A DNA stretch of 64,000 nt from Candidatus Omnitrophota bacterium (GCA_026387355.1 JAPLLW010000011.1:9504-73503); one strand, 5' to 3'. Positions 1-64,000 are shown, counted from the first letter of the stretch. Notes: a model not told the origin generated them from the sequence alone. Program-made: numbers and translations.

Positions 1-603
1 GGACAATTCCCTGGCAAAGTCTTCGTCTTCAACTAATCTTATTCCATTAGTATTAAGCATCAAATGACGTATTTTCTTAGACTTAGCCAGTTCTATTATT
101 TTGAATATTTCAGGATGCAAGGTCGGCTCGCCACCACTGATTTGCAATACCTCGGGATGGCCTTCATAACGCACATATTGATTCAACATAAAATCTATTG
201 TCTCTAAATCTAGGAATTTATGCCCCTGCGCCTGCGCATAGCAGCTTGCGCAGCAAAGATTACAGTCATCAGTTACTTCAAGTAGAGCCAAACAGGTATG
301 CTGCTGGTGGTTAGGACAAATTCCGCAATCATCGGGACACCCTAGCTTTATTACGCTTCCGTATTCAAGTGGGCTTTGCCCCGGCTTATTAAAGGCTAAG
401 CTATGCGTGTACATATTAATATCAGAAGAGATTAGTGCTTCGAATTCTCCGTGCTCAAAACAACGTTTAAACATATACACTTTATCATTCCTAACCCTGA
501 TCTGAGCATCAAGGGTTTTCTTGCACACAGGACAGATTGAACGTGTTAATTCTAAGAAAATATAATCTTTTTCTTTTTGTGTTTGTTGGATAATTTTAGT
601 CAT
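1..603 (-). CDS. radical SAM enzyme, N-terminal 201 aa (3' end lies beyond the window edge). Cys-rich N-terminal extension, then a CxxxCxxC cluster motif
   Basis: Own translation of the reverse complement: MTKIIQQTQKEKDYIFLELTRSICPVCKK...CPDDCGICPNHQQHTCLALLEVTDDCNLCCASCYAQAQG...ISGGEPTLHPEIF. CNLCCASC is the CxxxCxxC motif and GGEPTL is the glycine-rich SAM motif. Absent from the ORF track because the stop is outside the window. Confidence 0.75.
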   Translation of the reverse strand, partial: MTKIIQQTQKEKDYIFLELTRSICPVCKKTLDAQIRVRNDKVYMFKRCFEHGEFEALISSDINMYTHSLAFNKPGQSPLEYGSVIKLGCPDDCGICPNHQQHTCLALLEVTDDCNLCCASCYAQAQGHKFLDLETIDFMLNQYVRYEGHPEVLQISGGEPTLHPEIFKIIELAKSKKIRHLMLNTNGIRLVEDEDFARELS

Positions 604-608
604 CTAAG

Positions 609-782
609 TTAATGTGGCCTCAAAATACCTGTTACTGACAACATACAAGTACCTAATAAAACTAACGGAACAAGCAAAATAATGGCAACGATTCCTATTG
701 AAATCGCTTTAATAATTTTTGAATCGGTAAAATATGCTAGTATTAATAGTAAGATGACTACTGCGACAATTACGTGAAACAT
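609..782 (-). CDS. 57-aa small membrane protein, paralog 1 of a PLV(L/F)LGTC-motif family. Not in the ORF track
   Basis: Own translation: MFHVIVAVVILLLILAYFTDSKIIKAISIGIVAIILLVPLVLLGTCMLSVTGILRPH. Two hydrophobic helices. The C-terminal motif is shared with 844-1137 and 1744-2040. Lies 6 nt upstream of the radical SAM start. Confidence 0.5.
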   Translation of the reverse strand: MFHVIVAVVILLLILAYFTDSKIIKAISIGIVAIILLVPLVLLGTCMLSVTGILRPH

Positions 783-843
783 AGTTGCTACCCCCTCATT
801 CTAAAAAGATTAAGGAAAATACATTTTTGTTTCAGGATTTTAT

Positions 844-1137
844 TCATCGCATAGGTACAAATAAGCTTCTTAAAGATGATCCTCCTACTGCCAAAAGGCA
901 TGTCCCAAGAAATACTAAAGGTATTAATACTAAAGCTATAAGAATAGCAATTAATATCTTTCTTGTACCAGCACTTTCCTTTATCTTCTTCAATATATTG
1001 CTACCACCTAATATCGCTATAATCAAGATAGAACAGATTACCCAAACTAGAAAACCGCTACCATTCCAATTTTGTATTAACCCATTTAAAAAAGCTACAA
1101 CAAAAAGCAATAACACAAAAATTGTTTTTCGATTCAT
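844..1137 (-). CDS. 97-aa small membrane protein, paralog 2 (…IPLVFLGTCLLAVGG…)
   Basis: ORF track. Three predicted TM helices. Motif shared with the two neighbours. Same strand as every flanking gene, so chosen over the overlapping plus-strand ORF 785-1162. Confidence 0.5.
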   Translation of the reverse strand: MNRKTIFVLLLFVVAFLNGLIQNWNGSGFLVWVICSILIIAILGGSNILKKIKESAGTRKILIAILIALVLIPLVFLGTCLLAVGGSSLRSLFVPMR

Positions 1138-1151
1138 ATTATCTCCTTTCT

Positions 1152-1718
1152 TTAGAAAATAAACGGAATTAGCATCTTAGTATCTTTAATATACTCCTCA
1201 TATTCTGGAAGCGCTACTTTAAGCATCTCTTCTTCTTTCTTAGACCTTAAGTAGTAAAGAAACGTGACTATAGGCGTATATAAAATTATAAAATAGTTAG
1301 AAATAAGCAAACCGGAACCCAGCACAACCAGGATCATAAAGAAATACATCGGGTGCCTTACCATTTTATACGGGCCAGCTTTAACTAAGCTATGCCCTTC
1401 TTTAATTGCCGCGGAGATTGCCCAATTTTGTTTTAAATAAAGGATGGCTGCAATATAGCCGCTTACACCTATAAGCATAATCGCTAGTCCAAGAAGTTGC
1501 GCAATAACATTGGCTTTATATGTTCCGAAATAAACGCGAACTGAGAACCAGCCAAAGACCACTAAATATGGCGCAACAACTTGGAGCCTTGCAATTAAAC
1601 CCCCGCTTTGTTTGTGTTTACCCCTAAAGCGAATCTGCGCAATAATCGCAACGATTAATAAAAACCCCCAAATATCTTTAAAAATTAATTCTGCCTTATA
1701 TTGAGAAATCATATTCAC
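1152..1718 (-). CDS. Membrane methyltransferase of the isoprenylcysteine carboxyl methyltransferase / phospholipid methyltransferase family
   Basis: Polytopic protein with KAGPYKMVRHPMYFF…EEEMLKVALPEYEEY. The RHPxY motif and the C-terminal EE..L…P.Y..Y block are typical of ICMT/PEMT-type enzymes. Confidence 0.7.
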   Translation of the reverse strand: MNMISQYKAELIFKDIWGFLLIVAIIAQIRFRGKHKQSGGLIARLQVVAPYLVVFGWFSVRVYFGTYKANVIAQLLGLAIMLIGVSGYIAAILYLKQNWAISAAIKEGHSLVKAGPYKMVRHPMYFFMILVVLGSGLLISNYFIILYTPIVTFLYYLRSKKEEEMLKVALPEYEEYIKDTKMLIPFIF

Positions 1719-1743
1719 CTCATAAATAACAACTTAGCAAGAA

Positions 1744-2040
1744 TCAATAAAACCATTTTAAAAAACATGTACCTAAAAGTACAAGGGGAAAACTAATCAT
1801 TGCGAATAGAAAACCTATACCTATGTATTTTCTTTTTTTGCCGAAATAGTTAACAAGAAGTAAACTTAATATAAGAAAAACTGGATATCCTATTGAACCT
1901 AACGGGTTAAAAATATGAAAACTCGTTGTCAAATACCTTACCAGGTACAAAATTAGACCTATCCCACCAGGTATTATCAAAAAACCTACTAAAAAGTCAA
2001 TTACCTTTTCACTCGTCTTTTCATAGATCTTTTTCTCCAT
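1744..2040 (-). CDS. 98-aa small membrane protein, paralog 3 (…FPLVLLGTCFLKWFY)
   Basis: ORF track. Hydrophobic helices. The C-terminal motif aligns with 609-782 and 844-1137. Confidence 0.55.
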   Translation of the reverse strand: MEKKIYEKTSEKVIDFLVGFLIIPGGIGLILYLVRYLTTSFHIFNPLGSIGYPVFLILSLLLVNYFGKKRKYIGIGFLFAMISFPLVLLGTCFLKWFY

Positions 2041-2081
2041 TTTTCTCCCTCCCTTCTATACTAGCTATCTTCTCTAACCTC

Positions 2082-2630
2082 TTATTCCTTTTTACTACCT
2101 TCAAGTTTTTTTGTGATTAATACCAGATTGAGATCTGCTATGATCTCTGTAGCTATTTTGGAATAGCTATCCGTTCCATAGGCCCGATAAACCTTACCCC
2201 ACCTTCCTTTATCAGTAGAATATGATACATGAATGTCCGTTCCCTCAACCTTATGGGTCCCTCCATTAAATCCATCATTAGGAATTAAACCAAAAAAGAA
2301 ATATTTTGTACCCTCATTTTTCTTAAAATGCTTAATTCTAAGCCTTGCTGCTAAATCAGCTCCTTTGGGAGACGCAACGATTGTATATCCCCTTTCCACC
2401 AACTTTCCTTTAAGATGCCTCTCAAAATCCCCTAAAACAGCCCCTTGGTCCTTAGGGTCCCCTGATAATTCAAAATAAATAGTGTCAATTGCACTGCCGG
2501 ACTTCATCTGAATCCTGTCAAACAAATAATCATCCGCCGTAAAGGTAATCCAAGTACAGCCAGTTGCAATTAAATAAAATATTACCGATAAAAATAAACC
2601 CGCAAAAAGTGCTTTTCTAGTAAAATTCAT
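2082..2630 (-). CDS. probable lipoprotein, unknown function
   Basis: Signal peptide ending LIATGC (lipobox-like), then a soluble domain. ATGA overlap with the lgt stop. Confidence 0.5.
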   Translation of the reverse strand: MNFTRKALFAGLFLSVIFYLIATGCTWITFTADDYLFDRIQMKSGSAIDTIYFELSGDPKDQGAVLGDFERHLKGKLVERGYTIVASPKGADLAARLRIKHFKKNEGTKYFFFGLIPNDGFNGGTHKVEGTDIHVSYSTDKGRWGKVYRAYGTDSYSKIATEIIADLNLVLITKKLEGSKKE

Positions 2631-3343
2631 TTTAATCTCCGGTTTGTTTTCAGAAAATACCCTGCCAGAATAATAAAAATAGAGCCTGTTATAAGCTGGG
2701 CCAAACTTAAATTAAATATTGAATTAACTGTATCTGCGCGCAAAAACTCTACCCAAAACCTAAAAAAACAATACGCAAGTAAGAATATCTTAAATAAATC
2801 CCCTTCTTTTCTTTCTTTCTCTCGCACTGACCATAAATATAAAAAGAGTATTAAACAAAAAATTGACTCATAAATCTGCGTAGGATGCCTTATCGCGCCT
2901 TTATAAAATATCCCCCAAGGTAAACAAGTAGGAACCCCATAACAGCAACCATTTAGAAAACAACCAATTCTTCCTATGGCAATACCAAGCGCTAACCCTG
3001 GTGCGAATAAATCACCTGTAGAGCGTTTTACTTTTAGAATCCTCTTAGCAATTATTACCCCAATATATCCGCCAATTAAACCACCAACAATAGTTTTCCC
3101 CCCTACTTCGGGAAAAAGTATAGCCAATGGATTATTAATATAGAAATCAGGGTATACAAATAAGGCTGAGCCTAGCTTACTGCCTATCAATCCACCTAAT
3201 AAAGCAGCAAAAACAATATACAAAACGTTCTCCGAGTTATATTCTTTACGTTTTGCCTCAAGGTAAATAACAAACCCTGCTGCGCTGTATGCCAACACGC
3301 TAAATAAACTATATGCTATTCTTCCGTATAATTGACTATACAT
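2627..3343 (-). CDS. lgt: prolipoprotein diacylglyceryl transferase
   Basis: Lgt signature GRIGCFLNGCCYG and multi-TM topology. Stop codon is TGA. Confidence 0.85.
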   Translation of the reverse strand: MYSQLYGRIAYSLFSVLAYSAAGFVIYLEAKRKEYNSENVLYIVFAALLGGLIGSKLGSALFVYPDFYINNPLAILFPEVGGKTIVGGLIGGYIGVIIAKRILKVKRSTGDLFAPGLALGIAIGRIGCFLNGCCYGVPTCLPWGIFYKGAIRHPTQIYESIFCLILFLYLWSVREKERKEGDLFKIFLLAYCFFRFWVEFLRADTVNSIFNLSLAQLITGSIFIILAGYFLKTNRRLK

Positions 3344-3365
3344 AATGAACTTTTATTACGAACAT

Positions 3366-4130
3366 CTAACCTGTTTGTGCCATAATAGCTGGGTACATCG
3401 TAACTGCAAACCAGCTTTTTATTTCACGAACAAATTCTTCTTTTGAGTCTTTCATCAAATACTCTGCGTGCGAACCATTCTTGATAATAACAAGCTTCTT
3501 ATTTGATTGAGTTTGCTCAAAAAGGATTTTAGAATGCCACGGCTTAACTACCCAGTCTTTCTCTCCGTGAATATAACAAACCGGAATATTTACTCTATCT
3601 ATATTATCAATTGGTTTTTGTTTTTTACGCCAGAAAACCCCTGGCCTAAAACCTCTCCCTTTTAGCCCGTCCGGAGTAAATAAGGTATACGCCAGGTCGC
3701 CCTTCAGATCTAAATTCCAGAAATTATAATCAATTTTATCGGGATCTGATGCAGCGCTTACGCAGATTAACGAATCAACTCGCTTGCCTTGCGCTAAGAA
3801 ATTAATTGCTACGCTTGCTCCCAATGAAAAGGCAATTAACCCGGTTTTCTTATATTTACCTTCTATATACTCTAGGACTGCTTTTAGATCTTTCCCTTCA
3901 TTGCTTATCCAGCTAAAAAGACCACCGCTCTTTCCATGTCCCCTAAAGTCAAACATAAATACGTCATATTCGTCAATGAGCCTGTTTTTTAACTCTTGGA
4001 GCAAAACCGCGTCTTTACTATTGTAAAACCCATGCGCAATTATAATAATCCTATCATGATTATTCAGCGCATGCTCATAAGCAATCTTCTGACTATCTTG
4101 CGTTATTAAATTACCTTTCAGTAATTTCAT
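3366..4130 (-). CDS. alpha/beta-fold hydrolase
   Basis: HGFYNS…GHGKSGG oxyanion region and the GxSxG nucleophile elbow FSLGAS. Confidence 0.7.
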   Translation of the reverse strand: MKLLKGNLITQDSQKIAYEHALNNHDRIIIIAHGFYNSKDAVLLQELKNRLIDEYDVFMFDFRGHGKSGGLFSWISNEGKDLKAVLEYIEGKYKKTGLIAFSLGASVAINFLAQGKRVDSLICVSAASDPDKIDYNFWNLDLKGDLAYTLFTPDGLKGRGFRPGVFWRKKQKPIDNIDRVNIPVCYIHGEKDWVVKPWHSKILFEQTQSNKKLVIIKNGSHAEYLMKDSKEEFVREIKSWFAVTMYPAIMAQTG

Positions 4131-4143
4131 GATAATTCCCGCG

Positions 4144-5847
4144 TTATTTATTTACCATTTCCGATACAGCTTTTCTTTTTATCTTCCGGGAAGCTGTTTT
4201 GGGAAGCTCAGCGTTCCAAATTTCAAAATCTACTATTCTTTTATAATCAGCAAGATTTTCGCTAAGGCGAGAAATATCTTTCGAGATCTTATCCTTAATC
4301 TTCTGCGCATCTGTATGCTCGCCTTGCTCAAACGCATCAAGATTAGGGACAATTACGGCATAAACCTCTTCGCAGCCTTGACGCATTCCTCTCGTAGCGA
4401 TTCTACCCAAAACACAAATCTCCTTAATTAAAGGGCTCCTACCCATCACATCTTCTACTTCTTCAGGAAATACTTTTTTTCCTGCCCCAAGTACAATCAG
4501 GTTTCTAATTCTTCCTGAAATGTATAAAAATCCGTCTTTATCAAAATATCCTAAATCGCCCGTATGAAACCAGCCGTACTTAATAACTTCCGCTGTCTTC
4601 TCAGGGCTCTGAAAATACCCTTTCATGACATGATTACCCCTGGTTAATATCTCTCCGTCTTTAGAGCTATCATTTTCTTTTAGTATTTTAACCTTTGCCC
4701 CTGGAAGCGCTTTCCCAACCGAACCAAACCTGCTCTGCTTATAAGTATTAACTGTTATAACAGGAGAGGTTTCAGTTAGGCCGTAACCTTGCAATACCCT
4801 AAAGCCTAAAGCATTAAAATTTATCTCGACATCTATATTTAATGGCGCCCCTCCGCTCATAAAGCTATGTAGTGACCCGCCGAACTGCTGTTGTACGCTC
4901 CAAAATAATAAACAGCCTATCCTAATATTAAACTTAAGCAAACTTTTTGATAAACTCAATAAGCTATTAAAGATTTTTTGCTTATACGCGGGCATCTTAG
5001 CCGCCTTATCCATAATTCCATCGTGGAGCATCTTTAATACAAGCGGCACGCAAATCATCATCACTGTGTGTGTCTCTTGCATAAGTGAAATTATGCGGGT
5101 AGGTTTTACGCTATCGCAGTATGTAATACAGGCGCCGGCATATAAAGGAGAGATAAGCCCTCCAGTTAACTCAAGCGTATGGTTTAATGGCAGGATAGAA
5201 AGAAACTGCTCGCCAATCTTATAATTGATTATTTCACTTAAGGACCTGACCTGAAACATTAAATTCCTAAAAGTAAGCTCAACGCCCTTGGCTGATCCTG
5301 TAGTACCTGAGGTATATATTATTAACGCGGTATCTTCCTCGTGTATCGGCCGGTTCTTATTTTCTTCACTGACAAGTTTCAGATCTTTTAGCTTAATTAT
5401 ATCTTGCCTCTGACTATCATCTATGACAATAACATATTTTAATTCCGGCAGATTTGTCCTTATTTTATCAATAAGCTCCAAATGCTTTTCGCTAACGAAT
5501 ATGCATTTAGTCTGGCTATTACTTAGTATAAACTGCACTTCAGCTTCACTAAGCTTAACATCTACAGGCACAACTATAGCAGCGGCACAAACAATGCCGA
5601 AAAAAGCTACTGACCATTCAGGCCTATTCTCCGAATATATTGCGATTTTGTCATCTTTAACTATACCTAATTTTATAAGATTAGAAGAAACATCAACTGT
5701 TCTCCTGCCTAATTCCACATAAGAGATTTTTCTAAATGACCCGTCTTTCTCTTTTATCTGAACGGCCGTAATGTCGCCATAATTCTTATTTATCGCCTCC
5801 ATAATATCAATTATAGTAACGGTATTTAAGCTTATTTTCTTTTTCAT
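4144..5847 (-). CDS. AMP-dependent synthetase/ligase (fatty-acyl-CoA/ACP ligase-like)
   Basis: AMP-binding motif YTSGTTGSAKGV. 567 aa. Confidence 0.8.
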   Translation of the reverse strand: MKKKISLNTVTIIDIMEAINKNYGDITAVQIKEKDGSFRKISYVELGRRTVDVSSNLIKLGIVKDDKIAIYSENRPEWSVAFFGIVCAAAIVVPVDVKLSEAEVQFILSNSQTKCIFVSEKHLELIDKIRTNLPELKYVIVIDDSQRQDIIKLKDLKLVSEENKNRPIHEEDTALIIYTSGTTGSAKGVELTFRNLMFQVRSLSEIINYKIGEQFLSILPLNHTLELTGGLISPLYAGACITYCDSVKPTRIISLMQETHTVMMICVPLVLKMLHDGIMDKAAKMPAYKQKIFNSLLSLSKSLLKFNIRIGCLLFWSVQQQFGGSLHSFMSGGAPLNIDVEINFNALGFRVLQGYGLTETSPVITVNTYKQSRFGSVGKALPGAKVKILKENDSSKDGEILTRGNHVMKGYFQSPEKTAEVIKYGWFHTGDLGYFDKDGFLYISGRIRNLIVLGAGKKVFPEEVEDVMGRSPLIKEICVLGRIATRGMRQGCEEVYAVIVPNLDAFEQGEHTDAQKIKDKISKDISRLSENLADYKRIVDFEIWNAELPKTASRKIKRKAVSEMVNK

Positions 5848-6587
5848 TGTTTATCGTGCTCTCTTCTTTCTTTTGTGGATTCGGCAGGAACACCCGCATA
5901 GACACTATGCGGCTCAACCTGCTTGTTTTTCCCCAATACAGCCCCTGCAGTAATAAAAGCACCGTCTCCGATCTCTGCTCCTGCTAAAACTACAGAATTT
6001 AGGCCGATAACCACATTTTTGCCAATTTTAACTTTGCGCAATATTAACCTGTTACGCTCAAAAGAATGGCCGATTACCGTTGCATGGCCCCCTATAACAG
6101 TATTATCCCCTATCTCAAGCAGGGATAAATCTGCGCAGATCTTTGAGTTGATTTGCACGTTCTTACCGACTTTAGCCCCCATTAGACGGAAAAATAATGC
6201 CGCGATAGGAGTAAGCAGGATAAAATCCATAAATGTAATCGAAACTATTATATACAGCGCATTAATAAACATCCACCGCATCATACCTATGGAAGCTACG
6301 CGATACTCTCCTTCTTTAAGATTCAATCTTAATACTATTCTTAATAACCCCAGTATAGAAATTAAGCTAAACCCGTAAACAAAATAAGCCAAAACTAAGC
6401 TAACGCAAAGCAACCAAACACGTAAAACAATAAAATAAACAACGGTGTGAGTCCATACATAATAGATCAACAAAACACCTGGGAAGATTGCCGAACCAAT
6501 AACTAAGATACCTATCAGATGAAGACAGGCTACGAATAAAAGCTGTAACATTGTCGTAAACAAAGCCTTAACTTTAACAGTCACCAT
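5844..6587 (-). CDS. membrane-anchored hexapeptide-repeat (left-handed beta-helix) acyltransferase
   Basis: N-terminal TM helices, then imperfect hexapeptide repeats (IGDNTVIGGHATVIG…IGKNVVIGLNSVVLAGAEIGDGAFI). Start overlaps the stop of the ligase. Confidence 0.65.
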   Translation of the reverse strand: MVTVKVKALFTTMLQLLFVACLHLIGILVIGSAIFPGVLLIYYVWTHTVVYFIVLRVWLLCVSLVLAYFVYGFSLISILGLLRIVLRLNLKEGEYRVASIGMMRWMFINALYIIVSITFMDFILLTPIAALFFRLMGAKVGKNVQINSKICADLSLLEIGDNTVIGGHATVIGHSFERNRLILRKVKIGKNVVIGLNSVVLAGAEIGDGAFITAGAVLGKNKQVEPHSVYAGVPAESTKERREHDKQ

Positions 6588-6662
6588 TTAAAACCTCCTT
6601 GCACAATAAGTGCACACCGACTTATTCGATAAGACCGGGCGTTATTTAACAATCGCATAATA

Positions 6663-7154
6663 TTATACCCTGTTATCAAAATTACTCTTTGATAATTTAG
6701 CGCACCATTTCTCAAGAACATGTGCAAGCTGACTTAATTCACCTTGATTTAAAAGCTTAGCTAACTCTTGTATTTTCCTATAATAACCAGGCCACAATTG
6801 ATCAAGCAGATCCGAACCCTTTTGGCTGATTTTCACTAAGTTAACCCTTCTATCGCCTTTTAAATTTAAACGCTCAATAAAACCTTCTTTTTCTAATTTA
6901 TCAATAAGCCGCGTCATATTTGATGCAGTGACTACCAGATGCCTGCCAATCTCGATTTGACTTATCCCCTCATCTCTACCCTTGTGCTTTATGACCATCA
7001 TAGCATTAAACTTTGCCGGAGTGAGGTTATGGGGTCTTAAAATATCAGAAATAACTTTTTCTATGAGGGTAAAGGTGCGTGCCACTCCGTATATCGAGCC
7101 TTCCAATAAACTATTTTTGTATATGTCTACCCCAAACTGCCTAAGCGGTTCCAT
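6663..7154 (-). CDS. MarR-family transcriptional regulator
   Basis: Winged-helix region (…ISQIEIGRHLVVTASNMTRLIDKLEKEGFIERL…) typical of MarR. 163 aa. Confidence 0.75.
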   Translation of the reverse strand: MEPLRQFGVDIYKNSLLEGSIYGVARTFTLIEKVISDILRPHNLTPAKFNAMMVIKHKGRDEGISQIEIGRHLVVTASNMTRLIDKLEKEGFIERLNLKGDRRVNLVKISQKGSDLLDQLWPGYYRKIQELAKLLNQGELSQLAHVLEKWCAKLSKSNFDNRV

Positions 7155-7199
7155 TTATTAGCTAACCTCCTTACCTAAATATAGTTTACTATGCAATAG

Positions 7200-7211
7200 T
7201 TGACTTGTCAA
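7200..7211. promoter_or_regulatory. perfect palindrome TTGACTTGTCAA overlapping a putative -35 of the marR promoter (candidate MarR operator)
   Basis: In minus sense: TTGACA-N17-TAAACT, then an AAGGAGG ribosome-binding site and the marR ATG at 7154. Confidence 0.35.
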
Positions 7212-7263
7212 GTATATCTGTACAAAATAAACGAGAGGCTATAAAGCCCCCCGTTTTATAAAA

Positions 7264-7335
7264 TGCCGAGGAGAAGAATCGAACTTCCCACGCCGGCCTT
7301 TTCAGGGCCGCGCTCTACCACTGAGCTACCTCGGC
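7264..7335 (-). tRNA. tRNA-Phe (anticodon GAA)
   Basis: Hand-folded cloverleaf. Acceptor GCCGAGG/CCUCGGC, D-arm GCUC…GAGC, anticodon stem CGGCC/GGCCG with loop CUGAAAA, T-arm GGAAG-UUCGAUU-CUUCU, discriminator A. No encoded CCA. Confidence 0.85.
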
Positions 7336-7425
7336 GAATGATTCTTAAGGAATATCTATTTTTACCACAAAAAAAGGAAATTTCAAGGATTACTTAATCT
7401 CTTTCCTAGAGAAAGCCCTCGCCAA

Positions 7426-7920
7426 TTATTTATAATTCTTGGCAGTTAAGAACCATTCTATTAACTGCTTTAATGTATTGTTAACTTCAGGGCTTAAGCC
7501 CTCACCAAAAGAAATAACCTTTGGCTGAATTGCCAAAACCATTATATCAACCTTAAAACTGTTTTTCAAATAACTGATGGCAAGCGATATGGACGCATCG
7601 TGGGTCGAAAAAAAGTTTACTGTTTGAATATCTTCTCCTTCGTACATCCTGAATTCACCGGGAGAGCCTCCAAAATCCACTGCGTCAATTATTAAAACAG
7701 TATCCGGCTTATCTTTTATAATCTTTCCAAGATAATTCTCAGGGCTTGAACTTGAGTCATAGACAATATAAGGCACCTTACCTTCTATAGCCGAAGCCAG
7801 CATTGATCCAATGCCATCGTCGCTACATAAGGTATTTCCTATACCTAAAACCAAAACTTTGCCGGTAAGATGTAACTTGAGATGCTCTAAGGCGCCTAAA
7901 TGTTCAGAACTTTTTTCCAT
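7426..7920 (-). CDS. hydrogenase maturation endopeptidase (HycI/HyaD family)
   Basis: GIGNTLCSDDGIG and DAVDFGG motifs. 164 aa. Confidence 0.75.
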   Translation of the reverse strand: MEKSSEHLGALEHLKLHLTGKVLVLGIGNTLCSDDGIGSMLASAIEGKVPYIVYDSSSSPENYLGKIIKDKPDTVLIIDAVDFGGSPGEFRMYEGEDIQTVNFFSTHDASISLAISYLKNSFKVDIMVLAIQPKVISFGEGLSPEVNNTLKQLIEWFLTAKNYK

Positions 7921-8215
7921 GACGGTGGGGCCGGGTCTTATTATACTTTATCTTCTTTAGCAGCGCTTTTTCCAGGTTTATCTTTCTTGAGCCGCAATAA
8001 TCAAATATACGAATACAGCAATCCGCTAGTTCTTCGGCTATATCTTCCTGCTTACCATCCTTACGCATCGCCTCCAACGCCTCAGATAGCTCGGAATGCA
8101 TAAGCGCAATTAACTCTCCATCATTACGCGCATCCATCCACCAACCCTTAGATTTAGCAACTCTATGGCAAACTTTAATGAAATCATTTACCGAAAGTTT
8201 TCTTTTCTCTAACAT
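7904..8215 (-). CDS. MazG-like nucleotide pyrophosphohydrolase domain protein
   Basis: All-alpha EExxE-type motifs (HSELSEALEA…IAEELADC). Confidence 0.6.
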   Translation of the reverse strand: MLEKRKLSVNDFIKVCHRVAKSKGWWMDARNDGELIALMHSELSEALEAMRKDGKQEDIAEELADCCIRIFDYCGSRKINLEKALLKKIKYNKTRPHRHGKKF

Positions 8216-8718
8216 TAATTACTCCCTTTCTCTTCTTTTACTTTTAGTGAATCTGTTAGGCCCTTAAAAATGGTATTAGCAATAGTTTCTTTTGCGTAAG
8301 TGCTAGGACTGGATACCTCAACCAGAGTTTTACCTTTACCGGTTTCTGTCAGAAATATTCCCACGGGCGTTGTATCGGTTTCAGTAAGATAGCATGCGAT
8401 AAAATCTTGCTTTAGATTATCCTCATAAACATAAACCCTGTTACTGACATTATCCTCGGTATCCTCGCTGCCAAACATACCCTTATTTCCCATAAGACTA
8501 TTAACATTCTTATTAACCATATCCTGCCTAATTATCTTCATTATCTTGCTGTGGGAAGTAACTAAATCATAATTAAATTCCTTCTTAATGGCATCTTTGC
8601 GGTGATCCTCTAAAACCTTAGTAGAAACTCCAAGAAATCCCTTAACCCCCTCTTTCATACTGCTACATCCTGCTAATATGCCTATTAATAATATCAAAAA
8701 TATCTTAAGACCTTTCAT
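8215..8718 (-). CDS. lipoprotein, unknown function
   Basis: Signal peptide with canonical lipobox LAGC. Confidence 0.5.
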   Translation of the reverse strand: MKGLKIFLILLIGILAGCSSMKEGVKGFLGVSTKVLEDHRKDAIKKEFNYDLVTSHSKIMKIIRQDMVNKNVNSLMGNKGMFGSEDTEDNVSNRVYVYEDNLKQDFIACYLTETDTTPVGIFLTETGKGKTLVEVSSPSTYAKETIANTIFKGLTDSLKVKEEKGSN

Positions 8719-8732
8719 AGCTCTTCCCCCCC

Positions 8733-10748
8733 CTATTCGTTTATAACCTTCCAGATTTTGTCCAGATTCTTACGCGCTTCTTCTTCTCCTCTACGGGCAA
8801 ACTCTGAGGCCCTGTGCAATTCAAGCCAATATAGCCCTGAAGTATCAGGATGCAAAACTATATCCGCAAGCAACCCCTCTTTTTGCGCTACCTCAGACTG
8901 AAGTATTTCAAAAGTACTAAATATAATATCCAGTATATTAGTTTTAAATAGATCTTTAAAGTGCCTGCCTAAATTAAACCAGTTCTTCTTTTTTATCTCT
9001 CCGGAGATATTTACCTTTATCCCCTGTTTTATCTTTTCGTATTGATTCAATATATCCTGTCGCGAAGGCGTAACATTAACCGCGATAATCTTTTTTACCC
9101 CCATCTTTAGAAGCGGTTCGGTGGGAAGCGGATTAGTTACCCCGCCATCAAAGAGAAATTCTTCTTTAAATTTAAAAGGCGCAAAAACTCCGGGCATAGA
9201 ACAGCTCGCCATAATTGCATCTGCCAATAAACCTTTATCGAGAACGCGAGGCTCTTTCCTTTTAACATCAGTAGCAATAATCTTAAGCGGAAGGCGTACA
9301 TCATAAAAAGTCTTATCTCCTAAATGCTTCTTCAAAAACCCATGCAGTTTATTGCCTTTAAGAAATCCGATATGCGGAAATGTCAGGTCAATCAAACCCC
9401 AGATATGCTTTGGCTCCTTAAATTCCTTCATAATCTCCAGAATCTCGGAACTTGACTTGCCAATCGCCCAAAGACTAGCAATTAGCGCCCCCATACTGGA
9501 ACCGGCAATAATATCTATCGGGATATTCTCTTCTTCAATTACCTTTAATACGCCCAGATGACAAAAACCATAACCTACCCCTACTCCCAAGACTAAACCT
9601 ACCATACATTCGCCCACATAGCGGGAGATTCTTCTTACCGCTCTGGTATACTCGCTATCCGGCTCATCCAAGACCAACCGGTCAGTAAGACCAGGCTTAA
9701 TCATAGGTAAAGTGGCAAAAATATTCCTATCTAAGATCTTAGCCTGTTCGATAGGAGTAACTTTGGAGAATTTATATTCATTGATAATAATCTTAATTTT
9801 ATCGACTTGAAAATCAAACTCTTTCTTTAACCTAAGAGTAAGATTATGCGTTTTCTCAAGCTCTGGCTCATCCGGACCACTCAATAAATGTATAAGGTCG
9901 GACTGATTCAAGATACTAAATATATTCTTATCTAGAAGCGATGGTAGGTCTAAGATCAGGTAGTGATAGTCATTTACTAACCAACTTAAGATACCCACCA
10001 GACTTCTTACGCACTGATCATCGAGCGGATTATAATAAAAACAAAGCACGTCAATCCCAAAACTGCTATTTAAGATAAAATCTTTGGCTAAGCTTGAATT
10101 CCCGGAATCCTTACTAGAAAGATCAAATACTTTCTCATTACTAATCCCCAGCCTCCCCGGTAAACTATGCTTTTTATTAGCAGAGAGTATGTCCAGTATG
10201 ATTACTGACTTACGTGTCTCATTTTTAAGGCTTAAGGCAAGATTCAAAGCATAAATTGTTTTTCCTGCCTGAGAATATGAACTAAAAACAGAGATAAACG
10301 TACTTACAAAAATTGTTTTTTGATGGACGTCTTTTCTTTTAAGCCTGCGCGATAGGGTCTTACTTAAATCAATAGCTAAACGTGGGATTTTATTAATAAT
10401 AAAATCAAAATCTTCTTTACTAATAACCAGAATCAAACAATCATTAGTTGCCTGGGCAGTAACCGAATGCGTCTCGTTTGTAAGAAGCGAGATTATTCCG
10501 AAATATTTACCTCGGTGCAGATATTCCAGTATCTTCTGTGTGCCCTGGTTATCCTTAGTGTAAATAACCACTCTTCCTTGGGCCAAACAATAAAAACCGC
10601 TAGGGGAAGATCCTTCTTGATAAATTATATCCCCTTTTTTCAATGAAATAACGCTTGAGCGCTGCATGATAATTTTGCGCTGATGGATAGATAAATCCGC
10701 AAAGATAGGAAATTCCTGGATAACTAAACTCTTATTGATTAATTCCAT
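8733..10748 (-). CDS. three-domain protein: N-terminal cNMP-binding-like (CAP effector) domain, degenerate ParA/MinD-like middle domain, C-terminal patatin-like phospholipase
   Basis: aa 1-140: CAP_ED-like (FGIISLL…HSVTAQA). Middle: ParA-like (SQAGKT, HYLILDLPSLLD). C-terminus: patatin GxSxG (AGSSMGA) and DGG (FLFDGGV) catalytic dyad motifs. Confidence 0.75.
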   Translation of the reverse strand: MELINKSLVIQEFPIFADLSIHQRKIIMQRSSVISLKKGDIIYQEGSSPSGFYCLAQGRVVIYTKDNQGTQKILEYLHRGKYFGIISLLTNETHSVTAQATNDCLILVISKEDFDFIINKIPRLAIDLSKTLSRRLKRKDVHQKTIFVSTFISVFSSYSQAGKTIYALNLALSLKNETRKSVIILDILSANKKHSLPGRLGISNEKVFDLSSKDSGNSSLAKDFILNSSFGIDVLCFYYNPLDDQCVRSLVGILSWLVNDYHYLILDLPSLLDKNIFSILNQSDLIHLLSGPDEPELEKTHNLTLRLKKEFDFQVDKIKIIINEYKFSKVTPIEQAKILDRNIFATLPMIKPGLTDRLVLDEPDSEYTRAVRRISRYVGECMVGLVLGVGVGYGFCHLGVLKVIEEENIPIDIIAGSSMGALIASLWAIGKSSSEILEIMKEFKEPKHIWGLIDLTFPHIGFLKGNKLHGFLKKHLGDKTFYDVRLPLKIIATDVKRKEPRVLDKGLLADAIMASCSMPGVFAPFKFKEEFLFDGGVTNPLPTEPLLKMGVKKIIAVNVTPSRQDILNQYEKIKQGIKVNISGEIKKKNWFNLGRHFKDLFKTNILDIIFSTFEILQSEVAQKEGLLADIVLHPDTSGLYWLELHRASEFARRGEEEARKNLDKIWKVINE

Positions 10749-10750
10749 AT

Positions 10751-11968
10751 CTATAATTTACCGGTTAAACACACCTGCGCAAATTTCTTAGCGCTCTCTC
10801 TAACTGTACGCTGAAAAGTATTGTAATCTATACCTATAAGCCCAAAGCGCGGACTAAACCCCTTATCCCACTCAAAATTATCCAAAAGCGACCAATAGAT
10901 AAATCCCATTATCTCTAAACCGCTAAGTAGCGCCTTATTTACGCTCTTTAAATGCTCCTGAATAAACTCCCATCTTAAAGCATCATCTTCTGTGCAAATT
11001 CCGTTCTCTAGAATAAACACGGGCAATTTATAACGCTTAATACTTATCAATACATCATAGAGCCCCTGCGGATATATATCCCAACCCATAGAGTTCTTTT
11101 TTAAATGATGGTGGTCTTTCTCGCAAACATCCGAAGCAAAATTCTTTATTCCCCAACCCTTAAGTTCAACCCAAGTAGGACTATAATAATTTACTCCTAT
11201 AAAATCCAAAGCTTTGTGACGGAATATCTTGTCAATAAATCCAAGGTTGTAAGATTTGTGCCTTAAATAAGCGGCGAGTTTATTCCTTAAGCTTAGGCGA
11301 CAAGGGACAAATGCCTGCATATTCTGAGCAACACTTATTTTAGGAGGCATTAAATTCTTTTCCTTATATATCTGGCGGATAAGACGATACGCCTTAATGT
11401 GAATACGCTCCAGAGTATTCATTACCCTTGTGGATTTTATTAAAGACTTCTCCTGCGGAGGCCAAAAACCTAAAAGATAGGAAAAATAGGCATAGACATT
11501 GGGTTCATTTATAGTAACCCAGAAACGCACATTATTCGCTAATACTTCTACAACCTTACTGACATAACGTAGAAAATATTTGTCAGCATCCTTATTACAC
11601 CAGGCGCCAAGAGAAGCAAACCATGCAGGATTAGTAAAATGATGCAGAGTAACTATCGGCTCAAGCCCGCGCTCCTTAAGCGCAAGGATTACTAATCTGT
11701 AATGCTCTAGTGCCTCAGATGAGAATTTACCCTCTTGTGGCTCAATGCGTGACCATTCAATTGATAAACGATGACAATTATGATGCAAAGATTTTGCTAA
11801 ATCAAGATCCTGGTTATAAAAATCATAATGCCGGCAAGCAGCGCCGGATTGATTTTTCAAATTCGCTCGCTTCTCCCACTCCCACCAGTCGCTGTAAACA
11901 TTGCCGCCTTCGACCTGGTAGGCTGAAGTAGCTGCACCCCATAGGAATCTTTTAGGAAATTCGATCAT
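10751..11968 (-). CDS. glycoside hydrolase family 1 beta-glucosidase
   Basis: N-terminal FPKRFLWGAATSAYQVEGG, catalytic TLHHFTNPAWF (acid/base NEP region) and ILENG nucleophile motif. Confidence 0.85.
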   Translation of the reverse strand: MIEFPKRFLWGAATSAYQVEGGNVYSDWWEWEKRANLKNQSGAACRHYDFYNQDLDLAKSLHHNCHRLSIEWSRIEPQEGKFSSEALEHYRLVILALKERGLEPIVTLHHFTNPAWFASLGAWCNKDADKYFLRYVSKVVEVLANNVRFWVTINEPNVYAYFSYLLGFWPPQEKSLIKSTRVMNTLERIHIKAYRLIRQIYKEKNLMPPKISVAQNMQAFVPCRLSLRNKLAAYLRHKSYNLGFIDKIFRHKALDFIGVNYYSPTWVELKGWGIKNFASDVCEKDHHHLKKNSMGWDIYPQGLYDVLISIKRYKLPVFILENGICTEDDALRWEFIQEHLKSVNKALLSGLEIMGFIYWSLLDNFEWDKGFSPRFGLIGIDYNTFQRTVRESAKKFAQVCLTGKL

Positions 11969-11985
11969 CGAGGGTACATTATAAC

Positions 11986-12027
11986 ATCAAAAAACAGAAA
12001 GTCCCAACAAAAATGCTGGGACTTTCT
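11986..12027 (-). terminator. rho-independent terminator after gene 12055-12519
   Basis: Perfect 11-bp inverted repeat AGAAAGTCCCA-N10-TGGGACTTTCT, followed in minus sense by GTTTTTTG. Confidence 0.6.
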
Positions 12028-12054
12028 TGGATTACTTAGTGAAAAACAATAACT

Positions 12055-12519
12055 TTATCTACTTTTTGAAGGCGCTTTCTCTAAATTCAGGCTCTTACTT
12101 AATGCACTCCAAGTCTTCGGCCCGACTTTACCATCAGCCGTCAAACCATTTGCTTTCTGGAATTCTGCGATAGCCTTCTTGGTCTTAGAGCCAAGCTTAC
12201 CATCTACCTCTCCGGTATAAAAGGAAGCATTTTTAAGCGCTGTTTGAATTTCAACAGGCGTAGGCTTATACGGACCAGCTGGTGGCAATGACTCCAATTT
12301 ACCTGGTTTAGAAGCAGTAACAAACACCGGCTCAACCTTTATCTCAGGAGTCTTTACCTCGATTGCCTGAACAGTTGCCGGAGCTGTGGTATTCATGGTA
12401 GTAAGCGTCTCCATAGACATCGGCTGCTGCACTTCTTCTAAGGATTGCTGTTTCTTACCACATCCATATAGATAAGTTCCTAATGCAAAAACTAAAGCGA
12501 CAAAAACAAATTTCTTCAT
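12055..12519 (-). CDS. secreted/lipoprotein with C-terminal peptidoglycan-binding domain
   Basis: Signal peptide (…LYGCGKK). PG_binding_1-like repeat GEVDGKLGSKTKKAIAEFQKANGLTADGKVGPKTWSAL. Confidence 0.6.
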   Translation of the reverse strand: MKKFVFVALVFALGTYLYGCGKKQQSLEEVQQPMSMETLTTMNTTAPATVQAIEVKTPEIKVEPVFVTASKPGKLESLPPAGPYKPTPVEIQTALKNASFYTGEVDGKLGSKTKKAIAEFQKANGLTADGKVGPKTWSALSKSLNLEKAPSKSR

Positions 12520-12586
12520 ATTCGTTCACCTCCTTAGTGGATTAATTAATTTTAGCAAAATTTCTATAAAAAGCAAATAAAATTAC

Positions 12587-13783
12587 CTAAATCAACCTGA
12601 TCTTAGGATACAATACATTTACGCTTAAGAAGAATCCTAAGCAGATAATCCCGCCTAAGAAAACCGCAAAAGAAACACCTAATGATTGAGCAATAATACC
12701 AGCAAATAAATTTCCAAAAGGCATAAGGCCGGCAAAGGTAATCATAAATACACTCATTACCCTACCTCTGAATCTATCCTCTACCTTAGTCTGTAATAAA
12801 GTGTTCACTAAAGCCAAGGCGATAACACTTGAGCCTCCTACAAACGCCAGTGCCACCAGTGATAAAGAGTATATTTTTGACAATGAAAAGGTAATCAAGG
12901 AGACAGAGAATAATATCGAAGAGAACGAAAGTAATTTCCCCTTATATTTGAAATCGCCTAAACGTGCTAAGACCAACGCCCCTATAAGAGCGCCGGCACC
13001 TGCACTAGACATAAGTACACCTAGACCTTTGACACCAACCTTTAATATATCTTTAGCAAATATAGGCATAAGAACAACGTGCGCTACGCCAAAAAGACTA
13101 ACCACTCCTATCATCGAGATCAGAGCCAGGATTAAACGATTATTCTTTATAAAAATAAGCCCTTCTATAGAATCTTTGAATGCACTGCCAGCTAAATTAT
13201 CCTGCGGCTTGTCATATATCTTGATTGTCCAAAGCGCAAGTAGCACTGCAAAGAAACTTATCCCATTTATATAGAAACATCCGCTCATGCCAATACTTGA
13301 AATCAAAATACCGCCAAGCGCAGGCCCGATAATGCGCGAAGAATTAAAAGATACGGAATTTAAAGCAATAGCGTTGGTCAAATGTTCTTTCCCGGTTAAT
13401 TCTACAACTACCGCCTGGCGACTCGGGGCATCAAAAGCCATCACAATACCGTTTAAAACAGCAATAACCATAATTTGCATAGTTGTAATTAATTTTAACT
13501 GGGTAAGAATAGCCAGGGCAAATGCCAAGACCATGAAAGCAAATTGAGTAGCAATAAGAATACTTCTTTTGTTGAGACGGTCAGCTAAAACACCCCCGAA
13601 TAAAGAAAGGAAGAGTATGGGGATAGAACTTAAGAATCCTACTACGCCTAATAAAAAAGCAGAATTAGTCAGCTGAAAAACAAGCCAACTAAGGGAAACC
13701 TGCTGGATCCATGTCCCCACCAGCGAAACAAACATACCAAACCAATAAACCCTGAAATCTTTTACCTTGAGTGATGAGAACAT
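12587..13783 (-). CDS. MFS transporter
   Basis: 12 predicted TM helices and a typical MFS loop motif (GVLADRLNKR). Confidence 0.8.
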   Translation of the reverse strand: MFSSLKVKDFRVYWFGMFVSLVGTWIQQVSLSWLVFQLTNSAFLLGVVGFLSSIPILFLSLFGGVLADRLNKRSILIATQFAFMVLAFALAILTQLKLITTMQIMVIAVLNGIVMAFDAPSRQAVVVELTGKEHLTNAIALNSVSFNSSRIIGPALGGILISSIGMSGCFYINGISFFAVLLALWTIKIYDKPQDNLAGSAFKDSIEGLIFIKNNRLILALISMIGVVSLFGVAHVVLMPIFAKDILKVGVKGLGVLMSSAGAGALIGALVLARLGDFKYKGKLLSFSSILFSVSLITFSLSKIYSLSLVALAFVGGSSVIALALVNTLLQTKVEDRFRGRVMSVFMITFAGLMPFGNLFAGIIAQSLGVSFAVFLGGIICLGFFLSVNVLYPKIRLI

Positions 13784-13784
13784 C

Positions 13785-14399
13785 TTAAGACTTAATTACT
13801 GCTTCTCGACGACAACCCGGGCAGAGAATCTTTGTGCGCGTTGAACGATTAATTGTTGCGGATCTACTACCGGGAGAGGCCCTCTCTTTTAAACTTAAAC
13901 CTATACTCCTTAAATAGAAAAGTAGAAGCGAGGCATTAGAAAAAGTTAGCGGACCTAATTTATTGGCTACCCATGCGTATTGATCATAGGGAATAATCGG
14001 CACACCGCAACATTCACAAACAATAAATTCCTTTTCTATTGACTGCTTAAGTTCTTGTCTCTTTTCCGTAGTAGCATAATCAAACTCCTGAGAAAGAATT
14101 ATGCCTTTGGTAGTCAAACAATTAGCCTGGCACTGCCCGCAAGATACACAAATATCCCAATGTACGGTAAGTCTTCTTTTGACCAAAGTCCCTTTTATCT
14201 CATCGATAAATTCAATTGCATTCGCAGGGCATACCTGGGCACAAGCAGCACATCCTACGCAACCATCTTGATAAAAATACGGTCGACCGCGAAAACGCTC
14301 ATATGGCTTATGGGGCTTGACCGGGAAGTTGTTGGTGTAGGGCCTACTAAATAGTGACTTTAACGCCTGCTTTAATTCTCTTACTTTAGGTCTTCGCAT
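13785..14399 (-). CDS. group-4 hydrogenase 2x[4Fe-4S] subunit (NuoI/EchF-like)
   Basis: Two CxxCxxCxxxCP motifs (CVGCAACAQVCP, CVSCGQCQANCL). Confidence 0.7.
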   Translation of the reverse strand: MRRPKVRELKQALKSLFSRPYTNNFPVKPHKPYERFRGRPYFYQDGCVGCAACAQVCPANAIEFIDEIKGTLVKRRLTVHWDICVSCGQCQANCLTTKGIILSQEFDYATTEKRQELKQSIEKEFIVCECCGVPIIPYDQYAWVANKLGPLTFSNASLLLFYLRSIGLSLKERASPGSRSATINRSTRTKILCPGCRREAVIKS

Positions 14400-16128
14400 T
14401 TTTATTCTTACGCTTAAAAATCCATTTTAAAGTGAGAATATTATAAATATCTAAATCTTCCGACTTAAGGAAACGATAATAAATGCGCAGTAACGGCAGG
14501 TTTTCGATAGTTTTATAAAATTCTGTTGCCGGAAAAAGCGGACGGCTATACCCGGATTCTCCACCGACAAAAAAAGTATCTTCTCTAACGCCCTTTTTAT
14601 TCATTGAATTCCAAATTATAAAACCTATAACTAACGCCATAATTATAAATACTGAAACAAAAATACTATTCCAGCTACCGCTATAATCTAATATAAACGA
14701 AAAAGACGGAGCAATGAATTTTCCTACAAAATAATTTGCAAATACCCCAAGCATAACGCAAAAAGCAGCTAAAGTTAGCAAAGGTACAAGCATCTCCCAG
14801 GAAGCCTCACCGATTTTTTCCTTTGACTTAAGATTGTCCTGACCTAAGAAGATAGCATGGATAAACTTGATGAAACTAGCCAAGGTAAGCGCACTACCAA
14901 ACATAGCGGCAACTAAAGCAAACATGTAAATAAATCTTAAGCATATGTTTGTTGTAGCTAATAGACCTAGAAAAGCGCCTTGATAAAGCATCCATTTTGA
15001 AGCAAATCCATTTAACGGAGGAATACCAGAGATAGAAAGAGAGAAAACTATTGCCGCTAGAAAAGTAAGCGGCATATAACGTGCTAAACCTCCCAGTCGA
15101 TCTAATTCAAATGTATTGGCCTTCTTCTCTACTGCTCCACCTACTAGAAATAACCCGCTCTTATATATGGAATTATTAATCATATGAAATATAGCGCCGA
15201 TAATGCCGATTGGGGTTGCGGTACCAATCCCTAAGACCATATAGCCCACCTGGCTTATAGCATGATAGGAGAGCAGCTTCCTCAAATCATGTTGAATCAA
15301 AGCCATCATTACTGCAAAAATAATCGTAAGGCTACCGGTAATAAGCAAGAGGCCGATTATAAAATTGTTCATCACAAAAAAATCCAGGCATATGCGGGAG
15401 AGAATATATATACCAAGCAGCTTATCCAGTGAAGCAGGCAATATCGCCATTACCGTAGCCGGAGCACTCTGGCTTGCCGTAGGAATCCAGGTATGCAGCG
15501 GGCCTGAACCTGCCTTTGCCAATGCCCCTATAAGCATAAGCACGATCGCTACCCAACAGACCGGCCGATTCAAAATCATCGTCGATCCGGTGAACATACT
15601 ATTTGATCCGGTAAAGGAAGTATAAATAATAGCGCCCGCAATAAAACAGAGGTAAGAAAATCCTAGAATTACTCCCGCTTTCTTAGCGCTAAACTTTGAA
15701 TTTAAATTAAGCAACATATAAAGGATAAAGATCGAACCACCCCAGGATAATGTAAAGACAATAAAATCCGTAGCCAGGATTTCTAAATTAGTAAAAACCA
15801 TAAGCAGGATTAACCAGGAGAAATACCCGCCTTTACCGTTAGAATAATCTTTGGAAAAAAGACAAATTAGGAAACCGAAAAGATTAGCAAAGACTAAGAC
15901 CAGACGAGAGAGCTTATCCAAAGTAAGAAATACGGTGAACCCGGGGAAAATCTGCTTGCTCCAGGCAAAATGCGGGCTTAGCGATATGATTATGGCGTAG
16001 ATTAAACTGAATAATAAAACTCCTAGGCTTATGTTTTTTCTTAGATTATCGAGGCGCCCTAAAAAGAAAAAACATATCCCGGATAAAAGCGGTAAAGTTA
16101 GCAGGAAAAATAAACTGATATTCGTCAT
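14386..16128 (-). CDS. complex-I antiporter-like membrane subunit (NuoL/MrpA/EchA-like)
   Basis: About 16 TM helices. Conserved GPLHTWIPTA…PATVMA motif. Confidence 0.8.
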   Translation of the reverse strand: MTNISLFFLLTLPLLSGICFFFLGRLDNLRKNISLGVLLFSLIYAIIISLSPHFAWSKQIFPGFTVFLTLDKLSRLVLVFANLFGFLICLFSKDYSNGKGGYFSWLILLMVFTNLEILATDFIVFTLSWGGSIFILYMLLNLNSKFSAKKAGVILGFSYLCFIAGAIIYTSFTGSNSMFTGSTMILNRPVCWVAIVLMLIGALAKAGSGPLHTWIPTASQSAPATVMAILPASLDKLLGIYILSRICLDFFVMNNFIIGLLLITGSLTIIFAVMMALIQHDLRKLLSYHAISQVGYMVLGIGTATPIGIIGAIFHMINNSIYKSGLFLVGGAVEKKANTFELDRLGGLARYMPLTFLAAIVFSLSISGIPPLNGFASKWMLYQGAFLGLLATTNICLRFIYMFALVAAMFGSALTLASFIKFIHAIFLGQDNLKSKEKIGEASWEMLVPLLTLAAFCVMLGVFANYFVGKFIAPSFSFILDYSGSWNSIFVSVFIIMALVIGFIIWNSMNKKGVREDTFFVGGESGYSRPLFPATEFYKTIENLPLLRIYYRFLKSEDLDIYNILTLKWIFKRKNKNAKT

Positions 16129-16742
16129 TTTATCTTTAGTAAGCTCTTAGCGATTTTCTTAATGTGATAATAAACCGCGGCTGTAAAATCAAGCATATTC
16201 AAATACATATTGCAACTCATAGGAGTACATAGACCGGCAATAAGCCTCTGATTATGGTGATTACGGTATTTATCAACCATACTATCAATATGCTCTTCGT
16301 TCCTTAAAACCTCTTGCACTAAAGCGGGGTTATCTTTTTCTAAGACAAAAACCACCTCTTCTAAGGCAACTTTTGTTTTATTGTAAAGTTCTTTATATTC
16401 TTCAACAGCGACCTCATCAAATAAAAGCCTCTCTTCTATCTTGATTTGAATCCTCTCAAGAATATCTTTACAATAATCTCCGATTAACTCAAAATCAGCT
16501 GCAATATCCGCATAAACTAAGATTCTCATTTTTTCTTCAGTAGAATAAGCGGTGCGACCTAAATCAATAATGTTTTTGTTAATATCTTCTTCTAGGGCAT
16601 TCAACCTAGCTTCGTCTTCCAGGGCCTTAGTAATAAGCTCCACGTCGTGTTCAATAAAAGCGTCATAGGTGAGCTTCCACATAGACAATGAGCTTTTTGC
16701 CATCTGAGTTACTTTTTCCTTAATACTATTTAGATCTACCAT
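16125..16742 (-). CDS. PhoU-domain-like all-helical protein embedded in the hydrogenase operon
   Basis: Two-repeat acidic helical protein resembling PhoU/DUF47 (…EDEARLNALEEDINKNIIDLGR… repeated). Translationally overlapped on both sides. Confidence 0.4.
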   Translation of the reverse strand: MVDLNSIKEKVTQMAKSSLSMWKLTYDAFIEHDVELITKALEDEARLNALEEDINKNIIDLGRTAYSTEEKMRILVYADIAADFELIGDYCKDILERIQIKIEERLLFDEVAVEEYKELYNKTKVALEEVVFVLEKDNPALVQEVLRNEEHIDSMVDKYRNHHNQRLIAGLCTPMSCNMYLNMLDFTAAVYYHIKKIAKSLLKIK

Positions 16743-17934
16743 AGTAGCTCTCCTTTAGTTTAAGGGTTTTATCCTGCGACAATTTAATCAAATCCCAACC
16801 ATTCATTATTTTAGAATTATCCGATTTATTAATCACCGCCACCCTCTCCGTACAGCAATAACAAGGATCGACCGCTGCTAGAGTAAGAGTAGCGTCGGAG
16901 ATCGTACCTCCCACAGCAGCTACCTTATCGGACGCTACATTCATAAAGCTTGGGGAACGGATCTTATGCCTTAACGGCCGGTTAGTTCCGTCACTTACTA
17001 TATAATGGAAACATTCACCTCTGGGAGCCTCCACCCTACCGATACCCTCACCAACTGGGATATCCTTAATGTCAGCGTCAATTATTCCGGATTTAGGCAT
17101 CTTATCTAAACATTGCCTGATAAGGCTTATGCTTTCATATAACTCTAAAATCCTTACTACGGTTTTACAAAATATATCTCCGTCTTTTTCTATAATTACC
17201 TTCCAGTCAAGCCGGTCGCTTGAGCCATATGGTTCATCCCGACGTATATCAATATTCACACCTGAAGCACGCGCAGTCGGGCCTACAACCGCCCATTCAA
17301 TTGCCTGCTGCCTAGTTAATCTCCCAACATCCTTTAAGCGCATCTTTATTATCGGGTCATCCATAATCGCGCCATGAAATAAATCTATCCCCGGCAATAA
17401 TTCATCCAGCATCTTCTTAATCTGCGGGATATCATCGTCTTTTATATCACGCCTAACTCCTCCGACCTTAAACATCGCGTAATTATTACGGTTACCAGTG
17501 ACCATCTCAAACATATCCAAAACCGGCTCGCGGAACTTCCAGGCCCACATCCAGACAGTATTATAACCGATAAAGTGCCCCACCAACCCCAGCCACAAAA
17601 GATGACTGTGAATCCTCTGCAATTCATCTATAATCGTACGGATGAAAAGTGATTTTTCAGGTACAATATTAAATTCTCCGCCCAATATATTTTCTACTGC
17701 CAAAACATAAGCATATGGATGGCTGGACGAACAAATACCGCAGATGCGCTCAACTAAAAACGGAACCTGATCAAAATGCTTAGACTCAGAGAGTTTCTCT
17801 ATGCCGCGGTGGTTATAGCCAATGATAATATCAATATCAACCACCTTCTCGCCCTCGACATAAAGCTGGAAAAACTCCGGTTCTTCCTGTAACGGATGAT
17901 ACGGGCCTATAGGAACAATGATTTTATGACTCAT
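16726..17934 (-). CDS. [NiFe] hydrogenase large subunit, group 4 (NuoD/EchE-like)
   Basis: L1 motif RICGICSSSH (RxCGxCxxxH) and L2 motif DPCYCC (DPCxxC). Confidence 0.85.
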   Translation of the reverse strand: MSHKIIVPIGPYHPLQEEPEFFQLYVEGEKVVDIDIIIGYNHRGIEKLSESKHFDQVPFLVERICGICSSSHPYAYVLAVENILGGEFNIVPEKSLFIRTIIDELQRIHSHLLWLGLVGHFIGYNTVWMWAWKFREPVLDMFEMVTGNRNNYAMFKVGGVRRDIKDDDIPQIKKMLDELLPGIDLFHGAIMDDPIIKMRLKDVGRLTRQQAIEWAVVGPTARASGVNIDIRRDEPYGSSDRLDWKVIIEKDGDIFCKTVVRILELYESISLIRQCLDKMPKSGIIDADIKDIPVGEGIGRVEAPRGECFHYIVSDGTNRPLRHKIRSPSFMNVASDKVAAVGGTISDATLTLAAVDPCYCCTERVAVINKSDNSKIMNGWDLIKLSQDKTLKLKESYYGRSK

Positions 17935-18359
17935 TTTTTATTCCTCATAGGGTAGTCGCCTTGCGGCCATTCATCAGCGAGAAGCAATTTCTTTAAATTC
18001 GGATGGCCTATAAAATTAATTCCGAACATCTCCCAAATCTCACGCTCGATCCATTCTCCTCCCGGGAATAACGGTGAGATAGAAGCAACCTCGGGCTTTA
18101 GCTTATCATCTAACAAAAGACGCACTGTATAAATCTCGCCAGATGGATCATTGCTAAAATGATAGAGTAATTCAAAACCATGCGGAAGCTCTACAGCTGA
18201 AGCAGTAATAAATCTTAACTCTAGATTCTTAAGCAGGATTTCGGTCGTCTTAAGAATGTCTTTTTTATCCAGACTAAAATATATTCTCTTAGTAGAGACC
18301 TCTCTCCAATCTTTAATCTTGTCCTGCAGCTTTTCTTTAATTCTATCCCTCATCTCCAT
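17931..18359 (-). CDS. hydrogenase NuoC/EchD-like subunit
   Basis: 30-kDa-subunit-like fold. Position between the small and large subunits. Confidence 0.65.
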   Translation of the reverse strand: MEMRDRIKEKLQDKIKDWREVSTKRIYFSLDKKDILKTTEILLKNLELRFITASAVELPHGFELLYHFSNDPSGEIYTVRLLLDDKLKPEVASISPLFPGGEWIEREIWEMFGINFIGHPNLKKLLLADEWPQGDYPMRNKK

Positions 18360-18363
18360 AAGA

Positions 18364-18822
18364 CTATTTGCCTTTCTTCATTTTATTCACTAACTGCAGA
18401 ATGCCTGAAATAATAGCTTCGGGTTTAGGAGGACAACCCGGGATATATAAATCGACCGGCAGGATCTTATCCAACGGCTCACCGACATTATAGCTGTCTC
18501 TAAACATGTGCTGCGAACAGGCGCAGATACCACAAGCAACCACCACGCACGGCTTAGCTGTCTGCTCGTAAACCTTCTTCATCCTGACAATTGCCTTCTT
18601 ATTCATTGCGCCGGTAATTAAGAGCGCATCCGCATGCCGGACCGAACCGATAAGCTGAATACCAAAACGCTCAATATCATGCCTAGGAGTAAAACAATCC
18701 AATATCTCGATATCACAGTTATTGCAGGAACCAACACTCATATGAAATACCCAGATGGATTTAGTTAGGGCCTTACTTCTAATATCCATATTATAAACCG
18801 AATGAGGCAAGGATAACCGCAA
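18364..18822 (-). CDS. [NiFe] hydrogenase small subunit (NuoB/EchC-like)
   Basis: GSCNNC, CGICA and PGCPP cluster-binding motifs. Confidence 0.8.
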   Translation of the reverse strand: MRLSLPHSVYNMDIRSKALTKSIWVFHMSVGSCNNCDIEILDCFTPRHDIERFGIQLIGSVRHADALLITGAMNKKAIVRMKKVYEQTAKPCVVVACGICACSQHMFRDSYNVGEPLDKILPVDLYIPGCPPKPEAIISGILQLVNKMKKGK

Positions 18823-19702
18823 TCCCCGCCAACACCGTCGGAATCCTCCAAAAGAATTTTAACGCCTGGTCAATACGCAGACGCGGATTAGTATTTTTGA
18901 TCAATATAATTATTAATAATAACATTAGATATTTAGCAATTATAAAAATCGGAGTTAAATCACGACCTAAAAACAGAACAATAATAAAGACTGGAAGCAC
19001 ATAAAGCATAACCGCTTTGGTTAATTTAAAGATCGCTAGAGGTAAGCCCGAATATTCGATGAGCGTACCACCCATAATCTCCTGGTCTGCCTCGGCAATA
19101 TCAAAAAGCCCGATTCCTAACTTTGCTTGTATGCAGAATATAGCAACAATAAAAGCTAGGGCTCCGGATAGGCTAAAAGCAATTGAACCATATAGTAACT
19201 GATATTGAATAACTTGACCAATCTGGAGCGCGCCTTTACACTTAAGCACTACCGCGATCACGCAAAGAATTAACGGCAGCTCATAAGCTAGAATCAATTT
19301 CATCTCTCTAGACGCACCCACCGAAGCTAGCGGGTTTCTTGAAGACGATGCCCCGATAATTACCGCAATCGCCGGAATAATTAATAAATATAAAAAGACG
19401 ATTAAATCTCCGGAGAAACTATCAAGCGGTGAAATTATACTCCTACCTAAACTAGCGGTTACCAAAACTACACTTGCCAAACCCAGATATGGAGATAACA
19501 AGAAAACTAGTTTTGAGCCCTCAGGGACAATAGTCTCTTTTCCGAGCAACTTTAAAATATCCATAAAGTTTTGATACCACGGCGGGCCAACCCTCCATTG
19601 CAGACGCGCAGTGAGCTTACGGTCTAACCAACCGGCTAAAAGCCCGACTGTTAAGCTAAATAAAAAACCCGGAAATATTAACAGATAGAATATAGTCTTC
19701 AT
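18791..19702 (-). CDS. hydrogenase membrane subunit (NuoH/EchB/HyfC-like)
   Basis: 8-TM protein with a NuoH-like profile. Confidence 0.7.
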   Translation of the reverse strand: MKTIFYLLIFPGFLFSLTVGLLAGWLDRKLTARLQWRVGPPWYQNFMDILKLLGKETIVPEGSKLVFLLSPYLGLASVVLVTASLGRSIISPLDSFSGDLIVFLYLLIIPAIAVIIGASSSRNPLASVGASREMKLILAYELPLILCVIAVVLKCKGALQIGQVIQYQLLYGSIAFSLSGALAFIVAIFCIQAKLGIGLFDIAEADQEIMGGTLIEYSGLPLAIFKLTKAVMLYVLPVFIIVLFLGRDLTPIFIIAKYLMLLLIIILIKNTNPRLRIDQALKFFWRIPTVLAGIAVILASFGL

Positions 19703-20193
19703 TTCTTCTTAGGTAATTGAACATCCTCTTTTGACCACCTACAAGTATGCACAGCCAAGTTCTCTCCCACAAAATAAATGTCCTGCTCCAGATTCTCTTC
19801 TACTTCTTTTATCTGAACGGCTTTCTCTGGGCAGAGAGAAACGCATTTAGGTAATTCAACTGATTTACCAATACAAAAATCGCATTTTGAATCCAAGTAC
19901 GGGATAAAATCCTGAAAGATAACCCCAAATGGACAGGCGATGGTGCAAGATTTACAGCTTGTGCAGCGCATCTTGTATCGCTTAAGGTGACCGTCGCTAG
20001 CTCGCTCAAGGGCATTGTGATAACAGGAATTTACGCAAGGCGCCTCCTCGCAATGCCGGCAGATAGTAGCAAAGGTAGCGTACTCTCGCAAAGAAGTAAT
20101 CCCGTTATTCTGCGGATGATAAAAATAATCGCAGACAATTGAACATTCTTTGCATTTATTACAGATGTCTAAATCAATAAATAAACGTTTCAT
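19699..20193 (-). CDS. polyferredoxin, 4x[4Fe-4S] (HycB/CooF-like)
   Basis: Four Cys clusters (CNKCKEC…C, CRHCEEAPC, CTSCKSCTIACP, CDFCIGK…CVSLCP). Confidence 0.75.
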   Translation of the reverse strand: MKRLFIDLDICNKCKECSIVCDYFYHPQNNGITSLREYATFATICRHCEEAPCVNSCYHNALERASDGHLKRYKMRCTSCKSCTIACPFGVIFQDFIPYLDSKCDFCIGKSVELPKCVSLCPEKAVQIKEVEENLEQDIYFVGENLAVHTCRWSKEDVQLPKKK

Positions 20194-20213
20194 TTATTAA
20201 GCTTTAAGCTTTC

Positions 20214-20245
20214 AGCTATCAGCTAACGGCTGACGGCTGATAGCT
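20214..20245 (-). other. intra-operon RNA hairpin (10-bp perfect stem AGCTATCAGC/GCTGATAGCT), 1 nt after the stop of 20247-21065
   Basis: Seen directly. No U-run follows, so it is not a terminator. Adjacent duplicated AAGCTT and CAGCCGT motifs. Confidence 0.4.
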
Positions 20246-20246
20246 A

Positions 20247-21065
20247 TTAGTCCCAAATATCCCGAATATCTTTTAATTGCTCATAAGTAAAAACCGGACC
20301 ATCTTTACAGGCATAGTATTTCCCGATACGGCAATGCCCGCATTTACCTAAACCGCAAGACATGCTCTTCTCCATTGATAGATAGATATCCTGCGGATTA
20401 AAACCTAAATCCAATAATTTTAAAGTAACAAATTTCATCATGATCGGCGGACCGCAAACTATTGCTACTGCCTTAGCAGAGACTACCGGAACTTCCCCCA
20501 ATACTGTTGTCACTAAACCTACATTCCCCTGCCAGCTTGGGTCTCCTATATCAACACTCGCTAAAACATCAACCTTGTCCTTCTTGGCCCATTCGGGAAG
20601 TAGTGCTTTATAAACTATATCGCTTGGCGTACGCGCACCATAGCGCAAAACCACTTTGTTATACTGGTCTATTCTAGAAAAAAGACTAAACAAAAGAGAA
20701 CGTAGTGGTGCTAATCCCACACCACCACCAATTATTAATATATCTCTGCCTTTAAATTTATCGAGAGGATAACCTAAGCCATATGGCCCCCGGATACCGA
20801 GAATATCGTTTTTTTGCATAGTATGCAATTTAGAGGTGACTTCTCCTGCCTTCATTATAGTAAGCTCTAGTAAATCTTTTATTCCGGGATCAGAAGAGGG
20901 TGTAAAAGGAGCCTCCCCTACGCCCGGCACAGTCAACTCTATAAATTGTCCGGTAGCAAAGCTAAACGGAATAGCCGGCCTTAATTTAAAGGTCTTTATC
21001 GTGGAGGTTTCTTCAATTACCTCTTCAATGACTGCCTTGATTGGCTGGTATATATTTTTCTTCAA
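20247..21065 (-). CDS. FAD/NAD(P)-binding oxidoreductase subunit with C-terminal [2Fe-2S] (PyrK/HydG/AsrB-like)
   Basis: FNR-like fold. C-terminal CGLGKCGHC…C cluster motif. Confidence 0.75.
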   Translation of the reverse strand: MKKNIYQPIKAVIEEVIEETSTIKTFKLRPAIPFSFATGQFIELTVPGVGEAPFTPSSDPGIKDLLELTIMKAGEVTSKLHTMQKNDILGIRGPYGLGYPLDKFKGRDILIIGGGVGLAPLRSLLFSLFSRIDQYNKVVLRYGARTPSDIVYKALLPEWAKKDKVDVLASVDIGDPSWQGNVGLVTTVLGEVPVVSAKAVAIVCGPPIMMKFVTLKLLDLGFNPQDIYLSMEKSMSCGLGKCGHCRIGKYYACKDGPVFTYEQLKDIRDIWD

Positions 21066-22168
21066 CCCACAACCTCCGGCTGCACTTGACGAGATTCATG
21101 TAATATCTTTAAGATGCGGCGTATATCTATTTTCCCAGGACATACATCAATGCATCTTCCGCAACCACAACAAGCCTGAATCCCTAAATTAGAGATGAAA
21201 AAATCAAATTTCTTTAAGAAACGGTTACGCAGCCTCATATAGCGCAACTTTAAAGGATTAGCGCCTCCGGCAACTTTAGTAAAATTTTTAAGCAGACAAC
21301 CATCCCAAAGACGCAGGCGCCTGGCATTACCTGATGACGAATCGTCAGATAATAAGAAACAATGGCAGGTATCGCAGATAAAAACGCAACCGTTACATTC
21401 TACACAGGTGCGCGATTCGTTCTGCCAAACTGTTGAATTGTGCCCTGATACAACTATATCCTGTAATTTTTCTTTCTTGGGAATCTGGTATTGAGTAAGG
21501 TAATCATCTAGCCTACGAACTACTGACTCTCTTTTGGATGACCGTCCTGAAAGTTGACCTAGGGTAGCCGGAACTAATACATCTTTTAAGGAAAATGCAA
21601 TCGAGCTTGCCTTTTGCGAAGCTACATCAACGAGATAGCCGTTAGTTAACGGAGAGAAATTAAAATCATAGCCTTCGGTAGGAAAAGGGTTAATATCAAA
21701 AGCCCTGCAGAAACAAACATTCTTGAACTGAGGACAATCGCTGGCAATAATCAGGGTAGTATCTCTTCTTGCCTTATAAGCAGCGTCGACTTCGCTTCCT
21801 CCTAAAAAGACAAAATCCTGTATCTTTAACGCAAATATATCACAATTCTTTACCCCGCATAACGCAAGAGGCCTCTCCTTCTTGCCTTTTGAATCTTCGC
21901 CTTCGAAGAAAACAGAAACCTCTTCCTTATACTGAGTAAAAAAAGACCGGATTGGCTCGGTAGAACGGTAATCGCTAAAAACTATTTCTTCTTTTTTAAC
22001 TTGAGAGAACTTCTTTATGGAGAAATCATCCGTAGGGACGATTGGCTTACAATCACAGTTTAATTTTAACGCAGATTTGGCTTTGACGGGAACGAATAGC
22101 TCGTATTCCTGGTTGAGCCGTTCATAAAATTTGAGGATATCCTCGTTTTTTAGAAAATATGTTTCCAT
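21062..22168 (-). CDS. iron-sulfur subunit (sulfhydrogenase beta HydB / AsrA-like)
   Basis: CVECNGCVFIC and CCGCGRCIDVCP 4Fe-4S motifs. Paired with the PyrK-like subunit. Confidence 0.6.
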   Translation of the reverse strand: METYFLKNEDILKFYERLNQEYELFVPVKAKSALKLNCDCKPIVPTDDFSIKKFSQVKKEEIVFSDYRSTEPIRSFFTQYKEEVSVFFEGEDSKGKKERPLALCGVKNCDIFALKIQDFVFLGGSEVDAAYKARRDTTLIIASDCPQFKNVCFCRAFDINPFPTEGYDFNFSPLTNGYLVDVASQKASSIAFSLKDVLVPATLGQLSGRSSKRESVVRRLDDYLTQYQIPKKEKLQDIVVSGHNSTVWQNESRTCVECNGCVFICDTCHCFLLSDDSSSGNARRLRLWDGCLLKNFTKVAGGANPLKLRYMRLRNRFLKKFDFFISNLGIQACCGCGRCIDVCPGKIDIRRILKILHESRQVQPEVVG

Positions 22169-22249
22169 TGGAAAAAAGTTTTAAAAGATTGATCGGAAGG
22201 AGAAAATAAGATAACATACTTAGCGCTTACTGTCCAGACAAATCTAAAA

Positions 22250-22699
22250 TTATGGCTTAGAAAGCCGCTCTCTGACTAAGTCGCTGACTAGCCTACCATC
22301 CGCCTTACCCGCTATCTTGGCATTAACTTCCTTCATTAACCTACCCATATCTTTCATGCCGCCTGCATTAAGCTCAGCTGCCGACTCTTCAATTATCTTC
22401 TTAATTTCATCAGCGGATAACTCCGGAGGAAGATAGATTTTAAGAATCTCCAGCTCCTTCTTCTCTTTTTCGGCCATCTCCAGACGCTCTCCCTTTGTAA
22501 ACTGCTCGATAGAATCTTGACGCTGCTTAATCTGCTTCTTAATTACCGCTACTACCTCGCTATCATCAAGAGCATTCTTTTTCTTAGCAAGAGCCGTATT
22601 CATAATATCTGCTCTTAAAAAACTTAAAACCGAACTCTTTAACGTATCCCTGGCTTTCATCGCCTCTTTATAATCTGCCATCATCTTCTCTTCTAACAT
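22250..22699 (-). CDS. GatB/YqeY domain protein
   Basis: 149 aa. The C-terminal …AGKADGRLVSDLVRERL matches the YqeY family. Confidence 0.8.
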   Translation of the reverse strand: MLEEKMMADYKEAMKARDTLKSSVLSFLRADIMNTALAKKKNALDDSEVVAVIKKQIKQRQDSIEQFTKGERLEMAEKEKKELEILKIYLPPELSADEIKKIIEESAAELNAGGMKDMGRLMKEVNAKIAGKADGRLVSDLVRERLSKP

Positions 22700-22709
22700 A
22701 AATCCTCCC

Positions 22710-23609
22710 TTAGAATAAAACTTGCCTTCTGAATTCTGCTAACCTATTATCTAAATCTTTCATAGAAAGTTTAGCCGTTCTTTCTAAACCAAAACCCTCA
22801 ATATTAAAAGAAGCGGCTATTGTCCCATAAGCTAATGCCTTCTTAATATTCTGCGCATTAACCGTTTTAGCCTTAGCCAAATATCCCATAAACCCTCCAG
22901 CAAAGGTATCGCCTGCGCCAGTAGGGTCTACCACTTTATCTTCCGGATACGCAGGAAGCGAAAATATGAATTTATCCGAATAGAATAAAACCCCATGCTC
23001 GCCTTTCTTTATCAAAATCATCGGGGGACCAAAGGAACGCAATCGCTTAGCCGCTCTAATAAGATTATCCTCCTGGGTGAGAGAACGCGCCTCTTGATCA
23101 TTAGCTACATAAATATCCACTTTCTTTAATACTTTCAGCAATGACTTACGTTTAGTATTAATCCAGTAATTCATACTATCCAAAACAATTAACTTTGGCG
23201 AGGATAAATGAGGCAAGATATGTCCTTGAATATCGGGATCAACATTAGCTAAGAAAATATACTTTATCTTTTTCTGCTCCTCGGAAAGCTTAGGCTTAAA
23301 TGAAGCCAAAACTCCCAGCTCTGTATTTAAAGTAACCGCGGTATTCAAATCTCCTTTATATTCGCCTGACCACTGAAAGGTTTTCCCTTGGGCCCGGATA
23401 AGCGAAGCAAGACTAATGCCTTTTTGTTGCAGGAAATCAATATGCCTCTGAGGAAAGTCTTCGCCTACAGTAGCAACCAGACTAACCTTGGTAAATAAAC
23501 GGCTGGACATAGAAAAATGCGCAGCTGAACCACCAAGCAGTTTATTCCTCTCTCCATATGGAGTCCTGACGTTATCTAAAGCCACCGTCCCTAAAACAAG
23601 TATGCTCAT
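22710..23609 (-). CDS. PfkB-family carbohydrate/nucleoside kinase
   Basis: DPTGAGDTFAGGF motif. Start placed at the internal MSILVLGTV so that it abuts the uppP stop (ATGA overlap). The track ORF extends 31 codons further upstream. Confidence 0.75.
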   Translation of the reverse strand: MSILVLGTVALDNVRTPYGERNKLLGGSAAHFSMSSRLFTKVSLVATVGEDFPQRHIDFLQQKGISLASLIRAQGKTFQWSGEYKGDLNTAVTLNTELGVLASFKPKLSEEQKKIKYIFLANVDPDIQGHILPHLSSPKLIVLDSMNYWINTKRKSLLKVLKKVDIYVANDQEARSLTQEDNLIRAAKRLRSFGPPMILIKKGEHGVLFYSDKFIFSLPAYPEDKVVDPTGAGDTFAGGFMGYLAKAKTVNAQNIKKALAYGTIAASFNIEGFGLERTAKLSMKDLDNRLAEFRRQVLF

Positions 23610-24349
23610 CTTATAAATACCATAGTTAAAATTGCTAATGCAATACAATAATACCCAAAATAATAAAATTTGGCTCGTGTTATAACCAATTTTAAGATCC
23701 AAAGCGCTAACAAACCAGTAAACAAACTGACAATAAAACCAGTGACTAAGTTAATGAAATCGCTTCTTAAGGCAAGATCGACTTTTCTCGCCTCTAAAAG
23801 CGTAGCGCCTAAGATTATAGGAATGGAGACTAAAAAGGAGAACTTAAAACAAGTCTGCTTATCTATTTTTCTGAATAAAAGCGTAGAGATAGTTATGCCA
23901 GAACGCGAAATTCCCGGAATAATCGCTAAAGCTTGAGCAAACCCCAAAATGATCGCATCTCTTAATCCAACCTTATCTCTCTTTGCATCCATGAACTTAC
24001 GGGTTAATAACAGGACGATACCAGTAAAAGCGAATGAAAATCCTACTGCCTTAGCTGAACTAAATAAGCTCTCAAAAAAATCTTTACCCAGTAAACCGAT
24101 TGTGCCGGTAATTAGAGTTACTAAAAGTATTAATGAAATCAGCTTTATATCGCGCAAGAGTTTCAATATATCTTTACGGAAAAAGGCTACGACTGCAAAT
24201 AATGTGCCTAAATGCAAAACTACCGATATTGCGATCTCCTCTCCGCTCATACCGAGGAGCTTCTGAGCAATTACCAAATGCCCGGAGCTACTCACGGGGA
24301 GGAATTCGGTAAGTCCCTGAATTATTCCTAATATAATATATTTAATCAT
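23606..24349 (-). CDS. uppP: undecaprenyl-diphosphatase
   Basis: N-terminal GIIQGLTEFLPVSSSGHL and the BacA/UppP multi-TM profile. Confidence 0.85.
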   Translation of the reverse strand: MIKYIILGIIQGLTEFLPVSSSGHLVIAQKLLGMSGEEIAISVVLHLGTLFAVVAFFRKDILKLLRDIKLISLILLVTLITGTIGLLGKDFFESLFSSAKAVGFSFAFTGIVLLLTRKFMDAKRDKVGLRDAIILGFAQALAIIPGISRSGITISTLLFRKIDKQTCFKFSFLVSIPIILGATLLEARKVDLALRSDFINLVTGFIVSLFTGLLALWILKLVITRAKFYYFGYYCIALAILTMVFIR

Positions 24350-24939
24350 TTATGCTTGTTTAAAAACTCTTCCAAATCCTTCGGCAATGGACTCTCTAAA
24401 TACAACTGTTTTCCTGTCAGAGGATGAACAAATTCTAATCTCTCTGCGTGCAGACAAAGCCGCTTAGCCTTAACTATAGAATCCCGACGAAAAGCAAATT
24501 TGCTTTCGCCCAAAACCGGGTGACCTATCTGCTTAAAATGAATCCTGATCTGATTTGTCCTGCCGGTTAAAGGATTAACTTTTACAATAGCAAAATCATT
24601 CATTTTTGCAATAACTTTATAGCGAGTGCAAGCACTTAACCCTTCAATCTTATTCTTTATTTCCCCCTCTAATCTAAGTGGGACACCCTGCACAAAAGCA
24701 ATATAACTTTTCTTAACTACACGCTGCCTAAATTGATCAGCCAACTTTTGCTGAGTAGACTTGCTTTTTGCGTAAATAATCAATCCAGAAGTTTCGCGAT
24801 CAAGCCGATGACAAGGATATAAATTAAGTATACTTGTGAGTGTGCGTTCTTCGTTTTTAGGGGTAGGGACTGTCAGTAGCCCGGAGGGTTTGTCAACTAC
24901 AAGTATCCAATCGTCTTCATAAATAACGGGTATATTCAC
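24346..24939 (-). CDS. RluA-family pseudouridine synthase
   Basis: Catalytic HRLDRETSG motif. Confidence 0.75.
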   Translation of the reverse strand: MNIPVIYEDDWILVVDKPSGLLTVPTPKNEERTLTSILNLYPCHRLDRETSGLIIYAKSKSTQQKLADQFRQRVVKKSYIAFVQGVPLRLEGEIKNKIEGLSACTRYKVIAKMNDFAIVKVNPLTGRTNQIRIHFKQIGHPVLGESKFAFRRDSIVKAKRLCLHAERLEFVHPLTGKQLYLESPLPKDLEEFLNKHK

Positions 24940-24940
24940 C

Positions 24941-25858
24941 TTAAATTATTTCCAACATCCTATCTATTGCTTTTTTTGCCTTAAGCCGTATCTCGTCTGA
25001 AACCTTGACCTCTTCCTTTAATTCTTCCAAAGCCCAGAGAATCTTTTCTTGAGTAGTCCGCTTCATATTCGGGCAGACAGCCCGCTCAGAAGCAGGGTAA
25101 AATTCCTTATTAGGATTATCTTTCTTAAGACGGTAAATAAGACCTATCTCAGTCCCGACAATAAACTCTGTTGCTTCTGACTCTTTTGCAAATTTAGACA
25201 TCTGGCTTGTGGATAAAGCCGCATCTGCCAGGCCTACTACCTGCGGCAGGCATTCCGGATGCACAATCACTTTTGCAAAAGGATGAAATTTCTTTTCGCG
25301 CTTAACATCTTCGGGAAGGATCTTTATATGCGTCGGACAAAATCCGTTCCAGGTGATAAGTTTTCTCCCTGTCTTTTTAGATACATAATCCCCAAGATAC
25401 TTATCAGGAACAAAAATTATCTCTTCTTTATCTTTTAAGGCATTAACTACGGTTACGGCGTTAGTTGATGTGCAGCAATAATCTAATTCCGCCTTTACTT
25501 CTGCCGAAGTATTCACATAACCCACCACTACCGCATTGGGATGTTCTTTCTTTAGTTTCTTCAGCTCCTCAGCATTAAGCATATTCGCCATAGGGCAACC
25601 CGCTTGTATATCAGGCATAATTACTAATTTCTCCGGAGATAGAATTGAAGCGGTCTCTGCCATAAAATACACCCCGCAGAAAACAATTACCTTGTTTTCG
25701 ACCTTAGCTGCGATACGGCTTAACTCTAGAGAATCGCCTCTAAAATCAGCCACATCTTGAACCTCCGGCAACTGATAGTTGTGCGCCAATATTATAGCAT
25801 CGCGCTTCTTCTTTAACTTTGCGATCTTCTCTTCTAAACCAGCAATTTCTTTAGTCAT
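24941..25858 (-). CDS. nadA: quinolinate synthase A
   Basis: ILAHNYQ and the NadA three-repeat architecture. 305 aa. Confidence 0.85.
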   Translation of the reverse strand: MTKEIAGLEEKIAKLKKKRDAIILAHNYQLPEVQDVADFRGDSLELSRIAAKVENKVIVFCGVYFMAETASILSPEKLVIMPDIQAGCPMANMLNAEELKKLKKEHPNAVVVGYVNTSAEVKAELDYCCTSTNAVTVVNALKDKEEIIFVPDKYLGDYVSKKTGRKLITWNGFCPTHIKILPEDVKREKKFHPFAKVIVHPECLPQVVGLADAALSTSQMSKFAKESEATEFIVGTEIGLIYRLKKDNPNKEFYPASERAVCPNMKRTTQEKILWALEELKEEVKVSDEIRLKAKKAIDRMLEII

Positions 25859-25865
25859 TTAATTC

Positions 25866-26927
25866 TTAATCCTTCTCAATAATCCCGCCACCTAAAACCA
25901 AATTTTTATCGTAGAAAACTGCGGATTGTCCAGGCGTTATGGCGAATTGGGATTTATTAAATACGACCTTGATTTTCTTCCCGATGGGAAACAACTCTGC
26001 TTCCGATTCTTTATGATTATACCTTATTTTAACCTTAAGGGCAACCCTCTTTTTGATGGGTTTTAATGCAAAGTGCACATCTCTAACAAAAAAGCTACTG
26101 CCAAAAACAGACTCTCTCGGCCCTATAGTTATCCGGTTTTTCTTAAAGTCTATACTAGTTATATAAACCGGGTGCCCCCTAGCAAGGCCTAGGCCTTCGC
26201 GCTGACCAATAGTATAATATGCAATACCTTTATGCTCGCCAACTACCTGGCCATTTTCATCCACAACTGGGCCGGGAGCTATCTTTTTCCCAAATCTCTC
26301 CCTTAAAAACGCGCGATAGTCATCTTTCGGTAGAAAACAGATTTCTTGACTGGCTTTTTTCTCAGCAACAGGAAGTGCAAATTTCCTAGCCAGAGAGCGC
26401 ACCTCTTCCTTAGTATAGCCGCCTAAAGGAAAAATTATATGCTTAAGCTTATCTTGATTTAATCTATACAAGAAATACGTCTGGTCCTTCTTGGGATCTT
26501 TTGCCTTTTTCAACAAATACCCACCTCTTGACCTAGCTATCCTAGCATAGTGACCGGTAGCGAGGAATTTAGCGTCAAAGGATTTAGCCTTATTTAATAA
26601 TTCACCGAATTTAAGATATTGATTGCAAATAACGCAAGGATTCGGCGTTTCCCCTTCAAGATAGCTCTTACAGAAGTCTTTAATTACCCGCTCCTCCAAA
26701 TCCTTTTGCATATTTAAAATATAATGCCTTATTCCCAGCTTATGTGCTACTCTCCTTGCGTCTTCTACCCCTTGGATACTACAGCAGGCAGGTGACTTAC
26801 GGGGATAATCAGCGAAATTGAAACACATAGTGATCCCTATCACCTCATAGCCTTGATCAATTAATAAAGCAGCGGCTACTGAAGAATCTACTCCCCCACT
26901 CATGCCTACAACCACACGTTTTTTCAT
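25866..26927 (-). CDS. mnmA: tRNA-specific 2-thiouridylase
   Basis: PP-loop VVVGMSGGVDSS and the MnmA C-terminal domain. Confidence 0.85.
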   Translation of the reverse strand: MKKRVVVGMSGGVDSSVAAALLIDQGYEVIGITMCFNFADYPRKSPACCSIQGVEDARRVAHKLGIRHYILNMQKDLEERVIKDFCKSYLEGETPNPCVICNQYLKFGELLNKAKSFDAKFLATGHYARIARSRGGYLLKKAKDPKKDQTYFLYRLNQDKLKHIIFPLGGYTKEEVRSLARKFALPVAEKKASQEICFLPKDDYRAFLRERFGKKIAPGPVVDENGQVVGEHKGIAYYTIGQREGLGLARGHPVYITSIDFKKNRITIGPRESVFGSSFFVRDVHFALKPIKKRVALKVKIRYNHKESEAELFPIGKKIKVVFNKSQFAITPGQSAVFYDKNLVLGGGIIEKD

Positions 26928-26967
26928 AATATCAATTATAGCACAATGCTTTTAAAATTAAGTAACA

Positions 26968-27011
26968 AAAAGGGATGCCTCTATCTAAAAGACTAAAGCA
27001 TCCCTTTTTTT
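26968..27011. terminator. bidirectional hairpin terminator (AAAGGGATGC…GCATCCCTTT flanked by A- and T-runs)
   Basis: Seen directly. Downstream of the small ORF 27035-27214. Confidence 0.45.
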
Positions 27012-27034
27012 GAACTAACCCGAAAGCTATTCTT

Positions 27035-27214
27035 TTATTTCTTTTCGAAAAGCTTAGCCGCAATCGCTAATAAAAGTACAGTATTAGCAAGCGTAATCGT
27101 TGTCAATATTTTAACCCCCATGAAAGTACGAGGATTCCCGACAAATCTACCCACAACTGCACCAACAAGCAAGATAACCCCTGCTCCAAGCAAAACCATA
27201 GGTAATTTCTTCAT
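27035..27214 (-). CDS. 59-aa small membrane protein (not in the ORF track)
   Basis: Own translation MKKLPMVLLGAGVILLVGAVVGRFVGNPRTFMGVKILTTITLANTVLLLAIAAKLFEKK. Strong SD AAAGGAGGT 5 nt upstream. Confidence 0.5.
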   Translation of the reverse strand: MKKLPMVLLGAGVILLVGAVVGRFVGNPRTFMGVKILTTITLANTVLLLAIAAKLFEKK

Positions 27215-27261
27215 TTTACCTCCTTTTGTGTATTATAGCACAAAATTTCATTTATCAATAA

Positions 27262-27300
27262 AAAAATAGGCCCAGTATATTCTACAAGGCCTATTTTTAT
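27262..27300 (-). terminator. cspA terminator (AATAGGCC…GGCCTATT followed by TTTTTATTT)
   Basis: Perfect 8-bp stem, U-run. Confidence 0.6.
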
Positions 27301-27312
27301 TTACTACTTAGG

Positions 27313-27513
27313 TTATAACTTGTTTACCTTTGTAGCTTGCTCACCCTTAGGACCTTTTTCAATCTCAAATTCAACTTCCTGGCCCTCTTCTAAAGTCTTA
27401 TAGCCATCACCCTGTATAGCAGTATGATGTACGAATACATCATTACCGTTCTCAGGAGTAATAAACCCATAACCCTTTTGGTTGGAAAACCACTTTACTT
27501 TACCTTTTACCAT
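27313..27513 (-). CDS. cspA: cold-shock protein
   Basis: [21 protein letters not shown]…VFVHH (RNP1/RNP2 motifs). 66 aa. Confidence 0.9.
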
Positions 27514-27681
27514 TTACTGTACTTCCTCCTTCCTTGTTCCCGCTGATTCGTTTAAACTCTAGTCGGGATCCCGTTTCACCGGGATAAATTTTAGTAAACC
27601 AAGATAACAAAAAACCGTAAGGCGCGTCACTCTTTCTCCTCACGGTTCAAGCGTTCAACTACCTTGTTTACTACTGTGGTA
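27514..27681 (-). promoter_or_regulatory. long (~165 nt) structured 5' UTR of cspA
   Basis: Distance from the predicted TSS to the ATG. Established knowledge: csp mRNAs carry long thermoregulatory leaders. Confidence 0.45.
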
Positions 27682-27709
27682 AGTATACACTAAATTCTGC
27701 TATTGTCAA
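27682..27709 (-). promoter_or_regulatory. sigma70-like promoter of cspA (TTGACA-16 nt-TATACT)
   Basis: Read in minus sense: TTGACAatagcagaatttagtgTATACT. Confidence 0.5.
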
Positions 27710-27769
27710 TAAGAAACTTAATAGAATAAACACTTTGGATAACTTAGCGAGAGGTATTTTCAGGCTTTT

Positions 27770-27797
27770 ACTTACGACTTACCACTTACGACTTACG
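27770..27797. repeat. 4 tandem copies of the heptamer ACTTACG/ACTTACC
   Basis: Seen directly. Overlaps the 3' end of CDS 27786-28082. Confidence 0.6.
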
Positions 27798-28082
27798 ACT
27801 AATATCTATACCCTTAAGATTATAGTAACCCAACACCTTTACCTTCGCCTTAGATTTACTTACAAGCCAATCGTGGCGCTTTTTCATAAAACCCTCATGG
27901 CTCTCCTGCTTATCCCATTCATATACCGAGGCATACTGGTTCTTATAGCCATAGCGCTTCATGGTAAAATAGGCCCTAAAACCCTTTACCTTCTTGGCGA
28001 AGCTAGCCCAAATCAAGCTATCTTTACGGTACTTAGTAACTTCTTTAGGCTGGATTTTGAATAAGACGGTATGTATAAACAT
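27786..28082 (-). CDS. antibiotic-biosynthesis-monooxygenase (ABM)-like small protein
   Basis: About 98 aa. W…ES..H pattern (YEWDKQESHEGFMKKRH) typical of the ferredoxin-like ABM fold. Confidence 0.45.
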   Translation of the reverse strand: MFIHTVLFKIQPKEVTKYRKDSLIWASFAKKVKGFRAYFTMKRYGYKNQYASVYEWDKQESHEGFMKKRHDWLVSKSKAKVKVLGYYNLKGIDISRKS

Positions 28083-28086
28083 CTAC

Positions 28087-28653
28087 CTAGAATATCTCTT
28101 TGAAGCGGGAATTTAATTTAGAATAGATAATCGTTGCAACAAGCGCCTTTAAGATATCTCCTACAATAAAAGGAATAAAACCTAAGGTAAGTGCATTTAA
28201 AAGACTGCACCTGAAAAGCTGTTTAATCCACAGGCTTCCACAAACCAAAATCAATATATCCGCTACACAAAATAGCAAGAAAGTAGTCGAGAAATCACTT
28301 TTAAAATATTTCAAGAAAGTCCCCAGGAAAATAGCCGCAAAGATAAAACCGAATATATAACCTGAGGTTGGACCAGAAAGATAAAGCAGGCCGCTACCGC
28401 TTCCCGTAAACAAAGGAATACCAGCAATTCCTAATACGGCATAACATATTTGCGAAAATCCCCCTAGCCTTGAACCTAAAAATGCTCCGGATAATAAAAC
28501 GAAAAGTGTTTGCAGTGTTATAGGCACTGGCGTAAAGAAAAGAGGAATGCGCACAAAGGCCCCTAATGCCGTCAATATAACAAATACTGCCACTGCAATT
28601 ACTTTACATAAATCTTTATTTATGATTATTTCTTTTTTTAAGATAGCTTCCAT
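28087..28653 (-). CDS. bioY: biotin transporter, ECF S-component BioY
   Basis: PITLQTLFVLLSGAFLG motif. Six TM helices. Confidence 0.75.
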   Translation of the reverse strand: MEAILKKEIIINKDLCKVIAVAVFVILTALGAFVRIPLFFTPVPITLQTLFVLLSGAFLGSRLGGFSQICYAVLGIAGIPLFTGSGSGLLYLSGPTSGYIFGFIFAAIFLGTFLKYFKSDFSTTFLLFCVADILILVCGSLWIKQLFRCSLLNALTLGFIPFIVGDILKALVATIIYSKLNSRFKEIF

Positions 28654-28740
28654 TATTCCTCCCTGCCTACTTAAAACCGATAGGCGTAATTAGTTTGCTT
28701 AGTTAGTAATTATACCTAAAATTTATAGAAAGTAAAGCTT

Positions 28741-30561
28741 CTACCATTGAAATTTTAATCCCGTTTTAATCCATCTTCCCGGCTGGAGGACCCCTCCTAC
28801 TTCGCTGTATTGCGTATTGGTGAAATTATCCACGCTTACAAATGGCTCTAAAGAAAAATCCTTTGTCTCAAATTTTTTTCCTAAATAGATATTCCCGACA
28901 AAGTAATTATCGCTGTAATACCTGTCGTTATAAGAAAACTGCCAATTTAATTTTAACCCGCAAACTAAAGTATATATATCAAGGAGATACTGGTGTTTAA
29001 GTATATCTAACGCATATTTTGACTGAAATCCATTTGCCTTTCTGTTCGCATACATATAATTATATGAAAACCCTACTTTTGGTACTTTTAAGAATTTAAA
29101 GTCGGCATTGGGATTGATCTTGAAATTGAATTCTAGCCCGCTATAATCCACTCTCCCCAGATTCGTCGCCTGCCAAGGCTGAGTTGATACGCTGCGCGTC
29201 CAATCAATCAAATTATACCCGCGACGCAAAAATCCTGCTAACCCAGTTTCTAGAAATTCATTTGCAAAATCCAGCCCTAATCTAAAATTATAGGAATATT
29301 CTTCTTTTAGATTTGGATTTCCTTTGTTTCCGGGGTCGGAATAATACAGTTCAGTAAATGAGGGTAGTCTGTACGACCTGGAAACAGCTCCGTTTATTTT
29401 CAATTTATTATCTATCAAATAATACCCTAGCCCCAAATTAAATGACTCCTGCCAGTTCCATTTCTGATAATAATCAACCCCGAAATTAAAATTAGACCTT
29501 AACCTCCCCGCAGGATCAAGGGAAAAACCCAGAGTAGCGCCTTCATGGCGCCTTGAATGCTTACCTAAATTAGTAGAGTTTATCTCTTCTTCTACGATAT
29601 TAAACCCCAATGATGCTTTTCCGTATTTAACCGGACGCTCAAAATTGGAATCAAAACCATAGACATAAGTAGTGTGGTAATTTACCGAAGTCGGGTTATT
29701 TCTTTGTAAGATAAACTTATCATTATGCTTCCTTAAATAGAGACTTGTCTTAAAGAAACCTGGATTTAATTTAAACTTAGCCCCTGTTTTATAAAAGTAA
29801 ATTTCTGTGTGCTCTTCCTCTTCGGGGTATAAATTGGAGTAGAAACTATCCGCGCCAAAATCTTTTTTCTGATAACCGGCTAAGAGATCTAAATCAGCAA
29901 ATTCATAATCTTTAGTCAGGTATAAAGAAGCGGTTTGATTCTCAAAATCAGTGTTCGGCACTGCAGCCTGGGCTTTCTTATGGTCAAAAGAAAACCTCCC
30001 TGAAATTACCTCAGATGGGAAAGTCAGAGATAGCGCCTGTCCGAACAAAGCATGCTCTCCGAATAAAGCTTCTAAATTGAATTTTTTTTGCGTAGGCTTC
30101 TTGACCACCATATTAACACTTCCGGCAAAAGCACCGGCGCCGTATAAAGAAGAATCCCCGATTTTGTCGACATTAATTCTTTCGACATCAAAAATTGTTA
30201 AAGGAATATCCAGGTTGTGGTGGCCTGTTTGAGGATCCATAACATTTATCCCGTCAATAGCTACTGCTACTTCTTCAAAGTTAGAGCCATTAAGCGATAA
30301 GTCGCCTTGAATTCCCATCGGAGAGCGATTACGCAGATCTATTCCCGGGACATAGTTAAGAACATCGTAGGTAAAAGTGGCATCGCCTTCACCAATGCCC
30401 TCTATATTAAAGCTTTCAAAGCCTTCTTGGCTCTGGGTCTTTACCACAATCTTATCCAAAGCATAAGGCTCGGCAGAGAAGAGAGGAGTTAAAAACAGAA
30501 AAAACGCTAAGATAATCCCATATATTATTTTCATTTTTAGAATAAAAAAACTCCAGCCCAT
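28741..30561 (-). CDS. TonB-dependent outer-membrane receptor
   Basis: Plug and beta-barrel. C-terminal …GLKFQW aromatic terminus. The start is ambiguous. ATG 30534 gives a classic MKIIYG… signal peptide. Track ATG 30561 lies inside the hairpin. Confidence 0.7.
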   Translation of the reverse strand: MGWSFFILKMKIIYGIILAFFLFLTPLFSAEPYALDKIVVKTQSQEGFESFNIEGIGEGDATFTYDVLNYVPGIDLRNRSPMGIQGDLSLNGSNFEEVAVAIDGINVMDPQTGHHNLDIPLTIFDVERINVDKIGDSSLYGAGAFAGSVNMVVKKPTQKKFNLEALFGEHALFGQALSLTFPSEVISGRFSFDHKKAQAAVPNTDFENQTASLYLTKDYEFADLDLLAGYQKKDFGADSFYSNLYPEEEEHTEIYFYKTGAKFKLNPGFFKTSLYLRKHNDKFILQRNNPTSVNYHTTYVYGFDSNFERPVKYGKASLGFNIVEEEINSTNLGKHSRRHEGATLGFSLDPAGRLRSNFNFGVDYYQKWNWQESFNLGLGYYLIDNKLKINGAVSRSYRLPSFTELYYSDPGNKGNPNLKEEYSYNFRLGLDFANEFLETGLAGFLRRGYNLIDWTRSVSTQPWQATNLGRVDYSGLEFNFKINPNADFKFLKVPKVGFSYNYMYANRKANGFQSKYALDILKHQYLLDIYTLVCGLKLNWQFSYNDRYYSDNYFVGNIYLGKKFETKDFSLEPFVSVDNFTNTQYSEVGGVLQPGRWIKTGLKFQW

Positions 30562-30579
30562 ATTATATATGGGCTGGAG
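30544..30579 (-). terminator. hairpin (13-bp perfect stem CTCCAGCCCATAT/ATATGGGCTGGAG) plus U-run after birA. Overlaps the possible start codon of the TonB receptor
   Basis: Seen directly. May act as terminator or attenuator. Confidence 0.5.
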
Positions 30580-30582
30580 CCA

Positions 30583-30614
30583 TTGTCAACTATTCTAGTA
30601 TGCTTGGTTTACAA
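30583..30614. promoter_or_regulatory. BirA-box-like palindrome ATTGTCAAC-N16-GTTTACAAT
   Basis: Matches the half-site consensus TTGTAAAC / GTTTACAA of biotin-repressor operators. Lies between birA and the TonB-receptor/bioY genes. Confidence 0.5.
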
Positions 30615-30645
30615 TTGCAAGGAAAGATTAACTACTGGTAGAAAA

Positions 30646-31605
30646 TTACCTGCAGTGGACTACATCGCCGGTCATAACCTTCTGGGTTAAACCGGAATCT
30701 TTTCTTATTAATAATCCTCCGTCTTTATCAATATCTACTGCCTCTCCCTCAATATGTTTACTCTGGCAATAAACCTTAACCCTTCGGCCTAAGGTAAGAT
30801 TATTCTGGCGCCATTTATCAATAATAATAGAGCTACCTTTCTTGGCTAAAAGTAAATAATTTGCTTCGAGCCTGCGTAGTATCTCCTGCAACAACTCCAG
30901 ACGGCTTACCTCTTCTTTCTTCTGCTCCCTCAAAGATGTAGCGCCGCTAATCAAAGACTTCTTATCATTATTCACGTTTATGCCGATACCGATATTTACA
31001 AAATTAACTTTATCAGTTTCAGCGCTTATCTCTGTAAGTATCCCGCCGAGCTTCTTACTGTGTACTAAGATATCATTCGGCCATTTTATCTGCGCATCGA
31101 TACCTGCAACTTCTTTTACTGCTTCGCAAATACTAATTGCAGCCATGAATGTTAATATCGATGCCTGCGCAGGCAAAAGATCGGGCCGCAGTATCAAAGA
31201 AAAATAAAGCCCCTTGTATTTCGGAGAAGACCAGATTCTCCCTAATCTACCCCTGCCTTTATTTTGCGCCTCGGCTAAAATCATTGTGCCTTCACTTGCG
31301 CCTTTTATCCCTAATTGCATAGCCATATCCATGGTAGAATTTAGAGAATCGAAATAAAGAATTTTTCTACCTAAAACCTTTGTATCCAAGCCATTCTTAA
31401 CCTCAAAATCAAACAACCTATCGGGACTAGATTCCAGACGATATCCGAGATGGGGAACTGCGGCGATATTGTAACCTAGATCCTTTAGCTCCTGGATATG
31501 CTTCCAGAGCGCCTGACGGCTTATTTTAAAATGGCTGCTTATCTCTTCGCCGGATATATAATCTTTTTCCCTTTTTAATAGTTCGATTATCTTTTCATCG
31601 ATCAT
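30646..31605 (-). CDS. birA: bifunctional biotin-protein ligase / biotin operon repressor
   Basis: N-terminal HTH (ISGEEISSHFKISRQALWKHIQELKDLGY) plus ligase motif GRGRLGRIWSSP. Confidence 0.85.
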   Translation of the reverse strand: MIDEKIIELLKREKDYISGEEISSHFKISRQALWKHIQELKDLGYNIAAVPHLGYRLESSPDRLFDFEVKNGLDTKVLGRKILYFDSLNSTMDMAMQLGIKGASEGTMILAEAQNKGRGRLGRIWSSPKYKGLYFSLILRPDLLPAQASILTFMAAISICEAVKEVAGIDAQIKWPNDILVHSKKLGGILTEISAETDKVNFVNIGIGINVNNDKKSLISGATSLREQKKEEVSRLELLQEILRRLEANYLLLAKKGSSIIIDKWRQNNLTLGRRVKVYCQSKHIEGEAVDIDKDGGLLIRKDSGLTQKVMTGDVVHCR

Positions 31606-32636
31606 TTCTTCAGATACTCCTCAAACTTGGCCCAAAAAGGATCTACGCCGGGATGCTTAAGCTTATACTCTTTGTTTTTCTCAAAAACACAGATGCCTTT
31701 ATTCTTTTCAACCACTTCTCCGGCTACGCTGGCAGGAATACCCTCTTTAATTAAAGCACTAACCACGGCCTGAGCCTTATTCTTCTTAACGGTTGCAAGT
31801 AATGTCCCTTCGCTTATCGAATTATAAGGATTGATATCAAAACATGCGCAGGTTTTCTTTACTTCATCCTGAACTACTATCTTATCCAGATAAATATGCA
31901 TACCCACCTGACTATGCATAGCTATCTCATAAAGCCCACCGAATATGCCGCATTCAGTAGCATCATGCATAGCAGTCACTCCTCCTACTCTAGCGACAAT
32001 CTGCGCGTCTTTTACCGTCGACATCTGATAATAAACATCTTGGGCAGGCTTGACAAATTTCTTGCCATATTTAGCCTCCAAAAACTTTGGGAAATAAGCC
32101 GCCAATAATCCTGTGGTTTCAATAGCCGGCCCCTTAGAGATAACAATCACATCCCCGATTTTTGCCTGAGGCATAATCAGTTTTTCTTTTTTATCTATAC
32201 CAAATACAGTCGCACCACCTACAAATGGGTAATTACACCCCGCATATCTAGCAGTATGCCCGGTGACAACGCTTATACCTAAAGCCTTACATTCGCTATC
32301 TACTACACCCCACATCCTGCTTAGCTCATTTTCAGTCATCTCTGGAGGAAGATTTAAATCAACAGCCAAGTATCTTGGTCTTATACCACTGACTGCTACG
32401 TCGCTAGCTAAGATATGCACTGCAAACCAAGCAGCTTTTTCTATGCCTAGCTCTTTTGCGATATAGAAAGGGTCGGTTGATAAAACCATCGCCTTATCGC
32501 CTAAATCAATTACCCCAAAATCAACCCCGGATTGAGGCTTTAGTATGACGGAAGAATCTTTTCTCCCTAATCTAGGATAAATTACTTTATTAAAAAATTC
32601 CGGATTGATTTTACCGAGTTTTGGCAGCTTACTCAT
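31602..32636 (-). CDS. PurM-superfamily (AIR-synthase-related / HypE-like) protein of unclear function
   Basis: PurM N/C domains (VDFGVIDLGDKAMVLSTDPF…FAVHILASDVAVSGIRP). No C-terminal Cys, so not canonical HypE or SelD. Confidence 0.5.
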   Translation of the reverse strand: MSKLPKLGKINPEFFNKVIYPRLGRKDSSVILKPQSGVDFGVIDLGDKAMVLSTDPFYIAKELGIEKAAWFAVHILASDVAVSGIRPRYLAVDLNLPPEMTENELSRMWGVVDSECKALGISVVTGHTARYAGCNYPFVGGATVFGIDKKEKLIMPQAKIGDVIVISKGPAIETTGLLAAYFPKFLEAKYGKKFVKPAQDVYYQMSTVKDAQIVARVGGVTAMHDATECGIFGGLYEIAMHSQVGMHIYLDKIVVQDEVKKTCACFDINPYNSISEGTLLATVKKNKAQAVVSALIKEGIPASVAGEVVEKNKGICVFEKNKEYKLKHPGVDPFWAKFEEYLKK

Positions 32637-33796
32637 TTTTTATCGTATAGCGGAGACATGGCACGTAACTTATGCACAACCTTAGGTAGGTTTTCTAAAA
32701 GATAATCAATATCTGACTCTTTGGTCCATCTACCCATAGTAATTCTCACTGAGCCATGGGCAGTCTCGTGGTCAAGACCGATAGCTAAAAGCACATGGGA
32801 TGGCTCTAAGGAACTGGATGTGCAGGCAGATCCGGTAGAAACAGCTATACCCAACATATCTAGACTCAAGAGAATGGATTCGCCTTCGATATATTTTATT
32901 GAAAAATTAACATTGTTTGGCAATCTCTGCGTAGGGTGGCCGTTAAGCATAACATCGCTAATCTTCTTGGGTATTTCTTTAATTAATCTATCTCTTAAGG
33001 CAATCTGAAATTCAGCCTCTTTTTTCATATTCTTACTGCACAGCTCTATTGCCTTGCTTAAACCTACGATACCTGGAATATTATGAGTGGATGCCCTCCT
33101 GCCCTTCTCCTGATCCCCTCCCTGCAGGAATTTTCCTAAACGCGTACCTTTTCTTATAAACAAAGCGCCTACGCCTTTTGGCCCGTAAAATTTATGGCCT
33201 GAAATAGAAAGCAGGTCAACGTTTAAATTATTTACATCAACCGGTATGTGCCCTGCAGTCTGCACTGCATCAGAGTGAAAACATACTCCTTTTGCCTTGG
33301 CAATCTTTCCAATTTCAGCAATTGGCTGAATAGTCCCGATCTCATTATTCGCATGCATTATAGAGATGAGGATGGTTTTGTCGGTAATCGCCTTTTTAAC
33401 ATCTTCAGCAGAGACAATTCCCTGTTTATCAACTCCTAGATAACTAATTTTAAAACCTTTTTTCTCAAGAACTGCGCATGGTTCGCTTATAGCGTGATGC
33501 TCGATCTTAGAAGTGATAATATGGTTGCCTTTATCGCCTAAAGCCTCGGCTACCCCGAATATCGCGTTGTTATCAGATTCTGTGCCTCCAGAGCTAAATA
33601 TAATTTCATCCGGTTTTGCCCCTAGAAATTCAGCAACATTATGACGGCTATCTTCAAGCGCCTTCTTCGCCTCTTGTCCGTATGCATGTAAACTAGAAGC
33701 ATTGCCAAACTTCTCAAAGAAATAAGGCTCCATGGACTTGATCACTTCAGGATCAGTAGGTGAAGTTGCTGCGTAATCTAAGTATACCCTTTTCAT
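32633..33796 (-). CDS. cysteine desulfurase (NifS/IscS class)
   Basis: PLP lysine in SGHKFYGPKG. Catalytic loop STGSACTSSS. Confidence 0.85.
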   Translation of the reverse strand: MKRVYLDYAATSPTDPEVIKSMEPYFFEKFGNASSLHAYGQEAKKALEDSRHNVAEFLGAKPDEIIFSSGGTESDNNAIFGVAEALGDKGNHIITSKIEHHAISEPCAVLEKKGFKISYLGVDKQGIVSAEDVKKAITDKTILISIMHANNEIGTIQPIAEIGKIAKAKGVCFHSDAVQTAGHIPVDVNNLNVDLLSISGHKFYGPKGVGALFIRKGTRLGKFLQGGDQEKGRRASTHNIPGIVGLSKAIELCSKNMKKEAEFQIALRDRLIKEIPKKISDVMLNGHPTQRLPNNVNFSIKYIEGESILLSLDMLGIAVSTGSACTSSSLEPSHVLLAIGLDHETAHGSVRITMGRWTKESDIDYLLENLPKVVHKLRAMSPLYDKK

Positions 33797-34599
33797 CTGA
33801 TAAGCCCCTCGTTCATACTCCCTGTACGATAACCCTCTAAATCTATAGTGATATAATTATATCCCAATTTCTTTAATTTGTCGATTATGCTTTTTCTTTT
33901 ATCTATCAAATCAGGGATACCCTTTTTCCCCACTTCTATGCGGCATAAATTCTCGTAATCCCTGACTCTGACATGATCAAAACCAATTGTTCTTAGATAA
34001 GTTTCTGCTTTGTTAATCCGCTCAAGAATAATTGTAGAGATGCGCCTGCCATAAGGAATACGCGAAGCAAGACAAGCTAAAGCCGGCTTATCCCAAGTAA
34101 TCAGACCTAACTTTCTACTTAATTTGCGAATCTCGTCTTTATTAAGGTCCACTTTCTGGAGCGGAGATAGCACCTTGAGTTCTTTTTTTGCTTCATTCCC
34201 GGGCCTAAAATCAGATTTATCCGACGCATTGCTAGCGTCAAATATATACTTAATATTATTCTTTTGCGCGATCGACCATAATTGTGTAAAAAGTTCTTTC
34301 TTACAAAAATAGCAACGCTGGGTAGAATTAGCAATAAACTTTTTGTTATTTAATTCGCGCGTACTAATTACCTTGTGCCTGACTCCAAAACTACGGGCAA
34401 TCCTCTTAGCAAAAACCAATTCCTCTTTAGGGTAAGTAGGAGAATTTGCAGTTACGCCTAGAATCTTGTTTTTTGGAATAACCAAAGAGGCAACCTTTAA
34501 CAAAAAGGCGCTATCCACTCCGCCTGAGAAAGCAATCAGGCAGGAATCATACTTTGAAAGCAACTTTTTAAGTTTATTTAGCTTTTTTGCAAGTTGCAT
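33793..34599 (-). CDS. PP-loop ATPase of the LarE/TIGR00268 family, 3-Cys type
   Basis: PP-loop AFSGGVDSAF. Cys at CYFC and ACLASRIP. Confidence 0.7.
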   Translation of the reverse strand: MQLAKKLNKLKKLLSKYDSCLIAFSGGVDSAFLLKVASLVIPKNKILGVTANSPTYPKEELVFAKRIARSFGVRHKVISTRELNNKKFIANSTQRCYFCKKELFTQLWSIAQKNNIKYIFDASNASDKSDFRPGNEAKKELKVLSPLQKVDLNKDEIRKLSRKLGLITWDKPALACLASRIPYGRRISTIILERINKAETYLRTIGFDHVRVRDYENLCRIEVGKKGIPDLIDKRKSIIDKLKKLGYNYITIDLEGYRTGSMNEGLIR

Positions 34600-34605
34600 T
34601 AATTA

Positions 34606-35013
34606 TCAGAAATGTACTTCCATGGCGCGCGGCGGGCAGAGCTTTACGCAAAGTTCGCAGGCGATGCATTTCTTATTATCGAATGAAATTTCCCGTGTTT
34701 TAGGATCAACTATTAAAGCCTGTGTAGGACAAATCGGCACGCAAACACCGCAATTAGTACACCTCTCTTCATTTCTAATAACATCCTGACTTAAAGGTTG
34801 GATGCGCACGCCGCAAGATTTCAAATATTCAATACCCTTATCAAAATTCTCGCGCTTGCCCGTTAATTCCAAAACCATGAGTCCTTCTTCTTGCGGAGTT
34901 ACAAAAGCTTTAAGGATATTAAATTGTAAATCGAGCTCCTTAACCAGCTTATAAATAATCGGCTGATTAACCAATCGATGAGGAAAATGCAGAACTATTC
35001 TTTTAGAAACCAT
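34606..35013 (-). CDS. NIL-domain / 2x[4Fe-4S] ferredoxin protein (homocysteine biosynthesis partner, MA1822-like)
   Basis: N-terminal NIL-like domain. CTNCGVCVPICP and CIACELCVKLCP. Confidence 0.7.
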   Translation of the reverse strand: MVSKRIVLHFPHRLVNQPIIYKLVKELDLQFNILKAFVTPQEEGLMVLELTGKRENFDKGIEYLKSCGVRIQPLSQDVIRNEERCTNCGVCVPICPTQALIVDPKTREISFDNKKCIACELCVKLCPPRAMEVHF

Positions 35014-35014
35014 A

Positions 35015-36229
35015 TCACTCCTCTTTCTGTAATATCGGCCTCTCCTTGAGCAGCTTAAAACTATACCCGGAATCTGCCGCAGGGAGCTTTGCCACTGGTT
35101 CAGTTAATTCAAAATCACCTTTTTTAATCCAAGACTTTAATTCTTCGGATATTTTAACTGCCTTGGAATAACTAGAAAGGTTTCCCGTAGGAACCTCTTT
35201 ACCTTGAATAGTTATCTTGCCGGACTTTAATTGTTCATAGCTAGCCTCTCCGAGTGAACCTGGAATAACCTGCGGATAATTCTGGCTATAATCCACAATA
35301 GGCGCGTATATATCTTTATCCTTAGCTGCGGCATGCTGAATAACTTCTTCGTCTAGAACCGGAATCGGCACACCTATACCGACGATAAGCGTAACTCCGT
35401 AACCAAGCATACTTGTACCCACCAAATATTGTGACTTCATCTGTTTCAGGTCTCCGATAACCGAAAGAGTACCTCCGGGAACCTTAGTCGTTCCATTCTC
35501 TCTACGCGGTACTCCGGGATTATGCTGCGTCCCCTGCCAGGCAACAAAACCTATTCCTCCACCTAAGAAAATCTTAGTGCCTATACCAATAGTTTTATAA
35601 TACGGGTCCTTGAGTAGCGGAGAGAGTTGACCGGCCGAACAATAATTAGCATTACCAAGATTCGGCTTAAGCATCCCTAGATAAGTATAAATCGGCTTAT
35701 CCGATAAATTTACCGCAATATTATAGTTTTGATAGGCATTACGCATATTGAATAATACTGCCTCATTCAAATCTTTGATATTAAGCAGAGTCTCTAACTT
35801 TCTACGCGGATAGCAATCAGTACCGTAAGCAGTAGCATCAAGCCGCACATCTTTACCTGCGACAATATCTTCAATTACATGTGCGCCGCCGTATTTAAAT
35901 TCTCCGGGATAAACTTTATTACGCGGATCATCATCCGGAATGGCTGTTGCGCCCATATAAATATCCACTGCGGCAAACCCGGTATACGCAGGCACATCGT
36001 TAAGCGTACAGGTTCCTCCGCCGATTTTTATACGCGGCTTAGTATGCCCAATATTAAAATATGCGCCACTTGAACACATAGGACCGAATGTCCCGGTAGT
36101 AACAACATCTACCTCCTGCGCAACCTTCTTGACCCCTTTCTTCTCAACAAGGTCTATCACTTCCTCGGCAGTAACTACAACTACCTGCCCTTTTCTTATT
36201 TTCTCGTTAATCTCTTTTATCGTGCGCAT
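35015..36229 (-). CDS. DUF39/COG1900 homocysteine-biosynthesis enzyme (MA1821-like)
   Basis: 404 aa with a COG1900-like profile (…VVTTGTFGPMCSSGAYFN…GGGTC…). Adjacent to the NIL-ferredoxin. Confidence 0.7.
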   Translation of the reverse strand: MRTIKEINEKIRKGQVVVVTAEEVIDLVEKKGVKKVAQEVDVVTTGTFGPMCSSGAYFNIGHTKPRIKIGGGTCTLNDVPAYTGFAAVDIYMGATAIPDDDPRNKVYPGEFKYGGAHVIEDIVAGKDVRLDATAYGTDCYPRRKLETLLNIKDLNEAVLFNMRNAYQNYNIAVNLSDKPIYTYLGMLKPNLGNANYCSAGQLSPLLKDPYYKTIGIGTKIFLGGGIGFVAWQGTQHNPGVPRRENGTTKVPGGTLSVIGDLKQMKSQYLVGTSMLGYGVTLIVGIGVPIPVLDEEVIQHAAAKDKDIYAPIVDYSQNYPQVIPGSLGEASYEQLKSGKITIQGKEVPTGNLSSYSKAVKISEELKSWIKKGDFELTEPVAKLPAADSGYSFKLLKERPILQKEE

Positions 36230-36268
36230 CTTTACCCTTTCTTATCTTTAAATAAATTATTAAAAAGT

Positions 36269-36490
36269 TTAAATCGCAATTACCTCTTTTACCTCCGGAA
36301 CCTCTTCTTTAAGTATTCTCTCAATTCCCATCTTTAGAGTCATCTGAGACATCGGACAGCAACCACAGCTGCCCTTAAGCTTTAATTTTACTACCCCATC
36401 ACTGGTTACTTCTATTAATTCAACATTGCCACCATCAGCAATAAGCATAGGCCTAACCTTTTCTAACGCCTTCTCTACTCTGTCTCTCAT
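36269..36490 (-). CDS. NifU/Nfu-like Fe-S scaffold domain protein
   Basis: GGNVELIEV…GSCGCCPMS (Nfu C-terminal CxxC). Confidence 0.7.
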
Positions 36491-36505
36491 TTTATTCTCC
36501 TTTTG

Positions 36506-37426
36506 TTAGGTAAACAGGCCCGTGCTTAAATAACGCTCGCCGGTATCAGGTAAAATTACCACAATTAGCTTACCCTTATTCTCTTCTCTTTTAGCTACTT
36601 CTAGAGCCGCAAATAACGCAGCACCCGAAGATATCCCAGCCAATATCCCTTCCTCTTTGGCTAATCTCCGAGCTGTCTGGGCAGCATCCTCATTAGAAAC
36701 CTGGATTACCTCGTCAATAATTTTACGATTCAATATCGCAGGGACAAAACCTGCTCCGATGCCCTGAATCTTGTGCGGTCCGGGGGAGCCCCCTGATAAA
36801 ACCGGTGAATCTTTAGGCTCTACTGCAACGGCCTTAAAATTTGGCTTTTTCTTTTTAATCGCCTCGGCTATGCCCGTAACTGTACCTCCTGTTCCTACTC
36901 CGGCAACTAAAATATCAATCTTGCCGTCAGTATCTTCCCAGATCTCTCTTGCGGTTGTACGACGGTGGATCTCTGGATTCGCTGTATTCTCAAATTGCTG
37001 CAAAACAAAATATCGTTTATCATTTTTAGCTAGCTCAACTGCCTTTCTTACTGCCCCGGACATCCCTTCGCCTCCGGGAGTAAGAATAATCTCTGCACCA
37101 AAAGCAGCTAATAACTGCCTGCGTTCAAGACTCATAGTCTCAGGCATGGTCAAAATAAGTTTATATCCTTTTACTGCGCATACAAAAGCTAAAGCTATCC
37201 CCGTATTTCCGGAAGTAGGCTCAACAATAATCGTATCTTTCTTTATTCTGCTTTCCTTCTCAGCTGCCTCTATCATACTCAACCCAATTCTATCCTTAAC
37301 CGAAGAGCAAGGATTAAATGATTCGACTTTCACAACCACCGTAGCAAGCGCATCCTGGCTTAAACGGTTAAGCTTAACCAAAGGGGTATTCCCGATTAAC
37401 TCTGTGATATTCTTAGCTATCTTCAT
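36506..37426 (-). CDS. cysK: cysteine synthase A (O-acetylserine sulfhydrylase)
   Basis: PLP-lysine motif SVKDR. GTGGT glycine loop. Confidence 0.85.
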
Positions 37427-37429
37427 CTT

Positions 37430-37879
37430 TTAAATTTGATAAGTAGAAACGGCACTTGTCTTTTTTGTCCTCTTAACCAAATCCTCAAAAGTTATATTAT
37501 CTATAATCTTGCTCGTGGCTTTATTTACCTCATACCAAATATCTTTAAATGCGCAGGTTCCCATATCGCGACATCCTGAATACTCTTTACTTACGCAGGC
37601 AATCGGCTCAACTGAGCCGTCAATAAATCTAACTACCTCTCCAAGCTTGATCTCAGAAGGTGCTTTAGCCAAGAAATAACCACCAACGCTACCTCTTCTA
37701 CTTTCTACAAACCTGCCTCTTTTTAAATCTAGAAGTATCTGCTCTAAGAATTTAGTCGGAATATCCAGCCGCTTAGCAAGTTCAGTAATTGTTGCAGCGG
37801 GTTCTTCCCCATAATGTAGCGCCAACTCCAAAATTGTCTTTAAAGCATAATCGCCACGATAAGTTATGCGCATAATCAC
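37430..37879 (-). CDS. Rrf2-family regulator (IscR/CymR-like) with 3 Cys
   Basis: N-terminal wHTH (RITYRGDYALKTILELAL). CVSKEYSGCRDMGTC. Confidence 0.75.
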   Translation of the reverse strand: MIMRITYRGDYALKTILELALHYGEEPAATITELAKRLDIPTKFLEQILLDLKRGRFVESRRGSVGGYFLAKAPSEIKLGEVVRFIDGSVEPIACVSKEYSGCRDMGTCAFKDIWYEVNKATSKIIDNITFEDLVKRTKKTSAVSTYQI

Positions 37880-37943
37880 CTCTTCTATATAATCTCTATT
37901 GCTTTAGTAGAGTATACAATGAAAAAAATAGTTGTCAAGTTCT

Positions 37944-38246
37944 TTATGCAATTATTTTTAGAGCTTCTTTTACTGTCATTCCTTTAATCACTCCAAGCTT
38001 AGCTGCTTGCGGAGTAAGCGCAGCTACTTTTGCCCTTAATGCCTCCTCAATATTAGAGACCCCAGTTATTTTTATAGCCGCATCCTTAAACTTTCTGGCC
38101 ACGGATAAGTTAAGATAACCGCACGAAACATACCCTCGGCTTCCTCTTAAAAGAATAAAATTCTTAACGCTTAAATTAATACAAAGCGCTTCGATAATTT
38201 TAGGACCAACCTTTATCTTTCTATATACCAGCATTCTTCTTTTCAT
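37944..38246 (-). CDS. DUF1805 (YunC-like) small protein
   Basis: …RGSRGYVSCGYLNL… motif. 100 aa. Weak call. Confidence 0.35.
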   Translation of the reverse strand: MKRRMLVYRKIKVGPKIIEALCINLSVKNFILLRGSRGYVSCGYLNLSVARKFKDAAIKITGVSNIEEALRAKVAALTPQAAKLGVIKGMTVKEALKIIA

Positions 38247-38610
38247 GCTTTTTTATCTTATTCCAGTTAGCGATAATCTGACGCGTAGACTTTACCCTTA
38301 ACCCGCCAAAAACGTGCGGATGCCTTCTCTTGATCTTTTTAATCAAACCGTCAATAACATCTTCTATGTCAAACTCACCCTCTTTAGAAGCAATCTGGGC
38401 ATTAAACATAACGTGCAATAATATATCACCTAACTCTTCCTTCATATGCTGCTGGTTATTACTTTTTACAGCATGGATAAACTCTTCTACCTCTTCCCGT
38501 AAATCCTTAATCAGACTCTTATGCGTCTGCTTTCTATCCCACATACACCCTTTTGGACTATGTAGAATTTTGTATATTTCTTTTAGCTCATTAAACTTGG
38601 TTTTTTTCAT
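38221..38610 (-). CDS. MazG-family nucleotide pyrophosphohydrolase
   Basis: EEVEEF and ELGDILLHV motifs. Confidence 0.7.
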   Translation of the reverse strand: MKKTKFNELKEIYKILHSPKGCMWDRKQTHKSLIKDLREEVEEFIHAVKSNNQQHMKEELGDILLHVMFNAQIASKEGEFDIEDVIDGLIKKIKRRHPHVFGGLRVKSTRQIIANWNKIKKHEKKNAGI

Positions 38611-39029
38611 TATAATAATTGAATCTTTGTCAGATTATATGTAGGATTTTCATCATCGACGATTGAATCAAGATTTCCGCTAATCAAGCAACCTCTGACT
38701 ATTGATCCATTGCTATCCATAAGAAAAGTAGGGCTCATTTCTACGCTCACGGTTATCGTTTTACCGACCTTATAGACTTTTTGACAGTCGATATCTAAAC
38801 TATAGGCTTCTTTAATTACAGAACCAATCTTTTTAATCTGAATCATCATATCTAAATAGGTAACATCTCCAAATGAACCATCGAATTGCATAACCTGCTC
38901 ATGCCTTTCTTTAACGGAGATTACTCTAGCAGTTATTTCTACTATGCAACGATTGGAGACAACCGCAGCATACGAATTAATAAATAAGAAAATAGATATT
39001 ACAAATAAAGCTAGCCGTTTATAATTCAT
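38610..39029 (-). CDS. secreted hypothetical protein
   Basis: Signal peptide. No recognisable motif. Confidence 0.4.
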   Translation of the reverse strand: MNYKRLALFVISIFLFINSYAAVVSNRCIVEITARVISVKERHEQVMQFDGSFGDVTYLDMMIQIKKIGSVIKEAYSLDIDCQKVYKVGKTITVSVEMSPTFLMDSNGSIVRGCLISGNLDSIVDDENPTYNLTKIQLL

Positions 39030-39040
39030 TTGTAAGCTCC

Positions 39041-39970
39041 TTAGCTAAATGTTTTGCTATTTAAGTACTTAAATATATTCAAACACGCCTTTGAGCCTTC
39101 ACCTGCAGCAATAATAATTTGCTTCTCCGGGACATCAGTTACATCCCCCGCAGCAAAAATACCAGCTAGATTAGTCTGATTATGAGCGTTTATTTTGATC
39201 TCTCCTTGAATATTCCTTTCAACGTCTTTCACAAAATCCGCATTTGGAATTAACCCGATCTCTACAAATATACCCTGAAGCGAGATGATCTCCTCTGTGC
39301 CATCGCGTTTTATCTTAATAGCATTAACAAACTTGTCTCCTAAGACAGCAGTTACTTTAGTATCGTTAAAAATACTTACTCTTTTCGAGTCTTCTAACTT
39401 CTTACGCATAATTGCGTCGCCATTAAGCTTAGGTGTATTATTTATGATATAAACTTTCTCTGCAATCTTTACTAATTGCAATCCTGCATCCAAAGCGGAA
39501 TTTCCTCCTCCAATAACTGCAACGACTTTCCCGCTAAAAAGCGGTCCGTCGCAGGTTGCGCAATAGGTAAGCCCTTTATTCTTGAATTCTTTTTCTCCCG
39601 AAACACCCAACTCCCTTGAGCGCTTGCCTGAAGCAATAATAACTGCCCTTGCTTGATAATCACCCTTAACTGTCTTGACCGAAATAATCTCACCGGACTT
39701 TTTTATCTCCAAAACTTCTTCTTTCTCTTTAAGGCTAGTATTATATTTACGCATATGCTCTTCAAATTTCTGCGTAAGCTGCGGCCCGGTAATGAATTGG
39801 TAACCCGTATAATTCTCGATATCTCCGCTCCAGGCAGCCTGGCCTCCGATATCCTGCGTTATAACCAGAAAATCCATCTGTTTACGCGCAGCATAAACGC
39901 TGGCAGTAATCCCTGCCGGCCCGGCACCAATAATTATAAGATCGTAAATCTTCATACCTTGAGCACCCAA
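39041..39970 (-). CDS. trxB: thioredoxin reductase
   Basis: GAGPAG FAD motif and redox-active CATCDG. The true start is probably ATG 39955 (MKIYDLIIIG). The track uses TTG 39970. Confidence 0.85.
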   Translation of the reverse strand: MGAQGMKIYDLIIIGAGPAGITASVYAARKQMDFLVITQDIGGQAAWSGDIENYTGYQFITGPQLTQKFEEHMRKYNTSLKEKEEVLEIKKSGEIISVKTVKGDYQARAVIIASGKRSRELGVSGEKEFKNKGLTYCATCDGPLFSGKVVAVIGGGNSALDAGLQLVKIAEKVYIINNTPKLNGDAIMRKKLEDSKRVSIFNDTKVTAVLGDKFVNAIKIKRDGTEEIISLQGIFVEIGLIPNADFVKDVERNIQGEIKINAHNQTNLAGIFAAGDVTDVPEKQIIIAAGEGSKACLNIFKYLNSKTFS

Positions 39971-39989
39971 TTAATAGTTATCTTGTCGT

Positions 39990-40030
39990 GGGACAGTCCC
40001 CTTATGAACCTTCGCATATAGGACAGTCCC
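39990..40030. promoter_or_regulatory. two copies of the palindrome GGGACAGTCCC / GGACAGTCC, 30 bp apart, upstream of trxB
   Basis: Seen directly. Candidate operator. Confidence 0.35.
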
Positions 40031-40045
40031 TACTGGCGACGCTGG

Positions 40046-40291
40046 TTATAACCCCAAAGAAGATTTAATCTTCTCCTTGTCAAATCCAACGATAATTTCA
40101 CCTTCGATATCAATCACCGGAACACCCATCTGCCCGGTCTTCTTAATCATCTCTTCGGCCCTTACTTGGTCGGTTCCAACATCGTAATCCTCAAAAACAA
40201 TATTACTATCTTTCAAGAACTGCTTAACCCTAATACACCAGGGACAAGTCGGGGTACTATAGACTCTTACGCTTTTAGCCATATAAACCAT
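40046..40291 (-). CDS. glutaredoxin/NrdH-like thioredoxin-fold protein
   Basis: CPWC active site. 81 aa. Confidence 0.7.
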   Translation of the reverse strand: MVYMAKSVRVYSTPTCPWCIRVKQFLKDSNIVFEDYDVGTDQVRAEEMIKKTGQMGVPVIDIEGEIIVGFDKEKIKSSLGL

Positions 40292-40320
40292 CCTTTCTAA
40301 TAAAGCTATTCTTAATATTA

Positions 40321-40782
40321 TTATCTAAGATTATAAGGCGCTAGATCAACTACCTCTTGCACTTCAAATAAAATAAGGTATTTTGGCTTAGGGAGCGAGA
40401 CCTCCGGGTGAGGCGAATTGACTTTTTCTTCACGCAGATTCTTTAATAGCCTTTGGGTAGCCCTATTAGTAATCCTCTCTTCCCAAGACTTAAGCACTTC
40501 CGGGGTCATCTCTTTTTCAGAGAGAGAACTTGCCTTACCCTTAAGACAATACCCGATAAACTTATGTTCGTTAAAAGCAGTGATACTAGCCAAAGAGCTT
40601 CTTTTTAAATTCTCAAAGGTTTTCCCATGATAAACATCCAACAGATAAATCTTACCCTCTCTATCTATCTTAATAATATCTTTACAGGCACTATGCGGGA
40701 AACCTAGTGCATCAATAGTAGCTAAAATTACGCATCCCTGGCTTTCAAAAAACCTGATTACCGATTCAGTTAACTTAACCAT
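40321..40782 (-). CDS. PNPOx-like FMN-binding split-barrel protein
   Basis: Fold-level resemblance (…GCVILATIDALGFPH…). Low specificity. Confidence 0.5.
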   Translation of the reverse strand: MVKLTESVIRFFESQGCVILATIDALGFPHSACKDIIKIDREGKIYLLDVYHGKTFENLKRSSLASITAFNEHKFIGYCLKGKASSLSEKEMTPEVLKSWEERITNRATQRLLKNLREEKVNSPHPEVSLPKPKYLILFEVQEVVDLAPYNLR

Positions 40783-41965
40783 TTATTCTTCTCGCAAAAT
40801 CCTTTCCAAACTCAAAGCAACGCTGCATTTCATCTTTATCTGGAAGATACTTGAAGGCTATTCCGGGTTGAGCAACTTCTATGCCAGCCTTAATAACCAC
40901 TTCTTCCATCTCTTTAACCGAACCTCCTGCCCAGCCAAAAGAACCAAAACAGCTAGCTACCCTGTTTTTAGCAGCCAGGCCTTTTACAAATTCCAGAAAT
41001 CCTGCCATTGTCGGAAGCATTCCGTTATCATGAGTAGAAGAACCGAATATAAAACCTTTTGCATCAAGCATCTCTTTAATTACGTCGGTGCGATCAGCTT
41101 GATTAACGTCAAAAAACTTTACACTTACCCCGCTCTCGCTTAAGCCAGAGATTATCTGCCGAGCCATCTTTTCGGTTGCACCCCACATTGTCTCATAAAC
41201 TACAACTACCTTAGGTTTAGTTTCGTTCTTAGCCCAACTTAGATATTTATTTACTATTTGTAACGGATCTTTCCTCCAGATTAACCCGTGGCTAGGAGCA
41301 ATTATTTTTATTTCGATATTCATCTTCAAAACATCCGCAATCTTCTTCTCAATAAGTGAGCCCAGCGGCCAGAGTATATTTGCATAATATTTTGCTGCTT
41401 CATCCCATAAGGCGCATTGATCAACTTCGTCAGCAAAACGTTCCGAACTAGCCAAGTGCTGACCGAATGCGTCATTGGGCATAAGTAAAGACTCTTCGGG
41501 ACAATAGGTAAACATACTATCCGGCCAATGAATCATGGGAGCCTCTATAAAAGTAAGGCTACGCTTACCCAGTTTTAAAATATCACCGGTCTTAACTACC
41601 TGAGAATCCCAGTTAACGTAGTAATTTTTATATAAACCATCCTTGCATTTTGCCGTCCCCAAAATCTTTGCCTTCGGGCATAACCTCATTAACTCAGGCA
41701 GAGCCCCTGAATGGTCTGTTTCTACGTGATTTGCAATTATATAATCAATCTTTTCAAGTGGAGTAATCGCTTTAATATTCTCTATTAACTCATCCGAAAA
41801 AGAACCAAGCACCGTATCCACCAAAACAATCTTTTCATCAATAATTAAATATGCATTATAAGTTGTACCCCTTTTAGTAGTATAGGTATGCCCGTGAAAA
41901 CTACGCACATTCCAATCAACTACACCGACAGAATATATCCCGGGCAATAGTTTCGTAGCTGGCAT
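40775..41965 (-). CDS. flavodiiron protein (rubredoxin:oxygen/NO oxidoreductase, FprA)
   Basis: Metallo-beta-lactamase diiron motif HVETDHSG plus a C-terminal flavodoxin domain. Confidence 0.85.
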   Translation of the reverse strand: MPATKLLPGIYSVGVVDWNVRSFHGHTYTTKRGTTYNAYLIIDEKIVLVDTVLGSFSDELIENIKAITPLEKIDYIIANHVETDHSGALPELMRLCPKAKILGTAKCKDGLYKNYYVNWDSQVVKTGDILKLGKRSLTFIEAPMIHWPDSMFTYCPEESLLMPNDAFGQHLASSERFADEVDQCALWDEAAKYYANILWPLGSLIEKKIADVLKMNIEIKIIAPSHGLIWRKDPLQIVNKYLSWAKNETKPKVVVVYETMWGATEKMARQIISGLSESGVSVKFFDVNQADRTDVIKEMLDAKGFIFGSSTHDNGMLPTMAGFLEFVKGLAAKNRVASCFGSFGWAGGSVKEMEEVVIKAGIEVAQPGIAFKYLPDKDEMQRCFEFGKDFARRING

Positions 41966-41973
41966 AAATCCTC

Positions 41974-42678
41974 CTAATATCCCTGAAAGTTTTCAGTAAT
42001 AATATTATCTTTTGCTAAACTTAATTCCTCAGCCAACATCTTCCTCATCGCCTCAACCATTGGAGGCGGGCCGCACAAATAAAATTTTCTTTCCAAATAA
42101 TCCTTAATTTCACTCTTAATCAACTGGGCATTAATTAAACCGGGCAGACATTTAAAAGACGGATCAGGCTCACAAAGAACGTGGATTACCCTTAATTTCT
42201 GATATGCTTTCTGCATAGCGTCAAAATCTTCTTTAAACACAATGTCTTTAATAGAACGGTTGGCATAAACTAAGACTATATCCGTACCCAGATTCTTATC
42301 CACGACGAATTTAGCCATACTCCTTAAAGGGGTTATGCCAATGCCTCCGGATAAGAAAACCAACTTCTCTCTCGACTCCCCTAAAGTAAACTTACCCATC
42401 GGATATTGAATTCTCACATTATCTTCGGGCTTAAGCTCATCAAGTGCTTTCGAGAAATCACTAGCGGTAATTCTCTTAGTAAATTCCAGATAAGCGCCTT
42501 CTGTAGGAGAGCTTGATATTGAAAGATACCTTTTTAGAGCGGGGTTATTTAAAAGGGTGACCGAGAGAAACTGGCCAGCCTTAAAATCAATAACACTATC
42601 GATCTTAAGACGAACGCTTTTAACATTATAGGTTCTCTGAATAACTTCACTTATTCTAGCTTCTAATTCAAGTGCCAT
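41974..42678 (-). CDS. FNR-like FAD/NAD(P)H oxidoreductase (possible rubredoxin reductase partner)
   Basis: RYLSISS FAD motif and GGIGITP NAD motif. No Fe-S Cys. Confidence 0.6.
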   Translation of the reverse strand: MALELEARISEVIQRTYNVKSVRLKIDSVIDFKAGQFLSVTLLNNPALKRYLSISSSPTEGAYLEFTKRITASDFSKALDELKPEDNVRIQYPMGKFTLGESREKLVFLSGGIGITPLRSMAKFVVDKNLGTDIVLVYANRSIKDIVFKEDFDAMQKAYQKLRVIHVLCEPDPSFKCLPGLINAQLIKSEIKDYLERKFYLCGPPPMVEAMRKMLAEELSLAKDNIITENFQGY

Positions 42679-43530
42679 CTAAACACCTAATTCGTCGATT
42701 ATCTTAGCCATAATAAAATCGTTTTCAGTGAGCCCTAAAGCTGCATGCGTACTAAGCGTAACTTTTAATTTATTAAAAGTTAGTGTCAAGGTCGGATGAT
42801 GCCCTTGATCCTGGGCGATAATTGAGATTAAATCTAGGAAAAATTTTGCCTCAACAAAATCAGCAAACTTAAACTCTTTAACTATTTTTCTATCTTCAAC
42901 TAATTCCCAGCCACGGCTAAGCGCAAGCAATCTCTCTAATTTTTCCTTAGAAATTGGCGCGATTTCTCCTTCACAAGGTTTACAGTGCAAAGACAGATCT
43001 TCCTTGAGCGTTAACGCAGGGCTCTTAATAACCTCCCCCAGATTCCTTAAAACATCCTCGTAATTTAAGGCGTGGGTTAATTCCGGGGCAATCTGGATGT
43101 ATCTTAAAATATTATTTTTATCTAAAATAAGCGCTGCCCTAGCTAGAAGTTTCAACTCTTTAATCAACAAACCATAATTTATCCCAAAAGAGGAAAATCG
43201 GTAATCTGAGAGTACCATTTCATTCTTAATTTCGTTTAAAGAACAAAATCGGCTTTGCGCAAAAGGTAGGTCATCACTTATCCCTAAGACTACGATATCA
43301 CTAGAAAGCTGGGCTATCTTTTTATTAAATTCCTTAACCTGCAGGTCACAGATAGGAGTATCTAAAGACGGGAAAGAACTAATTACCTTAATCTTGGCTT
43401 TAAAATCCGATAAACTTACTTCCTTTAGGCTATTAGAAATAACCTTAAAATCCGGAGCAATACTACCAAGACTGATTCGCCTTCCTACTAAAGTAAGCGG
43501 GTTTCCTTGAAAAGCTATTTTTAGCGGCAT
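42679..43530 (-). CDS. fusion: thiol peroxidase Tpx + pterin-4a-carbinolamine dehydratase (DCoH)-like domain
   Basis: Tpx: FQGNP…SLDTPIC…LPFAQSRFC…LARAA. C-terminal 100 aa: CKPCEG…GHHPTLTLTF…THAALGLTENDFIMA, matching the PCD [EDKH]x3H[HN]P signature. Confidence 0.7.
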   Translation of the reverse strand: MPLKIAFQGNPLTLVGRRISLGSIAPDFKVISNSLKEVSLSDFKAKIKVISSFPSLDTPICDLQVKEFNKKIAQLSSDIVVLGISDDLPFAQSRFCSLNEIKNEMVLSDYRFSSFGINYGLLIKELKLLARAALILDKNNILRYIQIAPELTHALNYEDVLRNLGEVIKSPALTLKEDLSLHCKPCEGEIAPISKEKLERLLALSRGWELVEDRKIVKEFKFADFVEAKFFLDLISIIAQDQGHHPTLTLTFNKLKVTLSTHAALGLTENDFIMAKIIDELGV

Positions 43531-43542
43531 AAACTTACACCT

Positions 43543-43701
43543 TTAAATCTTCTCAAACATATCCTTGCCTACTCCGCAATCAGGACAGACCCAATCAACG
43601 GGAAGCTTATCAAAAGGCGTACCAGCAGGGATTCCGCCGACTGAATCACCTATAGCAGGGTCATAAATATAACCACAAACAGTACACTTATATTTATCCA
43701 T
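43543..43701 (-). CDS. rubredoxin (52 aa, not in the ORF track)
   Basis: Own translation [20 protein letters not shown]…[17 protein letters not shown]. Two CxxCG knuckles. Confidence 0.85.
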
Positions 43702-43728
43702 TTAAATTCTCCTCTTATGAATAACAAA

Positions 43729-44130
43729 CTATTCTGCCTTGTAAATTACCCCTTTGTTACCGGCGCAACCTAACTTATCCTGATTAACATCCTTATCTTT
43801 AACGATAGCTTGCTTAGCCATAGGCGGAGTCTGTTCTCTAACCATGTCTCTTTTACTATCCATATTCTTATACATCTTATGGTGACCTGCCTTCATTCCC
43901 ATCATAGGACATGGAGGCCTCATTAAAGGCTTACCCGTCACTATATGAAAGATCCCGCATGATAAAACTAAACCCGCAGAAATCCATAACATAACCGCTA
44001 CAGCAAAACCAAAAAGTTTCAACTCTTTTTGCTCTACCTTGCGTAGCGCAAATAAAACAAAAAAACTTATGGTTAATAATACTGAACAAGGTATTACTGC
44101 AAATACACCTAATAATCTATGCATACCCAT
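43729..44130 (-). CDS. membrane protein with Met/His-rich segment (CPMMGMKAGHHKMY), possible metal binding
   Basis: Two TM helices, then MxM/HH motifs. Confidence 0.45.
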   Translation of the reverse strand: MGMHRLLGVFAVIPCSVLLTISFFVLFALRKVEQKELKLFGFAVAVMLWISAGLVLSCGIFHIVTGKPLMRPPCPMMGMKAGHHKMYKNMDSKRDMVREQTPPMAKQAIVKDKDVNQDKLGCAGNKGVIYKAE

Positions 44131-44145
44131 ATTTACCTCCTCAAA

Positions 44146-44634
44146 TTAGCCTTCTCTTTTACCTAATTCCCTATCTAACATAATTAAAGCCGCAGAATCC
44201 GGCTTGATTATTTTCAAGGTGTCCAAGATCGCCGAAGCATTCTTTTCTTCTTCAACCTGCTCGGTGATAAACCACTGCAGAAATATTTCAGCTGCCTTAT
44301 CATCGACTTTTTTAGCTAAATCACTTAAAGACTCGATGAGTGACGTAACTTTCTTTTCATGCTTTAAGGTCTCCACGAACAACTCCTGGACAGAAGCAAA
44401 ATCAAAGGCCGGCTCAGGGATGGCCTGCAGATGCACGCGCGCACCCTTATCATGCAGGAATTCAAACATCTTCATCCCGTGAGATATCTCTTCCTTGTAT
44501 TGGACCTTAAACCACTTAGCAAAACCCGGAAGATTATTGCTTTCGGCAAAAGCTGCCATTGCTAAATAAAGATACCCCGAATAAAATTCATTCTTGATCT
44601 GATCGTTAAATGCCTTCTCTAATTTCTTATCCAT
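44146..44634 (-). CDS. ferritin-like protein (non-heme ferritin)
   Basis: Ferritin diiron ligands (E…EExH…E…QxxE pattern). 162 aa. Confidence 0.7.
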   Translation of the reverse strand: MDKKLEKAFNDQIKNEFYSGYLYLAMAAFAESNNLPGFAKWFKVQYKEEISHGMKMFEFLHDKGARVHLQAIPEPAFDFASVQELFVETLKHEKKVTSLIESLSDLAKKVDDKAAEIFLQWFITEQVEEEKNASAILDTLKIIKPDSAALIMLDRELGKREG

Positions 44635-44649
44635 AAGACTCCCCTTTCT

Positions 44650-45039
44650 TTATTCAACCTTTAATTCCTTAGTATTCTTCCATATCCCGTGTATATTGCA
44701 ATAAGAAGTGACATAAATTGTCCCACTCTTCTCGGTTTTAAATGACACAGCTACGTTAGGCTCGGAGAAAACAGTACTAGTATTCGGTCCTTGCGTAGAC
44801 TCTCCGTGAGTATTGAGCTCGAAACGCGCCACCTGAAAAGGAAATTTCTCCCCCTCAGCTAAGAAATAAACCTCAATTGATTGAATATGATGCTCGGCAG
44901 TATTAGGGTGAGCTATCTCTTTGCCCACAATAACAGCAACCTTTAAAGACTCTCCTCTTTTAATTTTGTCCGGGGCCTCAATTACCGGAACATGTTTTTC
45001 GGTTTTCCAATCTGCGCTCTGTAATAATCAATCTACCAT
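44650..45039 (-). pseudogene. 1Fe superoxide reductase (neelaredoxin) with an in-frame TGA at codon 4 (45028-45030)
   Basis: From the ATG at 45039 with a good SD: M V D [TGA] L L Q S A D W K T E K H V P V I E … Y C N I H G I W. It is co-linear residue for residue with Pyrococcus SOR (MISETIRSGDWKGEKHVPVIE…CNIHGLW). The track ORF starts only at the GTG after the EKHVP motif. Confidence 0.65.
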
Positions 45040-45053
45040 CGCATCCCCCCCTC

Positions 45054-45093
45054 TTTAAAATAACCCCGGCGTCTTTCTTAGAAAAGCGCCGGG
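45054..45093 (-). terminator. hairpin CCCCGGCG-N14-CGCCGGGG followed by a U-rich tract, between the hcp region and the SOR
   Basis: Seen directly. Confidence 0.5.
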
Positions 45094-45101
45094 ATTCAAA
45101 A

Positions 45102-45155
45102 CTACTTCTTCTTTGCTTTCTTCTTTTTCTTTGCTCCGCATTTTCCACAACCCAT
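45102..45155 (-). CDS. 17-aa ORF MGCGKCGAKKKKKAKKK with SD AGGAGGTG, directly after the hcp stop
   Basis: Own translation. Strong ribosome-binding site 5 nt upstream. Could be spurious. Confidence 0.25.
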   Translation of the reverse strand: MGCGKCGAKKKKKAKKK

Positions 45156-45169
45156 ATCCACCTCCTGAT

Positions 45170-46462
45170 TTATTTACTTAAAATTGTTTTTAAGTCTCCA
45201 TCCGGAGTACTGATTAATCTTAAATCAAAACTCTTTTGTAAAACCGAGAATACATTCTTAGAAATAAACGCCGGCGGGGTCGGCCCGACATAAATACCCT
45301 TGATATTAAGATACAACAAAGTGAGCAATATGGCAACTGCTTTTTGCTCAAACCACGATAGAACCATGGTTAAAGGGAGTTCGTTTACTGTACAGTTAAA
45401 TACTTTGCTTAAAGCAAGTGCCACCTGAATTGCAGAATAGGCATTATTACACTGGCCAATATCAATTAGCCGCGGAACCCCATCTATCTCCCCAAAATCC
45501 AGCTTGTTAAAACGGTATTTACCACAGGCAAGCGTAAGGATAACGCAGTCTTTAGGGACTTTTTCCGCAATTTCAGTATAGTAATTCCTACCTGGCTTGG
45601 CACCATCGCAACCGCCGATTAGAAAGAATCTTTTAATCTTTCCTGTCTTAACCAGATTAACAATCTTATCCGCTAAATTTAAGATTGCAGTATGGTGAAA
45701 TCCGGTCAAAATCTTCTTACCCGGAGCCTCTGGCAAAGAAGGTAGGGATTTTGCTTTATCAATCAAAAGCTTGAAATTTCTATCTTTTAAATGCGTAGCC
45801 CCGGGGACACCGGTAATTCCTATTGTAAATAAACGGTCTAAATAGCTATTCTCCGGAGGGATTAATACGCAATTAGTGGTTGCTAGAATAGCGCCACTAA
45901 AATTATTAAACTCGTTTTTTTGCTCCTGCCAAGCTCCTCCATAGTTTCCGACAAGATGCTTGAATTTCTTTAACTCAGGATACCCGTGCGCAGGTAACAT
46001 CTCGCTATGTGTATAAATATTTACGCCTGTGCCTTCGGCCTGCTTCAACAGCTCAAATAAATCCAGTAAATCATGGCCTGTAATCAATATGCCTGGCCCA
46101 GATTTTGTCCCTGTCTCGACAGGAGTTGGAACCGGATTCCCAAAGCTTTCAGTATGGGCCTTGTCTAATAACTCCATAACCTTTAAATTCATCTCTCCGC
46201 ATTTTAATACTTCTTCAAGATGCTGATTAAGGTCAAAACTCACATTTGTAATCGTTTTAAATAGTGCTTCGTGCATAAATGCATCAACCTTTTCATCCCA
46301 GGCGCCAAACTCCCTAGCATGATAGGCGTATGCTGCAATACCTTTTAACCCGAATAATAAAATATCCTGCAGGCTTTGGATATCTTCGTTTTTCCCGCAC
46401 GCACCTACTGATTTTGTACAAGCGCTCCCGCCAATTGTCTGCTCACACTGATAACAAAACAT
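45170..46462 (-). CDS. hcp: hybrid cluster protein / hydroxylamine reductase (short class)
   Basis: N-terminal MFCYQCEQT Cys motif. 430 aa. Confidence 0.85.
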   Translation of the reverse strand: MFCYQCEQTIGGSACTKSVGACGKNEDIQSLQDILLFGLKGIAAYAYHAREFGAWDEKVDAFMHEALFKTITNVSFDLNQHLEEVLKCGEMNLKVMELLDKAHTESFGNPVPTPVETGTKSGPGILITGHDLLDLFELLKQAEGTGVNIYTHSEMLPAHGYPELKKFKHLVGNYGGAWQEQKNEFNNFSGAILATTNCVLIPPENSYLDRLFTIGITGVPGATHLKDRNFKLLIDKAKSLPSLPEAPGKKILTGFHHTAILNLADKIVNLVKTGKIKRFFLIGGCDGAKPGRNYYTEIAEKVPKDCVILTLACGKYRFNKLDFGEIDGVPRLIDIGQCNNAYSAIQVALALSKVFNCTVNELPLTMVLSWFEQKAVAILLTLLYLNIKGIYVGPTPPAFISKNVFSVLQKSFDLRLISTPDGDLKTILSK

Positions 46463-46692
46463 TACTTACCTCCTTTTAACTGCTTCCACTTCTCTTCTCC
46501 GATACATTCTCTTGCCGCTTTACACCAATCTACGCAGGATGGTAAACGACTCCTGCAGATAAAACCCTTACATTTAGGACATTTTACTTTTATCTCATCC
46601 GTAAAGATCTCAGCCGTATAACCGCAATCCGGACACCTAATCGGCTCTGCCTTTATATTACGGTCATCTTGCCCGGGACATTTATTAATCAC
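46462..46692 (-). CDS. Cys-rich zinc-ribbon-like small protein
   Basis: CPDCGY…CPKCKG knuckles. 76 aa. Confidence 0.5.
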   Translation of the reverse strand: MINKCPGQDDRNIKAEPIRCPDCGYTAEIFTDEIKVKCPKCKGFICRSRLPSCVDWCKAARECIGEEKWKQLKGGK

Positions 46693-47528
46693 TTTAGCCT
46701 CTCTCCCTTGATCCCGATTATTACCTCTTGGAACGGGATCTTCTTACCAGAACCAGCAATCGCTTCTTCAACAACTCCGAGCAAACCAGAACAACAAGGA
46801 ACCTCAATATGGACATAGGTCATAGATTTAAGATTATTATTTTCGATTATCTGTTTAATCTTCTGCTTATAAATATCGATATTGTCGAGTTTCGGACAAC
46901 CAACCAATAAAACCTTCCCCTTAAGCAAATCTTCATGAAAGGAAGGATATGCAAAAGCTACGCAATCCGCTGCAATTAATAAATCGGCATTATTTAGGAA
47001 AGGCGCAAAAGCCGGAACGAGCATTATCTGCACCGGCCAGTTGACTAACTCTGACTCCCTATTTGCTGAAACTTCTTTATTAGTCGTAGTCTGTTTATGC
47101 TTTAAATCCATTATCTTTGAGCCAGGGCAACCACCAGAGATATGCTGATGTGCTCCTATTCCGGCTTGCGCATCAATGGGATTATTAATCCCTTTTTCTT
47201 TTAAATAAGAGAGGGCTTCGTGCAAATATCCCTGCTCATTATGCTCTTTTAGATGATTAAGATGCGCCTTAATCACATTCGCGCCCTGCTTAACAATATT
47301 CTCCATCACCTTTCGCTCGCTGTATTTCTCTGCCTCTCTCTCCTCTATAATAATTGCGCCCTCTGGGCAATGCCCAAGACATGCGCCCAGGCCATCGCAA
47401 AATAAATCACTAATTAGGCGCGCTTTACCATCGATAATCTGGATAGCTCCCTCAGGGCAGTTAGGAATACACAACCCGCAGCCATTACATTTATCCTCTT
47501 CAATCTTAATAATCTTTCGCTTTGACAT
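46689..47528 (-). CDS. 2x[4Fe-4S] ferredoxin-domain protein with Cys-containing C-terminal domain
   Basis: CNGCGLCIPNCP and CDGLGACLGHCP, followed by CVAF…GCPK…PCCSG. Confidence 0.6.
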   Translation of the reverse strand: MSKRKIIKIEEDKCNGCGLCIPNCPEGAIQIIDGKARLISDLFCDGLGACLGHCPEGAIIIEEREAEKYSERKVMENIVKQGANVIKAHLNHLKEHNEQGYLHEALSYLKEKGINNPIDAQAGIGAHQHISGGCPGSKIMDLKHKQTTTNKEVSANRESELVNWPVQIMLVPAFAPFLNNADLLIAADCVAFAYPSFHEDLLKGKVLLVGCPKLDNIDIYKQKIKQIIENNNLKSMTYVHIEVPCCSGLLGVVEEAIAGSGKKIPFQEVIIGIKGERLK

Positions 47529-47537
47529 TTACTAAAC

Positions 47538-47939
47538 TTAGCTCCTTAATAATAATGCTATGCTTACAGTTCCCAATTCTCTCAAAACATAATCCTCAAT
47601 TTTAACAATCTTTTTCCTTAATGGGCAACTTCCAGTATGAGGACAAACAATCTTCTTTAAAAAACACTCATTCAGGCTTGGCTTACCCTGGAATATACGC
47701 ATAATATCAGTTAAAAATATCTTTGCCGGTTCCTTGGCAAGAATAAACCCGCCACTCTGTCCCTTAAAAGACTCGAGAATCTTTTTTTTATTCAGCTGCT
47801 GGAGTATTTTTCTTAAGAATGGCCTGGGCAATTGCAATGCCAGAGCCAACTTCTTCACAGAAACAATACAACCTTTACGCTGAGCAATTAAACATAGGGC
47901 CCTTACCGCATAATCAGTATCTCTAGTTATTAATTTCAT
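47538..47939 (-). CDS. Rrf2-family regulator, NsrR-like (3 Cys)
   Basis: N-terminal wHTH DYAVRALCLIAQ. CFLKKIVCPHTGSCP. Sits upstream of hcp, as NsrR regulons do. Confidence 0.75.
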   Translation of the reverse strand: MKLITRDTDYAVRALCLIAQRKGCIVSVKKLALALQLPRPFLRKILQQLNKKKILESFKGQSGGFILAKEPAKIFLTDIMRIFQGKPSLNECFLKKIVCPHTGSCPLRKKIVKIEDYVLRELGTVSIALLLRS

Positions 47940-48049
47940 ATTTTAATTAAATTCGTTTGGGCAGTTTTAAGTCTTACCCAGGACAAAATACTGCAGCCCT
48001 CTTTACAATGGGCTACCGGACGAATCATGTATCTAACTGTTATATCCAT
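47936..48049 (-). CDS. 37-aa ORF MDITVRYMIRPVAHCKEGCSILSWVRLKTAQTNLIKI, translationally coupled (ATGA) to the Rrf2 gene
   Basis: Own translation. SD AAGGAAGGAGGG 3 nt upstream. Not in the ORF track. Confidence 0.35.
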   Translation of the reverse strand: MDITVRYMIRPVAHCKEGCSILSWVRLKTAQTNLIKI

Positions 48050-48072
48050 ACGCCCTCCTTCCTTTAATCATA

Positions 48073-48100
48073 ATGATACTATAATTGTATCATTTGTCAA
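48073..48100 (-). promoter_or_regulatory. promoter (TTGACA-16 nt-TATCAT) with an embedded palindrome ATGATAC-N7-GTATCAT overlapping the -10 and spacer. Candidate Rrf2 operator
   Basis: Seen directly in minus sense. Confidence 0.45.
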
Positions 48101-48143
48101 GTAAAATTTTAGGGCCCTCTGAATTTAACAAAGAGCCCTAAAA
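48101..48143 (-). terminator. terminator after 48148-48495 (TAGGGCCCTCT…AGAGCCCTA stem plus U-run)
   Basis: Seen directly. Confidence 0.55.
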
Positions 48144-48147
48144 ATAG

Positions 48148-48495
48148 TTACTTTACCGTAATCTCTTTTTCGAGCTTTCCACTTAAATTACAATACCCCT
48201 CTACCGAAAGTTTATCCCCGGGCCTTACATTAACGATCGCGTAACTTACGCTTTGGGTAGCCGAGTTATCCTGCTTTGTGAACTTGAGCTCTTTTATCTC
48301 TTTACCATTTAATCCAATATCAACTTTCTTAATATAGTGTGTTGCTGGATTGCTTACACTATGTTTGATTACCGCATTAAGCGTATTTGTTTTTTTGTCA
48401 AAGGTTATAATAATATCCTGCGGTGGATGCGCATAGGCTACAACTGATAATGTAAAACAAAAACACAGCAAAATAAATAAAACCTTTCTTTTCAT
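48148..48495 (-). CDS. exported SOR-fold-like (desulfoferrodoxin Fe-binding-domain-like) protein with altered metal ligands
   Basis: Signal peptide …VVAYA|HPPQ. NPATHYIKKVDI vs HPNTAEHHIQSIEV of SOR, and YCNLSG vs YCNIHG of SOR. Inferred by eye alignment to the SOR in this window. Confidence 0.4.
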   Translation of the reverse strand: MKRKVLFILLCFCFTLSVVAYAHPPQDIIITFDKKTNTLNAVIKHSVSNPATHYIKKVDIGLNGKEIKELKFTKQDNSATQSVSYAIVNVRPGDKLSVEGYCNLSGKLEKEITVK

Positions 48496-49238
48496 GCCTT
48501 CCTCCTTTGCGATATCTTGTTCAAGATCGGAACAAAAAGATTTAAAACTAATAACGCACCTATCTCTGCGTCAAAACTTACTCCGCTTTGAGTAAAAATA
48601 AAAATTAAAGCAGCAACACTAGCGCCAAAGGTTAACTTAGCTAAAAAATTAAACGGAGTTGATTTAGGCTCAATTAACATTATAAAGATAAAAAAGTAAC
48701 TAAGATAACCGAAAATTGATCCTATTGGCTCTCTACGTATTAATGCCTGTGATCCAAAAATAACCAGCGAAGTAATAAAATAACTGAGGAGTAGTTCTAG
48801 TTTATGTATCTTAAAAATAAAATACAGACCTACAGGAATAAGGATATACCATAAATACGTCCCTCTCCATTGGGTTTGGGCGCCTAGAAGTAAGGTCGCC
48901 AAAATTACGCCAAATCCAGCGGGATTAAATATGTGCTTCTTGTTAAAGCGAATTAAATACTTTGATGAGATAGCAAAAACTGATGTCAATACGATAACCC
49001 ACCAATGGCTATCACTAGCTAACACAAAGCCGATTATTAATCCTGTGATAATCGAGCTTTCCGATATAGAAAACCTTTTATCTTTTAAATAGAGTAGCAA
49101 TGATTCCGCTGCAATTGCGCTTATTAACGCAATCGCAGTAGCAAAGAAAAAAGAGCTATCTTTATCTATAAACGATAAGGATAAACCAAACAAAATCAGA
49201 AATAGAATTAGCTGCTTTTTAATTGAGACAGGTTTCAT
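48492..49238 (-). CDS. polytopic membrane protein, unknown function
   Basis: About 7 TM helices. HIFNPAGFG motif. Overlaps neighbours on both sides. Confidence 0.55.
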   Translation of the reverse strand: MKPVSIKKQLILFLILFGLSLSFIDKDSSFFFATAIALISAIAAESLLLYLKDKRFSISESSIITGLIIGFVLASDSHWWVIVLTSVFAISSKYLIRFNKKHIFNPAGFGVILATLLLGAQTQWRGTYLWYILIPVGLYFIFKIHKLELLLSYFITSLVIFGSQALIRREPIGSIFGYLSYFFIFIMLIEPKSTPFNFLAKLTFGASVAALIFIFTQSGVSFDAEIGALLVLNLFVPILNKISQRRKA

Positions 49239-49339
49239 TTTTTATCCGAAGAACCGCAACCACACCCACAATTACCCTTACCCTTCTTTATAAAGATAAT
49301 CAAAACAATAACTAAAATTATAAGCCCAAGCCAAAGCAT
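49235..49339 (-). CDS. 34-aa TM peptide with C-terminal CGCGCG (resembles the FeoB-associated Cys-rich membrane protein family)
   Basis: Own translation MLWLGLIILVIVLIIFIKKGKGNCGCGCGSSDKK. SD GGAGGTG. The TGA overlaps the ATG of 48492-49238. Confidence 0.45.
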   Translation of the reverse strand: MLWLGLIILVIVLIIFIKKGKGNCGCGCGSSDKK

Positions 49340-49455
49340 CTCACACCTCCTTGTTATTTAAAAGTTACACCATAAAAGACTATTTGCCCCTTCTTTCCTT
49401 ATTCATTTTACTCTTTAGTAATAAGTTGTCAATTGTATTAAGATTAAAAAAGTAC

Positions 49456-49483
49456 TTGCATTTAATTAATTTTTTCATATAAT
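49456..49483 (+). promoter_or_regulatory. promoter TTGCAT-16 nt-TATAAT ending 7 nt before the ATG 49491 (leaderless transcript candidate)
   Basis: Seen directly. No SD precedes the ATG. Confidence 0.4.
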
Positions 49484-49490
49484 ACAACTA

Positions 49491-50126
49491 ATGAAAAAAA
49501 TAGTAGTTTTCCTAGTTTTATTTGGCCTAACCGTTCTACTTTCAAGGCCCTGTGCAGCTGATGAGGGGAAAAAAGCCAACGGGCAGAAATCAAAGGCTTC
49601 TCAAACCGAAGAAGCCAAGAAAGGTAGCCTTGAGGCTATTGAAATCCTCACCGGATTTAGCTGGGGGAATTTAGTTAATGGGCAGGAGAATTACAATCTT
49701 ATCCCCGTAAGCGTATCTTTTGATTTTAACCTTAGAGAGCTAACCAAAAAAATACATTTTAATCCCAAGCAGCTATTGCAATTTCAGATAGAGCCATTTT
49801 TGGGATTTATTTCAAGCCCTGACTCCAATTTCGAAGGCGGAACAAATTTCTGGATCAAGATGGGGATCTTCCCAGATACCTGGAAATGCCAACCTTATGC
49901 TAAAATCGGTGTAGGATTAGATTACATGACCCTACACACACAGGAACAATCTACGCAATTTAATTTTACCGAACAGGTTGGCCTAGGACTACATTATTAC
50001 TTCACCAAGAACACTGCCCTGACCATAGAAGGACGCATGCGCCACCTTTCTAATGCCAGCATAAAACAACCAAACCACGGCATAAACAGTTACTTCGGCC
50101 TTGCGGGAATATCTTACCGGTTTTAA
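49491..50126 (+). CDS. outer-membrane beta-barrel protein, PagL-like lipid A deacylase family (tentative)
   Basis: Signal peptide. HLSN (HxSN) motif near the C-terminus. Terminal …YRF aromatic. Confidence 0.45.
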   Translation: MKKIVVFLVLFGLTVLLSRPCAADEGKKANGQKSKASQTEEAKKGSLEAIEILTGFSWGNLVNGQENYNLIPVSVSFDFNLRELTKKIHFNPKQLLQFQIEPFLGFISSPDSNFEGGTNFWIKMGIFPDTWKCQPYAKIGVGLDYMTLHTQEQSTQFNFTEQVGLGLHYYFTKNTALTIEGRMRHLSNASIKQPNHGINSYFGLAGISYRF

Positions 50127-50189
50127 CCAAGAATACTGACAAAAATCTCCAAAATTAAAACATAATGTCAGAAAAATTATCTTAATAAA

Positions 50190-51050
50190 ATGATTATTTT
50201 TTCCCTTAGAGAAGACTGGCGCAAGATCCAAGATATTCCGGATTCTAGCTTCTTTCTTGAAGGCGACAAGAACCTTTGCTTTCTTATCCATGGCTTAACC
50301 GGGACAGCAAAAGAAATGGGCTCTATTGGCCAGAGGCTTAATAGGCAAGGCTATTCCGTTTATAGCCCGATGATCAGTGGACACAACCAATCTTTGTCTA
50401 TACTCAAAAGAAAAAAATGGCAAGAATTATACTCGCAGATAAAAAATGAGTTCTTAAAATATGAATCTAAATACGAGAATATATTTGTTGCGGGACTATC
50501 CTTTGGCGCGTTATTAGGATTAAACCTCTCCTACGAATTCCCAAGAAAAATACGCGCGATCAACTGCTTCTCCCCTACGCTATTTTTCGATGGCTGGGCC
50601 ACGCCAAAACTAAAAATACTTTTACCTATAGTCTATAAGACGCCTCTTCAATATTATTTTTATCTTAAGGAAGAGTTTCCCTACGGCATTAAAAACGAGA
50701 GGCTGCGATCAAGGATTGAAAACTTCTACAAGAAATCGGATTTATTTGATTATAGTAAGGTGCACCTTTATGGTTATCCGGTTATTCCGGTATCAAGCAT
50801 GCACCAGAATAGCCTCTTAGCAAAACATGTTATGAATTTATTACCTGAAATAAATACCCCAATACAGCTATTACAGGCAAAAGAAGATGATGTCACTAGT
50901 CCTAAGAATTCATATTATATACGCGACCACATAGGCTCTATTGATAAAGAGGTCGTGCTTTTTGAAGACTCCTACCATATTATTATTGCCGACCAACAGA
51001 GGGATGAAGTTGCGCAGAAGACACTGGACTTCTTTAACAAATACAAATAA
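50190..51050 (+). CDS. alpha/beta hydrolase (esterase/lipase)
   Basis: HGLTGT oxyanion region. GLSFGA nucleophile elbow. Confidence 0.7.
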   Translation: MIIFSLREDWRKIQDIPDSSFFLEGDKNLCFLIHGLTGTAKEMGSIGQRLNRQGYSVYSPMISGHNQSLSILKRKKWQELYSQIKNEFLKYESKYENIFVAGLSFGALLGLNLSYEFPRKIRAINCFSPTLFFDGWATPKLKILLPIVYKTPLQYYFYLKEEFPYGIKNERLRSRIENFYKKSDLFDYSKVHLYGYPVIPVSSMHQNSLLAKHVMNLLPEINTPIQLLQAKEDDVTSPKNSYYIRDHIGSIDKEVVLFEDSYHIIIADQQRDEVAQKTLDFFNKYK

Positions 51051-51079
51051 AGCTTCCCTAAGAAACTCTACCTAAAGAT

Positions 51080-52489
51080 TTATTTTAATGCCCTGGATAA
51101 TGCCTCTTCAAAAAGCTCAACCCCTAAATCCATCTCTTTCTCAGTGATATAAAAAGATGGCGCCATAGTAAAGGCGTTTTTATAATATCCTCCCACATCT
51201 AGTATAAGCCCGCGTTTTTTACCGCCAACAGAAAGTGTTCCACTTAAACCAAGATTCGCTATTCTATCGGTTAACTCTTTATTAGGCGTAAAACTATCTT
51301 TTTCACACATCTCAACGCGTATAGCCAGGCCTAAACCGGCAACATCTCCGATCTGCGGGTATTTCTTTTGCAGCTTCTTAAAGCGAGCGAGCAGATATTG
51401 GCCCTTCTTAGGAACATCCACAGCAAAGTTTGACTCTTCAATTAATTTCATTACCTCGAGTCCCGCTGCAGTACCTAACGGGTTAGCAGAGAATGTGGAG
51501 TGCGTTGAGCCCGGAGGAAATACTTGCGGTGAGATAAGTTTTTCCTTTGCCCAGATACCGGAGATAGGGTTTAGTCCATTGGTTAAAGCCTTGCCGAATA
51601 CAATTATATCCGGAGTAACGTTAAAATGCTCTATTGCCCAAAGTTTACCCGTACGAAAGAATCCCATCTGTATTTCATCATCAACGAAAAGTATACCGTA
51701 TCTATCCAAAACTTCTTTTAGGCCTGAAAAATACTCCTGCGGAGGAACAATATAGCCTCCTGTCCCTTGAATAGCCTCAACGTAGAAAGCAGCAAATTCG
51801 CACTTGTTTGTCTTCTTGTTTACTACCGAATAATATTCGGTTTCAAACAATCTTTCAAATTGCTTCAAGCAGTACAGATCGCAAAAATCCTTCTTTTTAT
51901 CATAAGGGCATCTAAAACAGTACGGATATGGAACAAAGAACGCCCTATCCCCAAAATGACCAAACTTTTCACGATAACGAAAACTTGAGGTAATCGCTGA
52001 GGCAGCCAGGGTCCTTCCATGATAACCACCCATAAAAGCAAATACCAAGCTCCTCCCGGAATGATTTCTTACAAGCTTTAACGAGTCTTCAAGCGCAGAC
52101 GAACCGCCGACATTAAAATGCACCCTCCCCTTCTCCTCAAAGGTCATTTCATTTCTCCGGGAGATCTTTGTGGCAAGCTGAATTTTCTCCTCGTGCAAAT
52201 ATTGACAGGCTAACTGCGGAAGGATATCAATTTGTTTCTTAAGCGCTGCATTTAACCGTTTATTCCTGTACCCGAAATTAACTGCAGAATACCACATCTG
52301 TAAATCCAAATATTCAACACCTTTATCATCATACAGGAAGCTCCCGTTAGCTGACTTAAAAATATTTAGCTTTTCCGCATAATGCACCGTATCTCCCCAA
52401 GAACAATATTTTGCTTCTAAGGCCAGGAGCTCATCGGAGGATACCGGATTACTGACTTTATTCTTTTTTACAGCTAAATTCTGACTCAT
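51080..52489 (-). CDS. class-III PLP aminotransferase
   Basis: DDEIQMGFFRTGKLWA motif. 469 aa. Confidence 0.8.
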   Translation of the reverse strand: MSQNLAVKKNKVSNPVSSDELLALEAKYCSWGDTVHYAEKLNIFKSANGSFLYDDKGVEYLDLQMWYSAVNFGYRNKRLNAALKKQIDILPQLACQYLHEEKIQLATKISRRNEMTFEEKGRVHFNVGGSSALEDSLKLVRNHSGRSLVFAFMGGYHGRTLAASAITSSFRYREKFGHFGDRAFFVPYPYCFRCPYDKKKDFCDLYCLKQFERLFETEYYSVVNKKTNKCEFAAFYVEAIQGTGGYIVPPQEYFSGLKEVLDRYGILFVDDEIQMGFFRTGKLWAIEHFNVTPDIIVFGKALTNGLNPISGIWAKEKLISPQVFPPGSTHSTFSANPLGTAAGLEVMKLIEESNFAVDVPKKGQYLLARFKKLQKKYPQIGDVAGLGLAIRVEMCEKDSFTPNKELTDRIANLGLSGTLSVGGKKRGLILDVGGYYKNAFTMAPSFYITEKEMDLGVELFEEALSRALK

Positions 52490-53169
52490 ATAAAACTCCT
52501 TCTGAAATATTTATACACATCTTTTAAAGAATTATAAGCAAAACAGGTAAGCTTTTTATCCTGAAAATGTTTTAAAAGGCTATCTTTAGCAAATACTATA
52601 TCCGCATGCTGCGCCGGACAAATATCCGACCGCCCATCTCCAACATATATTATTATAGAATCTTGCGCCACGTTTGCCAAGAGGTTTTTTGTCTTACAAT
52701 GGCCACAAACCTGGCAATTCTTGTTATGAAATGGAAAGCGCGGAATGAGCCCATTCTTGTTAAAGCTTAATTTATTAGAATAAATCTTCAGACTCTTGAT
52801 AGAATGCCGATTTAATATACGCTTCAATATATAATCAAAATTATCGCTTAAAACGATTGTCTTTATTTGTTTTGCAGAGAGTAATTTTACTATCTTCTCA
52901 AAATAAGGGTCTAATTTTATACTAGATAGATACTTATTCAGCTTAACCTTTGTAATGCTTAAACCCTTAATCTGGCCTTCGAGGCAAACGTGGGATCCAA
53001 TCTTTCCCTTTTCCCACTCCTTCTCAAGCTTAATCCAGAGCTCATCCTTAGAAAAACGGGGTAGCATGCTATCGAGAACATCACAGGTAGAGATAGTATT
53101 ATCAAAATCAAAGAATACAATACACTTTTGCGGATTAATTATCTTCATTCTTTCTTTAAAATCAGGCAA
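52486..53169 (-). CDS. HAD-superfamily hydrolase (phosphatase, IB-like)
   Basis: FDFDNTI (DxDxT) motif I. C-terminal CQVCGHC. Confidence 0.65.
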   Translation of the reverse strand: MPDFKERMKIINPQKCIVFFDFDNTISTCDVLDSMLPRFSKDELWIKLEKEWEKGKIGSHVCLEGQIKGLSITKVKLNKYLSSIKLDPYFEKIVKLLSAKQIKTIVLSDNFDYILKRILNRHSIKSLKIYSNKLSFNKNGLIPRFPFHNKNCQVCGHCKTKNLLANVAQDSIIIYVGDGRSDICPAQHADIVFAKDSLLKHFQDKKLTCFAYNSLKDVYKYFRRSFI

Positions 53170-54172
53170 ATACTCCGGGGGTTATTTTGTTACAATAAAC
53201 ACAATTGCCCTGCTTAATATTATACTCCATAATACTGAAATCTTTCCTCTTAATCAACCTCTTTTTGCATGCGTAACATTCTGTATCCGTTCCCCAGCCA
53301 CTGACATTCCCAGCATAAATATACTCTAATCCTGCTTCAAAACCTATAATTCTGGCTTTTTTTAGTATATCCTCAGGCGTAACCTCATAATCCTTGAATT
53401 TATAATCCGGATGGAAACGCGAAACATGCCAAGGGATAGTTTTGTCTACGCTTGCGATAAAATTAGCTATCTTGCTTAACTCTTTTTCAGAATCATTTAT
53501 ATTGGGGATAATTAAGGTAGTTATCTCAACCCAAATCCCTAAGGCCTTCATAAGCTTAATCGAATCTAAAACTGGGTTTAAAGAACCGTTACAATATTTT
53601 TTATAGGAAGCTTCGCTAAAAAATTTAAGATCAATATTCGCAGCATCAAGATAAGGCCTGATCATTTCAATACAATCAGAACTCATATAACCGTTAGTAA
53701 CAAATATATTGTAAAGGCCTTTCGCTTTGGCTAGCTTTGCTATTTCCTGGGCGTATTCAAAGAAAATAGTCGGTTCAGTATAAGTATAGGAGATGCTTTT
53801 GCAGTCGCTCTGGATAGCTTGTTCAACTATATCCTTGGGAAGAAACTCTTCCTCCTCTAAATGCGCTTGGGCTTTAAACGTTTCTTGAGATATCTCCCAA
53901 TTCTGACAAAAACCGCAACGAAAATTACAACCCAGCGTTGCTATCGAAAAACTGCTTGAGCCCGGTAAGAAATGATACAACGGTTTCTTTTCAATGGGAT
54001 CTACGTGAGCTGCTACCACATTCCCATAAGTATGAGTATACAATATGCCATCGACGTTCGCCCTTACTCCGCATAGACCAAACTTCTGATTAGCGATTCT
54101 ACAGTTATGGCTGCAGAGATAGCAGAGCACCCCCTTTTCTTCGAGCTGCTTATAAAGTAACGCTTCTCTCAT
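53162..54172 (-). CDS. radical SAM enzyme of the AmmeMemoRadiSam type (PflA-like)
   Basis: CYLCSHNC…GLCGVRAN…DPIEKKPLYHF…GCNFRCGFCQNW. Confidence 0.65.
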   Translation of the reverse strand: MREALLYKQLEEKGVLCYLCSHNCRIANQKFGLCGVRANVDGILYTHTYGNVVAAHVDPIEKKPLYHFLPGSSSFSIATLGCNFRCGFCQNWEISQETFKAQAHLEEEEFLPKDIVEQAIQSDCKSISYTYTEPTIFFEYAQEIAKLAKAKGLYNIFVTNGYMSSDCIEMIRPYLDAANIDLKFFSEASYKKYCNGSLNPVLDSIKLMKALGIWVEITTLIIPNINDSEKELSKIANFIASVDKTIPWHVSRFHPDYKFKDYEVTPEDILKKARIIGFEAGLEYIYAGNVSGWGTDTECYACKKRLIKRKDFSIMEYNIKQGNCVYCNKITPGVFA

Positions 54173-55176
54173 AATCTTAAACTATCGAGTTTGCCTTCGC
54201 ATATAGGAAAGGCCTCTGCTACGCAAGGCGTAGTTACAGAATTATCTTTTCTATAATAAATTATTCTTGCTCTCTTGGCATCATTTAAATCACAGTAACG
54301 GCTCATTATCTGACAGGATAATTCCACCAATTGATCATTAAACTCTCCCCTACCTAAACAAGCCGGACCAGCTAAATCTTGATCGGGTATGAATAAATAA
54401 TCGGTTTCTTTAACTAAATACTCTAACTCCTTATTCTCTATTTCATTTCGGCCTACGATCAATTTAGTAGAAGCACTAAGTCTAAAATGCCTGCCTATTT
54501 TCAATAACTCCACATTTTCTATATTTAGCTGCCTATGTATAATAAGATCCCTGAGTCTATTAGAAAATTGCAGATCCGTAAGAAGACATCCTCCTGCTGA
54601 ATTCGGATAATCGCTTATCCCAAGCTTACGGGCTAAATTTATTTGAGGCCGGCGGGAGCGGCCATTAAAATTAAATAATTCTTCTCGCCTCACCCAAAGC
54701 TCTTTCTCGGGGACAGTTTCAGGAAATAATTTAGCGGATAATGGCCTAAGCAATAAACCCTCTAAAGCCGAATCCTTCTCGATAACCTGTAAGGCTCTTC
54801 TATGTTGTGACATCGGGCGTTGACCTAAAACTTCACCCGTAACTATGAACTGCGCATTCCATTCTCCCAACAGCTCTTTGGCCTTCTTCAACATAGTAAT
54901 CTTACAGTCTATGCAAGGATTCATATTTGAACCAAAACCGTGCTTAGGATTTAAAACTAGCTCCATAAAATCTTTACTAATATCCATACACCTAAGCTCT
55001 TCGCCTAAGTTATTCTTTACAAAAGAACTCATGGTATTATCAGGCTGCGCATTTTTCTTTCGCTGGCAAAAAGGAATCTTAAAATTAAGCGGGATAACCT
55101 CTACCCCTTGATCCTTAACTACTTTTGCCGCCAGAATGCTATCCAGGCCGCCAGAAATTAATGTAATTGCTTTCAT
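54169..55176 (-). CDS. PP-loop ATPase, ThiI-like without THUMP domain
   Basis: LISGGLDS PP-loop. GEVLGQRPMSQ (like ThiI GESLGQVASQT). Extra CIDC. Confidence 0.55.
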   Translation of the reverse strand: MKAITLISGGLDSILAAKVVKDQGVEVIPLNFKIPFCQRKKNAQPDNTMSSFVKNNLGEELRCMDISKDFMELVLNPKHGFGSNMNPCIDCKITMLKKAKELLGEWNAQFIVTGEVLGQRPMSQHRRALQVIEKDSALEGLLLRPLSAKLFPETVPEKELWVRREELFNFNGRSRRPQINLARKLGISDYPNSAGGCLLTDLQFSNRLRDLIIHRQLNIENVELLKIGRHFRLSASTKLIVGRNEIENKELEYLVKETDYLFIPDQDLAGPACLGRGEFNDQLVELSCQIMSRYCDLNDAKRARIIYYRKDNSVTTPCVAEAFPICEGKLDSLRL

Positions 55177-55197
55177 AAATTAAAATAAAATGAAGAG

Positions 55198-55938
55198 TTA
55201 TTCCGGTAGAAAATATTTGGCTAAAGCCATAAAAAGAATACCAAATAAGAACGCAACAAACGCAAACGTTGCGCGTTTTTGGTTACTTTCTTTGTGTATC
55301 TCGGGGATAAGATCAGATGTAGCTATGTATATAAAGCCTCCTGCAGTTAAAGGCATGATGAAATTAGTAAAATTATGAACATAACTAGAGATAAAATATC
55401 CTATCAAAGCGCCAATTACCGCTGTTAATGCTGTTAGGAAATTACAAAGAAGAGCCTTTTTACGGGTAAACCCCCCATAAACCAATACTCCAAAATCTCC
55501 AAGTTCCTGAGGTATTTCGTGTAATATTATGGCTATTGTAGTAGCCACACCGACATTAAAAGAGACAATAAAGCTGACCGAAATAACAATTCCATCAAGA
55601 AAATTATGGAATGCATCTCCTACAAGGTTAAGATAAGTAAAGGCGTGAATACGACAATTCTCTTCATGGCAGTGGCGCCAATGAAGAAACCTTTCCATTA
55701 AGAAGAACACTATTATCCCGAGTATGGTGAAGTAGAATACGGTTGTAGTATTGGTTTTTTCTATAGCTTCAGGCAGGATATGCAAAAATGCGCCTCCAAT
55801 AAGCGCACCGGCTGAGAATCCAAGGAGATAAAAAATAATCTTGTGCAATAAATTATTTTTTATCGCTAAAGTTACAACGCCAATCAGCGAGATAACGCTG
55901 ACTAATAATGTACTCGTAAGGATCCAAATCAAAACCAT
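55198..55938 (-). CDS. zupT: ZIP-family metal (Zn/Fe) transporter
   Basis: HNFLDGIVISVSF and HEIPQELGDFGVL motifs. Confidence 0.8.
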   Translation of the reverse strand: MVLIWILTSTLLVSVISLIGVVTLAIKNNLLHKIIFYLLGFSAGALIGGAFLHILPEAIEKTNTTTVFYFTILGIIVFFLMERFLHWRHCHEENCRIHAFTYLNLVGDAFHNFLDGIVISVSFIVSFNVGVATTIAIILHEIPQELGDFGVLVYGGFTRKKALLCNFLTALTAVIGALIGYFISSYVHNFTNFIMPLTAGGFIYIATSDLIPEIHKESNQKRATFAFVAFLFGILFMALAKYFLPE

Positions 55939-56025
55939 AATTAAATTTCTTCTACTACTTAACCTAGGTTAGGCTTTCTTCCGTGGTTCGCTTTCTTAGT
56001 GCGCCAGTTAAGTTTGCCTCTACGT

Positions 56026-56718
56026 TTACGCTTTCCCATTTTTATCTCCCTTGTAATAACTTGCTGGTACGTTTTGCACAATATATTTAACTGCTTCAAT
56101 AATACATTTATGAATCGCCTGTTCTATAGGGGTATTGACATAGGCAGAAATCCCCTCTTTTAGTGAATCCCTATTGCGAGGCTTCTTCCTTATGGCGCTT
56201 TCCGTTTCGGTAGCCTGACCAGTGATGCGCTCTGAAGCTAAGACCTTTGATGACAGAGTATCAACAATGCGGATATTTATTGCTATGTACGGCTTATTAA
56301 CGCCTGTGCCCAGAAGGCTACCAAGCGTCCCGCTCCCAGCGCTCCCGCCGCCACCTATACCAAGACTCCCGCCGGATGTGCGCGGCTCAAAATTTATTAC
56401 TTCAGTTGCAATAATAATCGATTTAATCGGCTTTTCAATCTCTTCCTTAGTTGCAGAGACTACCAGAAAACGGTTGGTCTTATTAAGCCCGGCTATCAAC
56501 ATATCCCGTAAATCCGAGCCAACATCAGTAGTGGCCTTAGCCGCTTTAATTTCGAAATCAGCTACCATTACCTCTACCTTAGGTCCGGAATAAGGGGGAA
56601 AGAAAGTCTGACCGATAAATCTATCTACAAATTGAACAGGCTTATTTATTAATACACAACCCGTTGCTCCAAGTATTATGAATACGCAACCGATTATAAA
56701 TAGAAAATTAGCTTTCAT
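56026..56718 (-). CDS. CsgG-like outer-membrane lipoprotein (tentative)
   Basis: Lipobox-like ATGC. …KVEVMVADFEIKAAK…LRDMLIAGLNKTNRFLVV resembles the CsgG-family N-terminal motif. Gly-rich loop. Confidence 0.45.
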   Translation of the reverse strand: MKANFLFIIGCVFIILGATGCVLINKPVQFVDRFIGQTFFPPYSGPKVEVMVADFEIKAAKATTDVGSDLRDMLIAGLNKTNRFLVVSATKEEIEKPIKSIIIATEVINFEPRTSGGSLGIGGGGSAGSGTLGSLLGTGVNKPYIAINIRIVDTLSSKVLASERITGQATETESAIRKKPRNRDSLKEGISAYVNTPIEQAIHKCIIEAVKYIVQNVPASYYKGDKNGKA

Positions 56719-56727
56719 TAAGTTAAA

Positions 56728-56751
56728 GGCAGGGAGTTCTTAAGCCCTGCC
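56728..56751 (-). terminator. hairpin GGCAGGG-N9-CCCTGCC after gene 56783-57268 (weak U-tract)
   Basis: Seen directly. Confidence 0.35.
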
Positions 56752-56782
56752 ATATATACTTTATTTTATATACGCCGAACTA

Positions 56783-57268
56783 CTAATTGGCTAAAGAAGG
56801 TGCAGCAGCAGGCTCTGGTTGTGAAGAGGTGCTCTGATCTGCCTGAGCCTCTTCAACTGTTATTTTATCTTCTCCTGGCCCAGTGGGTGTGGTTGAATCT
56901 TCGGCTTTTTCTTTACTTATGTTTTTGGCAGTATTCTTGGAATCGCTAACTATAAAATCAACGCTTAAAGTATCTTTTAGCTGAATATCCTGCAGAGACT
57001 TAACATTTTCATATGCAGTTGAGTCGTCTACAACTAAAACTAGGTCTTTTTCCTGATCAGTATCAAAATCAAGATATTTAATAGTCAGGGTTTTATTCTG
57101 TGGATCCAAACTTACCACTTCTCCCCAACGCCATTGCGTATCTGTATCGCTGCCTACCTGGGAAGTTTGCTGAACAGGCCCATCCTCAGTTAAGCCTAAG
57201 GTTAAATTAGTACTCGCGAATATTAATAAAGATAAAGCCACGAGAATTATATATACTCTAATCTTCAT
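56783..57268 (-). CDS. secreted acidic low-complexity protein
   Basis: Signal peptide. D/E/T/S/Q-rich. Confidence 0.4.
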   Translation of the reverse strand: MKIRVYIILVALSLLIFASTNLTLGLTEDGPVQQTSQVGSDTDTQWRWGEVVSLDPQNKTLTIKYLDFDTDQEKDLVLVVDDSTAYENVKSLQDIQLKDTLSVDFIVSDSKNTAKNISKEKAEDSTTPTGPGEDKITVEEAQADQSTSSQPEPAAAPSLAN

Positions 57269-57350
57269 CTAAACCCTCCTTTTATGGTTTTACTTTACCA
57301 CAAAAGAGAGCTTTTGTCAATAAAATGAGCCTATCGGATATTTATTTCAA

Positions 57351-57395
57351 AATAAAAAAGGGCTGGCTTACGCTACAAAAGCCAACCCTCTTTCT
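57351..57395. terminator. bidirectional terminator (GGGCTGGCTT…AAGCCAACCC flanked by A- and T-runs)
   Basis: Seen directly. 9/10 bp stem. Confidence 0.5.
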
Positions 57396-57411
57396 TAAAT
57401 CTCAAGCTTTA

Positions 57412-57612
57412 TTATTCTTTAGCTATAGCTAAGGTAATTACACCGGCTAAAATAAAGAACAGGCCAATACAGCCCTTGATAATCATAAAAAGCAACTTGT
57501 ACCATCTTAGGATCGCAAAGACGCCTATTCCTAAGAAAGCTAAACCCAAGATAACTTTAAGCAAAGCGGCAACTCCTTTTTTTGCATCTGCTTTCTTTAC
57601 CTCTTCTGCCAT
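57412..57612 (-). CDS. 66-aa two-TM small membrane protein
   Basis: Hydrophobicity only. Confidence 0.4.
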   Translation of the reverse strand: MAEEVKKADAKKGVAALLKVILGLAFLGIGVFAILRWYKLLFMIIKGCIGLFFILAGVITLAIAKE

Positions 57613-57625
57613 CTCACACCTCCTT

Positions 57626-58537
57626 TTAGTTCGGTTTACTCTTCCATCTGCGGTGAATCCATCCCCATTCCGCAGGATATTTACGAATATATTCTTCTAT
57701 GATGCTGGTTAATTTCTGAATATTTATAAGAACCATTTCCTGCGCATCTTTACCCTCCTCCAGCTTTAGAGAAGGCTCAAAAATAATCTTATACATATTG
57801 TCGCCATGCCTAACAATAAAACAAGGCAAAAGCGAAGCGCCGGTACGCTGAGCAAGAATTACCGGACCGGTTGCTGTAGCAGCCTGTCTACCGAAGAAAT
57901 TTACAAACACACCCCCCGTACCAAAATTCTGGTCTATGGGAATAAAAACCAACTCGTTATTACGTAAAGCTTTTATAGTGTTATTCACGCATACATTGCG
58001 CGGCTGGCTATATATTGTTTTTACCCCAAATTTTTCTCGCTTCTCAAAAAAAATCTTCTCAACCCGAGAATCTCTCATCGGACGCATAATTCCACCCGCC
58101 TTATAACCTTCGAGTGCCAACCTTCCCAATAAAAGCGGGAAATTACCAAAATGCGCGCTAATTAATATTACTCCGTGCCCATTAGCTAAAGCACGGTCTA
58201 AATTCTCTCTACCCTCTATTACCACGCGCTCTTTTACCAGCTTAGGCCTGTCCATAAGAAACATTAACTCCACCGCTGACTTTGCTATATAAGTAAAACA
58301 GTCGCGGGCAATATCCTCTAACTCTTGCTGGGACTTCTCTTTACCAAAAGCAATACTTAAGCTTTCTAAAGCAATCTTACGCTGCTTTCCGGCAAAACGA
58401 TACGCCAAGGAACCTATCCCCTGGGCAAAACCATACAAAAACTGTGTCGGAATAAGCTTAATTATCAAAGAACAGAGGATTAAACCTAGCCATCCTGCGA
58501 AACGACCAATACTTTTACGTATTTTTTTAAAATCCAT
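57626..58537 (-). CDS. lipid A biosynthesis (Kdo2-lipid IVA) acyltransferase, LpxL/HtrB family
   Basis: N-terminal TM. AHFGNFP (HX4D-like) motif. About 300 aa. Confidence 0.75.
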   Translation of the reverse strand: MDFKKIRKSIGRFAGWLGLILCSLIIKLIPTQFLYGFAQGIGSLAYRFAGKQRKIALESLSIAFGKEKSQQELEDIARDCFTYIAKSAVELMFLMDRPKLVKERVVIEGRENLDRALANGHGVILISAHFGNFPLLLGRLALEGYKAGGIMRPMRDSRVEKIFFEKREKFGVKTIYSQPRNVCVNNTIKALRNNELVFIPIDQNFGTGGVFVNFFGRQAATATGPVILAQRTGASLLPCFIVRHGDNMYKIIFEPSLKLEEGKDAQEMVLINIQKLTSIIEEYIRKYPAEWGWIHRRWKSKPN

Positions 58538-58588
58538 TATAACCTGTGAAAATAATTATAGCAATTTGGGTTTAATTTACAAGATAAA

Positions 58589-59074
58589 TTATAGCTTATA
58601 TCCGATTTTACGCAAGAATTCTTTACGCCAGATAAGATCGGCTTCATCTTCAACGCCTTTTGGCCGAGCACCGTCAATTACACCCAATATTCCGTTACCT
58701 TGCTCTGTCTGAACCACAACAACCTTAAGCAAATTAGCAGTTGCGCAGTATATATTACATACCTCTGGGATATTCTTAATGGCATTGAGAATATTTATCG
58801 GAAAGGCATTACGCATACAGATTACAAAACTATGCCCCGCGCTTATTTCAAGGCAATTATCCACAGCTACTTTTTTAAGCTCAGGATCATTACCCTCAAC
58901 CCTCACCTTACAGGCGCCGCTAGCCTCCGCAAAAGCTATGCCAAATTTTATACCAGGGACATTATTTACTAAAACTTCATAGATATCTTCTACGCTTTTA
59001 ATAAAATGGCTCTGCCCTAAAATTAGATTAACATCTTCTGGTTTTTTTATCTCGATCAGTTTTAACTCTAACAT
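58589..59074 (-). CDS. adenosine-specific-kinase-family (PF04008/DUF355-like) protein, tentative
   Basis: 161 aa. …GHSFVICMRNAFPINILNAIKNIPEV… resembles that family. Low certainty. Confidence 0.35.
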   Translation of the reverse strand: MLELKLIEIKKPEDVNLILGQSHFIKSVEDIYEVLVNNVPGIKFGIAFAEASGACKVRVEGNDPELKKVAVDNCLEISAGHSFVICMRNAFPINILNAIKNIPEVCNIYCATANLLKVVVVQTEQGNGILGVIDGARPKGVEDEADLIWRKEFLRKIGYKL

Positions 59075-59088
59075 CAGATCCTCCCGCT

Positions 59089-60483
59089 TTATTTTATAAC
59101 GATCTCCCTAAATCCAGTTGCATCTACAGGAAGCCTTCCACTATAAGCCTTTAGCGAAGTAAGTATTAAGCCAGGGTCACCTAATAAGGTAAGCGGGATA
59201 TGCACAACTACTTCCTCGGAATCCGTGTCCAAAAGAAACCCTACCGGTGATGCTACTTTCTTTTTCCCGTCATAAATTCTGTGCTTCTTACCTTTAATAA
59301 GAATGCGTATTTTAGGCATAGAGGAAAATGGGACTTTATCATTATAACCAAAGACATAAAGCATAAAGCTTAAGCCCTTGATTGACTTCTTAGTTTTATC
59401 AACACGTATAACTAAACAATGATCCACAATAGCATAGCCTACTTCACCCTGACCCTCTATGAAGCTATCACGAGAAAGCATCCCCTCATCTTCCGAATCT
59501 TCAAAGATACGCGTAGAACCGAAGAACTCCGGAGCTTTTTCTTTCAAAGAAGCCTGCCTGGCTAATTCAATCTGCGGATAGTTACCGAATAATTCATTTT
59601 TGCGGGCAAAGGCTAAAAGATAAAAAGCATGCGAAGCAGTCTGACTTCTATAGCAGAGTATTGCCTGATGCTTTTTCTCTAACTCCTCTGGGGTTAAATT
59701 GGATTTTAACCAGCTCGCCTGGGAATCTAGAAAGTTTTTCGGAGGCACTAAATCTAGTTCGGGATGATAATGTCGCGGTTTGGGCCAACCCACGCAATGT
59801 ATCAAATAAGGATAAACCTTTACAGGAGAAATCTGCTTATTTAAATCGAGTAAAGCCACTCTTAAAAAAAGATAGAATGTTTTATGATCTAAGTTTACAT
59901 CGGCAGGATGAGAGACAAGAATCTTGGTAGGCTTATAATCAAGGAGGATCTTTTTTAAATCATTCAGAATACTCTCTCCGACGTAAGGTGAACCGAAAGA
60001 TAAATCATTCTTATAAGGAACGCTGGATGTGCGTGTAAGTAAATTCCTAAATGGCTTATCTGTCTGCCAAAATTGACTAAATATCGTAAATGTTCCAAAA
60101 TCTGGATACCCAAGAAAGATAAGATCCCGCTCATTTAAGCCTAATAACTTCATGGCATTAATCGCTTCTTTGCAACGTAGCTGCCCCATGTGAAGAAACT
60201 CTCCTTTTCTAAAGGTGAGCCTTTTTTCATATACGATAAATGCTAACTCATTGTGATCACTATTAGTTAAATAAACTATCTTTACTTGAGCGCCTGCTGA
60301 AAGTGCATGTTGGATCACACCGGCTCCCCCTATAGCCTCATCGTCCGGATGAGGAGCTAATATAAGGATGCGGTCGGTTTTCTGGAAAGCTTCTATATCC
60401 GGAATATCTTGAGCATAAATAGATACTCTTGCCAGGATAATTGCAAGAAATGTTAATAATAAAGCTGGATATTTCTTTAGCAT
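59089..60483 (-). CDS. exported PIG-L/LmbE-family N-deacetylase with an extra ~230-aa C-terminal domain
   Basis: Signal peptide. ILAPHPDDEAIGGAG (PIG-L zinc motif). Confidence 0.7.
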   Translation of the reverse strand: MLKKYPALLLTFLAIILARVSIYAQDIPDIEAFQKTDRILILAPHPDDEAIGGAGVIQHALSAGAQVKIVYLTNSDHNELAFIVYEKRLTFRKGEFLHMGQLRCKEAINAMKLLGLNERDLIFLGYPDFGTFTIFSQFWQTDKPFRNLLTRTSSVPYKNDLSFGSPYVGESILNDLKKILLDYKPTKILVSHPADVNLDHKTFYLFLRVALLDLNKQISPVKVYPYLIHCVGWPKPRHYHPELDLVPPKNFLDSQASWLKSNLTPEELEKKHQAILCYRSQTASHAFYLLAFARKNELFGNYPQIELARQASLKEKAPEFFGSTRIFEDSEDEGMLSRDSFIEGQGEVGYAIVDHCLVIRVDKTKKSIKGLSFMLYVFGYNDKVPFSSMPKIRILIKGKKHRIYDGKKKVASPVGFLLDTDSEEVVVHIPLTLLGDPGLILTSLKAYSGRLPVDATGFREIVIK

Positions 60484-60537
60484 ATTTTTATTTTATCACA
60501 CGATCTTAATTCTGCCGATATTATATCTTGTCTTACA

Positions 60538-62580
60538 CTATTGCAAATACTCCAAAGGATCTTGAGGGATATTGTTTTTTTCTATTTCAAAATGTAAATG
60601 GGATTGCATATCCTTATAGTTGGCATTCCCGGTCTTCCCTACCGCACCAATGACATCACCCTGACGGACAATCTTGTTTTTTGTAACCAGAATCTGTGAG
60701 AGGTGCCCATATATAGTTACTAAGCTTGGGCTATGCCTAATAATAATATATTTGCCCATACCGCGGTTCCTATTGGCCTGAATGACTATTCCTGAACGCA
60801 CGGCTAAAACCGGTGTGCCTATCTTGGCAAAAAGGTCTATCCCCTCATGCATACGCCTACCGCTACGATTAGTGCCGAAAAATCCATCCCCCCTGGCATC
60901 AGAACGGATAATTAAGTCGCCGCTATAATTTATCGGAGAAATAAAATAATATTTATCCGCAAAATAAAAGACAAAAGCGGAATAGATTGTTAAGATTAAT
61001 AAAAAGACTAACAATACCTTCTTTGCCAAATTCTTATGTAAAGCAAAGATAAATAAATACAATAAACAGAGTAAACATATAACAATTAGGAAATCTCCGT
61101 GATTACTATAAAAAGATGCTTGTCCGCGAATAAAGATATTTTGGGTTTTAAACCCCGGGACAAATATCAGATTTCCAAACTCATCGTGCACCGAAGAAAT
61201 TATCCTGCCTTGAGGATTAATAAATCCAGAGATCCCTGTATTGGCAGAGCGCACCAGATACACCCTATTCTCAACCGCACGAAATACCGAACCTGCCAGA
61301 TGTTGAGATGCTTCAGTGGTCTTGCCAAACCAAGCATCATTAGTGATGTTGATTAAGAAATCTGCACCCTTATTCACGAAATTTCTAGCTAAATTAGGAA
61401 AAACATCCTCAAAACAAATCAATGTTCCGAATTGAAAATATCTACCTGATAAATAAACTTGTCTTCCGGAGTTTAAAACCGGGGCCGCTATCTTCTGGCT
61501 ACGAATTTTAAATAATGTATAGTATTTCCCTCTTGTAATATCGCCTATAGGAGCAATTGTATCTAAAAACTTTAAGATATTCCTAAAAGGTATGTACTCA
61601 CCAAAAGGGACAAGATGCAACTTATCATACCTTCCCAATAAAATACCTTCTCCTGAAGCCATAAGCGCACTATTATAATAAGAGTCTAGTCGACAAGTAA
61701 CCGCTCCAAATACTAAGGGCTTGCCTATTGTTTTAATAAACCGGCTTAACTTCCCATAGTAAACAGGTTCCTCCTCAGGAATGACCGGAAACGAAGCCTC
61801 TGGCCAGATAATTAAATCCGGATTATCCTTTCTTGCTTCAACAGTTAATTTAAAATACCTCTCCATAATAAATTCCCTGGAGCTCTCCTCCCACTTACGT
61901 TCCTGGGGGATATTCCCTTGGATAACAGATATTTTTAACGGAATTCCTGACAAGCCCTGATTCAACCTTAGGTATCCATAAGCAAAAACAGCTACTAGTA
62001 GAACAATAATTAAAGACGAATACAGTTTGCGCTTGCCTAAAATCATCTCCTGGATAACTACATTAATCAGCACTACCAAAAATGATACCAACCATACCCC
62101 TGCAATATCCGCAATCTGAATAAGTGTCAAATTAAGATACTGCGAATAGCCTAATAAAGCCCAGGGGAAACCGGAAAAAAGATGGCTGCGCAAATACTCC
62201 AGCATAACCCAGAGAGTTGGTATAAAAAGTATGCGCAGTTTAATTGATGGTCTGGATATTAGAAACCCGAAAACCCCGAAGTAACAGGCGAGATAAAAAA
62301 TCAAAATAATCTGACCTAATAATGTTACATGAATTAACCAGTATAAAGTAGCTGTCCAAAATATAACTCCTGCAAGATAAGAAATAAGAAACGCTTTTTT
62401 TCCGCTTTGATACTTCAGCGCAAAAAATAAAGGGATAAACCCAAACCATGCCAAAATCCATAATTTTCCAAAAGAAAATGGAACGGCTAATAGGACCGCA
62501 GAAAAAATAGCTAGTATTATGCTTTTTACTATAGGTTGTTGTTGACTATAGAGTATTGGCGCTTTCATTTTCCGCAACAT
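60538..62580 (-). CDS. lnt: apolipoprotein N-acyltransferase fused through two extra TM helices to a C-terminal M23 (LytM-type) metallopeptidase domain
   Basis: Lnt: TM-rich N-terminus. CN-hydrolase catalytic Cys in TLICFE. NDAWFG. M23: HEGID (HxxxD) and HLHFE (HxH). Confidence 0.8.
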
Positions 62581-64000
62581 TTTTTATATTTTTTACCGGA
62601 TCCGCAGGGGCAGGGATCATTTCGTCCGACTTTAGGGTGGGATAATTTTACTGTTTTAACAACTGCCTCCTGCGGAGAAGATAAATCTTGGGCGTCAAAC
62701 TTCTCTACAGGAGCCTGTAAACCGCTAACTTCAGGATGCGTTAGTTCCTGACGCACAGTACTAAATACACCCTTAAATCTTTCCGGATGCACCGACTCCA
62801 ATTTAAAGATCGCCTCAATCGCATCTTCTTCAATAGCCGCAACCATCTGACTGAACATACCAAATGCCTCACGCTTATATTCAACTAAAGGATCGCGCTG
62901 GCCATAGGCGCGTAAACCTATTCCTTCGCGCAGACTATCCATTGCATAAAGATGATCCTTCCATTTAGCATCAATAATCTGCAAGAATACCATGCGCTCA
63001 AGATGACGCATTAAATCCGTACCAAAAGACTTCTCTTTTTCTTCGTAAATCTTAAAAGCGCTACTAATTAACTCTTCTTTTAAATCTGACTTAGATAAGC
63101 TACTCATTTTCTCAGCCTCAAGCTCTATGCCAAATTTTGCCCTTACTACAGCAATAAAGCCTTGTAGATCTGGTTCAGAGCCAGTTGAGTTTTCTGCAAA
63201 ATATATACTGGTAAGATTATCAACTACTCCGTCGACTATCTCAATTATTCTCTCTTTGAGAGAAATACCCTCTAAGATTTGACGACGCTGGCCATAGATT
63301 ATTTCTCTCTGTTTATTCATTACATTATCGTATTCCAGGAGTTGTTTTCTAATCTCAAAGTTATGCTGTTCAACACGGCGCTGTGCAATCTCGATAGAGC
63401 GGCTAACCCAGGGATGCTCGATAGCCTGGCCTTCCTCTAAACCTAATTTATCCATAATACCGATAAGCCGATCAGATCCGAACAAGCGCATCAGATCATC
63501 GCCTAAAGAAACGTAGAATCTTGAAGAGCCAGGGTCACCCTGGCGCCCGCACCTACCGCGCAACTGATTATCAATCCTGCGCGCCTCATGCCGTTCAGTC
63601 CCTAAAACATGCAAACCTCCTAAGCCTACTACTTTTTCATGTTCTGTGCTAGTCTCGCTCTTATATTTATCAAACAGCTTATGATATTCTGCTTGATAAT
63701 TCGGATCCTGCAGATCTAACTTCTGTCTAGCGACATTCTTAGACATAAACTCAGGATTACCGCCTAATAAAATATCCGTACCGCGGCCAGCCATATTTGT
63801 AGCAATGGTTATGCCTTTGTATCTACCGGCTTGAGCAACAATTTGCGCCTCTGTCTCGTGATATTTAGCATTGAGCACCTGATGCGTTATGCCCCGGCGT
63901 TTCAACATCTCAGAAAGAAGTTCTGATTTCTCTATTGAAATTGTACCTACCAAAACTGGCCTCCCGGCACTATAAAGCTCTGAGATCTCGTTTACCACAG
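62565..64000 (-). CDS. secA: preprotein translocase ATPase SecA, C-terminal ~480 aa (5' end beyond the window)
   Basis: Helical scaffold/wing domains. C-terminal zinc finger [14 protein letters not shown]. Confidence 0.9.

Follow-up and report, generated by a model that had tools for sequence, protein, structure and literature searches.

Does an open reading frame that runs from apolipoprotein N-acyltransferase (Lnt) straight into an M23 metallopeptidase encode one bifunctional membrane protein and, if so, how did it arise, and does the union imply that the two halves work together? The question is raised by a locus in a 64,000-nt stretch of DNA from Candidatus Omnitrophota bacterium (GCA_026387355.1 JAPLLW010000011.1:9504-73503), referred to here as the window. 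A sequence-only reading of the window had proposed a complete Lnt continued, by way of two extra helices, into a periplasmic M23 domain with intact zinc motifs. The complete Lnt and the M23 domain with intact residues, predicted to face the periplasm, were upheld by the analysis below, whereas the number of helices and the account of the origin had to be revised.

Architecture of the fused protein

The positions of the gene, its parts and its neighbours are collected in Table 1. Pfam recognises LNT_N at aa 27-174 (E = 1e-36) and CN_hydrolase at aa 217-467 (5e-25), both above gathering, as well as Peptidase_M23 at aa 576-675 (105.1 bits vs. a gathering threshold of 28.7, 2e-30), the latter along the entire profile (positions 1-96 of 96). 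On the same frame, the lnt equivalog of NCBIfam, TIGR00546, reaches 338.9 bits (cutoff, 132.9). Thus, the single 680-aa frame, Pfam and TIGR00546 agree that a complete Lnt is followed by the M23 part with no stop between them, as had been claimed, and the motifs quoted in support of that claim are found in place: TLICFE at aa 386-391 (including C389, codon 61414-61416) and NDAWFG at aa 414-419 in the Lnt half, HEGID at aa 578-582 and HLHFE at aa 661-665 in the M23 half, where YGHL is also found at aa 624-627. Met5, at 62568, is an alternative start and is the one used in the 676-aa protein P0001. The nearest relatives carry the names Candidatus Omnitrophota or Omnitrophica.

Table 1 Features of the lnt::m23 gene and of the genes next to it (window coordinates)
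Feature	Residues	Position	Strand	Remarks
Whole lnt::m23 ORF	680 aa	60538..62580	-	stop codon 60538-60540; uninterrupted
Lnt membrane domain, TM1-TM7	aa ~17-206	61963..62532	-	Pfam, hydropathy, AF2 helices, superposition on E. coli Lnt
Periplasmic nitrilase-like (CN_hydrolase) domain of Lnt	aa ~213-484	61129..61944	-	triad E261, K320, C389
TM8, canonical last Lnt helix	aa 497-514	61039..61092	-	periplasm to cytoplasm; hydropathy, AF2, profile alignment
Fusion junction, short cytoplasmic loop HKNLAKK	aa 515-521	61018..61038	-	three Lys
TM9, only added helix	aa 522-540	60961..61017	-	predicted cytoplasm to periplasm; former signal-anchor of standalone M23 protein
M23 metallopeptidase domain, predicted periplasmic	aa 541-680 (Pfam 576-675)	60541..60960	-	
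M23 residues H578xxxD582		60835-60849	-	
M23 residue H626		60703-60705	-	
M23 residues H661xH663		60592-60600	-	
secA, 3' part		62565..63998	-	cut by window end
PIG-L family deacetylase		59089-60483	-	directly after lnt::m23
Adenosine_kin family protein		58589-59074	-	
Lip_A_acyltrans family acyltransferase		57626-58537	-	

Topology and structure model

Crystal structures of Lnt show eight transmembrane helices and a nitrilase-like domain that bridges H7 and H8; the N- and C-terminus of the E. coli enzyme both lie on the cytoplasmic side (PMC5500888). The same eight-helix arrangement, in which the nitrilase-like domain is inserted after TM7 and before TM8, is predicted for the Lnt half of the window protein by hydropathy, AF2 and Foldseek. 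In the AF2 model of the fused protein (mean pLDDT 84.2, pTM 0.72), the Lnt half is superimposed by Foldseek on 8B0L/5N6M (target-normalised TM-score 0.82, ~510 residues), and a helical hairpin is formed by aa 497-514 and 516-539, the second helix being placed at 522-540 by hydropathy. Of this hairpin, which had been taken for two extra helices, only TM9 is new. The helix at aa 497-514 is TM8 of Lnt itself: in the alignment, unfused Omnitrophota Lnts stop just past TM8 and a short basic tail, which rules out two added helices, and an HMM of unfused Lnts aligns to the window ORF with nodes 6-505 of 509, reaching aa 514. The topological need for a further crossing to reach the periplasm stands, although one helix is required for it rather than two.

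From the cytoplasmic C-terminus of Lnt, the Lys-rich seven-residue loop and one more helix, the M23 domain is predicted to be extracytoplasmic. Neither a lipobox nor an AxA signal-peptidase site was found in TM9, so that its reading as a lipoprotein signal or a cleavable signal was rejected and TM9 should stay as an anchor. The M23 domain begins only ~6-8 residues past TM9, where the sequence D-K-x-Y-F-x-C/S-P is conserved; the domain would thus be held near the membrane surface.

As a separate observation, an extra loop of the nitrilase-like domain at aa ~365-382 (window ~61435-61488), modelled with pLDDT below 50, is present in only part of the fused clade (the window, P0001-P0003 and P0005) and is missing from E. 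coli Lnt and from most relatives.

Origin from an overlapping gene pair

A search with aa 515-680 alone, the listing of which did not contain the fused proteins, returned a large family of ~162-aa proteins (P0121-P0240 listed) that are 60-72% identical to the query over 84-99% of its length, the transmembrane helix included, and whose annotation goes no further than M23 or MepM/NlpD-like. In all five standalone proteins examined (P0161, P0122 and P0140, plus P0175 and P0211, which were picked without regard to Lnt), the m23 gene follows an unfused lnt directly on the 3' side, its start sharing 4 bp with the lnt stop (ATGA). The loci with this 4-bp lnt/m23 overlap are L003-L009, L093 and L094, and likewise the species representative L012; the unfused junction reads ...FKNRKKK, stop / MKKALLFLLLIFTIY... 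Lack of an adjacent M23 gene in unfused relatives, as suggested by L002, where an MFS gene is found at that place, was overturned by the module-only search.

An HMM of the standalone M23 proteins aligns to the window ORF with nodes 2-162 of 162 and, together with the HMM of unfused Lnts, spans the ORF, that is, two whole proteins are joined. The window protein thus consists of two complete proteins placed end to end, minus a few residues of the Lnt tail and the initiator Met of the M23 protein. The HKNLAKK loop combines the basic Lnt tail with the old M23 N-terminus 'MKK', whose Met has become Ala519. The sequence-only reading had missed this origin: the M23 part with its helix is a pre-existing 162-aa membrane-anchored protein encoded after lnt.

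One residue before the old M23 start, the window gene has a TTG codon (L518, 61027-61029; TTG GCA AAG AAG vs. ATG AAA AAG). Some separate M23 product may be made by internal initiation at TTG518.

Conservation of the catalytic residues

The Lnt triad E261 (in WPEA), K320 and C389 (in LICFE) aligns with E267/K335/C387 of E. coli Lnt and is invariant in 121/121 relatives. All five M23 residues are present as well, namely, the zinc ligands H578, D582 and H663 and the catalytic histidines H626 and H661, and they are invariant in 137/137 members of the family, fused and standalone. The motifs line up with those of the active PDB M23 enzymes 9gy1 and 3slu. Loss of zinc ligands on proper alignment had been named in advance as a finding that would speak against a peptidase; compared with the active enzymes, all of them are intact.

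All named M23 equivalogs of NCBIfam score far under their cutoffs on the window protein (MepM, 63.8 vs. 341 bits; ShyC, 62.7 vs. 700; ShyA, 53.8 vs. 700), so that family assignment does not define the M23 substrate. Judged by these scores, the window M23 domain is not an orthologue of MepM, ShyA or ShyC, though it may act similarly.

Recurrence and distribution of the fusion

The database search for the architecture that had been proposed as a check yielded sixteen further 90%-identity clusters with the same three domains, at 51-99% identity (JGI, NCBI, ENA and Logan); the junction sequences have diverged among the fused clusters, with the reading frame kept. In a neighbour-joining (NJ) tree built on the Lnt part, the window and P0001-P0011 form a fused clade that also draws in the unfused P0017 (bootstrap 69/100 with P0017, 35/100 without it), whereas the nearest neighbours of P0012, P0013, P0014 and P0015/P0016 are unfused. 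Monophyly of all fused proteins was recovered in 0/100 NJ bootstraps, and a single origin of all fusions was rejected accordingly. The junctions themselves differ in what became of the old start Met. It is kept in frame in P0014 (AAG ATG AAA AAA) and in P0016 (ACT ATG AAA AAA), replaced by Ala in the window (GCA AAG AAG), in P0003 (GCC AAA AAG) and in P0012 (GCA CGC AAG), and replaced by Val in P0013 (residues I-V-K-K). At least three or four independent fusion events seem to have occurred, the exact number being uncertain with simple NJ trees of about 486 columns; P0012 may share the fusion event of the core clade, given that Ala stands for the old Met in both.

Adjacency of the two genes is confined to part of the phylum. 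Among 80 species-representative lnt loci, M23 is adjacent in 3 (L011, L012 and L014, the closest ones) and fused in none; at the other 77, from Nitrospirota, Desulfobacterota and more distant Omnitrophota among others, no M23 was found within ~3.5 kb of lnt. A phylum-wide lnt-M23 linkage was rejected on these counts. Two close relatives of the window also have no adjacent M23 gene: at the lnt locus of P0019 (L002) the MFS gene takes its place, and in P0017 another gene comes next. The lnt-M23 link is therefore not obligatory, and the M23 module was probably lost secondarily in some relatives within the larger clade of the window. When a junction-spanning query was run against 1.84 billion representatives, the only end-to-end matches among those listed (at least ~121 bits) came from this clade (P0003 and the fragment P0241), with no Lnt-M23 fusion from outside it; the other long matches listed were BlaR1(M56)-M23, multi-M23, Lnt-SNase and Lnt-TPR proteins.

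Other C-terminal extensions of Lnt

Related bacteria encode Lnt proteins with unrelated C-terminal modules: P0271 is an Lnt-SNase protein (Pfam PF00565) and P0323 an Lnt-TPR protein. Lnt fusions are also seen at L023 (~3434-5564), L029 (~3482-5531), L033 (~3497-5558) and L013 (~3497-5708). In L023 and L013, the Lnt frame continues into an apparent lipoprotein signal peptide with a lipobox (...LILALILTSALSSC/TSDEE in L023 and ...ISSVLYGC/DSGQ in L013), and, if real, these two fusions could be separated post-translationally by signal peptidase II. The tails of L023, L029 and L033 are nuclease-like and, by sequence likeness, resemble the SNase part of P0271.

Genomic neighbourhood

The stop of secA and the start of lnt overlap by 16 nt in the window (62565-62580), as they do in L001 (6001-6016) and L003 (4499-4514), and this conserved overlap suggests that the expression of secA, lnt and m23 is coupled. 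The gene order prfB-secA-lnt(-m23)-PIG-L-Adenosine_kin-Lip_A_acyltrans is common to fused and unfused genomes. In a scan for promoters and terminators, counts equalled the shuffle expectation.

Several details of the surroundings were recorded in passing. The PIG-L deacetylase of the window (464 aa) has a signal-like hydrophobic segment at its N-terminus, its Pfam domain spans aa 40-209 only, and its last ~250 residues match no family. At many related loci, a CDF gene (Cation_efflux plus ZT_dimer) on the opposite strand lies just past the M23 gene or past an intervening MFS gene (L003, 6512-7387; L004, 6504-7373; L007, 6850-7731; L090, 4436-5317; L091, 3826-4704; L093, 6632-7495; L094, 6599-7528). 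This gene adjoins the zinc peptidase in the relatives and is not present in the window, where PIG-L comes next. At the gathering threshold, Rfam gave a single match in the whole 64-kb window, a tRNA at 7264-7335 (-).

Weighing the alternatives

A frame that joins two otherwise overlapping genes could be the product of a sequencing or assembly error that erased the stop and shifted the frame, in which case two separate genes would be present. The ancestral junction is A-rich (AAAAAATGAAAAAG), and one inserted base would join the frames; moreover, a few singleton fusions elsewhere (P0013, P0014) are supported by one contig each. The junction of the window, however, reads CAT AAG AAT TTG GCA AAG AAG GTA and contains no homopolymer, no ATG and no in-frame stop. 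An independent assembly from a different run (L095, Logan SRR12676968) aligns to the window without a gap (98.9% identity, 5,948 nt) and has the identical frame. Within the lnt::m23 gene the two differ by 39 substitutions, eight of them non-synonymous, and by no indel; in aa 515-680 all ten substitutions are synonymous, and the fused gene is under purifying selection. The frame is also kept, despite differing junctions, in twelve diverged proteins of the fused clade to which the window belongs (63-99% identity; JGI, NCBI, ENA and Logan). The check for a frameshift or assembly join that had been called for thus found none and, with an independent assembly and a diverged fused clade in agreement, the error reading was rejected; for the window it is effectively refuted, and we give it next to no credence. 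If the protein is genuine, its M23 domain could conceivably be a non-catalytic LytM-type regulator tethered to Lnt, that is, an amidase activator like EnvC, NlpD or DipM, as the sequence-only reading had allowed. Weak similarity to the NCBIfam models of DipM, ActS, NlpD and EnvC is indeed detected, and the PDB matches include DipM and EnvC. These scores are, however, far under the cutoffs (DipM, 72 vs. 740; NlpD, 41 vs. 311; EnvC, 32 vs. 270), and neither a LysM nor a coiled-coil domain was found by Pfam in the window protein. Furthermore, H578, D582, H626, H661 and H663, invariant throughout the family, are intact, whereas DipM, in the same alignment, has N/N/Q at the equivalent positions and has lost the set. 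A regulatory role is, in our judgment, very improbable.

A further possibility is that Lnt and M23 make up a functionally coupled machine which acts on a common or linked substrate, the fusion reflecting an obligate complex. The peptidase might, for instance, cleave nascent peptidoglycan or lipid-linked precursors near the membrane at the sites of lipoprotein release, or it might process lipoproteins, whether free or attached to peptidoglycan. Several observations point in this direction: the tight pairing of lnt and m23, with the 4-bp overlap in 5/5 cases, even where the upstream context differs (L093); the apparently repeated, independent origin of the fusion; and the very short linker that tethers M23 at the membrane surface next to the domain with the Lnt active site. 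Against it, the pairing is restricted to a sublineage (77/80 species-representative lnt loci, many of them from Omnitrophota, have no M23 within 3.5 kb) and was lost in some close relatives; overlapping genes of compatible topology can fuse neutrally; and Lnt is also joined to unrelated downstream modules (SNase, TPR), which is indicative of opportunistic fusion. An obligate complex therefore seems to us rather unlikely, and neutral fusion of overlapping genes adequately explains lnt::m23.

Discussion

The interpretation that we consider probable is that of a bifunctional, nine-helix inner-membrane protein, merged from overlapping genes, in which Lnt and a tethered M23 peptidase keep their ancestral activities. 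Under this interpretation, aa 1-514 would constitute a complete Lnt that, like the E. coli enzyme, provides lipoproteins with their third acyl chain; past the seven-residue Lys-rich cytoplasmic loop, TM9 would return the chain across the membrane and keep a minimal, catalytically competent M23 zinc metallopeptidase at the periplasmic face, beside the Lnt catalytic domain. The ancestral state would have been a translationally coupled pair, lnt followed by a 162-aa signal-anchor-M23 gene with the ATGA overlap, which merged into one frame. Topology allowed the merger, since the C-terminus of Lnt and the N-terminus of the M23 protein both lie on the cytoplasmic side. It would have fixed a 1:1 stoichiometry and the co-localisation of proteins that were already co-expressed and, maybe, already associated. 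We infer that both halves retain their ancestral activities, the most likely role of the M23 half being that of a LytU- or MepM-like endopeptidase that cleaves peptidoglycan close to the membrane.

The Lnt half has the eight-helix domain, the nitrilase-like domain and the E-K-C triad in common with the Lnt enzymes of E. coli and P. aeruginosa (5N6H, 5N6M, 8B0L), at about 25% identity and with the TM-score given above; unlike E. coli Lnt, the window protein carries a ninth helix and a 140-aa M23 peptidase past TM8. As for the M23 half, an N-terminal transmembrane anchor in LytU and MepM keeps the M23 domain tethered on the outer side of the cytoplasmic membrane. The complete HxxxD / H / HxH set is found in S. 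aureus LytU (5KQB/5KQC) and E. coli MepM, as it is in the window M23. The similarity is nevertheless weak (E = 1e-4 to LytU; 64 bits with the MepM equivalog, cutoff 341), and the window protein differs from both in having no LysM/OapA-type domain and in having its anchor helix joined to Lnt. The standalone Omnitrophota proteins P0121-P0240 consist of the same helix and M23 domain as polypeptides of their own, with an ATG overlapping the lnt stop.

A precedent for the mode of origin is Ppm1 of M. tuberculosis (Rv2051c), in which Lnt is fused to a polyprenol-monophosphomannose synthase, the two being separate in M. smegmatis (MSMEG_3860/3859) (PMC3850990). There, too, the Lnt C-terminus is joined to the product of a former downstream neighbour gene; in the window, by comparison, Lnt is joined to a zinc peptidase, predicted to lie in the periplasm, which comes with its own signal-anchor helix. 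The Ppm1 partner is a cytoplasmic glycosyltransferase, hence no extra helix is needed. More generally, the cytoplasmic C-terminus of Lnt readily takes up downstream genes that start with a signal anchor or a signal peptide. No paper describing Lnt and M23 as fused or paired turned up in full-text searches, in line with the sequence-only reading, which knew of none. In Lnt-M23, two familiar enzyme families are thus combined in a new way, by an evolutionary route of a known type. In practical terms, the annotation of such proteins should be bifunctional rather than 'apolipoprotein N-acyltransferase' alone, the only name given, for example, to P0012, an NCBI MAG protein with this architecture.

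Both Lnt and the M23 peptidases are well understood enzymes, and no link between the two is known to have been described. A conserved, coupled and repeatedly fused lnt-m23 pair is a 'Rosetta stone' hint of joint or side-by-side work. That the two form a dedicated unit, in which the substrate of the peptidase lies near the membrane and is tied to the maturation of lipoproteins, we think unlikely, with only a small chance of being right. If it were true, the candidate substrates would be nascent or lipid-linked peptidoglycan at the hand-over of triacylated lipoproteins, or peptidoglycan-linked lipoproteins, and the repeated fusions would record a physical and functional coupling of lipoprotein biogenesis and cell-wall remodelling. 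The envelope biology of the Omnitrophota, an uncultured phylum, is almost unknown, and the lnt-m23 pair offers a hint that is testable there.
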